From an uncultured Candidatus Saccharibacteria bacterium (GTDB lineage: Bacteria; Patescibacteriota; WWE3; UBA101185; UBA10185), in NCBI GenBank assembly GCA_964510435.1, contig CAZEBU010000004.1, positions 1 through 59,676 of the forward strand: a stretch of DNA of 59,676 bases. Direction: 5' to 3'. The position numbers and the translations under genes are program-made. This document shows, one piece after another, positions 1 to 59,676 of the stretch (positions are counted from its first letter, which is position 1; each line of letters starts with the position of its first letter). The notes beneath the pieces were generated by a model. That model had not been told where the DNA came from. It was given only the letters and a program-made list of their open reading frames with translations, and made no database searches.

Positions 1-146
1 TTGGCACTTCTTATAGCAGCTGTCACTACAAGATCCTCCTCTGAGGGAGATTCTGACTTACTCGTCGAACAAGCTGCTGAAACAAATGCTGCAAATAGCA
101 GCAAGGTGGCACCAAATACAACAAGACGCTTCTTGTACCATCTCAT
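1..146 (-). CDS. Lipoprotein, N-terminal part (runs off the window edge)
   Basis: Manual translation MRWYKKRLVVFGATLLLFAAFVSAAC-STSKSE: basic N-region, hydrophobic core, lipobox SAAC; AAGGAG SD upstream. Confidence 0.7.
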   Translation of the reverse strand, partial: MRWYKKRLVVFGATLLLFAAFVSAACSTSKSESPSEEDLVVTAAIRSA

Positions 147-423
147 AGCTTCTTACTCCTTTGCTATTTTTTTCCTCTTATGAGGGCAAAAAAAATCGGT
201 GTGGAATAAATCCGCAATCATTGCCAATCGAATGTCAAGGTTCTTAAACAAACTCAGAAAAATCTACTGAGTTTATGGGAAATTTGCCAGTCTGAAATAC
301 ACAAATTGATTATATTACAAATAGGGTAGTCTTTGGCCTATATTCTACACATTTTTATGAATATTTCAACTGCAATAAGTGGAGTTTTACCTGTTATCCT
401 GCTAAAATCATTTTGAATTTAAT

Positions 424-1545
424 ATGAAAAACAAGCTTCTAAAATTTTTTTACAAAAACTTGCTGAAACCCATCTTTTTTTCCTTCGAAGCAGATATAGT
501 ACACGAGAGAATACTTAAAATGGGCGGTAAACTAGGAAAATCCGCTATAGGAAAATTTCTCACTAAAACAACGTTTTATTACCAAAACCCTGCTTTAAAA
601 CAAGAAGTACTTGGATTAGAATTTACTAATCCGGTTGGTCTGTCAGCCGGTTTTGACAAGGATGCCGATCTCATCAATATTCTACCCGAAGTAGGCTTCT
701 CTTACTCCCAAGTGGGAACCGTAACCTATAATCCATATAAAGGTAATAAAAAGCCATGGACCCACAGATTAAAAAAATCACGTGCCATATTAGTAAACTA
801 CGGCCTTAAAAATATCGGTGTAAAAAAAGTCGTCGAAAAAATCAAGGGGAGCACACCCAACCATAATTTTTTACTCAGCGTCTCCGTTGGAAAAACAAAT
901 TCAGAAGACACAGTTAACGACCGCGAAGGCATCAAAGACTATTACAATTGCCTAAAATACTTTGTAGATCATGAGGTAGCAGATTTCTATACCATCAATA
1001 TTTCCTGCCCTAACACCTTTGGCGGAGAACCCTTTACGGAGCCTGAGAAACTAAACAATTTACTTAAAAATTTATCGGAAATTAAACACCAAAAACCTGT
1101 TTTCCTCAAAATGCCCATAAATTCAAGCTGGGACGAGTTTAAGTCATTATGTGAAACTGCCATAAAATACGGTTGTAGCGGGGTAATTATAGGTAATCTA
1201 AACAAAAACAGAAATGACCCGGCGGTATTAGATCCCATACCTAAAAACCTGGAAGGAAACGTCAGCGGTAAACCAACCAAAAAGTTGAGCAACGAACTCA
1301 TTTCCAAAACATACCAAGAATTTGGAGATAAACTAGTTATTGTAGGTGTGGGAGGAATCTTTTCACCGGAGGACGCTTATGAAAAAATCAAGAGAGGAGC
1401 CTCTCTATTACAAATAATCACCGGTATGATCTATGAAGGCCCACAGCTTATCGGTGAAATTAATAGAGGACTCGTTAGCCTCATGAAAAAAGACGGTTAT
1501 AAAAACATTTCCCAAGCTGTAGGAACTTACCACACTAAAACATAA
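424..1545 (+). CDS. pyrD: Dihydroorotate dehydrogenase (quinone, class 2)
   Basis: Motifs NPVGLSAGFDK, INISCPNT, SGKP, GVGGI, QIITGMIYEGP. Confidence 0.95.
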   Translation: MKNKLLKFFYKNLLKPIFFSFEADIVHERILKMGGKLGKSAIGKFLTKTTFYYQNPALKQEVLGLEFTNPVGLSAGFDKDADLINILPEVGFSYSQVGTVTYNPYKGNKKPWTHRLKKSRAILVNYGLKNIGVKKVVEKIKGSTPNHNFLLSVSVGKTNSEDTVNDREGIKDYYNCLKYFVDHEVADFYTINISCPNTFGGEPFTEPEKLNNLLKNLSEIKHQKPVFLKMPINSSWDEFKSLCETAIKYGCSGVIIGNLNKNRNDPAVLDPIPKNLEGNVSGKPTKKLSNELISKTYQEFGDKLVIVGVGGIFSPEDAYEKIKRGASLLQIITGMIYEGPQLIGEINRGLVSLMKKDGYKNISQAVGTYHTKT

Positions 1546-1596
1546 CCCTCACTTTTGTATTATGATGAAAGTAAGGTAAAATACTTTTAGCTTTTT

Positions 1597-1672
1597 GCCT
1601 CCGTAGCTCAGAGGATAGAGCAGTTCCCTTCTAAGGAAAAGGTCGGGGGTTCGAATCCCTCCGGAGGTGCCA
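1597..1672 (+). tRNA. tRNA-Arg(TCT)
   Basis: Cloverleaf GCCTCCG...CT-TCT-AA...TTCGAAT...CGGAGGT-G-CCA. Confidence 0.95.
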
Positions 1673-1697
1673 TTATCTAATTTTTAAAGGCTTAAAC

Positions 1698-2090
1698 GTG
1701 GAAGGTTGCATTTTCTGTAAAATCATTAAAGGCAAGATTCCCAGCTATACGATCTGGGAAAATGACGAATTCATGGCTTTTCTGGATATCTTTCCCTTAG
1801 AGAGAGGCATGACTCTAATTACGCCAAAACAGCACCTTCCCAGCTATGTGGTAGAACTTGACAACGAAGTTTTAGCTAAACTGCTTGACGCTATGCGGGA
1901 AGTAGCTAAAATTTTAGACGATAAATTGCAAGATTCTTTGCGAACCACTTTCTTGTTCGAAGGAATAGACGTTGATCACCTGCACGTCAAGCTTATTCCT
2001 TTCTATAAAGATAAACTTGAGTCGCACAAATTACCCAAAAAAGCTACTGACCAAGAATTGTCAAAACTAGCGCAATATCTAAGAAGCTAA
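1698..2090 (+). CDS. HIT family hydrolase
   Basis: CIFCKII N-terminus, FLDIFP, HLHVK (third His of the triad is Lys). Confidence 0.9.
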   Translation: MEGCIFCKIIKGKIPSYTIWENDEFMAFLDIFPLERGMTLITPKQHLPSYVVELDNEVLAKLLDAMREVAKILDDKLQDSLRTTFLFEGIDVDHLHVKLIPFYKDKLESHKLPKKATDQELSKLAQYLRS

Positions 2091-2122
2091 TATAATACTT
2101 CTTGAAACTGCTTTTTTAACCT

Positions 2123-2209
2123 GGGCGAGTGGCGGAATCGGCAGACGCGACAGACTTAAAATCTGTTGTCCGAAAGGACGTGAGGGTTCGAGTCCCTCCT
2201 TGCCCACCA
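2123..2209 (+). tRNA. tRNA-Leu(TAA)
   Basis: GGGCGAG...ACAGA-CTTAAAA-TCTGT, long variable arm, CCA end. Confidence 0.95.
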
Positions 2210-2237
2210 TTTGTTTTAACTGTGCTAACATATCACC

Positions 2238-2930
2238 ATGGGAAAGATTAAGCTAGAACATGTATTGGTGGCTGGCATATTTTTACTCATCATATTTGGC
2301 GTAACCATAAACGTACACAAGCAACTTTCCATAGATAGATCAAAAATTCCACAAAAAGTGGAGGAGAATAGGGGGTTTCAAAGGTGGATCACCAATCTTA
2401 AAAACAAGGGGCTGGAACAAGTAAACGCTGATGAATTCAGATTGATCGAAGAAAACGAGATCTACAACACCCGCTGGATGAGTGTTTATTCTTCCGACGA
2501 CGAAGAGAGGCTGCTCGAGTTCGAAAAGGCAATGGAAAATCTGCAAAAAACAGATATGGTTATTTATTCCCCCAGTGAAAGGCTTTACATAGATTATAGA
2601 AACGTACTAAGAGGTGATTATAAAGCAAACGAGGTACATTTTCACGGCATAAGAGACGATAAAATAATAGATGCCAGAATACTGGACTGTTCAAAAAGAG
2701 CTAATTGTTATTTTGACCGAGCCTACTTTTTAAGCAACGACGTTTTTGTCATCTCCGAGTTTTCCCGCAACATAGACAAAAAAGATCAAACAACGCCTCT
2801 TTGCCCGTTAGAAGAAGAATGCGCCTACACCATAAAAATTCACGTCATCGACTTGATCAACAACTCTCGCTTGGTATACGAATCAAAACCGTTTAATATA
2901 GTACTTAGCGAGTTAATTCCTGAGTTATAA
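2238..2930 (+). CDS. Hypothetical protein with N-terminal membrane anchor
   Basis: 230-aa ORF, hydrophobic N-terminus, Cys pairs; leaderless-type promoter tgcTAACAT-N6-ATG. Confidence 0.75.
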   Translation: MGKIKLEHVLVAGIFLLIIFGVTINVHKQLSIDRSKIPQKVEENRGFQRWITNLKNKGLEQVNADEFRLIEENEIYNTRWMSVYSSDDEERLLEFEKAMENLQKTDMVIYSPSERLYIDYRNVLRGDYKANEVHFHGIRDDKIIDARILDCSKRANCYFDRAYFLSNDVFVISEFSRNIDKKDQTTPLCPLEEECAYTIKIHVIDLINNSRLVYESKPFNIVLSELIPEL

Positions 2931-2934
2931 CCAG

Positions 2935-3207
2935 ATGTACGTGCCCGACAAAACATATACCAGATACGAATCTCTCAAAGATCACAAATATGCCATTCTT
3001 GGTGCAGTTTTATTGATCTTGACGGTTATTTTTCTGATCTTCATCATTTTGGGCAGGTTTGATTGCGAGATCACACATTTAACAGAAGGGGTTTTTCAAA
3101 CTTGCGAATGTAGCGGCCTGGAAATAACCGTAAAAAGTATCACCAATAGCGGAGAACAAAAGACCGTTTGCTTAGGCAGAATTGTTTCCAGCCAGAAATT
3201 CAAATAG
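2935..3207 (+). CDS. Small membrane-anchored Cys-containing hypothetical protein
   Basis: One TM helix then C..CECSG..CLG; 4 nt after the previous gene. Confidence 0.7.
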   Translation: MYVPDKTYTRYESLKDHKYAILGAVLLILTVIFLIFIILGRFDCEITHLTEGVFQTCECSGLEITVKSITNSGEQKTVCLGRIVSSQKFK

Positions 3208-3254
3208 CTCTGTTTGTGATAAAATGGCAGTTGACCTCAGACTAGAGGTTTTTA

Positions 3255-3330
3255 CGGGGTGTAGCTCAGTAGGTAGAGTGCGCGGTTTGGGACCGTGAGG
3301 TCGTCGGTTCGAGTCCGACCACCCCGACCA
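3255..3330 (+). tRNA. tRNA-Pro(TGG)
   Basis: CGGGGTG...CGCGG-TTTGGGA-CCGTG...CACCCCG-A-CCA. Confidence 0.95.
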
Positions 3331-3358
3331 AGCTAAACCTTTTTCATACTCTTTCATA

Positions 3359-3490
3359 TTGCAATCCATATTAGAGCTTGCTAGTGTAGATAAACTAGCT
3401 GGGAAAATTATTGAAAATCGGCAAGAAAGGATTTTTATGGGCAGAAGAATTCAAAACCACGAAAAAAGAGTAGGTGATCTGGAGAAGTAA
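3359..3490 (+). pseudogene. Remnant 3' end of a small coiled-coil protein gene
   Basis: Open frame ...SVDKLAGKIIENRQERIFMGRRIQNHEKRVGDLEK* with heptad pattern and no good start. Confidence 0.35.
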
Positions 3491-3518
3491 AATATTTAAG
3501 CAAACATCCCGTGGAAGC

Positions 3519-3715
3519 ATGAAAAAAAGCTTTTTTTTCTAGAGGTACGGTAGAGGTGGCTAAAAAATTACTATGTTAAAGTTGTTGCTCACAAATATAG
3601 AGGCCTTTGGCTCCTTGTTCTACCAGTAGAAACTGAAGCCTACAAGCTCGAAGAAAAAGGAAGTCATGCCTCTCTCTTATCATCACCAACCAAAGCTGCG
3701 GTTAGTGTACTTTAG
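3519..3715 (+). pseudogene. Frameshifted, truncated 3-methyladenine DNA glycosylase (MPG/AAG family) remnant
   Basis: Joined across two frameshifts: MKKSFF/SRGTVEVAKKLL/KVVAHKYRGLWL..PVETEAYKLEEKGSHASL; ETEAY and SHA are MPG motifs. Confidence 0.75.
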
Positions 3716-4028
3716 ACCCGTTCGGCACTTCTTCTTCCGGAGTAAGCAGCACAGCGCCACCCTGGTCCACCGCTATAAAAACTCCGTTACTCTCAACGCC
3801 CATGATCTTGGCCGGCTCTATATTTACCGCAATGGGAACTTGCTTGCCTATAAGATCTTCTGGAGCTAAAAACTTACCAAACCCGGCCACAACCTGCCTT
3901 TCCTCATCACCTAAATTGATCATAACTTTAAGTAATTTTTTGGAACCTTCAACCCTTTCGGCACTAATAACGGTGCCTATTTTTAATTCTAATTCCGCAA
4001 ATTGTTCAAACTTAACCGTTTTAGACAT
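3702..4028 (-). CDS. Stand-alone tRNA-binding OB-fold protein (Trbp111/CsaA/MetRS C-terminal-like)
   Basis: FAELELKIGTV..A..V.GSKKLL, RQVVAG, NIEPAKIMGVESNG. Confidence 0.9.
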   Translation of the reverse strand: MSKTVKFEQFAELELKIGTVISAERVEGSKKLLKVMINLGDEERQVVAGFGKFLAPEDLIGKQVPIAVNIEPAKIMGVESNGVFIAVDQGGAVLLTPEEEVPNGSKVH

Positions 4029-4150
4029 GCAAATAGTCTATCACAGCTACAAAATCCATTTGTGACAGCAATACACGAATGTTATAATACCAAGCAATCA
4101 ACTAATAAACAGAAATATTCTGTTAGCAAATATACGAAGGGAAGGACACT

Positions 4151-4678
4151 GTGGGCAGTACATTCTTTGCATCAGTAAGGACTTTCTACACGTTTTGGGT
4201 GAATAGAGAGAGCACGGACAGAACTGCTATATCTTTTCTTGGTGCGTGTTCGGACTTCTTCCTCATCTCTATGTTCCTTGCGGCTTTGGTTTTTTTAATT
4301 ACAAAATTCCTAGGTCTAGAGTGGCCGGAAATACGGCCGGGTTACGTGGAACTACAATCTTGGGAAGGGGTGCTAGTGCCCGTCCTCGAAGAGCTGCTAT
4401 TCAGAGGTTTTCCTTTAGGTATAGCGTTTTTGATCCACAAAAAAGTTGGGGGAAACATCTTCTTCTGGGTAATGGGAATCTCATCAAGTTTGCTCTTTGG
4501 ATTGGTACACATAACCAACTATGTCGGATTTGAACCTCATTATCTCCTAGTAGTGAGCAACCACACGTTGCTAGGGTTTGTACTCTATTGGATGGCTCGA
4601 ACGTGGGGCCTGGGTTACTCTATCCTTTATCACTTGGGATACAATGGTGTGCTAACCCTGTTCGCGAAAATTGTCTAA
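4151..4678 (+). CDS. CPBP (CAAX/Abi) intramembrane metalloprotease
   Basis: EELLFRG, FGLVH and HxxxN motifs; multiple TM helices. Confidence 0.85.
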   Translation: MGSTFFASVRTFYTFWVNRESTDRTAISFLGACSDFFLISMFLAALVFLITKFLGLEWPEIRPGYVELQSWEGVLVPVLEELLFRGFPLGIAFLIHKKVGGNIFFWVMGISSSLLFGLVHITNYVGFEPHYLLVVSNHTLLGFVLYWMARTWGLGYSILYHLGYNGVLTLFAKIV

Positions 4679-4685
4679 ACGCCTA

Positions 4686-4723
4686 GGGGCTATGGAAATT
4701 AAACCATCTATAGCTCCTTTTTT
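4686..4723 (+). terminator. Rho-independent terminator
   Basis: GGGGCTATGG...CTATAGCTCC hairpin followed by a T-run. Confidence 0.6.
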
Positions 4724-4737
4724 AATTCTTTAATTAC

Positions 4738-5403
4738 TTATTTAAGAAGCTTTAAAAAAGTCCTAACTTCCTCTTTTCTGGTTTTTAAATCCTTGTTCTT
4801 GGCCAATTTTAAGGCTTTTTCACCCAATTTCTTAGCCCGTTTCAATTGGTTTCGGTTATACATAATGAGTGCTTTAGTTAGTAGGATCTTGCTTTCCCAA
4901 ATGGATCTGTGGGGATCTTTGGTCTTTTTTTTGGCCTTCTTAAAAATACCTTCTGCTTTTTTGATGGTTCTGAAGGCATCCCTGACTCTGCCGGTTCTTA
5001 ATTGAAAAGTAGCTATATGAGACAAAATATCAGCCTTGTCGGCAGGTTTTTTAAATAACGGAAGTGCTTCCAGACCATACTTAAGTGCTCTTTCATAGTT
5101 TCCTGAAGAATTGGCGAGCGACATTAATGCTCGTAAGATAAGCATTTTCTCAATTTTGTGTTTTTTTGCAACCTGCATTGATTCTTCCGCTAATTCAAGA
5201 CCCCGCAAATTTTGATGTACGGCCTTTAACTTTTCGTTATAAGCTAAGTGGTTAAGCGCTTCAGTGACATGAAACCAATCTTTGTCTTTTTCAAATAGAT
5301 CCCTAACCTCATGCAAGATTTTCTCCGCCTCCTCAAAGTGCAGATCCTCCCTGGCCTTCCAGCCTTTTTCCATCATTTTTATTAGCTCCTTATTATTACT
5401 CAT
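4738..5403 (-). CDS. TPR-repeat protein
   Basis: Repeated helical A..L..A/G motifs. Confidence 0.75.
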   Translation of the reverse strand: MSNNKELIKMMEKGWKAREDLHFEEAEKILHEVRDLFEKDKDWFHVTEALNHLAYNEKLKAVHQNLRGLELAEESMQVAKKHKIEKMLILRALMSLANSSGNYERALKYGLEALPLFKKPADKADILSHIATFQLRTGRVRDAFRTIKKAEGIFKKAKKKTKDPHRSIWESKILLTKALIMYNRNQLKRAKKLGEKALKLAKNKDLKTRKEEVRTFLKLLK

Positions 5404-5406
5404 GCT

Positions 5407-5422
5407 TTAATTATATAATTAA
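5407..5422. promoter_or_regulatory. Palindromic back-to-back -10 elements for two divergent leaderless genes
   Basis: TTAATTATATAATTAA palindrome; TATAAT lies 6-7 nt before each ATG in a 23-bp gap. Confidence 0.6.
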
Positions 5423-5426
5423 CTTA

Positions 5427-5900
5427 ATGAAAAAACTAAATCCCGATCAGTTTCGTAATTTTGTCTTTGGAGCAGAGGATAGTCTTGTCTCAACCCTAGG
5501 AATATTATTTGGTATCGCCTCCGCCGGTGGATTCAACCAACATCAATTGATCATTGCCGGTATCATCGCCATAGTGGTGTCAGCAACTTCCATGGGGGTG
5601 GGATCTTTTTTATCCGAATCTTCTGCTAGAGAAATTGACGAAAAATCCACTTTTTTACCCATTAAAGACGGTCTGGTCATGTTTTTTTCCTACTTTTTTT
5701 CAGGATTCATCCCGCTAGCACCTTACTTTATTTTCGAAGTTTCCCAAGCCAGATTCGTGTCAGCGTCAGTTTCCTTGCTGGCCCTCTTTATACTAGGATA
5801 TTTACCAGCCAAAAAACCAAGGTCCGGTTTCAAAATGGTTTTAGTGGCAGGGTTTGCAGCGTTTATAGGTTTTGCAGTAGCACATGTTTTCAGTCTTTAG
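5427..5900 (+). CDS. VIT1/CCC1 family Fe2+/Mn2+ transporter (short form)
   Basis: RNFVFGAEDSLVSTLG and ATSMGVGSFLS motifs. Confidence 0.9.
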   Translation: MKKLNPDQFRNFVFGAEDSLVSTLGILFGIASAGGFNQHQLIIAGIIAIVVSATSMGVGSFLSESSAREIDEKSTFLPIKDGLVMFFSYFFSGFIPLAPYFIFEVSQARFVSASVSLLALFILGYLPAKKPRSGFKMVLVAGFAAFIGFAVAHVFSL

Positions 5901-5939
5901 CACCTTTAATAAACTAAAAATATTTGCTATTTTTAAATA

Positions 5940-6731
5940 GTGACAAGAAAATTTGCCAAGAACTTTTTCGTACAAGATGGTAGGCCCCTAAACCCAAAAC
6001 ACGTCGACTACCTTGAGTCTCCTTTGTTTGTCAGAGAAGCAATCTCTACTTTATCTAATATCAAGCCCACAAAAAGAGAAATTTTACATGGGCATTATTT
6101 GGGGTTAAAAGGCCATCTAAATACAGTTTTTTCAAAACGGTTCTTAGTGGCTAGTTCCTCTTGGACATTAGCTTCTTTGGTAATTTCTGCTTTTTTCGCT
6201 ACAGTTCTCTTTAAGGTACCGTTGTTTATCAACAAGAATGAGGCTCCTGATAAATATTCTTTATTTGCTTCCAAACCGCTAACTCTGGACTCAATGAAGC
6301 AAAAACTGATCTACAGAGATTCCAGAGCGGTAAGGATCGATAGCGTGTTCAAACATTTTAACTGTCCGCTCACAGGATTAGGACATGCTTTCGTGGAGGA
6401 GGCTGATATCAACGGGATCCCTTACTGGATTTCTGCAGCCATTGCTTTTCAGGAGTCAAGCTGTGGTAAAAACACGCCGGTTATTGATGGTACAAAAACT
6501 AAAAATGCCTGGGGGTGGGCCACTTATGGAGATAGCGTCTATGATTTTTCGTCATATGAACAGGGCATACAAGTGGTTTCCAAATACTTAAATAAAAGGT
6601 TTTACTCCAGGGGCATCACAGATCTTTGCGAGATCATGAAAGTCTATACACCTCCATCCAAAGGCAGTTGGTGTGAGGGTGTGGAATACTTTGGAAACTT
6701 CATTCAAGATTATAAATCTCCTCAATCATAA
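5940..6731 (+). CDS. Membrane-anchored lysozyme-like (glucosaminidase/SLT-like) protein
   Basis: AIAFQESSCGK...NAWGW...YTPP; TM helix. Confidence 0.65.
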   Translation: MTRKFAKNFFVQDGRPLNPKHVDYLESPLFVREAISTLSNIKPTKREILHGHYLGLKGHLNTVFSKRFLVASSSWTLASLVISAFFATVLFKVPLFINKNEAPDKYSLFASKPLTLDSMKQKLIYRDSRAVRIDSVFKHFNCPLTGLGHAFVEEADINGIPYWISAAIAFQESSCGKNTPVIDGTKTKNAWGWATYGDSVYDFSSYEQGIQVVSKYLNKRFYSRGITDLCEIMKVYTPPSKGSWCEGVEYFGNFIQDYKSPQS

Positions 6732-6860
6732 GCATAACAACAACATTTCCCTAGGTTGCGGATATCTTTGGGATATGGTAACATTCCCAGTTGCGCGTAC
6801 GAAAAGTAACAATTTTCACGACAATTCTGCCTCAAATTAATTTCCTTAAAAAAGGTAAAT

Positions 6861-7421
6861 ATGCATGTAATTAAAGTAATCAGTTCAATAATTGTTCCTT
6901 TTATCTTTGTCTTTGCCTCAACGTTTTTGTCGCAAGGGATTACTGAAGCTAAAGTAAAAACAGAAAACGATAAGAAAGGAATTTTTCACAGCATCGAAGC
7001 CGGTAGGGTAGACAGAGTGGAAGTTTTAAAGCTGTTTTTAGAGCAGTATAATTCCCCGTTAACGGAAAACGCAGAAACTTTTGTGGCTGTGGCTGATAGA
7101 TATGGTCTGGACTATAGATTACTACCGGCAATAAGTTGCATAGAATCAGTATGTGGGAAACGCCTCATTAAAGAAAGTTACAACGCTTGGGGATGGGGGA
7201 TCTATGGAAATAATGTCATTAGCTTCGAAAATTTCGAACAGGGCATAGAAAAAGTAGGGGAGGGAATCTATAAAGGCTATGTACAAAAAGGGCTTGATAC
7301 TCCTGAGAAAATGGCTCCCGTCTATACACCTCCCAGACCCCATGTTTGGTTAGGCGGGATTAATAAATTTATGGGACAGATGAACGAAATTTCTAAACAA
7401 CTAGCCGTTTCTTCTGTATAA
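6861..7421 (+). CDS. Secreted lysozyme-like (glucosaminidase/SLT-like) protein, paralog of 5940-6731
   Basis: Signal peptide; AISCIESVCGK...NAWGW...YTPP. Confidence 0.7.
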   Translation: MHVIKVISSIIVPFIFVFASTFLSQGITEAKVKTENDKKGIFHSIEAGRVDRVEVLKLFLEQYNSPLTENAETFVAVADRYGLDYRLLPAISCIESVCGKRLIKESYNAWGWGIYGNNVISFENFEQGIEKVGEGIYKGYVQKGLDTPEKMAPVYTPPRPHVWLGGINKFMGQMNEISKQLAVSSV

Positions 7422-7443
7422 TTTACCCGAAACCACACACCAC

Positions 7444-7529
7444 GGGCGAGTGGCGGAATTTGGTATACGCGTACGGCTTAGAACCGTATTCCTCACGGAT
7501 TGAGGGTTCGAGTCCCTCCTCGCCCACCA
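7444..7529 (+). tRNA. tRNA-Leu(TAG)
   Basis: GGGCGAG...TACGG-CTTAGAA-CCGTA, long variable arm, CCA. Confidence 0.95.
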
Positions 7530-7601
7530 GCCTGTTAACATCTAATACTTTTTTTGTTATAATTCATAAAATTTCCCTACAAATAGAAGTTGGAGGATTA
7601 C

Positions 7602-7835
7602 ATGAACAAGCCCTGGGGACCGTTAGCCATTCCAAGCGAGGTGGCCATTGGAAAAGATCTACTGTTCGTTTTTGGAGGCAGCCATTTAAGCGTGAGGGTT
7701 GTAGAGGCCAGAAAAAGAGGTTGTTGCGTCGAGGTGATCGGTGTTCTGCAGGGGGGTATTCAGGACGGAATGGAGGTTGGGAGAACCTTTGACATAGAGG
7801 ATTCGTCAAGAAATATGGGGCTCTTTGAACTCTAG
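7602..7835 (+). CDS. Small hypothetical protein
   Basis: GGAGG SD before ATG 7602; upstream TGnTATAAT promoter. Confidence 0.6.
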   Translation: MNKPWGPLAIPSEVAIGKDLLFVFGGSHLSVRVVEARKRGCCVEVIGVLQGGIQDGMEVGRTFDIEDSSRNMGLFEL

Positions 7836-7950
7836 TCTTTTCAAACACAACACGGCCTTGAGAATATTGATTTTCTTTTCTCTTGAGGTGGCCTTAGCCT
7901 TAAATGTGTTTTTTCTTAAGTTAATAACACTAGTTGTTAGTTTAAGGGAG

Positions 7951-7978
7951 AAAACGACCTTACAAGGTCGTTTTTTTT
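7951..7978 (+). terminator. Rho-independent terminator
   Basis: AAAACGACCTT-AC-AAGGTCGTTTT plus T-run. Confidence 0.75.
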
Positions 7979-7986
7979 ATTGTAAA

Positions 7987-8337
7987 ATGAATTTATCCAT
8001 GATTAGAGACACCAAAGAATTTAAGGGTTTTGTTATCAACTACATAAAAATTCTTGAGGATCTAACTCACTCTGATAAGTATAAAGAGAGAGACGCCAAG
8101 TTTTTATCCCAATTAAGAACTGCTGAAAGATCGTTCAATTTTATTCTTGATCAGTTTCCCCAAAGTCATATCGAAGCTATGTTCGGGAAAGAGCGCTGGA
8201 GAGACCTTAAGCATAGAAGGGACAGGGTCGCTAGCCGTGTTTCCAGAATAATCGACGCCCATCAAGAAATTAAAAGTAGATATGTTGCTTATTGCGAGTT
8301 TTTGAAAGATACTAGAAGACACAGTAGTTCATTATAA
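7987..8337 (+). CDS. Hypothetical helical protein (start 7987 or 7999)
   Basis: ORF after the terminator; the upstream extension to 7825 overlaps RNA structure and is unlikely. Confidence 0.6.
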   Translation: MNLSMIRDTKEFKGFVINYIKILEDLTHSDKYKERDAKFLSQLRTAERSFNFILDQFPQSHIEAMFGKERWRDLKHRRDRVASRVSRIIDAHQEIKSRYVAYCEFLKDTRRHSSSL

Positions 8338-8353
8338 TTTTTAGGGAGGAATT

Positions 8354-9217
8354 ATGTTCGAATTAGTAAAAACAACTACAGCAGATGGTCTATACCTACA
8401 CGGATTATTAAAAAGAGGTGATAAGGCAAAATATGCTATCTTGCACATTCATGGTTTCGAAGGAGATTTTTTCACCAATAAATTTATTCCCGTAGAATCA
8501 AGTGCTTTAAAGGACAATGGGTACAGCTTTCTCTCCGTACAGACAAGAGGTTCTTCCAGTGAATGTGAACTAGATAAAACCGATGGAACTACGCAAATGT
8601 ACGGTGCTCATTATGAGTTACTCAAAGAAGCTTATCATGACATAGATGCCTGGATAGAATTTTTAGTGGAAAAGGGTTATCACAAAATTATTTTACAGGG
8701 ACACTCACTAGGAACAATTAAAATAGTACGCTATTTAGCCGAGGGCAGCCATACCAAGTTTGTTGATAAATTGATCTTACTTTCTCCTACAGACGTGCAC
8801 TCTCTTGTGGGGATGGTTACTAAAGGAAAGTATAAAGACTATGTCAGAACATCCAAACAGAAGGTTGACCAAGGGAAAGGCTTAGAAAAAACACCTGATG
8901 AATACGCGGATCTAAGACTTTCCTATCAAACCTATGTCTCTTGGTTCACCTTTGATCACTTTGGGAAAATGTTTAATTTTGGAGATCCTGAGAATAATTT
9001 CATGATCTTAAATAAAATAGATATTCCTGTAAAAGCCATTGTCGGTGACAAAGATGAGTACTTTCATCCTTCCGATCCGAAAGATCCTCAAGAAGCTATG
9101 GACATGCTAAAACTAAACATCAACAGTTTTGACTATAAAATAATCGAAGGGGCCGGACACCGCTACGAAGACAAAGAACACGAGCTGGCACAGGAGATCA
9201 TTTTGTTTTTAGAGTAA
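8354..9217 (+). CDS. Alpha/beta hydrolase (DUF1749-like)
   Basis: HIHGF oxyanion motif, GHSLG nucleophile, GDKDEY Asp, GAGH His. Confidence 0.9.
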   Translation: MFELVKTTTADGLYLHGLLKRGDKAKYAILHIHGFEGDFFTNKFIPVESSALKDNGYSFLSVQTRGSSSECELDKTDGTTQMYGAHYELLKEAYHDIDAWIEFLVEKGYHKIILQGHSLGTIKIVRYLAEGSHTKFVDKLILLSPTDVHSLVGMVTKGKYKDYVRTSKQKVDQGKGLEKTPDEYADLRLSYQTYVSWFTFDHFGKMFNFGDPENNFMILNKIDIPVKAIVGDKDEYFHPSDPKDPQEAMDMLKLNINSFDYKIIEGAGHRYEDKEHELAQEIILFLE

Positions 9218-9237
9218 TAATTATATAATCCATAGTT

Positions 9238-9627
9238 ATGATCATAAGAAGTGTTACATTCATTGTTAATGATATACAAAAATCAGTAAGCTTCTACGAG
9301 AAGATAGGTTTTAAAGTCCTAGAGAACTCCGACGATCGTATTTGTTTCCAACTGGATAACAAAGATCAACAATTTTGCATTTTGCAGAAAAATGATGACA
9401 ATTACCAAGCGGGGCAGCAGATCTGCTCATTTTTTAAAAGCAATGTGGATGGTTTTTTCGAAAAATGCAGGCTTATGGGAGCTCCTCTGGAAAAAGTATT
9501 AGATGATTCTCCGGATGGAAGAACTTTTGCGTTTAGGGATATTGACGGCAATAAAATAGAAATTATGGAAACTCCATTAGCTGAATCCTCCAAAACGCTT
9601 GAGGAAGTAGAAGTTAGACAAGATTAG
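9238..9627 (+). CDS. VOC/glyoxalase family protein
   Basis: V.DIQKSVSFYEKIGF...RDIDGNKIEI. Confidence 0.85.
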   Translation: MIIRSVTFIVNDIQKSVSFYEKIGFKVLENSDDRICFQLDNKDQQFCILQKNDDNYQAGQQICSFFKSNVDGFFEKCRLMGAPLEKVLDDSPDGRTFAFRDIDGNKIEIMETPLAESSKTLEEVEVRQD

Positions 9628-11723
9628 GAAATTTCTAAGTCATTAGCCTTTATATTTATAGAAAATCCGTCATCTTCAAAACGCATAATTTTTCCTAAAA
9701 TATTCTTGCCTTTGTAGTCATCCAAAATTTCCGGATATATTTTTTCGTCTAAAATTAGCACTACCGCATTATAATTCTTAGCGTAGGCAGTGAGATCTTC
9801 GAAAATTCTTTTTGCAGAACCTATATCCAAATTACTAAAAGGTTCGTCAATAACAAATACTAAACCTTCAATAAATATATCCAGAGCAAATAAAAACCTG
9901 AGACGCATTTCTTTTGAAATGGGGGGTTTTGCCAAATTGGCGTCCATAAAATAAATATTAGCTTCCGGTACGTAATTTTTGAGATGCTGAAATGAAATGT
10001 ACTCAGCCACACAAGCGTAAAGCAAGCCTTTTTTAATTACCCTCTGATCGATCTTTTTACTCAGTTCAGATAATACCAGTTCCAAAGAATGGGCCTCCCC
10101 AAGATTTTGAAATATACTAGCAATAAGGTCCAGATAACCCTTCTTGTAGTCGTCAGCATCTATCCTTACTTCAAAATCTGATAAAACTTCGTTAATATCG
10201 TCAATGAGCTCACCATAATAATCAGTATTTTGTGCAAAATGATCTTTAACCAAGGTGAGGTTTTCTTCAAAGTTAAAGATTTTTTTAAGAAAATTGTTGG
10301 TTGAGCCTGCTTGTTTAATATAAATACTAAGAACATTTCTATAGGAAGTGGAAATATCTCTCAAACCGCTAAAATGAAGGTATTTGATACCACTGCCCAA
10401 CGAGCTGAAAGTTCTTAGGTCTTTTTGTCCCAAGGATAGGCAGTCAGCTGAAAAATTAGTATATCTAAGAGTAACCAATCTACCAAACAAAGTTTTTCCG
10501 ATCCCGTAATCTCCCACCAATAATGAAACCTTCCTGTGGGGGAGGGAGAGCTTATCGACATAGATACGTTCCTGGTTTTTACCCCATCCCGTGGCATAAT
10601 TTAACCCCTCCAAATGCAGATCACCCCAGATCAAACGGTCGCCGACTTTTTCACGAGGATTTTTATCTAAGTAATCCCTACGAATTTTTTTATACAAGTT
10701 AGGGGTGATCTCTGAACCATGTTCTAAAATTGTGTCTAAATATCTACTTAGCTGCCTTAACCTTCTTTGCCCTAACATAACTACGGCTTTACTTTTTAAC
10801 GGGTTAGCTATACTAAATAGTCTATTGGAAACAAAAAGCCCCACTATCAGTAAAACTAAGCCGCTAGTGAAATCAACTAAAATAATGGGTAGAAATAAAA
10901 AGATAATGGGTAAAAGATTCCTATTTATTAAACCGACAATACCGGTATTGTCGGTTAAGGCAGCTAGCGGTCTTAAATTAGATAAATATTCATCTCTTAC
11001 AAAACCCAGTTCGGTTCGAGTCAACAAAGAATAAGAATTTACAAAGGACTCATCATATTTGCGAGTCTTTTTGTCATAGTCTATCTTATAAAGACGGTAA
11101 ACACCCTCCAAAGTAGTGAAAATAATAAAAAGAGTAATTATTGTTAATACTACGTAAATAAGATGAAGATAAATAACCTGCCGAGTGGTTATGGAGATAA
11201 TGATCAAAACGGTTATCCCAAAAATTATTCCTGACATTTCTTTGATAAATATAAAATACTCCCTTAAAGCCGAAGCAGACCGTGCTAAATCTCTAGTTAG
11301 TCTCTTCACACTTTCGTAATTAGGAAGTCTGTCTTCTAGGGATCTGTAGTCGTTGAAAATGACACTAATTAAGTTATCACCTAGATCCTCGACGATCCGT
11401 ATATATCTATTAAGATAGCTAAGTTTTCTCGCTCTAATAATGACGACAACGATATGAAAGAATAAGTAAATAACGGCTATGACGATGATAAATTCCAGAT
11501 CAAGCTGTAAAAGAAGAGGTATGAGACATAAAACCAAAAATACAAAAAGCGTACTAATAAAATCCAAAATGAAAGCGCTCCTTAGATATTTTTTGTACCG
11601 TCTGGTATGGGTGGTCAGCAAAGCAACTATTTCTTTGGCTTCTTTGGTATAAGATAAATAAGATATTTTTTTTAATTGCTCCTCGGAAATAAGTCCTTGG
11701 GAGAAGAAATTATTATAACTCAT
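9624..11723 (-). CDS. Divergent ABC exporter-like protein (TMD plus degenerate NBD)
   Basis: ~6 N-terminal TM helices, Walker A GDYGIGKT, Walker B/D-loop VIDEPFSNLD. Confidence 0.7.
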   Translation of the reverse strand: MSYNNFFSQGLISEEQLKKISYLSYTKEAKEIVALLTTHTRRYKKYLRSAFILDFISTLFVFLVLCLIPLLLQLDLEFIIVIAVIYLFFHIVVVIIRARKLSYLNRYIRIVEDLGDNLISVIFNDYRSLEDRLPNYESVKRLTRDLARSASALREYFIFIKEMSGIIFGITVLIIISITTRQVIYLHLIYVVLTIITLFIIFTTLEGVYRLYKIDYDKKTRKYDESFVNSYSLLTRTELGFVRDEYLSNLRPLAALTDNTGIVGLINRNLLPIIFLFLPIILVDFTSGLVLLIVGLFVSNRLFSIANPLKSKAVVMLGQRRLRQLSRYLDTILEHGSEITPNLYKKIRRDYLDKNPREKVGDRLIWGDLHLEGLNYATGWGKNQERIYVDKLSLPHRKVSLLVGDYGIGKTLFGRLVTLRYTNFSADCLSLGQKDLRTFSSLGSGIKYLHFSGLRDISTSYRNVLSIYIKQAGSTNNFLKKIFNFEENLTLVKDHFAQNTDYYGELIDDINEVLSDFEVRIDADDYKKGYLDLIASIFQNLGEAHSLELVLSELSKKIDQRVIKKGLLYACVAEYISFQHLKNYVPEANIYFMDANLAKPPISKEMRLRFLFALDIFIEGLVFVIDEPFSNLDIGSAKRIFEDLTAYAKNYNAVVLILDEKIYPEILDDYKGKNILGKIMRFEDDGFSINIKANDLEIS

Positions 11724-11817
11724 GTTAGGATATTACCAGATTATTAACTCATAGTAAATTAGTTCTTGTGCTGTAACTTGGTCTTTTCTAATTTCCAACT
11801 TTAGATATACTTAAAAT

Positions 11818-13047
11818 ATGAATTTACGAACTTTGAAGGGTGCGGATATTAAGGAGAAAACAATTTTATATCGATCACCTTATGATATCGGTGTGAGACA
11901 GACTGAAGCAGGGGAGTACGTGATTAAAGATGATTCTAGAATTAAAGCTACCCTGCCCACTCTAAAATATCTTATGGAAAATAATTGCCGGATAGTTATC
12001 TTAACTTGGGTAAAACGACCCGGAGGCAAGGTAGAAGAAAGCTTAAAAACAATCCCTCACGCAAAGGCTCTTTCGGGACTACTGGGAAAAGAGATAAAAA
12101 AAGCAGATGACTGTATAGGCGAGGAAGTTAAACAACAAATTTCTAAACTACAAGCCGGCGAACTCCTCATGCTGGAAAATACCAGATTTCATCCTGAAGA
12201 AAATGAGGATAACGATGATTTCGCTAAAAAACTAACAGAGGGATGCGACTTTATTGTTTTCGATGGTTTTCCACAAGCACACCGTAAACACTCCTCAACC
12301 ACCGGCATCTTGAGACATCTTGATAGTGTAGCGGGTTTTTACCTGGAAAAAGAAATAAGCTCTCTAGAGAAAATAACTAACAACCCGGAAAAACCTCTTA
12401 CCTTGATCATAGGCGGCATAAAGATATCAGATAAAATTGATGCCATCAGTAACCTCATGGACGAGGCTGATTTTATACTGGTTGGAGGAGGCGCAGCTAA
12501 TGTTTTTCTGAAAGCAGAGGGTAAAATAATGGGTGATTCTTATATAGAAGATGAATTTACCGCTCGGAATGGAAAGGAAAAGAAAGATTGGGTGTTATAT
12601 GCCAAAGAAATCAAAGAAAGAGGAAAGGAAAAAGTCCAATTGCCTCTAGATCTCATCATAGCCAGTAGTGAGGTGGGATCAGAAAACATAAAAGAGGTTG
12701 AGGTTACCTCCGCACAGAAGCTTGTTCCTCAAGGGTTTAAAGCTTTGGACATCGGAAGCCGTACCATAAGGGAGTTCTTTAAAATAGTCATGCCTTCAAA
12801 AACTATTTTTTGGAATGGCCCAATGGGTCTGTTTGAAAATAGGTTTTTCGCTAAAGGAACCGCCGCTATAGCCAAATCTATGGAAATTGCTGAAGCAACC
12901 ACTATTATTGCCGGCGGTGATACTATTGAGGCTGCTAAGAAGTACTGCGATATAGAAAAAATTACTCATTTAAGCCTTGCCGGAGGCGCTACTCTGGAAT
13001 TCATAGCGGGTAAAGAGCTTCCTGTCTTGGAAATGCTTAAAAAGTAG
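11818..13047 (+). CDS. pgk: Phosphoglycerate kinase
   Basis: LENTRF, AHRKHSS, IGGIKISDK, WNGPMG.FE, AGGDT, GGATLEF. Confidence 0.97.
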   Translation: MNLRTLKGADIKEKTILYRSPYDIGVRQTEAGEYVIKDDSRIKATLPTLKYLMENNCRIVILTWVKRPGGKVEESLKTIPHAKALSGLLGKEIKKADDCIGEEVKQQISKLQAGELLMLENTRFHPEENEDNDDFAKKLTEGCDFIVFDGFPQAHRKHSSTTGILRHLDSVAGFYLEKEISSLEKITNNPEKPLTLIIGGIKISDKIDAISNLMDEADFILVGGGAANVFLKAEGKIMGDSYIEDEFTARNGKEKKDWVLYAKEIKERGKEKVQLPLDLIIASSEVGSENIKEVEVTSAQKLVPQGFKALDIGSRTIREFFKIVMPSKTIFWNGPMGLFENRFFAKGTAAIAKSMEIAEATTIIAGGDTIEAAKKYCDIEKITHLSLAGGATLEFIAGKELPVLEMLKK

Positions 13048-13093
13048 GATCGTTTATCAAATTAACTGAAAGTGTGCTAAAATAACCCCTGTT

Positions 13094-13990
13094 ATGAAAA
13101 TTGAAACAGAGAAATTGCCTAGGTCACAACTTAAAATCACCGTCACCCTAGAAAATACTAAGGTCAAAGAGATGTATGGAAAAGTACTTGAGGACGCCAT
13201 AAAAGAAACCGATATTGAGGGTTTTAGGAAGGGAAGCGCTCCCAAAGAAAAGGTAGAACAGAAACTAGGTGTCTCAAAGTTACATGGAAATACTATAAAC
13301 GAGTTGCTGCAAAAATATTATTCACAGGTTTTAAAAGAAAATCACATTTTTCCCATCTCAAATCCTAAAGTAGAGGTCAAAGAGTTTGACATGAATAAAG
13401 ATTTTGAATTTGTGGCTACAGTAGCCATCAAACCGGAAATAACTTTAAAAGATTACAAAAAAGCCCTGAAAAAATATTATGAGGATAAAAACGAGCAAAC
13501 AAAAAAAGAGAACGCGGAAAGGTTAAAAAAAGGAGAAAAAATATCACACGACCACGCTCATTTACATACTAACGAGATCGTTGACCTATTAACAAAAACT
13601 GCTGAGTTGGAGGTGCCTGATATCTTGGTGGAAGAAGAAACAAACCGTTTGATTGCCAGACTGGTAGATCAGGTTCTCGCCACCGGCATGAAAGTGGAAG
13701 ACTATCTAAAAGCCCAAAATTCTAATATGGAGGAGTTAAAAACAAACTACAAGAAAATAGCTGACCAAAATATTCGTGCAGAATTAGTTTTAAACGAACT
13801 AATTAGCTTAGAGAAGATCAAAATAGGGGACGAGGAAGTAGAAAAAGCCATTCAGGAAGTACAGGACGAAAAGGCTCGAGAACAGCTTAACAATCCTGTA
13901 CAAAAGGTATATATTAAGACAGTATTAGAAAAGAATAAACTAATAGAAAGTTTAATTAAAGAAACACAGGGAGAACACCATCATGAGTAA
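13094..13990 (+). CDS. tig: Trigger factor (no FKBP PPIase domain)
   Basis: GFRKG ribosome-binding signature joined directly to the C-domain; precedes clpP. Confidence 0.9.
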   Translation: MKIETEKLPRSQLKITVTLENTKVKEMYGKVLEDAIKETDIEGFRKGSAPKEKVEQKLGVSKLHGNTINELLQKYYSQVLKENHIFPISNPKVEVKEFDMNKDFEFVATVAIKPEITLKDYKKALKKYYEDKNEQTKKENAERLKKGEKISHDHAHLHTNEIVDLLTKTAELEVPDILVEEETNRLIARLVDQVLATGMKVEDYLKAQNSNMEELKTNYKKIADQNIRAELVLNELISLEKIKIGDEEVEKAIQEVQDEKAREQLNNPVQKVYIKTVLEKNKLIESLIKETQGEHHHE

Positions 13991-14579
13991 AAACACCTTA
14001 GTACCAATAGTTGTGGAAAGAGATCCCAAGGGCTTTGAGAGGTCTTATGATATTTATTCCAGACTTCTTAAAGATTTTATTATCTTTGTCACCGGCCCTA
14101 TTGATATGGGATTAGCCAACACTTTTATTGCCCAGATGCTTTATCTGGAAAGCGAAGACCCGGATAGAGAGATCAGCGTCTATCTCAACTCACCGGGAGG
14201 AAGTGCTTACGACGGATTAGCTATGTACGATACTATAAAACACGTCAAAAACGATGTGAGTACCATTAATGTCGGTTTGGCGGCTTCCGCAGGAGCCTTG
14301 CTGTTATCTGCAGGCAAAAAAGGTAAAAGATACGCCTTGCCGAATTCTTACACCATGATCCATCAGGTTTTGGGAGGTGTAGAGGGACAGCAAACCGATA
14401 TTGAGATCACCGCCCGACATATGCTTAGGTTAAGAGAACAATATGCGCAGACTATTTCCGAAAACTCTGGAAAGTCTTTGGAGGTAGTTCAAAAAGATAT
14501 CGAAAGAGACAACTGGATGAACGCTGATGAGACCATAGCTTACGGTATCATAGATAAGATCATGGAACCTAAGAAATAA
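13983..14579 (+). CDS. clpP: ATP-dependent Clp protease proteolytic subunit
   Basis: YDIYSRLL, NSPGG, GLAAS, MIHQ, ERD catalytic residues. Confidence 0.97.
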   Translation: MSKNTLVPIVVERDPKGFERSYDIYSRLLKDFIIFVTGPIDMGLANTFIAQMLYLESEDPDREISVYLNSPGGSAYDGLAMYDTIKHVKNDVSTINVGLAASAGALLLSAGKKGKRYALPNSYTMIHQVLGGVEGQQTDIEITARHMLRLREQYAQTISENSGKSLEVVQKDIERDNWMNADETIAYGIIDKIMEPKK

Positions 14580-14596
14580 CTATAGACGCACTTTAG

Positions 14597-14673
14597 GAGC
14601 TCATAGCTCAGTTGGTTAGAGCGCCACGTTGACATCGTGGAGGTCACTGGTTCGAGTCCAGTTGAGCTCACCA
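14597..14673 (+). tRNA. tRNA-Val(GAC)
   Basis: GAGCTCA...CCACG-TTGACAT-CGTGG...TGAGCTC-A-CCA. Confidence 0.95.
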
Positions 14674-14783
14674 TTAGTTGACTCATTGTAAATTATTTTT
14701 CACCTAGTTTTGTATTATCACCACAATTCAAAGCCGATCCATTTCTTTTGTTGTTAGATCAACAGCAAAAGTACCTACGTGAT

Positions 14784-14812
14784 TTGACGCAAAAGCCTTC
14801 GTTATATATCCT
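14784..14812 (+). promoter_or_regulatory. Sigma70-type promoter
   Basis: TTGACG-N17-TATCCT upstream of the 14887 ORF. Confidence 0.5.
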
Positions 14813-14886
14813 GTATAGAAGCCAAAGAAAATACAAATATTATGAAATCCAGATGGTATTCGTAACCACAAGGAAAGGAGAAGAAA

Positions 14887-15162
14887 ATGGCTACGAAATT
14901 ACCGCACACTGCTGAGAAGGCACCTCTAACACCCCTTCTTCAGGCTTTGCTGCACCGCCTGCACAAAATCGGGGAGCTAGGGATCCGCAAGGAGGCGTTT
15001 TGGCCTCAAGTCGCCAGTCTACTAAGACACTTGGGCGCACAAGACGAGGATAGGGAAGCACTTCTTGCGGACATGAAGACATGGGGAGTGCGAGAACAAG
15101 GCGGCGTTATCGCTTTGAAAACCGATCCACCTCCCTACGAGGACAGACCGTTAGCCACTTGA
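14887..15162 (+). CDS. Small hypothetical protein (GC-richer than its neighbours)
   Basis: AAGGAG SD; own promoter; structured 3' region. Confidence 0.65.
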   Translation: MATKLPHTAEKAPLTPLLQALLHRLHKIGELGIRKEAFWPQVASLLRHLGAQDEDREALLADMKTWGVREQGGVIALKTDPPPYEDRPLAT

Positions 15163-15307
15163 TTACCACCTGAAAGGGGAAGGGAATATGCCCGAGTCCT
15201 TCTTCGAGGACCTCAGCAAAACGACCGGAAAGATCTCTGCTAGGGTACATACGTACCCATCTAGGCAAATCTTTCCGGTTCTCTTTTTCCACTGCTCGGT
15301 TTTTTTT
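15163..15307 (+). other. Structured 3' RNA region ending in a terminator-like T-run
   Basis: GTCCT/AGGAC hairpin, long CCGGAAAGAT...GGGTAC/GTACCC...ATCTTTCCGG stem, CCGAG/CTCGG closure followed by a T-run. Confidence 0.55.
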
Positions 15308-15323
15308 CTGCTATCATAAGAGG

Positions 15324-16229
15324 GTGAAAACTACTGCCTACTATGTGAAATCAATCTCATTAGCCACACTTTTATTTATAGAATCCTTTTTGTTATCGGC
15401 ATCTGTTTTGAAGTTTATTGAATCACAAAAGTATTTTTCTCCTCCTTTGAGTTTTATGATTTCCATAATCATTCTCTTTTTCCTCATCACCACCACCAAC
15501 GCCCTATTAGTAGGTGCTTGGGATAAGTGGGAGCAGTATGTTCTCTCCCCACTGCCGGTTTGCCTGGGTATTTTTTTGGTATTATTTACTGTCAATTCAG
15601 CCTATGCGGTAATTTTAATTCTTTTTGTCTATCTTCTCATGAGCTATGATGTGTTCTTGGCCGCACAGCTCAAACGCCAGCTTCTGGTCTTTAACCCCAG
15701 ATTGGTTTTAAAATTTTCTTCGAAAGGGATTATTCTCTCATTTAGCATCATGGCTGCCGTTATGGTAATGGTTTCAGCAGGTACTCAGCCTGATTTTGAT
15801 ATTGGAGGTTCGGTCGGTGGTTTTATAGATAAGTATTTTACCGTTAGAGTAAATGAGCAAATTAATCAACAGTTGCAAGGTGGTTTATCCCAAGACCAAA
15901 TAGAGAGGTTATCCGCCTTTGGTCTAGATCCTTCGCAGTTTACCTTAGTAGAAGAAACTGATATTTTCCACAAATTACCTAATATAGTCACTCCGGAACT
16001 TTCCTTGAAAAATACCGTTACCAAGGAGGTAAACAAGCTCATCGAGCCGTACAAAAAGTTTGTCAATCCGATTATGGCCATTATGATCTTTGGATTGGTG
16101 CACTTCCTGGGAGCCGCAGCTTTTTTTATCCACACCCTATTTGTAGATGCCATTTTCTGGGCAGCCAAGAAAACTAAATTTCACAAGATAGAAAAGGTCC
16201 CTGCCGAGCAGGAAATACTACATTTTTAG
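15324..16229 (+). CDS. Hypothetical multi-pass membrane protein
   Basis: About 6 TM segments; tgcTATCAT-N6-GTG. Confidence 0.75.
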   Translation: MKTTAYYVKSISLATLLFIESFLLSASVLKFIESQKYFSPPLSFMISIIILFFLITTTNALLVGAWDKWEQYVLSPLPVCLGIFLVLFTVNSAYAVILILFVYLLMSYDVFLAAQLKRQLLVFNPRLVLKFSSKGIILSFSIMAAVMVMVSAGTQPDFDIGGSVGGFIDKYFTVRVNEQINQQLQGGLSQDQIERLSAFGLDPSQFTLVEETDIFHKLPNIVTPELSLKNTVTKEVNKLIEPYKKFVNPIMAIMIFGLVHFLGAAAFFIHTLFVDAIFWAAKKTKFHKIEKVPAEQEILHF

Positions 16230-16909
16230 ATCATAACTTCCGGATTATTCTCCATCTCAAAAATTTTTAGTGCTTTTTCCATAGTATATTCCCCAATTTT
16301 TGTACGCACTAAAGAGGCCAATACACCACCTGTACCCAGATCCTTACCCAGATCATGAGCCAATGACCTGATATAAGTGCCTTTGCTGCAAAGAATTCTT
16401 AGTTTAGCTGTAGGCAAGCTATTTTTGTTGTAAAAATCCAATAACTCTAGCTCGTATATGATTACTTTCTTCACGGGAAGTTCATTTAGCTTAATTTTTC
16501 CAACTCGTGCAATTTTGTATAAAGCCTTACCTCTCAACTTAACAGCAGAGTAGGGTGGTACCCGTTGTGATATCTCACCTTTATACTTAGGGAGTATTTT
16601 TGTAAGTCTCTCCTGCAAATTATCCAAGACAGCGTTTTGATAAACTAATTCACCCTCTAAATCATAGGTGGGAGATATAACACCAAAGATAATTTCACAA
16701 ATATATTCTTTCTTCAAAGACATAAATTCCGGTTGTCTCTTGGTATCTTCACCGGTAAGAATAATTAAAACACCCTCAGCTAAAGGGTCTAAGGTACCAG
16801 CATGTCCTACTTTGACCTTTTTTCCTAACTTAGTGCTAAGAATCCCTCGTACTTTAGCCACCACATCAAAACTGGTCCAACCCCTTTCTTTATAAACGTT
16901 AAGGATCAT
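16226..16909 (-). CDS. truB: tRNA pseudouridine(55) synthase
   Basis: KVGHAGTLDPLAEG, PPYSAVK, CSKGTYIRSL. Confidence 0.97.
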   Translation of the reverse strand: MILNVYKERGWTSFDVVAKVRGILSTKLGKKVKVGHAGTLDPLAEGVLIILTGEDTKRQPEFMSLKKEYICEIIFGVISPTYDLEGELVYQNAVLDNLQERLTKILPKYKGEISQRVPPYSAVKLRGKALYKIARVGKIKLNELPVKKVIIYELELLDFYNKNSLPTAKLRILCSKGTYIRSLAHDLGKDLGTGGVLASLVRTKIGEYTMEKALKIFEMENNPEVMI

Positions 16910-16992
16910 GCCTAGACTATATCACTAGAGTCAACCTCATTTCTTGTTTTCTTAAATTACAAAAAGTACTATATTATAGAAAGGTCAATGTT

Positions 16993-18789
16993 ATGTCCAA
17001 GGAAAGAGTTATCGAACAATTAAAAAACGATCCTTTAATGCCACTTAGGCACACTGCTGAGCACGTGCTGCATACGGCTATGCGGGAGCTGTATCCTGAT
17101 ATAAAGCTGGTCATGGGTCCTCCTATAGAGAACGGTTTTTACTTTGACTTTGATCTGGATAAGAGGGTCAGCAAAGATGATTTTCCCAAAATCGAGGAAA
17201 AAATGCAGGAAATCATTAAGGCCGATCTAAAAATAACAGTGAAAGAGGTTAGCTTGGAAAAAGCCCGAGATATTTTTAAGGGTAATCAATACAAGCAAAA
17301 TACTCTTGAGGAAATCAAAGATAGAGATGAAAAAGTTTCCATTTGCATCATGGGAGATGAAAAAGACCCACGAGACACCGATCTATGCATGGGGTATCAC
17401 ATTAAAAAAACCGGTGACATAAAAGCTTTTAAACTTCTTAGCGTAGCCGGGGCTTACTACAAAGGAAACGAAAAAAATAAAATGCTGCAAAGGATCTACG
17501 GCACAGCCTTCAAATCTAAAAAAGATCTCAATAAATATCTAGAAAACCTGGAAAAGGCTAAAGAAAATGACCACCGCAAACTTGGCAAGGAATTGGACTT
17601 GTTTACCTTTTCGGATATGGTAGGACCCGGTCTACCGTTATGGACTCCAAAAGGCACAGTTATCAGGCGGGAATTGGAAAAATGGGCCGAAGAAACCGAG
17701 AAAAAGTTGGGGTATGTTAGGGTTGCTACTCCACACATTGGTAAAGGGAAACTATACGAAACCTCAGGACATTTACCTTATTACAAAGACGATATGTACA
17801 GTCCCATGGTCATTGACGAACAAGAATACTATCTTAAAAGCATGAACTGTCCCTATCATCATGAAATATTTAATTCTCAACCTAGGTCGTATAGGGATCT
17901 GCCTCTAAGAATGGCAGAATACGGTACTGTTTACCGCTATGAGCAATCAGGAACACTTTTTGGACTGATGAGAGTAAGATCAATGGCACAAAACGATGCT
18001 CATATCTATTGCACAACGGAACAAGCAGAAAAAGAATTCTTGGAAGTCATCAAACTACATGAATACTATTACAATACTTTGGGTCTTTCACGTGACGATT
18101 ATTATATTGTCATGGGCTTGCAAGACGAAACTAAAAAAGATAAATACCACGGTGAGAAAGAAATTTGGGATAAAGCAGAGAAGATGATGAGAAAAGCCAT
18201 AGAAAAATCAGGCATAAAGTGCGTGGATGAAATAGGAGCGGCTGCATTTTACGGCCCAAAAATCGATTTTAACATCATTTCTTCTACAGGACGGGAGTTT
18301 TCCATTGCCACCAACCAACTTGATCTCTACATGCCCAAAACGTTCAATCTACAATACACTGACAAGGACGGTAGCAAAAAACTATGTGTAGTAATTCATC
18401 GTGCGCCGTTGGGCAGCCACGAAAGGTTCATTGGTTTCTTGATCGAGCACTACGGCGGGGCATTTCCGGTTTGGCTATCACCTGTACAGATAGAAATCAT
18501 CCCTATCAGTGAAAAGCATCTAGAATACACGCAAAAAATCAAGAAAATATTTGAAGAAAAAGATCTCAGGTTAGAAATAAATGACAAAGATACCGCTATG
18601 GGAGCTAAAATCAGAGAGGCGCAGTTACGGAAAGTGCCGTATATGTTTATTTTGGGTGACAAAGAAGTTGCAAATAACCAGCTTAGTGTTAGACTCAGAA
18701 ACGGTGAGCAAATTAATAATCTTGATGCAAAGGAGGTTTTAGATAAAATCCACGAAATATATTTGACCAAAAGCCTTAAGCTGTGGTAA
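16993..18789 (+). CDS. thrS: Threonine--tRNA ligase (lacks N-terminal TGS domain)
   Basis: RHTAEH, DHRKLG, MNCPYH, FYGPKID, HRAPLGSHERF. Confidence 0.97.
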   Translation: MSKERVIEQLKNDPLMPLRHTAEHVLHTAMRELYPDIKLVMGPPIENGFYFDFDLDKRVSKDDFPKIEEKMQEIIKADLKITVKEVSLEKARDIFKGNQYKQNTLEEIKDRDEKVSICIMGDEKDPRDTDLCMGYHIKKTGDIKAFKLLSVAGAYYKGNEKNKMLQRIYGTAFKSKKDLNKYLENLEKAKENDHRKLGKELDLFTFSDMVGPGLPLWTPKGTVIRRELEKWAEETEKKLGYVRVATPHIGKGKLYETSGHLPYYKDDMYSPMVIDEQEYYLKSMNCPYHHEIFNSQPRSYRDLPLRMAEYGTVYRYEQSGTLFGLMRVRSMAQNDAHIYCTTEQAEKEFLEVIKLHEYYYNTLGLSRDDYYIVMGLQDETKKDKYHGEKEIWDKAEKMMRKAIEKSGIKCVDEIGAAAFYGPKIDFNIISSTGREFSIATNQLDLYMPKTFNLQYTDKDGSKKLCVVIHRAPLGSHERFIGFLIEHYGGAFPVWLSPVQIEIIPISEKHLEYTQKIKKIFEEKDLRLEINDKDTAMGAKIREAQLRKVPYMFILGDKEVANNQLSVRLRNGEQINNLDAKEVLDKIHEIYLTKSLKLW

Positions 18790-18804
18790 AAATCTTAAGA
18801 CAAT

Positions 18805-19347
18805 ATGGTAGGAAATTACAAACGTAGAAATTACAGGCCGACTTACAAAAAGCATCTCACGAATCAATATATTAAGGTGCCCGAAGTTAGACTAATAGAC
18901 AGCGATGGCCAAAATTTGGGAGTTTTATCTACTAGAGAAGCTCTCGGCAAGGCGGTGGGACAAGAGCTTGATCTGGTTCTCATTTCCGGAAAAGCCAACC
19001 CGCCTGTGGCTAAAATACTTGACTACAGTAAGTTTTTGTATGACGAGCGAAAAAAACACTCGGCATCCAAAAGCAAATCTGTAAAAAGTGGGACTAAAGA
19101 ATTTATTTTTGGGCCAGCCATCGGGGAAGGGGATCTGGAGCAAAGAATTGCAAGGACCAAAGAGTTTATTAAAGAAGGTAATAGGGTAAAAATGACTGTT
19201 CGTTTAAGAGGAAGGCAAAAATTCCACCCGGAAATCGGCAAGGGAAAATTAGAAAAAGCTATTTCGGACTTGCAAGAAGTAGCTAAAATAGAGGAGGAGC
19301 CGAGATTAAGAGGAAATTTAATTTCCGTAATTTTTGTAAAGAAATAA
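18805..19347 (+). CDS. infC: Translation initiation factor IF-3
   Basis: EVRLID, LDLVLI, PPVAKILDY; thrS-infC-rpmI-rplT synteny. Confidence 0.95.
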   Translation: MVGNYKRRNYRPTYKKHLTNQYIKVPEVRLIDSDGQNLGVLSTREALGKAVGQELDLVLISGKANPPVAKILDYSKFLYDERKKHSASKSKSVKSGTKEFIFGPAIGEGDLEQRIARTKEFIKEGNRVKMTVRLRGRQKFHPEIGKGKLEKAISDLQEVAKIEEEPRLRGNLISVIFVKK

Positions 19348-19348
19348 T

Positions 19349-19552
19349 ATGGGAAAGTTAAAAACTAAAAAAACGTTATATAAAAGAATAAGAAAGACCA
19401 AAACGGGCAAGATTATGAGAAAACAGATAAGAACGGGGCATTTAAAGGTCAAGTGGAGTGCAAAAAAGAAATATAGGAAGGCCAAAAAGAAAATTCAAAA
19501 AAATAAAGGTCATATTAAAAAGTTTAATAGAATGTTAGGAAAACATGCCTAG
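19349..19552 (+). CDS. rpmI: 50S ribosomal protein L35
   Basis: KLKTKK..KR..KTKTGK; synteny. Confidence 0.9.
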
Positions 19553-19904
19553 AGTAAAAGGCGGCCCCAGAAATCGCAGAAGACACAAAAAAATTATTAA
19601 GCTTGCTAAAGGGTATAGAGGCACTAGGAGCAGACTTTATAAAAGAGCCAACGAAGCCGTATTGAGATCCGGGGAGCACGCATTTGCCGGTAGAAGAAAG
19701 AAAAGACGGGATTTGCGCAGACTTTGGGTCATCAGAATTAGTGCTGCCTTGACAAATTATGATCTCAACTACAGCAGATTCATAAAAGGTCTAAAGCTAT
19801 CCAAAATAGAGCTAAATAGAAAGATCCTCTCCGAATTAGCTGTGAACAACCCAAAAGCGTTTGAACAGGTAGTTACTAACGCTAAAGAAAACTTTAGCAA
19901 GTAA
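19545..19904 (+). CDS. rplT: 50S ribosomal protein L20
   Basis: [28 protein letters not shown]. Confidence 0.97.
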
Positions 19905-19940
19905 CAAGATAATAGGTATAATAATACTTGTTCAAAGGCT

Positions 19941-20948
19941 ATGCAAAAACTGTCATCTCAAATACAAGCCCTACGAAAGGAATATCTCTCTAAAATTTCC
20001 CAGGCAGGCAGACTTAAGGATCTTGATGAGACTTACCTTACCCTTTTCTCCAAAAAACACGGAGAAATCACCAAGCTGGTAAAAGAACTTGTTTTACTAC
20101 CATTAGACGAAAAACAAGAAATTGGCCCTTTGCTTAATTCCCTGCAGGAAGAGCTTAAAAATGCCGTGGAAATAAAAAAAAGCGAGTTAGAATGGCAAAA
20201 ATATCAAGATCCCTTAATTGATCTCACTTACCCTGAAAAACCTGCGCGTAGCGGTATGTTACATCCCACAACCCAAGTAATTAGAGAGATGAATAGTTTT
20301 TTCAGATACCACGGGTATTCTATTGTGGAAGGACCGGAAATAGAAACAGAAGAATACAATTTTAGAAAACTAAATCTTCCTAAAGGCCACCCTGCCACCG
20401 ATCTACAAGATACCTTGTATGTTTCTGGAGATATTTTATTGACCTCACACACCTCGTCCATTGAGGCTCGTTTGCTGACAAGTCAAAAACCACCTATCAG
20501 AGCAGCTTTCCCAGGAAAATCATTTAGGAACGAGACTTTAAATAGCACTAACGCCGCTTTTTTTCACCAGTATCAAGGCGTAGTCGTAGATAAGGGTATA
20601 ACAATACAACATTTAATGGGTATTTTAGATGCTTTTCATAGATTTCTCTTTGGTAACGATGTAGAACTACGTTATAGGTACAAATATTACCCGGAAGTCT
20701 CTCCTGGTATGGGGGTGGATATGAGGTGTCTCTTTTGCAATGGTAATGGGTGCCATATCTGCAAGCATACCGGCTGGTTAGAGATACTTGGCAGCGGCAT
20801 GATTCACTACAATATCCTTAAAATGTGTGGCATTGAGCCGGAAGAATATACAGGATTTGCCTTTGGTATGGGTCTAGATAGGCTAGTTATGCAAAGATTT
20901 GGTATTAGTGATATTAGAAAATTATACGGAGAAATTATTTACAAATGA
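19941..20948 (+). CDS. pheS: Phenylalanine--tRNA ligase alpha subunit (atypical pocket residues)
   Basis: GMLHP, GPEIE, HPA.DLQDT, GWLEILG.GM, GFAFGMGLDR. Confidence 0.93.
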   Translation: MQKLSSQIQALRKEYLSKISQAGRLKDLDETYLTLFSKKHGEITKLVKELVLLPLDEKQEIGPLLNSLQEELKNAVEIKKSELEWQKYQDPLIDLTYPEKPARSGMLHPTTQVIREMNSFFRYHGYSIVEGPEIETEEYNFRKLNLPKGHPATDLQDTLYVSGDILLTSHTSSIEARLLTSQKPPIRAAFPGKSFRNETLNSTNAAFFHQYQGVVVDKGITIQHLMGILDAFHRFLFGNDVELRYRYKYYPEVSPGMGVDMRCLFCNGNGCHICKHTGWLEILGSGMIHYNILKMCGIEPEEYTGFAFGMGLDRLVMQRFGISDIRKLYGEIIYK

Positions 20949-22897
20949 GAGTACCGCTGGAATGGTTAAAAGACTATATTGACATAGACAAAGACGTCAA
21001 AGAAATTGGTGAAACTTTTACTTTACTAGGTCTTTTGCTCGGAAAGCCGGTGGAAGAATACCAAAAAGACAACTATAAAACCGGTATTTTAGACCTGGAA
21101 CATAGAATGGACCGCTCCGATTGGCTGAGTATCATAGGTTGTGCTAGAGATTTGTCCGCTTTCGAAAAATTACCTCTAAGACTCCCAGAGGCACACAGGG
21201 AAAACGGAATTCAACCTGCTCATGACCAGGTAATTAATATTGAGGTAAAATGCCCTGATCTAGTGAAAAGATTTAATACCAGAGTTTTTAGAAACATCAA
21301 AGTTGGGCCTTCTCCTGATTGGCTAAAAAATAGGTTGGAAGCCTACGGCATACCAATCATCAACAATATAGTTGACATAACAAATTACGTCATGATCGAA
21401 TTAGGACAGCCCATGCACGCACAAGATATTGGCAAGCTAAAAGCTCCGGAAATAGTTATCAGAAGAGCAAAAAACGGTGAGTCAATTACCACTCTTTTAG
21501 GGGAAACAATAGAATTGAGCGAGGAGCAATTTGTCTTAACCCAGGCGGGGGAAGCTACCGTTATCGGTGGTATAGTAGGCGGAAGCACAACGAGTGTAGA
21601 CGAAACTACCACTGATATCGTACTTGATGCAGGAAATTATGACCAAAACAATATCAGAAGATCATCCAGGAGCTTAAAAATTAGCAACGAAACCGTCTTA
21701 AGATATGATAAATTCCTCCACCCCGAATTAACCCGCCATGCTCTTGAAAGAGCTACCCATTTGATCTTGGAGATCGCCGGGGGAGAGTACTTTGAAAATG
21801 TTGATTGGTATCCTCAAAGGTATGAACTACAACAAATGACCTTAAGGTTATCTAGGTTAGAACAGATCAGCGGCCTCAAATTCGAACTGGAATATGTAAG
21901 GGGAATACTTTTAGATCTGGGGTATAAAATAATCAACGGATCCGCTGAGACTCTTGATCTGGAAATACCTTATTTCAGAACCGATGTGGCCGTAGAAGAC
22001 GACATTGTTTCCGACGTTTTAAGGATCAACAATTACAATAAAATTCCCGTCACCATGATTCCCGCCGCCCCGCCCAAAGACATAACACCCGGGATCTATC
22101 TTTTCGAGGACAAATTACGCGACATTCTCACTAGTTTAAGCTTTCATGAACATATTACTAACCCTTTGGTACCGGAAAACGAAAATGAAAAGGGTCAGGT
22201 TGTACTGGAAAACGCCCTAACCGCAGAAAAGGGAGCTCTAAGAACAAATCTTTCCAAAAGATTGAAAGAGGTGGCAAGCCTTTACGAAAAACGCAGATTA
22301 AAAGACATCAGCATCTTTGAAGTGGGAAGAATATACACCTTTTCCGGGAAAAAGGACGACTATAACTCGTATCAGGAAACCAGAACCGTGGAGGTTCTAA
22401 AGCTGGATCATAACTTAAGTGTTTACGAAAATGCCAAGGAGTCCAAAAAAATACTAGCCTCCTTGATGGATAATCTAGGTATTAGAAATTATCACTTGCA
22501 AAGAAACAACGATCTGGTAGAGATAATTATCTTTGAAGAAAAGGTGGGGGAGGTTACTACTTTAGGATTTAACTTGCAGACCGAACTTCTCTACAAACAT
22601 GCCGGGAAAATGGAAAGGGTTCTCTCCGAATTCCAAGCTCAAACTACTGAAAATCTTTCTCTGCTGTTAGATCTCAGAGCATCTTTTGGACCTATTTTTG
22701 AGGAAATAAAACACTTCAGCCCTGATATTTCGGATGTGGAAGTCTTAGAGGAATACACCGGAAAGGAAATAGGGCAGAATAAGAAAACTGTCTTAGTGCG
22801 TATCACCTACAACACGAGTGAAACCGCAAAAATACGGGAGGATTTGATCAAACGCTTAAAAAATAAGCATAAAGCTGTGCATCGGGATAAGAAATAG
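20945..22897 (+). CDS. pheT: Phenylalanine--tRNA ligase beta subunit (lacks B2 OB-fold)
   Basis: MRVPLEWL, INNIVDITNYVM.ELGQPMHA, PYFRTD, FEVGRIY. Confidence 0.93.
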   Translation: MRVPLEWLKDYIDIDKDVKEIGETFTLLGLLLGKPVEEYQKDNYKTGILDLEHRMDRSDWLSIIGCARDLSAFEKLPLRLPEAHRENGIQPAHDQVINIEVKCPDLVKRFNTRVFRNIKVGPSPDWLKNRLEAYGIPIINNIVDITNYVMIELGQPMHAQDIGKLKAPEIVIRRAKNGESITTLLGETIELSEEQFVLTQAGEATVIGGIVGGSTTSVDETTTDIVLDAGNYDQNNIRRSSRSLKISNETVLRYDKFLHPELTRHALERATHLILEIAGGEYFENVDWYPQRYELQQMTLRLSRLEQISGLKFELEYVRGILLDLGYKIINGSAETLDLEIPYFRTDVAVEDDIVSDVLRINNYNKIPVTMIPAAPPKDITPGIYLFEDKLRDILTSLSFHEHITNPLVPENENEKGQVVLENALTAEKGALRTNLSKRLKEVASLYEKRRLKDISIFEVGRIYTFSGKKDDYNSYQETRTVEVLKLDHNLSVYENAKESKKILASLMDNLGIRNYHLQRNNDLVEIIIFEEKVGEVTTLGFNLQTELLYKHAGKMERVLSEFQAQTTENLSLLLDLRASFGPIFEEIKHFSPDISDVEVLEEYTGKEIGQNKKTVLVRITYNTSETAKIREDLIKRLKNKHKAVHRDKK

Positions 22898-22908
22898 AGA
22901 TTTCGGTT

Positions 22909-25602
22909 TCAATTAAGCTGGTAGCCAATGACCTCCAACAATATTTTATCTTCGTCCTTATTGCCCTCATCATCCTTAACAGACACTACAAACTCATGAA
23001 TACCTATTTGGTCCTTATTAAGTTCAAAATTGTATCCGTAAGGCTCTGATTCGTCACTGGTGATCTTTTCATCGTCCATATAGATATTTACCCTCTCAAT
23101 TTCATTAGCCGTGGAAATCTCAACACTAAGCCTAAAATCCAGGGGAACCTTATCTCCGTCTTTAAAATTTATTATATTGGCGCAGATCTCATCCGAGTCT
23201 TTCACATCCCCGTCGTCCTCAAATTCCAGACAAGTTTTTGTTTTAGGCGGAAAGTAGGTGTCATCATCGGAATAATTCTCGCTGATCCATTTATCTACAT
23301 ACATTTGCCATTCGGGAAGCTCAGCTTGTATATCTATGAAAGTCTTGGTTTTAGTTCTATCCGCATCATCACAGGAATCGTTAGCTATTTTCCCGTCTAC
23401 CTTGCAGATCTCTAAAGTTTTGTACCAATCGCTAATGGAAGAGGGCTCCGTTCCTTTGATAAACCATTCCTGACGGGTATTTTCTTCGTCGTTAGGACGC
23501 ATACCGGTCAATTTATCAACAGTATGTTTCTTGACATTTTCCGGTGGTTCAAATTTTTCACTGCCGTCGGGAAAGTATGTCTCTAAAAAGAGCTTCATAG
23601 TTTTATTCCATATGGGCGTGGCTCCGGTAATACCCGAAGCAACATAGGGATTCATAGCATCGTTGTTGTTGTTACCAACCCAAACACCGATGACTACCGA
23701 AGGGGTAAAACCAAGGGCATAATTATCTCTCTTATCGTCAGTGGTTCCGGTCTTCACACCTACGCGGTACCCCGGGATATTTAGCAAACTACCAAAGCCA
23801 AATACTTCACTCCTAGCTCCATCATCTGACAAGATGTCGGCAATCAAAAAGGCTACACCCTCATCTAAAACTTCCTTGCCCCCGTTATCCTGCCAGCTGT
23901 ACAAAACATTACCCCTGGCATCGGTCACTTCGATAATAGGAGTGGGTTCATAAAATTTCCCTTTATTGGCAAAGGTGGAAAACGCACCTGTCAATTCCAA
24001 CAACTTTGTCTCTCCACCGCCCAAAGTCAGAGCTAACCCGTATCTTTGTCTTTGTTTGAATGTACTAATACCCATCTCTTCAGCGGTATCGATCATGTTG
24101 TCTATACCCACAATTTTTAAGGCCTTCACTGCCGGTATGTTCAGCGAATTCCCTAAAGCTTTTCTTACCGGCATGGGACCTCTAAAAATTCCGTCGTAGT
24201 TTTCCGGCACGTACGGTTTTTCAGGAGCTTCCCCCGGAAACTTAGTAGGTACATCCAGCAGCATGTAAGAAGCTGTGTATCCTTCTTTAAGCATAGCGGC
24301 ATAGGTAATCGGCTTGATAGCTGACCCGGGCTGTCTATTAGCTAGGGTTACGTTGAGGTTTGGTTCAAAAACACAGCTATCTTCGCCGGTAATTCCTGAT
24401 GTACAATCCTGCGGCTCAGAATCCAGGAAATAACCTTTGGAACCTACCATGGCCAAAATATGACCGGTTTTTGGCTCGATGGCTACCAAACCACCGTTAT
24501 GGACATTAAAACCTTTGGCGGCTTCCACTTCTTCGAAAACTATTTCCTGGGCTCTTTCTTGAAAATCCAGATCAAGGGTGGTTTTGACACGCAGGCCTCC
24601 TTGTTCGACAAATTCTTCTCCAAAAAGTTCAATTAGTTTTTGCTTGGCATAAAAAACAAAATGGGGAGCTTGAAAGGGTATGCTGGACGATTCAAACGCT
24701 AATGCTTCCTGAAAAGCTTGTTCGTATTCTTCATCACTGATGTAATATCGGTTACCGTCCTGACCCAACCAACCTCTGTCACGCATCAGCTCGAGTACCA
24801 CGTTTTTTCTCTGCAAACCCGCTTCGGGATTAGCTCCAAATTGCGAATAATAACTTGGACTTTGCGGTAATCCTGCCAGGTAGGCGGCTTCCGCAAGAGT
24901 AAGATCGTTGGGGTCTTTGTTAAAATAAGCTTTGGAAGCGGTATAAATTCCGTAGTTTTGCCCTCCGTATGGACTTTCGTTCAGATACATCTGTAAGATC
25001 TCATCCTTGGCGTATCTGTTTTCTAACTGCAGTGAGAGTATAAGCTCTTTTATTTTCCTGGAAACAGTCCTTTCTTGACTTAGCAAGGTATTTTTAATCA
25101 CCTGCTGGGTGAGCGTAGAGCCTCCCTGTAAACCTTTACCTGTCAGAGTATTACGCAAAGCTCTGAGCATACCTTTTAAAGAAAATCCCTTGTGGGAGTA
25201 AAAATTAGCATCTTCAATGGCCAACGTAGAGTTTACGGCATAGGACGAGATTTCATCAAGCTTGACAAGTGTGCGGTTCTTTTCCCCGTAAACCTCAAAG
25301 ATTGGTTTATCATTGCGGTCATAAATTATGGTTGAAAGCTCGTAAGATCTTTCCAGGAGCTGGTTTGGGGTAGGCAGCTGCCTGGAAATAGCTGCCAGCA
25401 CTACTAGAAAAAATAGAGTTCCCACTACCATGGAAACTAAAATAAAAGTGGAGATGTAGGTAAGCAGATAGAGTTGTTTTTGGTTCAAATTCACTCGAGG
25501 TAATTTTATCCCTTTGCTTATCTTGGTGTTATATATATTCCTTTTTACCTTGTAATAAGCCTTTTTAATGTGTCTTTTCTTATACCGAATGAGCTTGATC
25601 AT
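22909..25602 (-). CDS. Class A penicillin-binding protein (PBP1A family) with acidic Ig-like C-terminal extension
   Basis: Glycosyltransferase motifs EDANFY.H.G and GGSTLTQQ; transpeptidase motifs S.IK, S.N, KTGT. Confidence 0.93.
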   Translation of the reverse strand: MIKLIRYKKRHIKKAYYKVKRNIYNTKISKGIKLPRVNLNQKQLYLLTYISTFILVSMVVGTLFFLVVLAAISRQLPTPNQLLERSYELSTIIYDRNDKPIFEVYGEKNRTLVKLDEISSYAVNSTLAIEDANFYSHKGFSLKGMLRALRNTLTGKGLQGGSTLTQQVIKNTLLSQERTVSRKIKELILSLQLENRYAKDEILQMYLNESPYGGQNYGIYTASKAYFNKDPNDLTLAEAAYLAGLPQSPSYYSQFGANPEAGLQRKNVVLELMRDRGWLGQDGNRYYISDEEYEQAFQEALAFESSSIPFQAPHFVFYAKQKLIELFGEEFVEQGGLRVKTTLDLDFQERAQEIVFEEVEAAKGFNVHNGGLVAIEPKTGHILAMVGSKGYFLDSEPQDCTSGITGEDSCVFEPNLNVTLANRQPGSAIKPITYAAMLKEGYTASYMLLDVPTKFPGEAPEKPYVPENYDGIFRGPMPVRKALGNSLNIPAVKALKIVGIDNMIDTAEEMGISTFKQRQRYGLALTLGGGETKLLELTGAFSTFANKGKFYEPTPIIEVTDARGNVLYSWQDNGGKEVLDEGVAFLIADILSDDGARSEVFGFGSLLNIPGYRVGVKTGTTDDKRDNYALGFTPSVVIGVWVGNNNNDAMNPYVASGITGATPIWNKTMKLFLETYFPDGSEKFEPPENVKKHTVDKLTGMRPNDEENTRQEWFIKGTEPSSISDWYKTLEICKVDGKIANDSCDDADRTKTKTFIDIQAELPEWQMYVDKWISENYSDDDTYFPPKTKTCLEFEDDGDVKDSDEICANIINFKDGDKVPLDFRLSVEISTANEIERVNIYMDDEKITSDESEPYGYNFELNKDQIGIHEFVVSVKDDEGNKDEDKILLEVIGYQLN

Positions 25603-25742
25603 AGAACGATTATATCAGAGTAGTTTATTTAAAAAATAATCACTTTTTCTTAATAACGTAAATTTTGATATAATGTTGAGTACTTTCTGCTAACAAGAAA
25701 AAATAAAAAAAGAGAGATAGTGAGTTACAAGGAGAGGAGCTC

Positions 25743-26012
25743 ATGTCAAGGAGTAAAAAGTCTGTTTCAGAAGAACCAATTTTAGTACGAGTAGTGCCGG
25801 TTCACTCAGGTAGACCTATGGACGATGGTCCACGGTATGCGCTCGCCAAACACGGTTGTACCAACGGCGATGCCAGGTTTCTTACGAAAAACTGTCGGTG
25901 GTCCAAATCTTGGAAACACGACAATGTGATTCGGTTCGACATGCCATTCCAAGCTCAATCAACACTTAGGAGTGGGATTAGCCGTCCGAACAGGTTCAAG
26001 ATCACATCGTAA
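25743..26012 (+). CDS. Small basic hypothetical protein
   Basis: AAGGAGAGGAG SD; TGnTATAAT promoter at 25666-25674. Confidence 0.6.
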   Translation: MSRSKKSVSEEPILVRVVPVHSGRPMDDGPRYALAKHGCTNGDARFLTKNCRWSKSWKHDNVIRFDMPFQAQSTLRSGISRPNRFKITS

Positions 26013-26046
26013 GACACTAAGTCAGTCACTTAGCAGAAAGTGACTT

Positions 26047-26102
26047 AAAAAATCTCGGTATTGCCAAACCAGCTGGCGGCGCTACCGAGATTTTCTTTTT
26101 TT
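26047..26102 (+). terminator. Rho-independent terminator
   Basis: AAAATCTCGGTA...TACCGAGATTTT stem plus T-run. Confidence 0.7.
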
Positions 26103-26176
26103 CAATATCTTTTTTGTCTGTTGTACTATAAGACACCCAAAGAATAAATGAAGATAAAGGAGAGGAGACTAACGTA

Positions 26177-26434
26177 ATGCGGGCTCATTGTGTTTTTAGG
26201 ATCAAGGGACATAACAAAAAAGTTTGGGGAGAGTTTGAAGTTGATCCTGACAACCCTAACATTGGTACCTTCACCACGGAATACGAGACTGATGTTTACT
26301 TTAGTGGCACAGCTAATATTCTAGTGCCCATTAGGGGGATTCGTAATGTTTTTGAGCCTCAAGGAAAGTGGAAATTTCGTACGGATCGCAAGCTGCACAC
26401 GGGGACAGTCTACCAAATTAAGCGGGTAGACTAA
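26177..26434 (+). CDS. Small beta-rich hypothetical protein
   Basis: AAGGAGAGGAG SD; own promoter and terminator. Confidence 0.65.
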   Translation: MRAHCVFRIKGHNKKVWGEFEVDPDNPNIGTFTTEYETDVYFSGTANILVPIRGIRNVFEPQGKWKFRTDRKLHTGTVYQIKRVD

Positions 26435-26441
26435 CTCCCAC

Positions 26442-26494
26442 GAGTCCTTATCATCACCCCGTCAACGAAAGTGATAAGGACTCCACTCTTTTTT
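26442..26494 (+). terminator. Rho-independent terminator
   Basis: GAGTCCTTATCA...TGATAAGGACTC 12-bp stem plus T-rich tail. Confidence 0.7.
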
Positions 26495-26514
26495 CACTAT
26501 GCTATACTAATTTC

Positions 26515-27726
26515 ATGCCAAAGATCCTCAAAGACATTGATCTAATCAACACTTTTCTAGATAGGGGAGTAGAAAAAATATATCCTTCAAAAGATGCGTT
26601 AAGAAAAAAGTTACTCTCGGGGGAGGGGTTGAAAGTCTATCAAGGATTTGATCCTACCGGACCATATCTCCACATAGGACACGCTATAGGCATTAGAGCT
26701 TTAAGAATTTTACAGCAATTGGGTCACAAAATAATTTTTTTAGTAGGAGATTTTACCTCCAGAGTAGGCGATCCCGATAAAGATAAAACTCGCCAATTAT
26801 TAACAGCCGAGCAGGTGAAAAAAAACGCGGAGGGGTGGAAAAAACAGGTCTCCCAACTCATCAATTTCGGTGGAAAAAATGCTGTACAGCTCAAATACAA
26901 CTACCTGTGGCTTTCAAAACTAAAATTGGAGGATATCATTAAACTTATGAGTCACACCACCGTACAACAGATGCTGGAGAGAGATCTTTTCCAAAACAGA
27001 CTTAAAGAAAATAAACCCATTGCCCTGCAAGAATTCATCTATCCTTTGATGCAAGGTTACGACAGCGTGGCCATGCAAGTAGATATGGAAATTGGCGGCA
27101 CTGACCAAACTTTTAACATGCTCATGGGCAGAACTTTATGTAAAGCCTATCTTAATAAAGAAAAATTCGTTCGCACCAATATACTTATGGATGCTCCGGA
27201 TGATCAAACCATGAGCAAAACCAGAGGAAACAGCTTAAACTTAGGTGATCCCCCTCATGAGATGTATGGAAAAGCCATGTCCTACCCCGATGAACTTATC
27301 ACCAAAGGTCTGACCTTATTAACGGATGTACCGTTGGACGAAATAGGCGAGATGGAAAAGCTAATACAAAAAGGTGAGAACCCCATGCAGTTTAAGAAGT
27401 TTATGGCTTACGAAATCGTTAAAAGCATAAAGGGTGAAAAGGAAGCAGAAAAAGCTCAGCTCCACTTTGAAAAAACCGTGCAGGAAGGTGGGATCAGCGA
27501 ATTTAACACCTTAACCGAGGACATTTCCGGCAGCATGACCATTTTGGAATTTCTTAAAAAAAGCTCTCTTTCCGGCAACATCAGTACTTCTGAATTTAAA
27601 CGGACTATCAGCCAAGGTGGTTTTGAGATCAACGCGCAAAAATGCACGGACCACAATCAGAACCACGATTTTAAAAAAGGTGACACCATAAAATTTGGAA
27701 AAAGGATTTTTGTTAAACTAAAATAG
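26515..27726 (+). CDS. tyrS: Tyrosine--tRNA ligase
   Basis: GFDPTG, HIGH, YPLMQGYD, GGTDQ.FN, MSKT, C-terminal S4 domain. Confidence 0.97.
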   Translation: MPKILKDIDLINTFLDRGVEKIYPSKDALRKKLLSGEGLKVYQGFDPTGPYLHIGHAIGIRALRILQQLGHKIIFLVGDFTSRVGDPDKDKTRQLLTAEQVKKNAEGWKKQVSQLINFGGKNAVQLKYNYLWLSKLKLEDIIKLMSHTTVQQMLERDLFQNRLKENKPIALQEFIYPLMQGYDSVAMQVDMEIGGTDQTFNMLMGRTLCKAYLNKEKFVRTNILMDAPDDQTMSKTRGNSLNLGDPPHEMYGKAMSYPDELITKGLTLLTDVPLDEIGEMEKLIQKGENPMQFKKFMAYEIVKSIKGEKEAEKAQLHFEKTVQEGGISEFNTLTEDISGSMTILEFLKKSSLSGNISTSEFKRTISQGGFEINAQKCTDHNQNHDFKKGDTIKFGKRIFVKLK

Positions 27727-27728
27727 TC

Positions 27729-27875
27729 ATGGCAAAACAAAAAGAAATACCAAAGAAAAAACTTATCAAGAAAAGGGTAAAGAGAGCTCTTAGACCTAGA
27801 AATATAGGTAAAATTCTTATCATAGCGGCTACCATAGCTCTTCTGGCTACATCTATCCTTCCTTATTTACTCTAA
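27729..27875 (+). CDS. Small basic protein with C-terminal TM helix (48 aa, not in the ORF track)
   Basis: MAKQKEIPKKKLIKKRVKRALRPRNIGKILIIAATIALLATSILPYLL*, 2 nt after tyrS. Confidence 0.65.
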   Translation: MAKQKEIPKKKLIKKRVKRALRPRNIGKILIIAATIALLATSILPYLL

Positions 27876-27894
27876 AAATTGCTAGAATAAATAG

Positions 27895-29913
27895 ATGCTC
27901 GAACTTGAGACACCGGTCAGCGCACTACCAAAAATAGGTCCAAAATATAAAAAACTATTGGAAAACCTGGAAATAAACACTGTTGAAGATCTTTTATACC
28001 ATTTTCCTTTTAGATACGACGATTTCTCAGAAATCAAAAAAGTACGTGATTTGCAAAGTGGCGATATTGCCACTGTACAAGGAATATTAGGCCCTGTGAG
28101 GAATATATTTACTCGATATAGGAAAAGACTGACACAAACAAAAGTAGTGGACGACACAGGGGGTATAAATGTAGTTTGGTTTAACAGCCATTATCTTAAA
28201 AAAACTTTGCAGAGCGGGAGGAACTACAATTTTAGCGGCAAAATATCCTCTTTCGGTAACAGACTAAGCCTGGTTTCGCCCTCCTTCGAGCTGGTTGGAG
28301 AAGACACATTAGATACAGGCAGACTGGTGCCGGTCTATCCGGAAACAGCGGGGGTATCATCTAAGTGGCTTAGGGCCAGGATCAAACATGCATTATCTAA
28401 AACAGGAGATTTGGCAGAATTCTTACCGGAAACAATACTAGAAAAGGAAAGTTTGTTGGAATTAAACCATGCTCTACAGATGTTTCACTTTCCGGATTCT
28501 CATCAAGAGGCAGAGCAAGCTAAAAAGAGGTTTCAGTTGGAGGAGCTTTTCTTGGAACTACTTAACGTAGAGAAACGGAAAGAGACTTGGCAAGAGCATC
28601 TTAAAGCCATATCCATTAATAATCGGGGACACGAAAAAGAGATCCGAGACCTAAGGAATTCCTTACCCTTTAGGCTAACTTCGTCCCAAGAGCAGGCTAT
28701 AAGGGAAATAATAGTGGATATAGAACAGAAAAACCCCATGAATAGATTACTAGAGGGTGATGTTGGTACCGGAAAGACCATCGTGGCTATTATTTCTTCG
28801 TACATCACCTATTTAAACGGTGCTAGCACGCTCTATATGGCGCCTACAGAGCTTTTAGCTAGACAGCACTATGAAACATACAAAAAACACCTAGAACCTT
28901 TTGGGGTAAGGATAAATTTGCTGACTTCCAGCGCTAAAACTGAGATCGGGGACACAGCGCACATAACCATAGGTACACATGCGCTTTTATTTAAAGGGGC
29001 GTTTCAAAAAGTGGCTCTGGTGGTGATAGATGAGCAACACAGATTTGGTGTAGAGCAGCGTGGTAAGCTTATTAATCTTAATACTGACAAAACTACGCCT
29101 CATCTGCTCACCATGACAGCTACCCCCATACCTAGAACTCTAGCTTTAACTATTTACGGAGATCTGGAGATATCCAAAATTGAGGCTATTCCTCATAAAA
29201 ACAAGAGAGTTGCTACCAAAGTAGTCTCCGAAAAAGCCCGCCACAAGGCTTATCAATGGATCAAGCAAAGTGGAGAGCAAACTTTTATTGTCTGTCCTCT
29301 CATCGAAGAGTCAGAACATGAAAGCTTCGAAAATGTCAAAGCGGCTACTGCTGAGTTCGAAAATCTAAAAAAGGGTGCTTTCAAGAATCTAAAAATAGGT
29401 TTGCTGCACGGAAAAATGAAATCTCAAGAAAAAAGGGAGGTAGTGGAAAAATTTGATAGCGGCAAAATAAATGTTCTTGTCTCAACCCCGGTTATTGAGG
29501 TAGGCATAGACATTCCTGATGCAGCTATTATCGTCATAGAAAGCGCAGAGAGATACGGTTTAGCCAGCTTGCATCAACTGCGGGGTAGGGTAGGACGCGG
29601 AGAAAAACCCGGGCACTGTCTTGTCTTCATGAGCAACAATAGTAGAAGCTCGTATAAGCGTTTAAAATACCTGGAAGAAATAAACGACGGGCTAGCTTTG
29701 GCAGAAATAGATATGGAAATTAGAGGTTATGGAGATGTCTATGGTACCATGCAGCATGGATTTAAGAGGTTTAAAGTGGCAAAACTATCCGATTTAAAAA
29801 CTTTGGAAAAAGCCAAGAATTACGCACAAGAAATTCTTTCTGAACTGGACAACTATCCATTGCTAAACAAGAAATTAATCCGCAGGTCGGGGCGTTTTGT
29901 AGGCAGCAATTAG
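27895..29913 (+). CDS. recG: ATP-dependent DNA helicase RecG
   Basis: MNRLLEGDVGTGKT, DEQHRFGV, TATPIPRTL, HQLRGRVGRG. Confidence 0.97.
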   Translation: MLELETPVSALPKIGPKYKKLLENLEINTVEDLLYHFPFRYDDFSEIKKVRDLQSGDIATVQGILGPVRNIFTRYRKRLTQTKVVDDTGGINVVWFNSHYLKKTLQSGRNYNFSGKISSFGNRLSLVSPSFELVGEDTLDTGRLVPVYPETAGVSSKWLRARIKHALSKTGDLAEFLPETILEKESLLELNHALQMFHFPDSHQEAEQAKKRFQLEELFLELLNVEKRKETWQEHLKAISINNRGHEKEIRDLRNSLPFRLTSSQEQAIREIIVDIEQKNPMNRLLEGDVGTGKTIVAIISSYITYLNGASTLYMAPTELLARQHYETYKKHLEPFGVRINLLTSSAKTEIGDTAHITIGTHALLFKGAFQKVALVVIDEQHRFGVEQRGKLINLNTDKTTPHLLTMTATPIPRTLALTIYGDLEISKIEAIPHKNKRVATKVVSEKARHKAYQWIKQSGEQTFIVCPLIEESEHESFENVKAATAEFENLKKGAFKNLKIGLLHGKMKSQEKREVVEKFDSGKINVLVSTPVIEVGIDIPDAAIIVIESAERYGLASLHQLRGRVGRGEKPGHCLVFMSNNSRSSYKRLKYLEEINDGLALAEIDMEIRGYGDVYGTMQHGFKRFKVAKLSDLKTLEKAKNYAQEILSELDNYPLLNKKLIRRSGRFVGSN

Positions 29914-30006
29914 TAAAAATAACACTGCAATCTCCCTTGACTTATCACCTTGAAACATTTAGTATCTCCTTTGCGCACATTTTCAAATAGCAAAAAATAC
30001 GCGAAC

Positions 30007-30102
30007 GGCGGGGTCATACCGCAAGGGTGGATGAGAAACGGACTGAAGGGCAGACACGCCCGTCTCCTATATTTCGCAGGTTCGAATCCTGTCCCCGCCA
30101 CC
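30007..30102 (+). ncRNA. tRNA-like RNA (perfect acceptor stem and T-arm, non-canonical D/anticodon region)
   Basis: GGCGGGG/CCCCGCC-A-CC, GCAGG-TTCGAAT-CCTGT; interior does not form a standard anticodon arm. Confidence 0.6.
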
Positions 30103-30103
30103 T

Positions 30104-30181
30104 GGGGAACACACCGCGTACTCTTCGCAGCTCCTCTCCCCCCACAAGCTGGGGACAAGAAGCGAAGTCGGTGTGTTCTCC
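30104..30181 (+). ncRNA. Long irregular hairpin RNA
   Basis: GGGGAACACACCG/CGGTGTGTTCTCC, CTTCGC/GCGAAG, CCCCA/TGGGG nested stems. Confidence 0.55.
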
Positions 30182-30189
30182 TTCCAAAC

Positions 30190-30261
30190 GCGGGCATAGC
30201 TCAGTGGCAGAGCATCAGAGTCATATCCTGAAGGTCGGGGGTTCGAATCCTCCAGCCCGCA
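30190..30261 (+). tRNA. Degenerate tRNA with CAT anticodon (fMet/Met-like, probably pseudo)
   Basis: Canonical D- and T-arms; anticodon arm TCAGA-GTCATAT-CCTGA with A.C mismatch; A.A mismatch in the acceptor stem; no encoded CCA. Confidence 0.7.
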
Positions 30262-30329
30262 CTGGGGATCTTCTCATCGTCCTACGCGATCCTAAACGGA
30301 TCTCGTTTGAGAAGTGACTCAGCACCACC

Positions 30330-30378
30330 GAGAGTACCTCTGGTTCTTGCTCATTCTACAGAGGTACTCTCTCTTCTT
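30330..30378 (+). terminator. 13-bp hairpin, probable terminator of the tRNA-like locus
   Basis: GAGAGTACCTCTG...CAGAGGTACTCTC followed by a pyrimidine tail. Confidence 0.6.
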
Positions 30379-30399
30379 ACCTTCTGCTAAAATACCATC

Positions 30400-30951
30400 A
30401 TGATAAGGATCACCACCGGCAAAGCCAAAAACAAAAAACTCGCCGCTCCTAAGCTACCCGGGTATAGGTCGGTGCAGGAAATAGCTAAGAATGCCTTGTT
30501 TTCCATCATTGGCAATAAGGTAAAAGGATCCTTATGTCTAGATCTCTTTGCCGGCAGCGGCAACCTAGGCTTAGAGGCTTTGAGCAGGGAAGCTAGATGG
30601 TGCGACTTTGTAGACCAGAACAAAATATCAACAAAAACCATCTCAGATAATATAAAAAAGTGCGATTTTTTAGAACTGGCGGAAGTCCATCTAAAAGATG
30701 CCGTTAAGTTTGCTGCCAACACGGAAAAATCATATGATCTCATCTTTGTTGATCCCTTTTACGAAGACACTTCCCAAATTTTCCTCATGCAAAATTTGGA
30801 AGAGATACTAAACGAAGACGGTCTAATAACTTTTTTTCATGGAAGAAACCTGGATATTAAAAAGGTAATTAAAAAGACGAATTTAGAAGTAGTAGATACG
30901 AGAAGATTCGGAAAAAGTTATTTTAGTACTATCAAGAAAGCAGGACCTTAA
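30400..30951 (+). CDS. rsmD: 16S rRNA m2G966 methyltransferase RsmD-like
   Basis: IRITTGKAK, LDLFAGSGNLGLEALSR, IFVDPFY. Confidence 0.88.
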   Translation: MIRITTGKAKNKKLAAPKLPGYRSVQEIAKNALFSIIGNKVKGSLCLDLFAGSGNLGLEALSREARWCDFVDQNKISTKTISDNIKKCDFLELAEVHLKDAVKFAANTEKSYDLIFVDPFYEDTSQIFLMQNLEEILNEDGLITFFHGRNLDIKKVIKKTNLEVVDTRRFGKSYFSTIKKAGP

Positions 30952-31228
30952 AGACTAGATATCCAAAGGCATAACCTCCTAGAAAATATATCAGATACAC
31001 AAAGATCTTGCTTAGCTCTCTTTGAGATCTGGCTATACCTGATTCGCCGTGTTTATAATAGCGGACTAAGGACCAGAGCAACCCTATTACTAAGCCTGCC
31101 ACCAACCCCTGCGTCATTATTTCCAGATCAAAATCAAACTTTGGAGCAAAATACGAGAGCGCAAAACCGGATACTCTTAATACTCCTGCTAGTTTTTTAT
31201 TTATTATAATTTCTTTAAAAAGCCGCAT
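30932..31228 (-). CDS. Small hypothetical membrane protein
   Basis: Three hydrophobic segments. Confidence 0.6.
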   Translation of the reverse strand: MRLFKEIIINKKLAGVLRVSGFALSYFAPKFDFDLEIMTQGLVAGLVIGLLWSLVRYYKHGESGIARSQRELSKIFVYLIYFLGGYAFGYLVFKVLLS

Positions 31229-31346
31229 ATCTTAACACTGACCCTTTTAGTATAAACTAAAAGAAAATTTCCCTCTAGAAATATCAAGAATTTCCTGCAT
31301 AATAAAAAGGTTGCAAAAGTATAAAAATTAAGATATAAGAGGCACT

Positions 31347-31493
31347 ATGGCTGTACCAAAAAGAAAACATTCAAAAGGACGTACCAGAAGGAAAAGGAAC
31401 GCTCATTATAAGAGGACTCCTGTGAAAGTTGTAAAAACTGATGATGATAAAGGGTATAAGAGACCTCACGTTGATGAATATATTGAGGTATAA
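31347..31493 (+). CDS. rpmF: 50S ribosomal protein L32 (Cys-free, 48 aa; not in the ORF track)
   Basis: MAVPKRKHSKGRTRRKR...YKRPHV. Confidence 0.92.
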   Translation: MAVPKRKHSKGRTRRKRNAHYKRTPVKVVKTDDDKGYKRPHVDEYIEV

Positions 31494-31931
31494 ATGAAAT
31501 CAAAAGCAGATCCGAGACATGCGGCAAGAAAACTGGCTCTTTCTTCGATCTTTTGCTGGCTCTTTTCAGAACCTCAGGAAGAAGAAACGCTGGATTTATG
31601 CAAAAAACTCTTGGAAGACCCTTCTGTTGATCTTAACCTTACTCAAAACATAGTCGCAGGTGTAAAAAAACACAAAAAGGAGATTGATGAAATAATCAAG
31701 CAATGTGCTACGGACTGGCCTTTAGATAAAATATCAAAAGTAGATTTGGTGGTTCTAAGAATATCCATCTTTGAACTACTTTATGACAATAAAAAAGTAC
31801 CGGAAAAGGTTGCCATAGACGAAGCTGTAGAACTTGCCAAGGAATTCGGCAACGACACATCATCAAAATTTGTTAATGGAGTTTTAGGTACGGTAGTAGA
31901 CTTAAAAAAGGAGACAAAAAAAGATGGATAA
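31494..31931 (+). CDS. nusB: Transcription antitermination factor NusB
   Basis: [39 protein letters not shown]. Confidence 0.96.
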
Positions 31932-32160
31932 ATATATACACAGAATAATAGCCATAATTATTGAAAAAACAGGTGCTGATCCTGAAGACATCAAAGAGTC
32001 CTCCTACTTGGAAGATGATCTAAATATCGGGGAGATTGAGCTGGTGGAAATCATTTCTGCAATAGAAGATGAATACAAAATTGAGTTTGATGATAATAAA
32101 AAAGAAAATATTACCTCAGTAATTGACCTGGTAGAAATTGTCATGGAAAAATTGGAATAA
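31924..32160 (+). CDS. acpP: Acyl carrier protein homologue lacking the phosphopantetheine Ser
   Basis: Acidic 78-aa ACP pattern; [15 protein letters not shown] aligns to [14 protein letters not shown]. Confidence 0.75.
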
Positions 32161-32164
32161 ATCT

Positions 32165-32860
32165 ATGAACTTCGATAAAAAAGGCCTAGAAAAAATCCTG
32201 CAAACCAAGATCAAGGATGTGGAGCTGTATAAAACCGCTCTTACTCACCGTTCTTTTTTAAATGAACATCCGGAATACAGTAACCCTTCCAATGAAAGAT
32301 TGGAATTTTTAGGTGACGCTGTTTTGCAGGTCGTTACTTCACAATACCTGTACGAAAACTATGCCAATGCCCCGGAAGGGGATCTTACTAATTATAGAGC
32401 TGCCTTAGTTAATACCACCTCTATAGGCAACGAGGCTAAAAGGCTGGGATATGGAGAATTATTACTGCTCTCCAACGGAGAAGAAAGTACCGGAGGAAGA
32501 AACAGGGAATACATTTTAGCCAATACTTTCGAAGCTGTTCTGGGAGCTATTTACTTGGAAAACAACCTCGAACACTGCCGAAAATTCTTAATAAGAGAAC
32601 TCCTATATAAACTAGCCGATATTGTTGACAATGAGGGTTACAAAGACCATAAGTCAAAATTTCAAGAGCTCGTACAAGAAAAATTTGGAGTTACACCTGT
32701 ATACAAAGTTGTTAGGTCGTGGGGCTCCGACCACGAAAAAACCTTCAGGATCGCCGTCTATGTTGCTGATAGAGAGTTTGGTAAAGGGGATGGGGGCAGC
32801 AAGCAGAAAGCCGAGCAAAACGCGGCACAAAAGGCAATAGACAAGCTTAAAAGCCTGTGA
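32165..32860 (+). CDS. rnc: Ribonuclease III
   Basis: ALTHRS, NERLEFLGDAVL, dsRBD KSKFQE. Confidence 0.97.
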   Translation: MNFDKKGLEKILQTKIKDVELYKTALTHRSFLNEHPEYSNPSNERLEFLGDAVLQVVTSQYLYENYANAPEGDLTNYRAALVNTTSIGNEAKRLGYGELLLLSNGEESTGGRNREYILANTFEAVLGAIYLENNLEHCRKFLIRELLYKLADIVDNEGYKDHKSKFQELVQEKFGVTPVYKVVRSWGSDHEKTFRIAVYVADREFGKGDGGSKQKAEQNAAQKAIDKLKSL

Positions 32861-32876
32861 TAGTATAGCTTCCGTT

Positions 32877-33158
32877 ATGTCAGTAAGTATCAGATTAGCT
32901 AAATACGGCAAGAGACACGCACCCTCGTATAGGGTAGTGGTCACTAAAACTCGTACTAAACGAAGTGGAAAATCAATTGATATCATTGGTTTTTACAACC
33001 CTTCAGACCCTACCAGTAAATTCAAGATCAACAAAGAAAAGTACGAAGACTGGATCAAGAAGGGAGCTATCGTTTCTGAGGCAGTAAAAAAACTGGTAGC
33101 CGGAACATATGAGTATATAAAGTATGCACCAACCAAAAAAGAGGAGGGGTCTAACTGA
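32877..33158 (+). CDS. rpsP: 30S ribosomal protein S16
   Basis: IRLAKYGKRHAPSYRVVV, GFYNP. Confidence 0.96.
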   Translation: MSVSIRLAKYGKRHAPSYRVVVTKTRTKRSGKSIDIIGFYNPSDPTSKFKINKEKYEDWIKKGAIVSEAVKKLVAGTYEYIKYAPTKKEEGSN

Positions 33159-33169
33159 GGGTACTTGCT

Positions 33170-33424
33170 ATGAAAGAGTTTATCACCTACTTATTAGAGC
33201 AACTAGTGAACAAGCCTGAGCAGATAGTGGTTAATGAAAGCAAAGAAAATGGCTTTTCAAAATATATCATCGAAGTAGCAGATGAGGATATGGGCTTTGT
33301 CATAGGAAAAGGTGGTAGAACCATTAGGAGCATTCGCTCATTGGTGAAATCAAAAGCTATCAAAGAAGGTATTGGAGTTCGTGTTGAACTAAAAGATAAT
33401 GATCTCAACGAAGAAAATGATTAA
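33170..33424 (+). CDS. khpA: KH-domain RNA-binding protein KhpA
   Basis: DMGFVIGKGGRTIRSIR; follows rpsP. Confidence 0.9.
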   Translation: MKEFITYLLEQLVNKPEQIVVNESKENGFSKYIIEVADEDMGFVIGKGGRTIRSIRSLVKSKAIKEGIGVRVELKDNDLNEEND

Positions 33425-34064
33425 ATTTAATATCATAACTCTTTTTCCGGATCTAATTAAATATCATCTAAATAATTTACCTTATAAAAGGGCGCTGCAG
33501 AAAAAGCTTATCGAAGTTAATATAGTTAATTTGCGGACTTATGCTCTAGATAGCTATGGTACGGTTGATGATAAACCTTATGGGGGAGGGACGGGAATGC
33601 TGCTTAGGATCGAGCCTATTTACAAAGCGCTAGAAGATCTAAAATTAAGGGGTAATAAAAGTAAAAAAATATTGTTGTCCCCAAAAGGTAAGAAATATAA
33701 TCAAAAAAAGGCGCGGTTATTTGCTGATCTGGCTGAGCTCACTCTGATCTGTGGCCGTTACGAAGGGGTGGACGCAAGAGTAGAAGAACTCGTTGATGAG
33801 TCACTATCCGTTGGTGACTACATTTTATCAGGAGGTGAGTTGGGAGCACTCATTGTTATGGAAAGTACCACAAGATTGATTCCCGGTGTTTTAGAAAAAG
33901 AAGAAGCAGTCAGTATAGAATCTTTTACCGACAATCAATTAGAATATCCCCAATATACCCGTCCGGAAAAATTTAAAGGGCTGAGCGTACCGGAAGTTTT
34001 ATTATCAGGAAATCACAAAAAAATCGAGAAGTGGAGAAAAGTAAAGTCTCAAAAAGCTGAGTGA
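33417..34064 (+). CDS. trmD: tRNA (guanine37-N1)-methyltransferase
   Basis: TLFP, VDDKPYGGG.GM, CGRYEGVD.R, GDYILSGGE. Confidence 0.97.
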   Translation: MIKFNIITLFPDLIKYHLNNLPYKRALQKKLIEVNIVNLRTYALDSYGTVDDKPYGGGTGMLLRIEPIYKALEDLKLRGNKSKKILLSPKGKKYNQKKARLFADLAELTLICGRYEGVDARVEELVDESLSVGDYILSGGELGALIVMESTTRLIPGVLEKEEAVSIESFTDNQLEYPQYTRPEKFKGLSVPEVLLSGNHKKIEKWRKVKSQKAE

Positions 34065-34067
34065 GAC

Positions 34068-34892
34068 TTATGGGCTGGGAAATATCGACTCCTCACTTTC
34101 AGCACCTTCAGTAGGCGCCTCTTCTTCCTCCTCAGTAGGAGCTTCAATCACAGGAACGGATGTGTCAACAAAATTAGGATCGTAATATTTCAAGTTTTTA
34201 ACCCTGTTTATCAGATCCAGAAAATCTTGGTTGGAAATATTTAGATCTATGGCATCGTCGGTAACCGCATCTGATTCGATATAAAGGTACGGGGATTGCA
34301 AAACAAAGTTTATACCCAAGACTTCCTCGAAATCAGTGGTACTAAGAGAATATCTGAACTGATCTATATTGATCAGCCTAGCGGCGTTTTCTACATTTTC
34401 AATAAACGTGATTAGCTGGGCAAAGCTGCCAACTGCCCCTAAGTTAATGGTTACATAATTGTAAGAAATAGCGCCCGCAATCTCACTTTCGGTTGTTGCC
34501 CCCAAACCATAGTTTAATCTGCTCACTAGTAATCCTGATTCTCTAGCAATTCTATCAACTTGGGTTAACAGACCGGGGATTAATTCTTCCGACAACAATA
34601 CTTTGTTCACCAAGTTGGAATTTTCATCGACTATGCTTTTGAAATCAACAAGTCTGTTGAGATTATTTAATTTATTTCGCAGGTTTGTTTCTAAATTTGA
34701 TTTAACGGCAATTTCCGACATTAGATCAGGCAAATCCTTGTAGGAAGGGTAGAGAATAAAAAACCCAATAGCTGCAGACAATAACAATGAAACTAAAGGA
34801 ACAATGTAATTGATAAGAGTTTCCTTAAAACCGCTAATATCAACTTTTATATTTAAACTCCGTTTTTTGGCATCCGGTTTTTTTTCACTCAT
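34068..34892 (-). CDS. pilO: Type IV pilus assembly protein PilO-like
   Basis: TM plus coiled coil, GSFAQL..FI..VE...RLI; follows pilM-pilN. Confidence 0.75.
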   Translation of the reverse strand: MSEKKPDAKKRSLNIKVDISGFKETLINYIVPLVSLLLSAAIGFFILYPSYKDLPDLMSEIAVKSNLETNLRNKLNNLNRLVDFKSIVDENSNLVNKVLLSEELIPGLLTQVDRIARESGLLVSRLNYGLGATTESEIAGAISYNYVTINLGAVGSFAQLITFIENVENAARLINIDQFRYSLSTTDFEEVLGINFVLQSPYLYIESDAVTDDAIDLNISNQDFLDLINRVKNLKYYDPNFVDTSVPVIEAPTEEEEEAPTEGAESEESIFPSP

Positions 34893-35439
34893 GCAATAAC
34901 TCCGTATTAAAAGTTACTACAACAAAAAAGGCTATCTTATCTAATCTACTTTCCAACCCAACAGAATGGAGTTCCACCTCCGAGAAAAATGCTCTTTCCA
35001 ACAACCTATTGCTAAAATCTTGTACTGCGTTGTAACTTTCAGCTCTGCCGGAAACCGAAACCGTACTGCCATCTTTCCCCAATCCAAACGAATCCACTAC
35101 CACATCTTCCGGGGTACTGACTTCCAACTCCCTCAACAGGCGAGAGTAGTAAATCCTTTCATCGAATATTGCTTGTAATGTTGTGGATTTTGAGTAGAGA
35201 TTCCTTGCGTTTATCTCAATATCAGCCAGATCATTAATGCCGCCTCTTAAACTTTCTATACTGGTGTCAAGGGCCACTATTTGCTGTTTCAGGGAATAAA
35301 CTCGGTAATAAAAATAAGCTCCGGCTAGGCTAACTAGGACTAAGATTATTACCGCTAGAATAGTGCTAAACTTAACTACTTTTGTTTTTGTCTGTTGAAC
35401 TCTTTCTTCTTTTGGTATTAAATTAATTGTTTCCGGCAT
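34885..35439 (-). CDS. pilN: Type IV pilus assembly protein PilN-like
   Basis: INLIP N-terminal motif, TM, coiled coil. Confidence 0.8.
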   Translation of the reverse strand: MPETINLIPKEERVQQTKTKVVKFSTILAVIILVLVSLAGAYFYYRVYSLKQQIVALDTSIESLRGGINDLADIEINARNLYSKSTTLQAIFDERIYYSRLLRELEVSTPEDVVVDSFGLGKDGSTVSVSGRAESYNAVQDFSNRLLERAFFSEVELHSVGLESRLDKIAFFVVVTFNTELLHE

Positions 35440-36471
35440 TTATATCTCCTTTAAAGCCAATCCCACAGGCGCAGAAAATAACGGCCCATTCTCTATGTGC
35501 CAATCTCTTTTGTCTTCTATTTCTCTGGTAAAGGTGACGTTTTTAAAAGGGTTAGCTAATTCAACCTCCAAACTAAGATTATTCGCCATGTATAAAAGTA
35601 AGCCTGGCATTAGGGCAGAGCCTCCCGAGAGTATCACTCTATTGATATTAACACTTGGGTGGTGTGTTGTAAAAAAAACTTGTGCTCGTCCTACCTCGCT
35701 AATTATGCTATCAAACATTGGTTTAAGTACTGTAAATATTTTACCTTCCGCTTGCTCTTCATTTAATCCATAGGCCTTTTTGTATTCCTCCGCTTGAATG
35801 TAATCAAGGTTTAAGTTTTGTTCAATACTTCTGGACATGGCATCCCCACCAAGAGACAAGGTTCTGGTGAAGACCACAAAGCCCTTTAGGGAAATGATGA
35901 TCAGCGATTTTTGATAACCCAAATGTAAAATTAACGAAGCTGATGAAGTACCCATGTCTGACAGCGACCTGCCAATGGACAATGCCTCCGGTTCAACTCC
36001 TACAGGTGTGAGTTTGGCTTCTTTGATAATGGAGATATATTTTTCGATCAATTCTTTTTTTGCTGCTACCAACTGGACACTAATTTTACCTTCCTGACTA
36101 GAGGGGATATCTAATTTCTGATAAGAAAGGTTGACTTCTTTTAAGGGTAGGGGAATATACTGCTCTGCTTCGAAAGTGATAGAGCTATCTAACTCCTTGT
36201 CACTCATCTTGGGTACAGTGATAACACGCATGAAAATGTCTTTTTCCTCCAAAGCTATGACTACTTTTGAGGTACTGAAACCGGACTCACGTATAAAATC
36301 TCTGATGGCGTTGGCGTAATCTTTTTGAGAGCTCTTTTCAGCATCATCAAGATTTATTTTAGGATTATCGTAAATACCGGACCTTAACAGAATAGTACCT
36401 TTTTTGGATCTTTCAATTTCAACGGCTCTAAATGTGTGTTTTCCTAGATCTAGTCCTATTACTGTGGGCAT
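35440..36471 (-). CDS. pilM: Type IV pilus assembly protein PilM
   Basis: IGLDLG, EAEQYIPLP, LSGGSA..PGL actin-like fold. Confidence 0.92.
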   Translation of the reverse strand: MPTVIGLDLGKHTFRAVEIERSKKGTILLRSGIYDNPKINLDDAEKSSQKDYANAIRDFIRESGFSTSKVVIALEEKDIFMRVITVPKMSDKELDSSITFEAEQYIPLPLKEVNLSYQKLDIPSSQEGKISVQLVAAKKELIEKYISIIKEAKLTPVGVEPEALSIGRSLSDMGTSSASLILHLGYQKSLIIISLKGFVVFTRTLSLGGDAMSRSIEQNLNLDYIQAEEYKKAYGLNEEQAEGKIFTVLKPMFDSIISEVGRAQVFFTTHHPSVNINRVILSGGSALMPGLLLYMANNLSLEVELANPFKNVTFTREIEDKRDWHIENGPLFSAPVGLALKEI

Positions 36472-36494
36472 AAGAAAATGTTACCTTAAAAGCA

Positions 36495-37313
36495 TTAGTT
36501 AGACAATGGCTCGCTTGGATCCTTCTGCCACAAAACATAATCAAACTGAGAGGGTAAAATGGGGTCGGTTATGATAACAGAAACTACCTTTTGAGCATTA
36601 CCCGCAACCCCCGTAGACTCAATAAGAATACCTTGTGTTGGCAGACTGGTACCACCAGCTGGTATAATGACCACAATGTTCTCTTCGTAATTGGCTTTAA
36701 GTCTTAATAAGGCTGAGTCATCTTTAGTGGTTAAGGTAAAGCAATTGTTATAACCAAATAACGGGGCTGCTATATTAAAATTATTATCGCCATGGGTAGT
36801 CGTGGTGGGGTTGTAAGCGATAGCATCCGCTTCATAACCTCCGGTTGTGCCATGAACATACAAACCTGTCACAGACATATCAGCCTGATTCCAACAGACG
36901 TATAAACTTTCACCAGATGGATAGCCGTTAAGAACAACTTGCAGGTCCTCGTCCACTTTTAGCTCAGAAATATATGGATCTGAGGAATTTCCTAATACTG
37001 AAAGTTCAACATTGGCATAAATGGTCTGACCATCAGCCCCGGTGATCTCCAAATAGCAATCTGTGGTACAGTTTCCGTTTATAGCATAATCCTCAACAGT
37101 AGATATGGGAAGCAACAGTATGTGCTCAACAGCAGCCTCCGCTACGGCAAGTGCTCTGCTGGCTTGATCAGCCTGTGTGATGTTTCGAAGTCCTCGAATA
37201 TACTTAGAGGAGATAGCAATACCAATGGATAAAGCTATGACCATGAGCACAATTATGACGACTAAAGTTTGTCCTTTTTGTTTTTCGAAAATACTTCTAC
37301 TTACTTTATTCAT
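36495..37313 (-). CDS. PilX-like minor pilin
   Basis: KG|QTLVV class III signal without E5; ALAVAEA motif. Confidence 0.75.
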   Translation of the reverse strand: MNKVSRSIFEKQKGQTLVVIIVLMVIALSIGIAISSKYIRGLRNITQADQASRALAVAEAAVEHILLLPISTVEDYAINGNCTTDCYLEITGADGQTIYANVELSVLGNSSDPYISELKVDEDLQVVLNGYPSGESLYVCWNQADMSVTGLYVHGTTGGYEADAIAYNPTTTTHGDNNFNIAAPLFGYNNCFTLTTKDDSALLRLKANYEENIVVIIPAGGTSLPTQGILIESTGVAGNAQKVVSVIITDPILPSQFDYVLWQKDPSEPLSN

Positions 37314-37316
37314 AGA

Positions 37317-37880
37317 TCAATAGGTATCTCTAACTACCACCGTATCCTCAATAGTAAGATCACCTTCAAAAACCACACTAGCCACACTCCCGGCTTGCGT
37401 CATAGAAATAGCAATTTGTATTACTTGGGGACTGCTTTCAATTAAAGTGAAGCAAGCGTTGCCAGATATGCAGGAAACAGTCACACCGCTAGGGGGAGTG
37501 TTCACCGTTAAGTTCTGGCTTCCCAAACCGGCATCCCTGGTCATCACACCCCCATTTATAGTGTAGTTGACAGTGTTTCCCTGTCTGTCAAGAAAAGTTA
37601 TTTCATAATACGAATCCCCAGCCAACGGGGGTACGTTGCCTGTTGGCGCAGGCTCAAGATACTCAATAACTGTTGCATTTCTTAACTCCTTAGTAAGTTT
37701 TTGAGAAATGAAATTAGCATTTTGTTCTATCTCGTTAATGACTTGGCTTTTGCTATAACTTCTAATTACCGAAATTAAAATATCGCTGGTAACACCCACT
37801 GCCAACGCCGTTAACGCTACCACTAACAACAACTCTATTAGTGTAAATCCTGCTTCGCTAGGCCTTCTTACCTTTCTCAT
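37317..37880 (-). CDS. PilW/GspJ-like minor pilin
   Basis: AG|FTLIELL class III signal. Confidence 0.85.
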   Translation of the reverse strand: MRKVRRPSEAGFTLIELLLVVALTALAVGVTSDILISVIRSYSKSQVINEIEQNANFISQKLTKELRNATVIEYLEPAPTGNVPPLAGDSYYEITFLDRQGNTVNYTINGGVMTRDAGLGSQNLTVNTPPSGVTVSCISGNACFTLIESSPQVIQIAISMTQAGSVASVVFEGDLTIEDTVVVRDTY

Positions 37881-38386
37881 TTATTCCTCCAATTTGTTAG
37901 ATCGGTATACAATCTTGCGTATTTTGTTTCACCACCCACCTCCCAAGAAACAACTACTGCAATTCTTACCACCTCATCTGTTACCTGTAGTGGTGTACCA
38001 TCTTGTCTTGTAGCAATAAAATAACGGGTCACGGTTTCTGCGCCTACGCCTTCAGTGGTGTAACCTGAATCGTCAACACCTAGACCCACGGCATAGTCCA
38101 TGTGGCAGGCATTGGCCAAATCGGTGCAACCAATCACATCATACAAAAACCCGGTGGAACCTGAACCGTCATACCAAACAGTCGATGCGTCCCTATAAGC
38201 CCTGATCAACTCCAACTCCCTACTAGCTAGTTTTGTTCCTTCTAAAAGAAGTTTACTTTTTAAGGATGATCTCAAGGTAAACAAAGAAAGTGAAACCAAA
38301 GAGGTCAAAACAATAACTGAAATACCTAAAGCGGCTACCACTTCAATGATACCTATTCCTTTTTGGTTGATATTTTTTATGAGCAT
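37877..38386 (-). CDS. PilV/GspI-like minor pilin
   Basis: KG|IGIIEVV signal; ELELIRAYRD; V.VSW. Confidence 0.8.
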   Translation of the reverse strand: MLIKNINQKGIGIIEVVAALGISVIVLTSLVSLSLFTLRSSLKSKLLLEGTKLASRELELIRAYRDASTVWYDGSGSTGFLYDVIGCTDLANACHMDYAVGLGVDDSGYTTEGVGAETVTRYFIATRQDGTPLQVTDEVVRIAVVVSWEVGGETKYARLYTDLTNWRNK

Positions 38387-38922
38387 GCCGTCACCGTATT
38401 TACTTGAATTAAACCGTTTGGAGATATTAAAATCCTTCTACACGTTGAATCTCCACCTCCCGCCCCGGGAGGACCAACAATAACCGTGGTATATCCTGCG
38501 GGGCTAAAAGTACCATCTCCATTAGCAAAACTAAAATAGACACAACCACTGTTTTTTAACAAGCCTCCACCAGGAAGATTATCACTGCTTCTTACATCCT
38601 GTCTGGTAGCACCCCCGGCACAAGTTGTTGTGTCAATAGAAACAAACATAGTGTAATTAGCCGCCCCATCGGTAAATTCAATTCCCCAATACTGCACCTT
38701 ATTACCACTTCCGGAAGGAAGTTCGATACTAGCATTCTCGCCATTTAATGCTTTATTCTGGATGGTTCTCAGATCATCTTTAACTTGCTCCTGTGCTTGT
38801 TTTACGTTTTGATTTTCTATGTAGGTATTGAAACTTGGCAATATGGCACCCGTAATGACAGTGATGAGAGAAACGACTATCAGAAGTTCGATTAATGTAA
38901 ATCCTCTTAGGGCAGTTCTCAT
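38377..38922 (-). CDS. FimT/GspH-like minor pilin
   Basis: RG|FTLIELL signal; LRTIQNKAL. Confidence 0.85.
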   Translation of the reverse strand: MRTALRGFTLIELLIVVSLITVITGAILPSFNTYIENQNVKQAQEQVKDDLRTIQNKALNGENASIELPSGSGNKVQYWGIEFTDGAANYTMFVSIDTTTCAGGATRQDVRSSDNLPGGGLLKNSGCVYFSFANGDGTFSPAGYTTVIVGPPGAGGGDSTCRRILISPNGLIQVNTVTACS

Positions 38923-38948
38923 AATCAAATATTAACACTTAATTTTTG

Positions 38949-39440
38949 CTAAGGCGATATAAGTGAGAGGTTATTTCCAATCTCATAAACATCAGGATCA
39001 TTTCCTCCGTCATCGAGGGCAAATTCATCGAAGTATTCCAGCACGGCATTAAGCTCGTAGCTGCTCTCATCATGATAATAAGAGTACAGATATGTAGAGT
39101 CATTTATAGGATCTAACGGAAGCCTGGAAGTATAATCTGAAATATCTTCGTCAATCCATCCCCCCAGGGCACTATCTAAGGCAGAGTTACCTGCAGGTAG
39201 AGTAGTGCTGTCCCTAAGAACATCATCTGAGTCGGGGTAAAAACCAGTGTCTAACACATACTCATTGATGGTTCTATCCAGCAAGTTAAGATCACTAAAT
39301 CTTTTATTATCCCGGGCTCTGCGCTTTTTTTCCTCAGGGTTTAGTATTACCACAGAGGCGGTCAATAAAATTGCAATTATGGCCATGACCACAATCAGTT
39401 CGACCATAGTAACCCCTTTGTCTTGAGATATTTTTTTCAT
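38949..39440 (-). CDS. Type IV pilin (GspG-like)
   Basis: KG|VTMVEL, ARD..R.SD, LP.DP, DGGNDPDVYEIG. Confidence 0.85.
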   Translation of the reverse strand: MKKISQDKGVTMVELIVVMAIIAILLTASVVILNPEEKKRRARDNKRFSDLNLLDRTINEYVLDTGFYPDSDDVLRDSTTLPAGNSALDSALGGWIDEDISDYTSRLPLDPINDSTYLYSYYHDESSYELNAVLEYFDEFALDDGGNDPDVYEIGNNLSLISP

Positions 39441-39974
39441 TTAAGGATTTTGTGCAAAGTAACAAACGTCTATTGTGTCAAAACCTCCTCCACACCCTGT
39501 ATTACCCACAGTACAAGGACTATCGTTACTGGATGTCTCAACTTCCATGATAGTTGTCAAATTGTAGTAAGTGCCATCAGAGCGATAATTGTACCTATAA
39601 GTTGTGGCATTATCACAAGGATCAGAATTATTACCGGAAATTTCCGGGTCCACCGGCACGGGGTTTGCATAGTCAGGTTCCAAAGCTCCTACAATAACAT
39701 TGGTAGCCCCACCACCAACCTGTTCCCAATCGCCGTCGCCGGAACCGGGATTACTGATAGGATATGATCTAAAGTCTACAAAATAAAGCTCCAAAGCTGT
39801 TTGGATCCGTTTTAGATCCGATTTTCTTTGAGAATCTCTAGCTTTTTGTCGCACTCCGGAGCTGTTTACCACCCCTAACAAAACACCACTGAGTGCTCCA
39901 ATGACTAAAATAACTATCAAAAGCTCTATAAGTGTAAAACCGGAATTATTTTTAGGGGCAGTCTGCTTTGGCAT
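39441..39974 (-). CDS. Type IV pilin (GspG-like)
   Basis: SG|FTLIELL, KARDSQRKSDL..IQTALELY. Confidence 0.88.
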   Translation of the reverse strand: MPKQTAPKNNSGFTLIELLIVILVIGALSGVLLGVVNSSGVRQKARDSQRKSDLKRIQTALELYFVDFRSYPISNPGSGDGDWEQVGGGATNVIVGALEPDYANPVPVDPEISGNNSDPCDNATTYRYNYRSDGTYYNLTTIMEVETSSNDSPCTVGNTGCGGGFDTIDVCYFAQNP

Positions 39975-40029
39975 TAAATAAAGTATGTCCTTTTAACTTT
40001 TTAGTGTCAAGTTAACCAAGATCTTTAAG

Positions 40030-40479
40030 TTAATCGCAATCAAGAGGGTCTGAATTATCGGTTGTGTCCGCGCATTCCCTAATTTCGCCCCAGACGTTAT
40101 TGCACTTGAAAAATTCTGTATTTAAAGTCCTTTGAATGTGTACACCAAAGGTAGTACCGTCTAAACCGATGTTATATTGCAAACCGTCAAACCAAGAACT
40201 TAAATACACAGCTGCCAGATCTTCATTTCCTGCCCCTGCTTCTAGTGGATTATTGTTGGCTCCTTCTGCAGGCAAGGTTTCATTTTCCCCTTGATAATAT
40301 GCTCCCAGAGCCGCGCAGGTTTTACCCAAGTTTGCTCGCAGGGAAGCTTCTTGTGCAAACTCCTGCTGTCTTCTGGCATTAATAGCATTCATAGCTACCA
40401 CAGACAATAGTCCTATCAGTATAATTACAATGAGTAGTTCTATCATCGTAACACCTTGATTGCTAGTAACTGGTTTCAT
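40030..40479 (-). CDS. Type IV pilin
   Basis: QG|VTMIELL; paralog of 40484-40957. Confidence 0.82.
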   Translation of the reverse strand: MKPVTSNQGVTMIELLIVIILIGLLSVVAMNAINARRQQEFAQEASLRANLGKTCAALGAYYQGENETLPAEGANNNPLEAGAGNEDLAAVYLSSWFDGLQYNIGLDGTTFGVHIQRTLNTEFFKCNNVWGEIRECADTTDNSDPLDCD

Positions 40480-40483
40480 ATGT

Positions 40484-40957
40484 TTAATCACAATCTGCTA
40501 CATCGTTTGGATTAGTCGTACTGGCGCATTCTCTGATTTCCTTCCAGTTGGAATTGTATTTAAAAAAGTCATTCGAACTAGCTTTGACTACATGTACCGA
40601 AAACACCCCACCACTTAAGTTATAGACATAACCGGCCGGCCAGGCACTGAGATAAATTGCTGCTATATCCCTATCTCCGGCAGATACGTCTAGAGGATCA
40701 TTTGCCGTACCTTCGGCAGGGTAACTTCTTTCAGCCGAGTAGTAAGTCTCCAAGGCATAAAGGGTGTCACTTAGATTCTGCCTTAAAACACCATCTTCCG
40801 CGTATTCCTGCTGACTCTGCGGATTAATGACGGCAATTAAAACTCCTGCCAATATGCCTATAGTGGCAATAACTATCAATAATTCGACTACGGTAAAGCC
40901 TGTTTGTATATTGTATTTACTTAACAATGGCTCCTTCTGAGTATAAAGCGTAATCAA
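40484..40957 (-). CDS. Type IV pilin (true start possibly TTG at 40927)
   Basis: TG|FTVVELL signal. Confidence 0.82.
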   Translation of the reverse strand: MITLYTQKEPLLSKYNIQTGFTVVELLIVIATIGILAGVLIAVINPQSQQEYAEDGVLRQNLSDTLYALETYYSAERSYPAEGTANDPLDVSAGDRDIAAIYLSAWPAGYVYNLSGGVFSVHVVKASSNDFFKYNSNWKEIRECASTTNPNDVADCD

Positions 40958-41846
40958 AACTTGCCGGTAAGTAGGGTAGGGTACGTACTATTCTAATGGT
41001 ACGTGTAGCCGTTACTCCCTGGTCTTGTTCAAGCCTACCTATTGAGACGATAGTGTATCCCTGCAGCGGAAGACTGGCTCCTCCTACCGGAAAGATACCT
41101 AACCTTGATGCTCCTCCCACAGATCTTATCCGTAATCCATAGATATTATTGGTAATATCAACCGTAGCGCAACTATCATACCCGTCATGACCTGCCACCG
41201 CGGCCGTGAAACCCTCCTGAGCATAGGGAGCTCCCGGAGTATTTACCACCCCAAAAAGACCACCTCTAGCTTGCACACCGGATTGATTATATGCTAAGTA
41301 CACTAGATCTGACTCAGGGCTTGAACTCCAACAAATCTCTATTCTATTATCTGAGTAGAATGATCCGCCGTTAAAATCATACAAATTAACCTCCTTAACC
41401 TGACCCGACTCGAGATCAAATGGATAAAAGGATGGGGTGTACCTTTCTACCGTGACAAAGGCTTGTGAAACCAATATATCACCACTACCTTCAAAATCCA
41501 TCTTGCAGGATTGAGTTTCACTATCCCAAACAATATCGGGTTCAGGATCAGGAGGGCATGGACCGGGCATGCAGGGGCCAGCGCCGGAATCAGAAGGACA
41601 TGTGCCGTCCACTGCATCTTCCAAACCAGGCGTCGATAAGGCTAAGAACCTCTCTATGCCACCCTCTGCTGCTGCCAATGCCCTGGAAGCCGTGTCCGTC
41701 CTGGTTGTCCTGGATAGGGAAGTGATGGTTCTCACACTGGCGTTTATGCCAATGGATAAAGCTATGGTCATAACTATGACTACAAAAAGCAATGCCTGAC
41801 CTTTTTCTATTTCGTGACTAAATTTTTGTTTAGTATCTAGTTGCAT
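40917..41846 (-). CDS. PilX-like minor pilin (second copy)
   Basis: KG|QALLF signal; ASRALAAAEGG; LPASFDYAL similar to 36495-37313. Confidence 0.75.
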   Translation of the reverse strand: MQLDTKQKFSHEIEKGQALLFVVIVMTIALSIGINASVRTITSLSRTTRTDTASRALAAAEGGIERFLALSTPGLEDAVDGTCPSDSGAGPCMPGPCPPDPEPDIVWDSETQSCKMDFEGSGDILVSQAFVTVERYTPSFYPFDLESGQVKEVNLYDFNGGSFYSDNRIEICWSSSPESDLVYLAYNQSGVQARGGLFGVVNTPGAPYAQEGFTAAVAGHDGYDSCATVDITNNIYGLRIRSVGGASRLGIFPVGGASLPLQGYTIVSIGRLEQDQGVTATRTIRIVRTLPYLPASFDYALYSEGAIVK

Positions 41847-41847
41847 A

Positions 41848-44800
41848 TTATTCCTCGCTTATCCAATCAACATCTATGACAAATAGCCCGGTGTAGTTAC
41901 CAACATCGGAAGATCTCTCTTGTTCGGTTAAATTGTAAATATAGTCATTATTGTACCTAATTATCTCTGCAGGATAGCTATTAAATGGACCTCTGTTCCT
42001 GTTAAACTGTGCAATTTTAGCAATAATTGGCCCTTCTACTACAATGCTGTCATCAGGATCAACCTCAGGATCCACCCCAGGTTGTGTAGCAATGCCCTCA
42101 AACTCAATGCTGTTTTGTACTATAAAGGCAGCCTCAATCAATGGGGCTGTGGTAAAATCAGGATTTCCGGCTACACTTAGATCCTCATCAATGACGACAT
42201 TCACATCGGGTCCGGTAACAAATACTATTCTGTAGTTATCATTATTAGTAGTAAATGGGCTATCAATCCTTAAGTCACCGCTACCTGTGACGTAAACAAT
42301 GGCCACACCAGGATTTCTCAGACTATAGCCATTAGGGGAGCTGGCTGTGTTGTTTATAGCATTTGCTACATCTGTCACATCAGCCTGGTAGACGTTATCG
42401 GCATTTATTCTTTGCGGTCCGGCATTTTCGATAAACATATCCTCAGCAGGATTACCGCTTAAGGGTAAATCTATGGCCTCACTGGGTGGGAACCCTTTGT
42501 AATTAGTAGGCCAGGTCTGTGAAAAATTAGCAAACTCCACCCACAAACTTGATTCGGACTCAGGGAAATATCCCGGTGTAGTGTCAGAGCTACTAATACT
42601 AATATCGTTACTGGACATCATAGTCACATCCACACCACCTGCATCTTCATACGCTGCATGTGGAGGATCCCAGGGGGCAAGATAATCTGCAGGATCAGGA
42701 AACTCCGTAATTAATCCTCCGGCATAGAAATCTCCGTATAGGGTGGTGACCCAGTTTTGGAAGGTGAGGGGATCTTCTACTTCGAACCACCAGACATCGT
42801 TGCCGGTGGAAGCTGACAAGCCGGAATACTCACCATTATTGGATTCCACGTACCAGCAGTATTCAGTATCTCTAACAAAGAAGGGATCGGTACAGATCTC
42901 TGACCCTTCCAAAGTGCCCGCACACAAACTCGTGTAGTCAATGTCAGAACCAACCGTATCAGGATCAGGACAGACACCGCCAAGTCTAACGGCTGCATGA
43001 ATGGTATAATTTCTGTTTACCACTCCGCAAGTATCACCCCAATCTGCCGGCGCGTTCCAGGTTAGAGTAACTGGTAAAGGTACATTTTGCTCACCCACTG
43101 TTGGCAAGGGATTGAGCGCTCCACCCGGGTTGCCACCACAAATATCAACGGTGTAGTTAGTGGTATTTCCTACGGCACCAGCAATATCTGTAACTGTTGC
43201 ACTTAGTGTGCAGGTAGCAGGGGAGGGGACCGGTTGGAAACTTATGGGAACCGGGAATCTTAGCGATCCTGCCCAAACCATAGTTTCCCTGCCCGACAAA
43301 ACATCTATACCATCATACGGATCAGCTAACGGGTCAGACGAAGTATCAGCTCGATCATAAATGACATAATCTCCATTGGCATCATTACTTTCTGCCTGTA
43401 TTCTCCTGGTACTAGTATCGGTGTAAATAAGATCTATATAGTCTACAAAAAGATCTCTAGTGCTGTTATCATTGGTAAAGACCACATCTACAGTGGAAGC
43501 CACCTGGTTCACAACACAGTTAACCACTTGGTAGCCTCCCCAGTTTACTGTATAGCTGCAGGCTGTGCTTCTAACACCCCCGGAATCAGCCATCACTACG
43601 TCCATTACCGGCCAGCCGGCATTATCCGTACCTCTGACTCTCAAATCAATACTCTGCACTACCTCCTGGGTCATAGGGCAGGTAGAACCCCAGGTTGTTC
43701 GTACCTCCTGTTTGTTGGGATCCGCATAAATATGATTAAAAAGAGCAGCATAGTCAGTAGTATCATATACAGGAGTACTTACACCCAGCCTGGCATTACC
43801 CGGTCCGGTTATCTGCGTCCCTGTAGGAGGATCATTGGCCACTATTATGGAGACGACATCAGTTAGTCCTGTTCGACCGCAATCGCTCCAGGGTGGAAGG
43901 CCCGCCGGGATAATAGGCGCTCCTGTACACTTGCCGTCATAAGCCTCCAGATTATCAAAAGCATTCATGTAGACTAGCCAATTGCCGACATCAGTGGAGA
44001 TGGGTGTCCATTCTCTAACCACAGTACAATTAGCACCAGAACAAGCCTCATCTACCACACCACCCGGTTCATCCAGTAATATTTCAGGACCATAGCTTCC
44101 TCCACCTAAGTCAGCTACTCTGGCTAGCTGCATTCTTAACATAAGCCCACCTATATCCGTAGCTGTAGCTGAAAAACTCTGCGCCACATTAGTCCCTATG
44201 GAAGTACCACCGGCAGGGGAGTCCATTTGAGCTGTGGGTGCTTCATAACTTAAAGTAAATGATTTTGAGGCAGACCATGTTCCACCGGCATCATTAACGG
44301 CTCTCATCCTCCAAAACATTTGGCCTTCCGGTTCGTCTAAAGTTGTGGTAGTAGAGGTAGCATCCCAGGCTAAAGTATTACCACTATCGTATTCAGGGGA
44401 ACTAAAGTCACTATTGTTATCCACCTGTAATCTAAAAGCTCGGCTGGCACAACACTGCTCACCCCAACCGTTAGGATTCCAGTTAAAATCAACAATATTT
44501 GTATCATTGGTAGCAGAGCCGTCCACAGGATCTCCTAGTAATGGGGCGCCGGGAGCGGTGTCACACGTACAACCCGGTGGAGGAGGGTCGCCGTTACCGC
44601 CACCTGGAACACATTCTGCCGGGCACCATTCACAGGTACCTAGTGATCTGTATACATCACCTTGGATACATAATGACGAACAAGTGGCTGTACCGAAACA
44701 GGTGTCATACTCAGTGCGGCAGTTATAATCTTCCCATCCCCATGCAGTACACCGATTCTCCCAACTAGTGCACTCGAGGCCACCACCACAATCATAGGGA

Positions 44801-45270
44801 ACCCAGCCCCAGGCCGCACACCATGGACCTGCCCAAAAAAGGCAATCCCATCGATAACAAGTATCGTACACCCAACGCCAACTTGTACACCACTGTCCTG
44901 TTTCTGTACACACCAAACGTTGATCGCATACTGTGCTGGGATTGCAGTCATATGAATATTGGTAGTCCCATGGCAAGGGAGCACAGCATGTCCATGTATC
45001 TTGGGTATACCCCGGACAATCTGGAGGATTAGTGGTGGGAGTATAGCCTAGGGTAGCACACTCCCAAGAGGGACATCCTCCACCCGTACAGCACATCTCA
45101 CCGTACTGGCAGCAGTATTCACCCGGACCATCACAGGCACAACATTCTTCGCCGCAAGTTTGAGCAAAAGTTGTTTTATATTCGGAAACAAAAAAGGAGA
45201 GGGAAACTACTACCACAACCGTAAAGAGAATTCTAAATAGAATGTGAGCAGGTTTCAAACTGTTGTTCAT
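41848..45270 (-). CDS. Large secreted Cys-rich multidomain adhesin (FN3/Ig-like, CBM60-like), candidate pilus-tip protein
   Basis: Signal peptide from M at 45270; Cys/Trp-rich region; LQVDNNSDFSSP and FWRMRA (FN3); VFTND..RDLFVDYI (CBM60-like). Confidence 0.75.
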   Translation of the reverse strand: MNNSLKPAHILFRILFTVVVVVSLSFFVSEYKTTFAQTCGEECCACDGPGEYCCQYGEMCCTGGGCPSWECATLGYTPTTNPPDCPGYTQDTWTCCAPLPWDYQYSYDCNPSTVCDQRLVCTETGQWCTSWRWVYDTCYRWDCLFWAGPWCAAWGWVPYDCGGGLECTSWENRCTAWGWEDYNCRTEYDTCFGTATCSSLCIQGDVYRSLGTCEWCPAECVPGGGNGDPPPPGCTCDTAPGAPLLGDPVDGSATNDTNIVDFNWNPNGWGEQCCASRAFRLQVDNNSDFSSPEYDSGNTLAWDATSTTTTLDEPEGQMFWRMRAVNDAGGTWSASKSFTLSYEAPTAQMDSPAGGTSIGTNVAQSFSATATDIGGLMLRMQLARVADLGGGSYGPEILLDEPGGVVDEACSGANCTVVREWTPISTDVGNWLVYMNAFDNLEAYDGKCTGAPIIPAGLPPWSDCGRTGLTDVVSIIVANDPPTGTQITGPGNARLGVSTPVYDTTDYAALFNHIYADPNKQEVRTTWGSTCPMTQEVVQSIDLRVRGTDNAGWPVMDVVMADSGGVRSTACSYTVNWGGYQVVNCVVNQVASTVDVVFTNDNSTRDLFVDYIDLIYTDTSTRRIQAESNDANGDYVIYDRADTSSDPLADPYDGIDVLSGRETMVWAGSLRFPVPISFQPVPSPATCTLSATVTDIAGAVGNTTNYTVDICGGNPGGALNPLPTVGEQNVPLPVTLTWNAPADWGDTCGVVNRNYTIHAAVRLGGVCPDPDTVGSDIDYTSLCAGTLEGSEICTDPFFVRDTEYCWYVESNNGEYSGLSASTGNDVWWFEVEDPLTFQNWVTTLYGDFYAGGLITEFPDPADYLAPWDPPHAAYEDAGGVDVTMMSSNDISISSSDTTPGYFPESESSLWVEFANFSQTWPTNYKGFPPSEAIDLPLSGNPAEDMFIENAGPQRINADNVYQADVTDVANAINNTASSPNGYSLRNPGVAIVYVTGSGDLRIDSPFTTNNDNYRIVFVTGPDVNVVIDEDLSVAGNPDFTTAPLIEAAFIVQNSIEFEGIATQPGVDPEVDPDDSIVVEGPIIAKIAQFNRNRGPFNSYPAEIIRYNNDYIYNLTEQERSSDVGNYTGLFVIDVDWISEE

Positions 45271-45312
45271 ACCTATGTGTTTAATGGTAAACCATTTAAT
45301 AACGTTTATCAA

Positions 45313-45370
45313 TAAAAAACATGAACGCCCGCACAATTTTAAGTTTCCTTAAAAAGGCGGGCGCCGTGTC
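45313..45370 (-). terminator. Rho-independent terminator of 45371-46270
   Basis: Minus strand CGCCCGC...GCGGGCG stem followed by T6. Confidence 0.6.
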
Positions 45371-46270
45371 TCACTCACTTTCTTCTTCATCTCCACTTTC
45401 AATCAGGTAGAGTGGGTGACTACTGTCAAAGTTAGGGCAATACAGCGTTCGTCCAGAACTCCCCAATCTCGACTCGTAGTAGGGTAGCAGATAGGAATAC
45501 ATCCCTTCGCCGCTTTGCCCCGGAACCCACTCGGCTTGCTTGTAGTTGTCTTTGCCATAGATGTGGAAGTTTCTCTCCAGAAACAAACACCTCTCCCAAG
45601 CTGGGATTTCTGGGTCACGCCAAGGGTCCCCATAACTCCAACCTGACGTTCTCTCTGTAGGTATTGGACAGTAGCGGTAGTCCTCCCAATGCTTTCCGGA
45701 TTCTTCCACTCCTTCAACCTCGCTTACATCATAGGGAACATACCACTGATCCGGTACATTCTCATCCTCAATGCATGTACATACCTGCACATCCGAGAAA
45801 TACTGGACCACAAAAGGATCGACATCCTCAGACCAATCCTGTCCGTACCTAGTACATTGGAATTTCCTCAGGAAATCTATGTTGACATGGATCCCACCCG
45901 AATACCAGACACTTAAGAAAAGCTCCAAATCCCTTTCCGTCCAACTCAACTCCGGAGTTGGATAGGGCGTTGAAGTTGTTGTTGGGGTCACACTAGGCGT
46001 AAAAGTAGCGGTCGGCTCCAAAGTAGGCGTTGGCGTGTCCGTTGCTGTAGGTGACGGCTCCAAAGTAGGAGTATCAATCACCACAACCTCCGCTGCTTCA
46101 CCAATCCCCGGATCCGGTAAGATAACCTCATCAACACCCGAACCCAACGCACTACGCAGAATTCCATCCAAACCTGCTGCGTAGGCAACAACAATCAAAA
46201 CTACCAGTAATACAATTGAAAGTGCTATCAAAAGCCAGAAAGGCCTCTGATCTCCAAGTCTCTCTGCCAT
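45371..46270 (-). CDS. Membrane-anchored hypothetical protein with Pro/Thr-rich linker
   Basis: N-terminal TM, TPTLEP repeats, acidic C-domain; AAGGAG SD. Confidence 0.75.
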   Translation of the reverse strand: MAERLGDQRPFWLLIALSIVLLVVLIVVAYAAGLDGILRSALGSGVDEVILPDPGIGEAAEVVVIDTPTLEPSPTATDTPTPTLEPTATFTPSVTPTTTSTPYPTPELSWTERDLELFLSVWYSGGIHVNIDFLRKFQCTRYGQDWSEDVDPFVVQYFSDVQVCTCIEDENVPDQWYVPYDVSEVEGVEESGKHWEDYRYCPIPTERTSGWSYGDPWRDPEIPAWERCLFLERNFHIYGKDNYKQAEWVPGQSGEGMYSYLLPYYESRLGSSGRTLYCPNFDSSHPLYLIESGDEEESE

Positions 46271-46382
46271 GATTTTCTCTCCTTGTGATGTGAGGTATCT
46301 AAACCTCTTCGTATTAGATGTTAGTATCTATATGGATAATCTCTTTATACACAAAAAAGCCCAAAATATCAACAATAACGCC

Positions 46383-46922
46383 TTAATCGAACACTGTCAA
46401 AATACACCCACCACCAATATTCAAGCACTCTTCATCAAGACAATAAGCGTAAATAACGTCACCTAATGAAGCCTTCTCAACCACATTAAAACCACCCGCA
46501 AATACGGATGCGGAGGGATTGACCGACTTTACAGCTATAGTATTACTCAATGGGCACTGCACATACATACGGCTCACCCTATGACTAAACTCCTCATTTA
46601 AAGGTCTGGACACATAAATTGCAAGTTCACTGTTATAAACATCAATATCTCTTACTCTACCTTCGATCATTTTCTCTTGCCAATTCCAATCATCCCAATA
46701 ATTTATCTTTTGACCTAAGATAGTATTTAACTCCTCATCAACTGTCTTATACTGCCCATAAGGCTTAGCAAAAACCTGGCGCTCACTTCGCTTAGAGTAA
46801 TACAACCAGTAATAATTAATTTCCTTGCTTATACCGGAAAAAACAAAAAATGTTACAAAAAGAGAACTTACTACAAATATGCTGGCTATTAACTTAAGTT
46901 CGTGGTGTTTTACTTTGTACAT
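46383..46922 (-). CDS. Hypothetical membrane-anchored protein (paralog of 46935-47465)
   Basis: Shared YW..W.W.E.M..G, CPLS.T and YCLD..CLN.G..C. Confidence 0.75.
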   Translation of the reverse strand: MYKVKHHELKLIASIFVVSSLFVTFFVFSGISKEINYYWLYYSKRSERQVFAKPYGQYKTVDEELNTILGQKINYWDDWNWQEKMIEGRVRDIDVYNSELAIYVSRPLNEEFSHRVSRMYVQCPLSNTIAVKSVNPSASVFAGGFNVVEKASLGDVIYAYCLDEECLNIGGGCILTVFD

Positions 46923-46934
46923 AATTATCCTATC

Positions 46935-47465
46935 CTAATCTACTAGCAAAACACATTGTCTCCCCACGTTCAAACAATTACCGTCTAGGCAATATCCATG
47001 AATATAGTCGCCCACAGAGGCTTTTCGAAAAATATCAAAACCACCTTCTATAAAAGAATCGGGGGGATTTAAGGTACGGACAGAAATAGTCTTACTCAAC
47101 GGGCATTTAACGTAAGCTCTACTCTCTCGTCCACTAAATGGTTGACCTTTAGGCTGCACAACATAAATAAGCATCTCGCTATTTAAAATATCAATATTTC
47201 TAATTTGTCCAAAAAACATCCTTTCCTCCCATGTCCAACCCCGCCAATAATCCACGGAAACGGAATAGATCAACTGCAACTCCTCGGTATTAACTGTGTA
47301 ATCTCCCTTTCCTACATTTTCAAAAGGACTTTTTTCGGACAAACCGGGAATGTTTAGTTCACTAATAACTTCGGGCAGAAAATAATAAACAATAAACAAT
47401 GAAAAAACTACAAAGATGGTAACTACTAATAAAGTTTTACTTTTTCTCTCCAGCAATCTTTTCAT
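46935..47465 (-). CDS. Hypothetical membrane-anchored protein (paralog of 46383-46922)
   Basis: Shared YW..W.W.E.M..G, CPLS.T and YCLD..CLN.G..C. Confidence 0.75.
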   Translation of the reverse strand: MKRLLERKSKTLLVVTIFVVFSLFIVYYFLPEVISELNIPGLSEKSPFENVGKGDYTVNTEELQLIYSVSVDYWRGWTWEERMFFGQIRNIDILNSEMLIYVVQPKGQPFSGRESRAYVKCPLSKTISVRTLNPPDSFIEGGFDIFRKASVGDYIHGYCLDGNCLNVGRQCVLLVD

Positions 47466-47507
47466 ATTTAGAGTTGGCGGCAGTTTTTCTAATTGTGATT
47501 CAGGGAA

Positions 47508-47906
47508 CTAACCTAAATATTGTTTAACTTTTTTGGTAATATCTTCCAAAGAAATTTCAGATTTTATAAGGTAGTCGTCGGCGCCTAGCTTGTAGGCTCT
47601 CTCAATGAGATCCTCGCTGTTTAAATTAGTGAGTAAAACAATGGGGCCTTTTTTACCAACTTCCTCTTTCTGAATTTCTTCTAAAACTGCCATGCCATCT
47701 TTTTCAGGCAACATGATATCCAAAAGTAATAGATCCCACTGATCATTTTTAGCCTTGTAAATTCCGTCTTCACCATCATAGGCAGGTAGAACATCATAGC
47801 CAGCTTCGTTGAGTATCTCGGTGTACAGATCAACCAAGTCTATTTCGTCTTCGATCAATAAAACAACTTTTCTTTGCGATTCGTTTGGTGACTCGTTTGG
47901 TTCCAT
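47508..47906 (-). CDS. Single-domain response regulator (CheY-like)
   Basis: LIEDE, LLDIMLP (phospho-Asp), LLTN, GADDYLIK. Confidence 0.93.
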   Translation of the reverse strand: MEPNESPNESQRKVVLLIEDEIDLVDLYTEILNEAGYDVLPAYDGEDGIYKAKNDQWDLLLLDIMLPEKDGMAVLEEIQKEEVGKKGPIVLLTNLNSEDLIERAYKLGADDYLIKSEISLEDITKKVKQYLG

Positions 47907-47954
47907 AATATACTAAGTATATAACAAAAATTTTTATTGTGTAAAATAGTTTTA

Positions 47955-49055
47955 ATGTCCAAAAAAAGCAAAGCTACCATTACCCAGTTAATACACGCAA
48001 TTTCCGAAGCTATAGTTGTCATTGATAAAAAATATAAAGTCATTTTATTCAACAAGGCGGCTGAAAAACTTTTTGACATTAACGTCACAGACGCACTCGG
48101 CATGGACGCTCATGACCTGCTGGAACTCTATTCAACCAATAATGTACCCATCAGTCCGGAATCATATTGTTTTAAAAGAACACCAAAAAAAAGTACCTTA
48201 GATGATGCCATTCTTATGTCCAAAGCTAAAAAGCACCGAGTCAAAATTAAATCGGCCGTTATTGAACTTCCCGCTAACGATGACGACTGCCTAATTACCA
48301 TTTCGGATATAACTAAAGTGAAGGAACTGGAACGTACCAAAGATGAGTTTTTATCCGTAGCCTCCCATGAACTTAGAACACCTATGACCATTATTAAAAG
48401 TTATCTCTGGATGATCAGTACCGAAAGACACGGCAAGCTTGAACCCAAACAAAAAGAATATATAAAAAAGGCCATTTTAAGCACAGAAAGAATGATCGAA
48501 CTAATCAACGACATCTTAAACGTTTCCAGGATCGAACAAAATGCACTTAATGTCCAGATCAACAGGGTAGAGCTGGTCGATTCCATTAACGAATTGGTTT
48601 CGGATTTCAAAGTGAAAGCAGACGAAAAAGGATTAAAACTTTATATCACCAACGAAAAAGAAAAAATGTACGCCTATGTGGATACCTCAAAGTTAAGAGA
48701 GATCTTGGTAAATTTGGTAGGTAACTCTATGAAATTCACCGATCAAGGAGAGATCAGAATTGATATCAGGCAAGCCGGTGACTACATGAAGGTATCCATT
48801 ATAGACACCGGTAGGGGAATCAAGCAAAGTGAGCTTGAGCGCATGTTCCATAAGTTTGGGCGTCTGGATTCTTCATACCAAACAGTGGCTGAATCCGAAG
48901 GAACCGGTCTGGGTTTATATATTGTAAAACTATTTATTGATGCTATGTATGGAAAAATAGGTGTATTTTCGGATGGAGTAGGCAAGGGATCCACATTCTG
49001 GTTTACTTTGCCCAGGAAGAGAGCCTCTAAAAATAAGAAGGCAGAAAAAGATTAA
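47955..49055 (+). CDS. Cytoplasmic PAS sensor histidine kinase
   Basis: PAS FNKAAEKLF; H-box ASHELRTP; N, G1, F and G2 boxes; no TM. Confidence 0.93.
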   Translation: MSKKSKATITQLIHAISEAIVVIDKKYKVILFNKAAEKLFDINVTDALGMDAHDLLELYSTNNVPISPESYCFKRTPKKSTLDDAILMSKAKKHRVKIKSAVIELPANDDDCLITISDITKVKELERTKDEFLSVASHELRTPMTIIKSYLWMISTERHGKLEPKQKEYIKKAILSTERMIELINDILNVSRIEQNALNVQINRVELVDSINELVSDFKVKADEKGLKLYITNEKEKMYAYVDTSKLREILVNLVGNSMKFTDQGEIRIDIRQAGDYMKVSIIDTGRGIKQSELERMFHKFGRLDSSYQTVAESEGTGLGLYIVKLFIDAMYGKIGVFSDGVGKGSTFWFTLPRKRASKNKKAEKD

Positions 49056-49936
49056 AAAAGATCAATATAGAAACTCCACAACTCCGGTCCCCAAAGCAAA
49101 GCTACTATACTGCCGGCAATTAAGAAAGGACCAAAAGGAACTGTATCTTTGAGACTCTTAACTTTAAGTAGTACCAAAACCAGACTAAGAGCAGCCCCCA
49201 AAATAAACCCTACAAAAATAGCCATAATGTTAAAAGGAAAACCATTAAAAAGTCCGATCAAAAACCCCAAACGAATGTCACCTGCACCCATACCTCGTCC
49301 TTTGGTGACATACACCAACAGGGCAAAAAATCCCGCAATACCAAGCGAGCTGACAATAATTAGGCCAATGTTTTTCAAAATATTAAAAACTAGCATCTCC
49401 AGATAACCCACTTCCAAGAGATAAACACCTAGAGGTTCGTTTTCTAGCTTCCCTCTAGTAATAAAATAGTAGACTGCCGTGTTTATCAGCATATACATCA
49501 AAACAAAAGCAATAGCCGGGTAAACTATTTTGTTGGGAATTAAACGATACTTAAGATCGGCCAATAAAAGGGTTATGTAAAAGCTACCTACCACAGTTAA
49601 GTAAACAAAGGAGCTGATCGTTCCGTAATCAAGGTTGACAAAAATATTCGATAAAAATGCCGCACCTACAAAGACTAAACCTGTTAATATTTCTGAAAGT
49701 GGGTAGTACCAGGAAAGTTTTTCATTACAGTACCTGCACCTACCACGCGCCAGAAAAAAAGAAAGAAGAGGAATTAAGTCTCTTGGGGCAAGATTTTTAT
49801 GACAATGATCACACTTTGATCTTCCCGCCAGAATTTTTCCGCCTTTGGGAATTCTATCCGCCACCAGATTTAAAAATGAACCAAATAATAGCCCTGATGT
49901 AAAGGTTAAAATATATAATACAACTTGTTGCAACAT
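49052..49936 (-). CDS. pilD: Prepilin peptidase (A24)
   Basis: GSFLN, RS.C..C, GRCRYC, GMGAGD, PFGPFL. Confidence 0.95.
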   Translation of the reverse strand: MLQQVVLYILTFTSGLLFGSFLNLVADRIPKGGKILAGRSKCDHCHKNLAPRDLIPLLSFFLARGRCRYCNEKLSWYYPLSEILTGLVFVGAAFLSNIFVNLDYGTISSFVYLTVVGSFYITLLLADLKYRLIPNKIVYPAIAFVLMYMLINTAVYYFITRGKLENEPLGVYLLEVGYLEMLVFNILKNIGLIIVSSLGIAGFFALLVYVTKGRGMGAGDIRLGFLIGLFNGFPFNIMAIFVGFILGAALSLVLVLLKVKSLKDTVPFGPFLIAGSIVALLWGPELWSFYIDLF

Positions 49937-49976
49937 ACTTTAGTAAGTCTAGCACAAAGTTATAAAACCACTAGCT

Positions 49977-50477
49977 CTAAATGATAGTTAAGCTTGTACC
50001 AATCTCAAATACGTCGTTATCGTTTCCACCGTCTGTACTCATCTTGGTAGTATTATCTGCAGACTCCAAAACGGTGTTGAATTCATATGCATTGCCGTCA
50101 GAGGCAAATGTGTAAATAAGCCCTGCTGAATTTGTAGGATCTACAGGTAAAGCAGGTAGGTATTTTGCCAAGCCTGTTTTACCCGCATTAATGGTAAATT
50201 TCACCCAGCCATTAGTACCATCAACTGCCTGTGTCCCCGTATCACTCGTACAGGTAAGACATCCGGTTGTATCCGATAAGGTAACCTCGTTATCGGCTAA
50301 AGCTAGACCAAAAGCCTTGTGTACCGTATCCATATCCTGCAGTCTTTGCGAATCTCTAGCCTTCATAAGTAGTTGCGCGGGATTAATAGCAATCAAAACG
50401 ACTCCTGCTAAAATGCCTATAATGGCAATGACTACCAATAATTCCACTAAAGTAAAACCTTTATTATTTGATCTCAT
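49977..50477 (-). CDS. pilA: Major type IV pilin candidate
   Basis: KG|FTLVELLVVIAIIGILA; strong GGAGGTG SD; between pilC and pilD. Confidence 0.8.
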   Translation of the reverse strand: MRSNNKGFTLVELLVVIAIIGILAGVVLIAINPAQLLMKARDSQRLQDMDTVHKAFGLALADNEVTLSDTTGCLTCTSDTGTQAVDGTNGWVKFTINAGKTGLAKYLPALPVDPTNSAGLIYTFASDGNAYEFNTVLESADNTTKMSTDGGNDNDVFEIGTSLTII

Positions 50478-50520
50478 CTAGAGTTCACCTCCTATAAACT
50501 TAGTAAAGTTTTCGAACATA

Positions 50521-51723
50521 TTATATAGAGCTGGTAATTTTATAGATAGGTGTGATGATCGAAATAATTAAAAATCCTACCATACCACCTAACATCAAGA
50601 GAATTACCGGCTCTAAAGCAGCGGATAAACCCTTCACCGAGTGATCTACTTCACCTTCCAGATAGTTTGCCACTCTGTCTAAAACTTCATCCAATTGACC
50701 AGTTTCCTCGCCTACAGTGATCATTTGCCCTAGCAGGGGCGGGAAGACCGGGTTTGATCTAATGTATTCCGAAAGAGCATTTCCTTTCTCAACAGCCGCA
50801 GCCGATTCATAAGCAGCTTCACGGAAAACCCTGTTTTTCATGACACCTGCCACAATGTTTAATGCCTCCACAATAGGTATAGCAGAGGCAATTAGCAAAC
50901 TAAGAGTTCGAGTGAAATCCGTAATTTCCTTCTGTTTATTGATTTTGCCAAATATAGGTACATTAAATAATAAACTTGAAATAACCTCTTTGCCGGCTTC
51001 GGTGCTAACAAAATATCTTATGGCCATAAATGCCCCAACGGCCAATAGAAAGACTAATAAAAGATTTTCTACAAAAAAGTCGGAGAGAGTGATCATGGCT
51101 TGTGTCATAGCGGGCAACTCGACGTTTAAACTTGTGTACATCGTGGCTAGCTTTGGTACAACAAACACCATCATTATCACAAACACACCTATCATGGCTA
51201 AAAAAACTATGGAGGGATAGATCATGGCCGCAATAAATTTGGAATTAAGCTCTCTCTGTTTTTCCATAGTAGATGCTAATCTTTTAAGAATTTCGTCCAA
51301 TTTTCCTGAAGCCTCACCGGCTCGCACTAGCGCTTGATAGGTGGCGGGAAATACATGAGGATGCTTACCTAAAGCCATGGACAGTGATGAACCACCTTCA
51401 ATACTTCTTAAAACTTCTAAAAGAATTTTCTTAAGAGCTTTATTACTTGCCTGGTCCGAAAGAACATCAAGAGCTCTGGAGATAGGCAACCCGGCGCTTA
51501 TCATAGTGGAAAACTGCCTGGTGAAAGCTACAACTTCGTTTTGAGGAACCCCCTGAAAAACACCTAATTTACTTAAGATACTATCCTTTTTTTCGTTGAG
51601 CTCAATAACGTAAAGTCCCTGTCTCTTTAACAAACCTACCGCCAACTCTCTTGTTCTTGCGTCTACGGTACCCGTTTTCTTATTACCTGCGGAATCCGAG
51701 GCAGTATATGCGTACAAGGACAT
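50521..51723 (-). CDS. pilC: Type IV pilus platform protein PilC (GspF family)
   Basis: FTRQFSTMISAG, GEASGKLD, AMIYP, GEETGQLD, LEP. Confidence 0.95.
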   Translation of the reverse strand: MSLYAYTASDSAGNKKTGTVDARTRELAVGLLKRQGLYVIELNEKKDSILSKLGVFQGVPQNEVVAFTRQFSTMISAGLPISRALDVLSDQASNKALKKILLEVLRSIEGGSSLSMALGKHPHVFPATYQALVRAGEASGKLDEILKRLASTMEKQRELNSKFIAAMIYPSIVFLAMIGVFVIMMVFVVPKLATMYTSLNVELPAMTQAMITLSDFFVENLLLVFLLAVGAFMAIRYFVSTEAGKEVISSLLFNVPIFGKINKQKEITDFTRTLSLLIASAIPIVEALNIVAGVMKNRVFREAAYESAAAVEKGNALSEYIRSNPVFPPLLGQMITVGEETGQLDEVLDRVANYLEGEVDHSVKGLSAALEPVILLMLGGMVGFLIISIITPIYKITSSI

Positions 51724-51730
51724 AGCTTAT

Positions 51731-52804
51731 TTACTTTCTCTGCTTAAGTGCAGTCCTTAAATTATCAGGTTTTGTTGCATATTTCATAGCTTCTTCCAAG
51801 TCCACTTTCCCCTCCTTAACCAGGGCGGCCAAACTGTGCTCCAGATCGCGCATGCCAATACCTAAGCTAGTACTTATCACATTATCTATCATATGTGTTT
51901 TACCTTCCCTAATTAGATTTCTCACCGCGCTTGTTGCTAACAAAACTTCTACTGCGGGTATTAATCCTCCTTCTTTACCAATCAAAAGTCTTTGTGATAG
52001 CACTGCCTCCATAACTTGTGATAATTGCTGCCTAACCTGACCTTGCTTGCTTTCCGGGAAGGAGACAATAACTCTCTCAATGGTTTGGGCTGCGGAATTG
52101 GTATGCAAAGTAGCAAACACCAAATGTCCGGTTTCAGAAATCTGCAGCACTGCAGACATTGTTTGCGCGTCTCTCATTTCACCCACCATAACAATATTGG
52201 GATCTTGTCTGAGTACAGATTTTAAGGCCACATCCCAGGAATGTGTATCTAAGTACATTTCCCGCTGTTCAATAAGTGATTGTTTGTTAGTAAATATGTA
52301 CTCAATAGGGTCTTCTATAGTGACTATATGCTCTGCACGAGTTTGATTGATCTCCTCGATCATGGCTGCTATGCTGGTAGATTTTCCGTGCCCGGTAGGA
52401 CCGACAACCAAAATTAATCCCTGTTTTAAATTACATAAATGTTCCGCAGTTTGAGGTAAATTAAGCGATTCCAGTTGAGGAACAACCATAGGAATAGTCC
52501 TCATGGCCACAGAGGGGTAACCTCGTTGATAGAAAGCATTGACTCTAAATCTAGCTTTTGTACCTAAAGCTACAGAAAAATCTATCTCTTTATTGACATC
52601 AAAAATATCTTTTTGGTCAGCTTTTAGTATCTGGGATAAGAAAAACTCAATATCCTCCGCAGTCAAAGAAGCATGATCTGACATAGGCTGAAGAACACCA
52701 CTAACTCTTACAATAGGGGAGTCGGTAACAGACAGAAGCAAATCTGAAGCACCTAACTCAAGAACTCTCTCTAATATTGGTGTGGCATTTAGCTTACTAG
52801 GCAT
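51731..52804 (-). CDS. pilT: Type IV pilus retraction ATPase
   Basis: GPTGHGKST, TIEDPIE, LRQDP, GHLVFATLHT, AVRNLIRE. Confidence 0.95.
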   Translation of the reverse strand: MPSKLNATPILERVLELGASDLLLSVTDSPIVRVSGVLQPMSDHASLTAEDIEFFLSQILKADQKDIFDVNKEIDFSVALGTKARFRVNAFYQRGYPSVAMRTIPMVVPQLESLNLPQTAEHLCNLKQGLILVVGPTGHGKSTSIAAMIEEINQTRAEHIVTIEDPIEYIFTNKQSLIEQREMYLDTHSWDVALKSVLRQDPNIVMVGEMRDAQTMSAVLQISETGHLVFATLHTNSAAQTIERVIVSFPESKQGQVRQQLSQVMEAVLSQRLLIGKEGGLIPAVEVLLATSAVRNLIREGKTHMIDNVISTSLGIGMRDLEHSLAALVKEGKVDLEEAMKYATKPDNLRTALKQRK

Positions 52805-52841
52805 ACTATTTAATTATATAACTTTCTTTTGGTACAAAACA

Positions 52842-54602
52842 CTATTTTGCAACTCTCATAACTTCCTCTATAGTTGTCGCTCCTTCAATAGCACGAAGGT
52901 AGCCATCCTCCAAAAGCCTGAGCATACCGTCTTCCACTGCCTGCTTTTCAATAACAGTGGCCGGGCTGTTTTCTACAGTTAGGTGGGCTATTTTATCGGT
53001 CATCTCCAATAATTCGAAGATGCCTATTCGCCCTTTATAGCCTGACTGGCCACACACATCACATCCTTGTCCTTTATAGAGGACTACTTTGTCTTTATCC
53101 AGTATCTTCATAGTTTTAGCTATCTCGGGATCTTTGGTCATAATGGTCTTATTGTTCTTCACCAGCTCTAAAATATCCCTGATCTTCTGCTGCACCTCCA
53201 TGGGCGGCTCGTAATCCGTCTTGCAATCCTCACATATTCTCCTCACAAGTCTTTGGGCTAAGATAGCGTTTAAAGTAGAGGAAAGCAAAAAATCTTCCAC
53301 TTTCATATCCAATAACCTTGGAATAGCCCCGGAGGCCGAATTAGTGTGCAAAGTAGATAAAACTAAGTGACCTGTCAAAGCAGCGTGGATCGCCAGTTCA
53401 GCAGTTTCACCATCTCTAATCTCGCCTACAAGAATTATATTAGGATCCTGTCTTAAAAACGAACGCAAACCTAAAGCAAATGTTAAACCCGCTTGAGGAT
53501 TTACTTGTACCTGATTCACACCTGCTACCCTAATTTCCACCGGATCTTCGATGGTGACAATATTTACCCTAGAGGTGTTAAGTTTGGAAAGAGCTGCAGA
53601 TAAAGTTACAGTTTTACCTGAACCTGTAGGGCCTGTAACTAAAATCATGCCTGTTGGTTTAAAAGTTGCCTCCTCAAATCTCCTTAAGGAAATGCCTCTC
53701 AGACCTAGGTCTTTAAAACTAAAAACTACTCCTGCTTCTTTTAATAAACGAATAACAATCTTCTCCCCATAAATAGTCGGTAAGCTAGAAACACGCAGAT
53801 CAGTAGAAGTATCTCCAACTTGGATTTTAAATCGTCCATCTTGAGGAACCCGTTTCTCGTCGATCTTCATATTAGATAAGATCTTTATTCTAGCGATAAT
53901 AGAATTATGCATCTCCTTAGGGAAGGTTCTTTTCTCTTCTAAAATACCGTCAACTCGATACCTTAATCGGGACTTTTCTTCACCCGGCTCTAGGTGAACA
54001 TCCGAGGCCTGCATTTTCACAGCCGTTTGTAAGATCATATTTACTATTCTAGCTACCGGTGCGTCTCTGAGAGTCTCATCCGTGATATCAGTTTGCGTTT
54101 CTTCTATCTTAAGGGTCGTCTGACTAATTTCTTCCAAGGCGGCGCTAATCTCATCACCAATAGCCTTACTTTTAAAATCTTCGAGTAATTTTTCCAAGGA
54201 CTTTGGTGTGGCAATGTAAGGGATAACCTTGTTGCCAGTCTTTTTTTCCACGAACTCGATGGTTTGCAGATCCAAAGGATCCGCCATAGCCAAATGGAGT
54301 CTATTATCTTCGAGTTTATAGGGCAGGATCTTATATTTTTTAAGGGTTGATACAGGAAGAATATTGAAAATATCTTCCTCAACGGTCGTTTCTTCTAGGG
54401 CAACATACTGTATGTTATAGACTTCACCAAAAGCCTCCACCAAATCCCTATCGGTAACGAACCCTCTTTCTTTAATTATCTCCTGGATCGGGGAGCCTGT
54501 ATTAACATGTTCGAACTTTATTGCAGAAAGTTGATCGTCGGTCAAAAGACCTTTTTTATGAAGTACGTCTTCTATCCCTGTTGATTTGTTAGCATTTAAC
54601 AT
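52842..54602 (-). CDS. pilB: Type IV pilus extension ATPase PilB/GspE
   Basis: GPTGSGKT, LRQDP, tetra-Cys Zn motif, GYKGRIG. Confidence 0.95.
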   Translation of the reverse strand: MLNANKSTGIEDVLHKKGLLTDDQLSAIKFEHVNTGSPIQEIIKERGFVTDRDLVEAFGEVYNIQYVALEETTVEEDIFNILPVSTLKKYKILPYKLEDNRLHLAMADPLDLQTIEFVEKKTGNKVIPYIATPKSLEKLLEDFKSKAIGDEISAALEEISQTTLKIEETQTDITDETLRDAPVARIVNMILQTAVKMQASDVHLEPGEEKSRLRYRVDGILEEKRTFPKEMHNSIIARIKILSNMKIDEKRVPQDGRFKIQVGDTSTDLRVSSLPTIYGEKIVIRLLKEAGVVFSFKDLGLRGISLRRFEEATFKPTGMILVTGPTGSGKTVTLSAALSKLNTSRVNIVTIEDPVEIRVAGVNQVQVNPQAGLTFALGLRSFLRQDPNIILVGEIRDGETAELAIHAALTGHLVLSTLHTNSASGAIPRLLDMKVEDFLLSSTLNAILAQRLVRRICEDCKTDYEPPMEVQQKIRDILELVKNNKTIMTKDPEIAKTMKILDKDKVVLYKGQGCDVCGQSGYKGRIGIFELLEMTDKIAHLTVENSPATVIEKQAVEDGMLRLLEDGYLRAIEGATTIEEVMRVAK

Positions 54603-54664
54603 AGGCAGGATTAAATTACATTAGTATGATAACACAATAATTTCTTTCAGAGTATAATACACTC

Positions 54665-55339
54665 ATGTTGTCAGGGACTCACTTAGTGCACGGTAGCTCA
54701 ATAAGAAAGCGCCTTGGAAAAATCAATGAAATTATTCGTAAACTCGACCAAAACCTCTTAAAGGAGGGTCACCCTGATGTTTTAATTATTAAAAAAGACA
54801 GAGGTAAAAACAAGATCAGTATCAACAGATCAAGAGAAATTATTTCTTTCTTATCCGTTAAACCCTACAACTCTCCTTATAAAGTTGCCCTCGTGGAATC
54901 AGCTGAATATATGTCATCGCAAGCTCAAAATGCCCTTTTAAAAACTCTGGAAGAACCGCCTGATTATGCCGTGATCATTCTTTCCACCAAAAAAGAGCAA
55001 TCTCTACTACCCACTATTATTTCCAGGTGCAAATTACACACAGTCCGCGACGAAGACTTCTACCTGGAGCTGTCTGATAAAGATCCTCTAAAGGAGATCC
55101 TTTCCGGAGATGTGGGGCATAAACTTGGCACGGCGCAGGAAATCGCGGGGAGGGAAAGAGAAGATGTCATTGAGCTTTTAGAACACTGGATCATGGAGGA
55201 GCGACTGGAGATGGTGGAAAATAACCGATTCCACAAAGTAAATAATGTCGAAACTTTGCTCATGTTTCTTCACGACATCGAAGAGACAAATGTTAACCCC
55301 AGATTAGCTTTGGAGACACTTTTTTTTAAGCTTAAATAA
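54665..55339 (+). CDS. holB: DNA polymerase III delta' subunit (truncated)
   Basis: HPDV, AQNALLKTLEEPP, LLPTIISRC. Confidence 0.88.
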   Translation: MLSGTHLVHGSSIRKRLGKINEIIRKLDQNLLKEGHPDVLIIKKDRGKNKISINRSREIISFLSVKPYNSPYKVALVESAEYMSSQAQNALLKTLEEPPDYAVIILSTKKEQSLLPTIISRCKLHTVRDEDFYLELSDKDPLKEILSGDVGHKLGTAQEIAGREREDVIELLEHWIMEERLEMVENNRFHKVNNVETLLMFLHDIEETNVNPRLALETLFFKLK

Positions 55340-55415
55340 CAATAGAAATCCTTGAAAGAGAGCTGGTTTTACTATAAAATCAATAGGTTGTATAGACTTC
55401 CACTATTACTTATTT

Positions 55416-57398
55416 GTGTCTACTATGGCTAAAAAAAGCGATTACAGTGCAGAACACATACAGGTTCTAGAAGGTTTAGAGCCAGTTCGAAAAAGACCCG
55501 GGATGTACATAGGTTCAACCGGAGAAGAGGGTCTCCACCATCTGGTAACGGAAATTGTCAATAACTCTATGGATGAAGGTATTGCCGGGTTTGCCGACCA
55601 CATCAGATTGGAATTCCTAACAGACGGTTCCTGTGTTGTTTACGATAACGGCAGAGGAATTCCTTTTGGTATCAAAAAAGAGTATGGTGTGAGTGCTTTA
55701 GAGCTAGCTTTTACCAAACTACATGCTGGGGGTAAGTTTGGCGGAGGAGGATACAAGGTATCCAGCGGCCTCCACGGTGTAGGATCATCAGTAGTTAACG
55801 CCCTTTCCAAATGGTGCCGAGTGGTGGTCAGGCGGGATGGAGAAACGGTGGTTCAGGAGTATACCAACGGCGGAGAAATAGTAAGGCCGGTGGAAAAGAT
55901 CGATCCTAAAAAACCTGTTACCAAAATAAAAGGAGAAAAGTGGAACCTTGATCTAAGCAACTGGAATTTTGAATCGGGCAGCATAGTGCAATTTTTACCT
56001 GACGATAAAGTCTTTGAAACAACCGATTTTAAAACAAAATTTTTCCTAACCCAGCTTAAAGAATATGCTTACCTTACAGCCGGCATCAGATTTGAAATAA
56101 TCGATCATCGCAATGATATACACGAGAATTACTATTTTGAAGGGGGAATTATTTCCTATTTGAAATCTCTAAATAGAAATAAAAACGTGATGCACCCCAC
56201 TCCTTTTTATGTACGCAAGCAATTTGAAGACGTAGATGTCGAGATAGCTTTGCAGTACAACGATTCATTTAACGAAACAGTTTTATGTTTTGCTAACCAC
56301 CTAAAAAACATCGAAGGAGGCACTCACTTAACGGGTTTTAGATCAGCGCTAACCAAAACGGTTAATGACTACGCTAAGAAAAATAACCTTCTTAGAGCCA
56401 ATGACGGTAATTTATCGGGTGATGACCTAAAGGAAGGCCTCACAGCTATCATCTCAGTTAAACTAGATTCGGAACAATTACAATTTGAAGGGCAAACAAA
56501 GGCCAAACTTGGAAACACAGTGGCAAGACAGGCAGTTGATTCTATACTCAAAGAAGCCTTGGAAATATATCTCAATGAGCATCCCAGAGACGCAAAATAT
56601 ATCATCGAAAAAAATATTCTTGCCTACAAAGCCAGGATAGCTGCTAAAGCAGCCAGGGATACCGTGATCAGAAAATCCGCTTTAGACGTCGGTAGTGGTG
56701 TTTTACCAGGCAAACTTGCTGATTGTTCTACCAAAGACCCTGATAAGGCAGAACTTTTTATTGTTGAGGGAGATTCTGCCGGCGGTTCGGCCAAACAAGG
56801 AAGAAATAGAGAGACGCAAGCTATTTTGCCTTTGTTTGGCAAAGTGCTCAATACAGAAAGAGCCCGTATAGACAAAATAGTGGAGTCCGAAAAATTTAAA
56901 AACTTGATTGTAGCTATTGGCGCAGGAATAGGTGAACAGTATGATCCTAAAAAACTTAGATACAATAAGATCATCATCATGGCCGATGCAGATAGCGACG
57001 GCATGCACATTATGACTTTGTATTTAACCTTTTTTTACAGGCACATGTCTCAATTGTTCGAAGGCAACCATATTTATGTAGCCGTACCTCCTCTGTTTAA
57101 AGCTACCTGGGGCAAAGAGAAAAAGTATCTTTTCGATGAGTTGGAAAGGGAGGAGTTCCTGAAAACCAAGAAGGGAGAAAAAGCCGTTATACAAAGATTT
57201 AAAGGTCTAGGCGAAATGAACGCCGAGGAACTCTGGGAAACCACCATGAACCCGGAGAAAAGAAGGCTGTTGCAAATAACTATTGAGGACGCAGCCCATG
57301 CGGATGAGGTATTCACCATGTTAATGGGCAGCGAAGTGCCCCCCAGAAAACGCTTTATCCAAACCCACGCCAAAGAGGCAATTATCGATAAAACCTAA
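55416..57398 (+). CDS. gyrB: DNA gyrase subunit B (start 55416 or 55425)
   Basis: VRKRPGMYIG, SSGLHGVG, VEGDSAGG, QRFKGLGEM. Confidence 0.97.
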   Translation: MSTMAKKSDYSAEHIQVLEGLEPVRKRPGMYIGSTGEEGLHHLVTEIVNNSMDEGIAGFADHIRLEFLTDGSCVVYDNGRGIPFGIKKEYGVSALELAFTKLHAGGKFGGGGYKVSSGLHGVGSSVVNALSKWCRVVVRRDGETVVQEYTNGGEIVRPVEKIDPKKPVTKIKGEKWNLDLSNWNFESGSIVQFLPDDKVFETTDFKTKFFLTQLKEYAYLTAGIRFEIIDHRNDIHENYYFEGGIISYLKSLNRNKNVMHPTPFYVRKQFEDVDVEIALQYNDSFNETVLCFANHLKNIEGGTHLTGFRSALTKTVNDYAKKNNLLRANDGNLSGDDLKEGLTAIISVKLDSEQLQFEGQTKAKLGNTVARQAVDSILKEALEIYLNEHPRDAKYIIEKNILAYKARIAAKAARDTVIRKSALDVGSGVLPGKLADCSTKDPDKAELFIVEGDSAGGSAKQGRNRETQAILPLFGKVLNTERARIDKIVESEKFKNLIVAIGAGIGEQYDPKKLRYNKIIIMADADSDGMHIMTLYLTFFYRHMSQLFEGNHIYVAVPPLFKATWGKEKKYLFDELEREEFLKTKKGEKAVIQRFKGLGEMNAEELWETTMNPEKRRLLQITIEDAAHADEVFTMLMGSEVPPRKRFIQTHAKEAIIDKT

Positions 57399-57420
57399 GC
57401 TATTGTGTATACTTTTATTA

Positions 57421-57924
57421 ATGCCCGTAAGCAAAAACACCCAAAAAGGTTTTACACTTATTGAACTCCTCATCGTCATCGTCATTATAGGAATACTGGC
57501 AGGTATTTTGGTGGCGGTGGTGGATATCAAGGAATATCAACGGCAGGCGAGAGACGTACGCAGACTAAACGACGTTTTAGCGGTACAGACCGCTCTTGTC
57601 AATAGCATTGCCACCAGCAATATTTCCTTGACCGATACAACCGGGTGCGGTGACTGTGATTCGGTAAATGGTTCAACTGAAATATACGGTAACGGTTGGG
57701 TAAAATTTAATGATCTCAAGGGTAGGGGACTGGTAGACATTATTTCCGTCTTACCCAAAGATCCTGTTAACGATGCGACTTACCATTTCGAATACTATTC
57801 GGATGGTCTTGATTTTGAACTAAATGCAGTTTTTGAATCAACTAGATATCAGACCAACGCACAGGATGATGGAGGTAATGATCCGGACGTTTACGAAAAA
57901 GGTTTTAACTTAAATCTAAATTAA
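57421..57924 (+). CDS. Type IV pilin paralog located between gyrB and gyrA
   Basis: KG|FTLIELL; shares DTTGC..C, NGWVKF and DGGND with 49977-50477. Confidence 0.88.
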   Translation: MPVSKNTQKGFTLIELLIVIVIIGILAGILVAVVDIKEYQRQARDVRRLNDVLAVQTALVNSIATSNISLTDTTGCGDCDSVNGSTEIYGNGWVKFNDLKGRGLVDIISVLPKDPVNDATYHFEYYSDGLDFELNAVFESTRYQTNAQDDGGNDPDVYEKGFNLNLN

Positions 57925-58071
57925 ATACCGCAAATAATTACTCCTTTAACAACAATGTACATTGTTATATGGGTTTGCTTGTTTTTCCTTGTTAAATAAG
58001 GATAATAACCATGTATTTGTAGCTAAAAAAGCATTTAAAAGAGACGTAAATAATGTTACTATTATTAGGTC

Positions 58072-59676
58072 ATGTCTAAGGATGAAAAAGATAATAAGAC
58101 TTCCATTGTAGAAGCTGATATAACCGAGCAGATGCAAAAAGCGTACTTGGACTACGCTATGAGCGTTATTGTTTCTCGCGCCTTGCCGGACGTAAGAGAC
58201 GGCCTCAAACCTGTGCATAGACGGATCATCTATGCCATGCAGGATCAAAGCATGACTTACGCCAATAAATTCCATAAGTGTGCGGCAGTTGTGGGTGAGG
58301 TGTTAAAAAAATACCATCCCCACGGTGACGTAGCTGTCTATGATTCCTTGGTTAGAATGGGGCAGGACTTTTCACTAAGATATCCTTTGATCATACCGCA
58401 GGGTAACTTTGGAAGCATTGATGGCGACCCTCCGGCGGCAATGCGTTATACCGAATGCAAGATGAACAAAATTACCGAGGAACTTTATCTAGACATTGGC
58501 AGAGAAACTGTCGATTTTGAACTAAACGATCTGCAAAACTTAGAACCGGAATATTTACCCGCAGCACTCCCTAATCTTCTACTTAATGGGTCGTCGGGAA
58601 TTGCCGTAGGTATGGCTACAAACATACCTCCTCATAATCTAAACGAGATCATTGATGGCATTGACTATTTAATCGAACAAACTGAGAAAAAGGGTGGGAA
58701 AGTACAGGAAATAGAGATCGAGGTGGCAAACCAAACACAAAAACTCAAAGTTGTGGAAACTGATTTTTCCTCTAAAGCTACCGCTAACGAACTAATTAAA
58801 TTTATCACGGGTCCCGATTTCCCCACGGGAGGAATTATCTTTGACCAAAAGGAAATAATTCACATGTACGCTACCGGGAAGGGAAGGGTAGTCACTAGAG
58901 CTAAAATGGAAATAGAAGAAATGAAAGGTGGAAAAACGCGTATTTTAGTTTCGGAAATACCTTATCAAGTGCAAAAATCTACTCTCCTAACCAAAATTGC
59001 CAGCTTAGTTAAAAATAAAAAGATCGAAGAAATCACTGACTTAAGAGATGAATCAAGCAGAAATGAGATAAGGATCGTTATCGAACTGAAAAAGGGCGCC
59101 ATACCCAAAAAGGTGCAAAACAGATTATATAAATATACGCCTCTGCAAAACACCTTTAATACCAACATGGTGGCTTTGATCAACAATGAACCTAAACTGA
59201 TGACTCTAAAAATGGTGCTGGAGGAATTTGTTAAACACAGACAGCAGGTGGTTGTACGCAGAACCATTTATCTCTTAAAAAAAGTCAAATCCAGAGAGCA
59301 CATCTTGCAGGGTTTAAAAATAGCCTTAGATAATTTGGATGCGGTCATTAAGCTTATTCGAGGTTCTAGAGATGTTGACGTAGCTAAAGAGGGACTAATA
59401 GAAAAATTCAAACTTACTGAAATTCAGGCACAGGCCATTTTGGATATGCAACTGCGCCGATTGGCAGCCCTAGAACGACAAAAGATCGAAGACGAACTTA
59501 AAGATATCATCAAAACGATCAAGAAGTACGAGGGTATCCTTATTTCCCCCGGTAAGATCATGAAAATTGTTAGAGACGAGTTAGCTGAAATAAAAGAAAA
59601 ATACGGTGACAAGAGAAGAACCAAAGTAGTCAAGGGCAGGGCAGGTGAGATCAGCGAAGAAGACTTAGTGGTTGAA
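58072..59676 (+). CDS. gyrA: DNA gyrase subunit A (partial, runs off the window)
   Basis: Manual translation: YLDYAMSVIVSRALPDVRDGLKPV, KYHPHGD, AAMRYTE, GPDFPTGG. Confidence 0.97.
   Translation, partial: MSKDEKDNKTSIVEADITEQMQKAYLDYAMSVIVSRALPDVRDGLKPVHRRIIYAMQDQSMTYANKFHKCAAVVGEVLKKYHPHGDVAVYDSLVRMGQDFSLRYPLIIPQGNFGSIDGDPPAAMRYTECKMNKITEELYLDIGRETVDFELNDLQNLEPEYLPAALPNLLLNGSSGIAVGMATNIPPHNLNEIIDGIDYLIEQTEKKGGKVQEIEIEVANQTQKLKVVETDFSSKATANELIKFITGPDFPTGGIIFDQKEIIHMYATGKGRVVTRAKMEIEEMKGGKTRILVSEIPYQVQKSTLLTKIASLVKNKKIEEITDLRDESSRNEIRIVIELKKGAIPKKVQNRLYKYTPLQNTFNTNMVALINNEPKLMTLKMVLEEFVKHRQQVVVRRTIYLLKKVKSREHILQGLKIALDNLDAVIKLIRGSRDVDVAKEGLIEKFKLTEIQAQAILDMQLRRLAALERQKIEDELKDIIKTIKKYEGILISPGKIMKIVRDELAEIKEKYGDKRRTKVVKGRAGEISEEDLVVE

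Follow-up and report, generated by a model that had tools for sequence, protein, structure and literature searches.

A serine-less acyl carrier protein-like gene between nusB and rnc in WWE3 and other Patescibacteria, with a putative non-carrier role

The window analysed here, a stretch of 59,676 nucleotides, contains a cluster of co-directional genes in which a small acyl carrier protein (ACP)-like gene lies between nusB and rnc (Table 1). Pfam searches bear out the arrangement rpmF-nusB-acp-rnc that had originally been read from the DNA, as the coordinates do the overlap with nusB, and Pfam also identifies S16 (rpsP) and KhpA among the neighbours. The ACP-like ORF ends 4 nt before the rnc ATG, and an in-frame TTG at 32138 is a possible alternative start for rnc. 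The order recG-rsmD-rpmF-nusB-ACP-rnc-rpsP-khpA-trmD recurs in 38/38 WWE3 loci of a pattern-selected set. These came from 39 GTDB loci, nearly all titled candidate division WWE3 (CPR) and including the complete genome RAAC2_WWE3_1, fetched with a peptide pattern that requires a residue other than serine at the cofactor site. Since the pattern preselects this residue, the 39 loci were used for synteny only and not for counts of serine loss. The conserved order was found again in 18 further loci of the class and in 17 loci of other families.

Table 1. Features of the ACP-like locus in the window
Feature	Position	Strand	Details and basis
recG	27895-29913		Upstream of the cluster
Co-directional cluster rsmD - rpmF - nusB - ACP-like - rnc - rpsP - khpA - trmD	30400..34064	+	Pfam; order conserved in relatives
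rsmD-like methylase gene	30400-30951		Pfam
rpmF (ribosomal protein L32)	31347..31493	+	48 aa; Pfam Ribosomal_L32p 1e-6; upstream marker of the ancestral rpmF-plsX-fab-acpP cluster
nusB	31494..31931	+	145 aa; 8-nt overlap of its 3' end with the ACP-like gene (ATGGATAA); Pfam NusB 3e-34
Shine-Dalgarno-like AAGGAG	31908..31913	+	Within the nusB 3' end, 10 nt before the ACP-like ATG; read from sequence
Ser-less ACP-like gene	31924..32160	+	ATG start, 78 codons and a stop; 23 acidic against 8 basic residues, pI 4.2
Best-conserved segment: loop D32-L33-N34 with the acidic side of helix II (E39, E42, E48, E49)	32017..32070	+	109-sequence column counts; equivalent to the ACP 'recognition helix'
GAG codon, Glu37, at the phosphopantetheine-attachment Ser position of canonical ACP, start of helix II	32032..32034	+	Gapless phmmer alignment, class-wide column count, AF2 model
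rnc (RNase III)	32165..32860	+	231 aa from the ATG at 32165; Pfam Ribonucleas_3_3 1e-36, dsrm 1e-17

Several minor features accompany the cluster. The 48-aa L32 covers just positions 1-40 of the 56-position Pfam model. On the minus strand between rsmD and rpmF (30932-31228) lies a 98-aa hydrophobic ORF that has no family match and is conserved in close relatives only (tblastn matches in L007, L111 and L113). Upstream of a tRNA-Met (30190-30262), a GC-rich stretch on the plus strand (30007-30104) resembles a long-arm tRNA, with acceptor-like ends GGCGGGG ... CCCCGCCA and a T-loop GGTTCGAATCC; neither ARAGORN nor Rfam made a call there. Downstream of trmD, three co-directional genes on the minus strand (34068-36471) give a pilM/N/O-like impression from their translations and are candidates for type IV pilus assembly. 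Among sequencing runs, three DNA data sets from one study contain the sequence, and no RNA data set was found.

The ACP-like protein scores 23.5 bits against Pfam PP-binding, just above the gathering cut-off of 20.8, and 36-49 bits against the NCBIfam ACP models, all under their cut-offs of 66-106 (TIGR00517, 40.7 against 70.45). A phmmer search of PDB sequences returned 98 ACP chains at E<=0.01. The top match, B. subtilis ACP (2x2b; E 2.8e-8), aligns without gaps across residues 5-74 and sets 'dlgadSld' opposite 'dlnigEie', so that the attachment serine is replaced by Glu37. The original prediction of an intact ORF with glutamate at the cofactor serine site, gapless to canonical ACP, is thereby confirmed. 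An AF2 model built from a 47-sequence alignment (pLDDT 90, pTM 0.75) has four helices, with helix II beginning at residue 37. The best Foldseek matches in the PDB are FAS-type ACPs, among them those of B. subtilis, T. maritima and T. thermophilus (TM 0.89-0.92, r.m.s.d. about 1 Å), and the structural neighbours extend to ACP bound to MukBEF, MmpL5 and NFS1-ISD11. The ESM Atlas returned only generic 'acyl carrier protein' clusters. The product is predicted from these models to have the four-helix ACP fold.

We then surveyed the cofactor site in relatives. Three close homologues (~72% identity) read NIGEME, NIGEIE and NISPIE. A HMMER search of cluster representatives gave 1342 matches at E<=1e-3; the best 150 of the 1342 were mostly multi-ACP synthases, and among those 150 all 13 short representatives (69-80 aa) have the form DDLN-x-x-[EQAP], lacking serine at the site. 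For an unbiased class survey, all 134 WWE3-class genomes were searched with a profile and all 97 positives retrieved. In these 97 genomes the gene lies between nusB and rnc and has no internal stops. It is present in 80/85 genomes of the window's family, 0/12 of family f4 and 0/5 of family f16; nusB abuts rnc in 4/4 f4 and f16 genomes examined, with -13 to 109 bp between them, which indicates clean loss of the gene. The serine column in the 97 genomes is occupied by E (60), D (13), P (7), Q, A and G (3 each), S and T (2 each), and H, N, K and R (1 each). The two that keep serine, G035 and G038, belong to deep-branching families and have the gene in the same nusB-rnc slot.

The survey was extended to 401 evenly drawn Patescibacteria genomes, from which 49 match regions outside the class were retrieved. 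PF00550 matched in 55 genomes and the 47-sequence profile in 67, the 67 including canonical ACPs. A serine-less copy sits exactly between nusB and rnc in 17 genomes of seven other family codes, with P in 6, E in 5, D in 3, A in 2 and T in 1. All canonical DSL-type small ACPs in the sample (G195, G353, G436, G215, G273, G206 and G375) map outside this slot. Serine is hence absent from 95/97 class genomes and from 17/17 same-slot genes of other families, and by sequence its loss is ancient and general rather than a private mutation. A quick IQ-TREE phylogeny (91 rows, 80 columns) is largely without resolved branches and fits one or several origins of the loss; six of the seven canonical DSL ACPs and a 'WDSF' carrier group are set apart by a branch with SH-aLRT 94.

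Two further observations concern the canonical proteins. Those of G195 (L067:877-3158) and G353 (L068:2989-5255) adjoin two tandem NMO-family (FabK-like) genes, and AcpS was not detected in either genome. In G436 (L069:2950-3578) two small ACP genes are adjacent, one with the 'DLN' hallmark yet with its serine kept (DLNADSLE), which may be an intermediate form.

Among the most conserved positions in 109 sequences, D32 is kept in 107, L33 in 108, N34 in 103, E39 in 99 (D in 7 more), E42 in 81 (D in 22 more), E48 in 93 and D68 in 87. These columns map to helix II, on its acidic side, and to the loop that precedes it, the acidic ridge being nearly invariant; in canonical ACP, helix II is the recognition helix. 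In 14 pairs (78-93% amino acid identity) the ACP-like gene has an NG86 dN/dS of 0.03-0.18, compared with 0.02-0.09 for nusB, 0.02-0.07 for rnc and 0.06-0.17 for rsmD in the same pairs, and similar values for rpsP and khpA; with dS at about 0.8-1.8, near saturation, these values are rough. Identity to three same-genus genomes is 58-65% for the ACP-like protein, 68-74% for NusB and 67-71% for RNase III. The gene is thus under strong purifying selection, with dN/dS like that of the neighbouring nusB and rnc.

These data bear on whether the ORF might be a decaying, functionless remnant, or persist only as a translational link between nusB and rnc. The gene has indeed been lost in several lineages. 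However, it is intact in 97/134 class genomes, evolves at dN/dS values like those of neighbouring essential genes, keeps specific surface residues nearly invariant and has a confidently predicted fold, all of which makes decay or mere coupling extremely improbable.

A reading of Glu37 as a phosphoserine mimic was considered and rejected as unnecessary, the site varying among E, D, P, Q, A, G, T, K and R. Helices generally favour E, D, P, Q, S, T and G in their first turn, and such residues being usual at helix N termini, glutamate needs no special 'phosphomimetic' meaning.

Loss of the phosphopantetheine serine would keep the protein from carrying acyl groups, and the host genome (886 kb in 11 contigs, 95% complete) was searched for the machinery that a carrier would use. 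Profile searches for AcpS, PlsX, ketoacyl synthase, FabD, FabA/Z, PlsC-type acyltransferase and PlsY found no match in it; the PPTase family PF01648 had none even at E<=1, and CoaE gave a sub-threshold match only. The absence of flanking fab or plsX genes, noted at the outset, therefore holds for the whole of this 95% complete genome as far as these profiles detect, and extends to acpS. The only PP-binding gene of the genome is the one at the locus.

The protein could still be a carrier if the prosthetic group were attached to another residue, or by an unrecognized transferase. PF01648 is also without a match in seven sampled genomes that have a canonical small DSL-type ACP, so that 'no AcpS' is weak evidence in Patescibacteria and the phylum could harbour a PPTase as yet unrecognized; moreover, G035 and G038 keep the serine. 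Against this, the site holds E, D, P, Q, A, G, K, R, H, N or T in 95/97 class genomes, no acyl-handling enzyme was found in the host genome, and no alternative Ser, Thr or Cys is conserved in the 109 sequences apart from T/S65, a structural residue of the ACP 'TV' motif. AcpS was found in 7/134 class genomes and 19/401 genomes of the phylum sample, but 6 of the 7 class genomes that have it still hold a serine-less copy, and it occurs in only 3/35 sampled genomes with such a copy. Where examined, AcpS adjoins a Ser-bearing AMP-binding/carrier fusion and not the serine-less gene. A carrier function of either kind is therefore very unlikely, and we are highly confident that the ACP-like protein no longer carries acyl groups and has been kept for a non-carrier role.

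The AcpS neighbourhoods define a cassette of their own. In some Patescibacteria AcpS forms a two-gene unit with an Aas-like protein of ~850 aa that combines AMP-binding, Ser-bearing carrier and PlsC-type acyltransferase domains, and the unit has the look of a device for scavenging and re-acylating lipids that comes with its own PPTase. In G038 (L060:52-2939) the AcpS neighbour is such an AMP-binding/PP-binding/acyltransferase fusion of about 850 aa. In G046 (L064:1495-3309) the ORF beside AcpS, cut at the locus end, has AMP-binding only, and a PP-binding match follows shortly downstream within one 843-aa frame. G109, G193, G288, G304 and G451 have similar open frames, of about 830-860 aa, and the cassette occurs together with a serine-less ACP in the genomes G046, G048 and G109.

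The position of the gene points to its origin. E. coli has the order yceD-rpmF-plsX-fabH-fabD-fabG-acpP-fabF, and B. subtilis an acpA-rnc-smc-ftsY operon for which an acpA-rnc mRNA is described (PMC4838370). The CPR order rpmF-(nusB)-ACP-rnc unites the rpmF...acpP adjacency of the one with the acpA-rnc adjacency of the other, the fab genes being gone, which suggests that the gene is a relic of housekeeping acpP; most simply, the old acpP would have been left in place. With the type-II FAS ACPs (E. coli AcpP, B. subtilis AcpA; PF00550, TIGR00517) the protein shares its length, the four-helix fold (TM about 0.9), an acidic helix II and its place in the chromosome, after rpmF and directly ahead of rnc. 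Unlike them, it has another residue (Glu37 here) in place of the DSL serine and an invariant DLN where they have DLG, falls short of every NCBIfam ACP cut-off, is encoded in a genome in which no PPTase, FAS or acyltransferase was detected, and is coupled or fused to NusB. This part of the gene order (acp-rnc, with rpmF upstream), being inherited from the ancestral fab cluster, does not by itself speak for an RNA role, and neighbourhood alone counts as weak evidence.

This inheritance also weighs on a role with RNase III. As an acidic protein it might regulate RNase III or the processing of rRNA, say as an inhibitor that mimics RNA or as an adaptor, with the product of the downstream gene as its target: it is very acidic (pI 4.2), and its gene lies directly upstream of rnc with a median gap of +4 nt, overlapping it in 18 of the 76 loci that have nusB, the ACP-like gene and rnc on one strand, from which the spacing statistics were drawn. 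We consider such a role unlikely, as the acp-rnc adjacency is older than the loss of the serine and none of the 79 loci scanned has an ACP-rnc fusion, against two with a fusion to nusB.

The nusB stop overlaps the ACP-like start in 47/74 loci, the median distance being -4 nt and that of the window -8, and in 2/79 loci scanned NusB and the ACP form a single open frame: in G026 of class family f7 and in G255 of family f86. The G026-type fusion is represented by P0157 (identical; three contigs, four sources) and by P0158, P0159 and P0160 at 72, 65 and 66% identity, with lengths of 223-233 aa; the G255-type fusion by P0155 (6 members) and P0156 (5 members, 6 contigs). Together these make six protein clusters in two lineages, from independent assemblies, all with NusB first and the ACP second. 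The two types have linkers of different length and different NusB subtypes, indicating two separate fusion events. An AF2 model of the natural fusion P0157 (pLDDT 92.5; pTM, the model's own confidence, 0.80) has a confident helical linker, the ACP domain being covered by just six fusion rows in the alignment, and is consistent with the two domains being fixed relative to each other.

These observations can be assembled into a putative history. The gene would descend from acpP/acpA and have stayed in its ancestral slot, after rpmF and before rnc, while Patescibacteria lost fatty-acid and phospholipid synthesis. As the phosphopantetheine serine was lost, the ACP fold would have persisted, together with the acidic 'recognition' side of helix II, with purifying selection maintaining the gene as a cofactor-free protein-binding module. 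Its most likely partner would be NusB, which is presumably co-translated with it and made in 1:1 amounts, and is covalently fused to it in two lineages; such a partnership would place the protein in rRNA transcription antitermination and rRNA maturation. That the cofactor-less ACP is kept as a NusB-associated acidic protein-binding subunit has, in our estimate, about an even chance of being correct, and we hold with the same middling confidence that it acts on or together with NusB in the antitermination or maturation of rRNA, using the conserved acidic side of helix II. The widest version, in which the former fatty-acid carrier of WWE3 and several other Patescibacteria lineages would be a stoichiometric, cofactor-free subunit of NusB and a new component of rRNA antitermination or maturation, is put forward tentatively. 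The idea from which the analysis started, a pseudo-ACP with a non-acyl role as an acidic interaction module in RNA or ribosome processes, gains support from the conserved NusB-ACP fusions in two lineages and the frequent nusB/ACP overlap, from which binding to NusB may be surmised.

Some findings tell against NusB as the partner. The ACP-like gene has been lost in some families of the class (f4 and f16), and most genomes of the phylum sample gave no match to it, so NusB works without it in most relatives. Adjacent genes can, furthermore, fuse by simple loss of a stop codon, and there are two fusion lineages only. The relic might instead be kept for an inherited hub role with a partner other than NusB, such as a cysteine desulfurase, a transporter, SecA or a ribosomal protein; its place between nusB and rnc would then be purely historical. 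ACP is a known hub, as its complexes with MukBEF, MmpL5 and NFS1-ISD11 among the structural neighbours illustrate; the acp-rnc and rpmF-acp adjacencies are ancestral; the gene can vanish while nusB and rnc stay adjacent; and the host genome has one Aminotran_5 cysteine desulfurase. Conversely, Complex1_LYR found no LYR-family adaptor in this genome at E<=1, and two independent conserved NusB-ACP fusions together with the start-stop overlaps point to NusB specifically. We regard a partner other than NusB as possible, though on the improbable side.

A precedent for such a protein exists in eukaryotes. The mitochondrial ACP of Plasmodium and other Apicomplexa is described as phosphopantetheine-less, bound to Isd11-Nfs1 and essential (Falekun et al. 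2021, eLife, PMC8547962). On that account it resembles the WWE3 protein as an ACP without the cofactor that was kept after FAS loss, there for essential protein binding; it differs in being eukaryotic and organellar with an LYR partner, Isd11 with Nfs1, whereas the WWE3 protein is bacterial, comes from a genome in which no LYR family was found, has NusB as its suggested partner and would be of independent origin. By analogy, the apicomplexan protein would be the closest functional parallel. Another comes from the mitoribosome, where the MALSU1-L0R8F8-mtACP module acts in assembly of the large subunit and depends on an acyl-phosphopantetheine inserted into the LYR protein. There, too, an ACP fold serves ribosome biogenesis rather than lipid synthesis, which for the WWE3 protein is a proposal; unlike in that module, neither acyl-phosphopantetheine nor an LYR protein was found in the WWE3 genome. 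Of the Nus factors of the rRNA antitermination complex, NusB-NusE/S10 binds BoxA, and we know of no ACP-like subunit in any described Nus complex. By comparison, the genetic partner of the WWE3 gene is NusB, through overlap and fusions, which makes its product a putative member of the complex.

In the literature searched, which omits most subscription journals, we found no description of a serine-less ACP in CPR bacteria; a paper on ACP in Patescibacteria deals with horizontal transfer of acpP only. What is new here is a cofactor-less ACP that is bacterial and tied to NusB, cofactor-less ACPs as such being already known. If the proposed role is correct, the protein would parallel, in bacteria, the way in which ACP was recruited into ribosome assembly and Fe-S biogenesis in mitochondria. 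CPR bacteria, whose machinery for transcription and ribosome biogenesis is poorly understood, would gain a lineage-specific factor of that machinery. The protein would also be a natural 'separation-of-function' ACP that isolates the non-lipid role. ACP is among the most connected bacterial proteins, and its non-lipid interactions are hard to study since it is essential for lipid synthesis. Here the lipid role is removed (no Ser, PPTase or FAS) and the protein kept, which makes the 'other' function directly testable with NusB and the ACP-like protein, which form a small, soluble pair for such work, or with a natural fusion. Pfam-based pipelines would likely name such proteins 'acyl carrier protein' and so introduce a false lipid metabolism into metabolic reconstructions.
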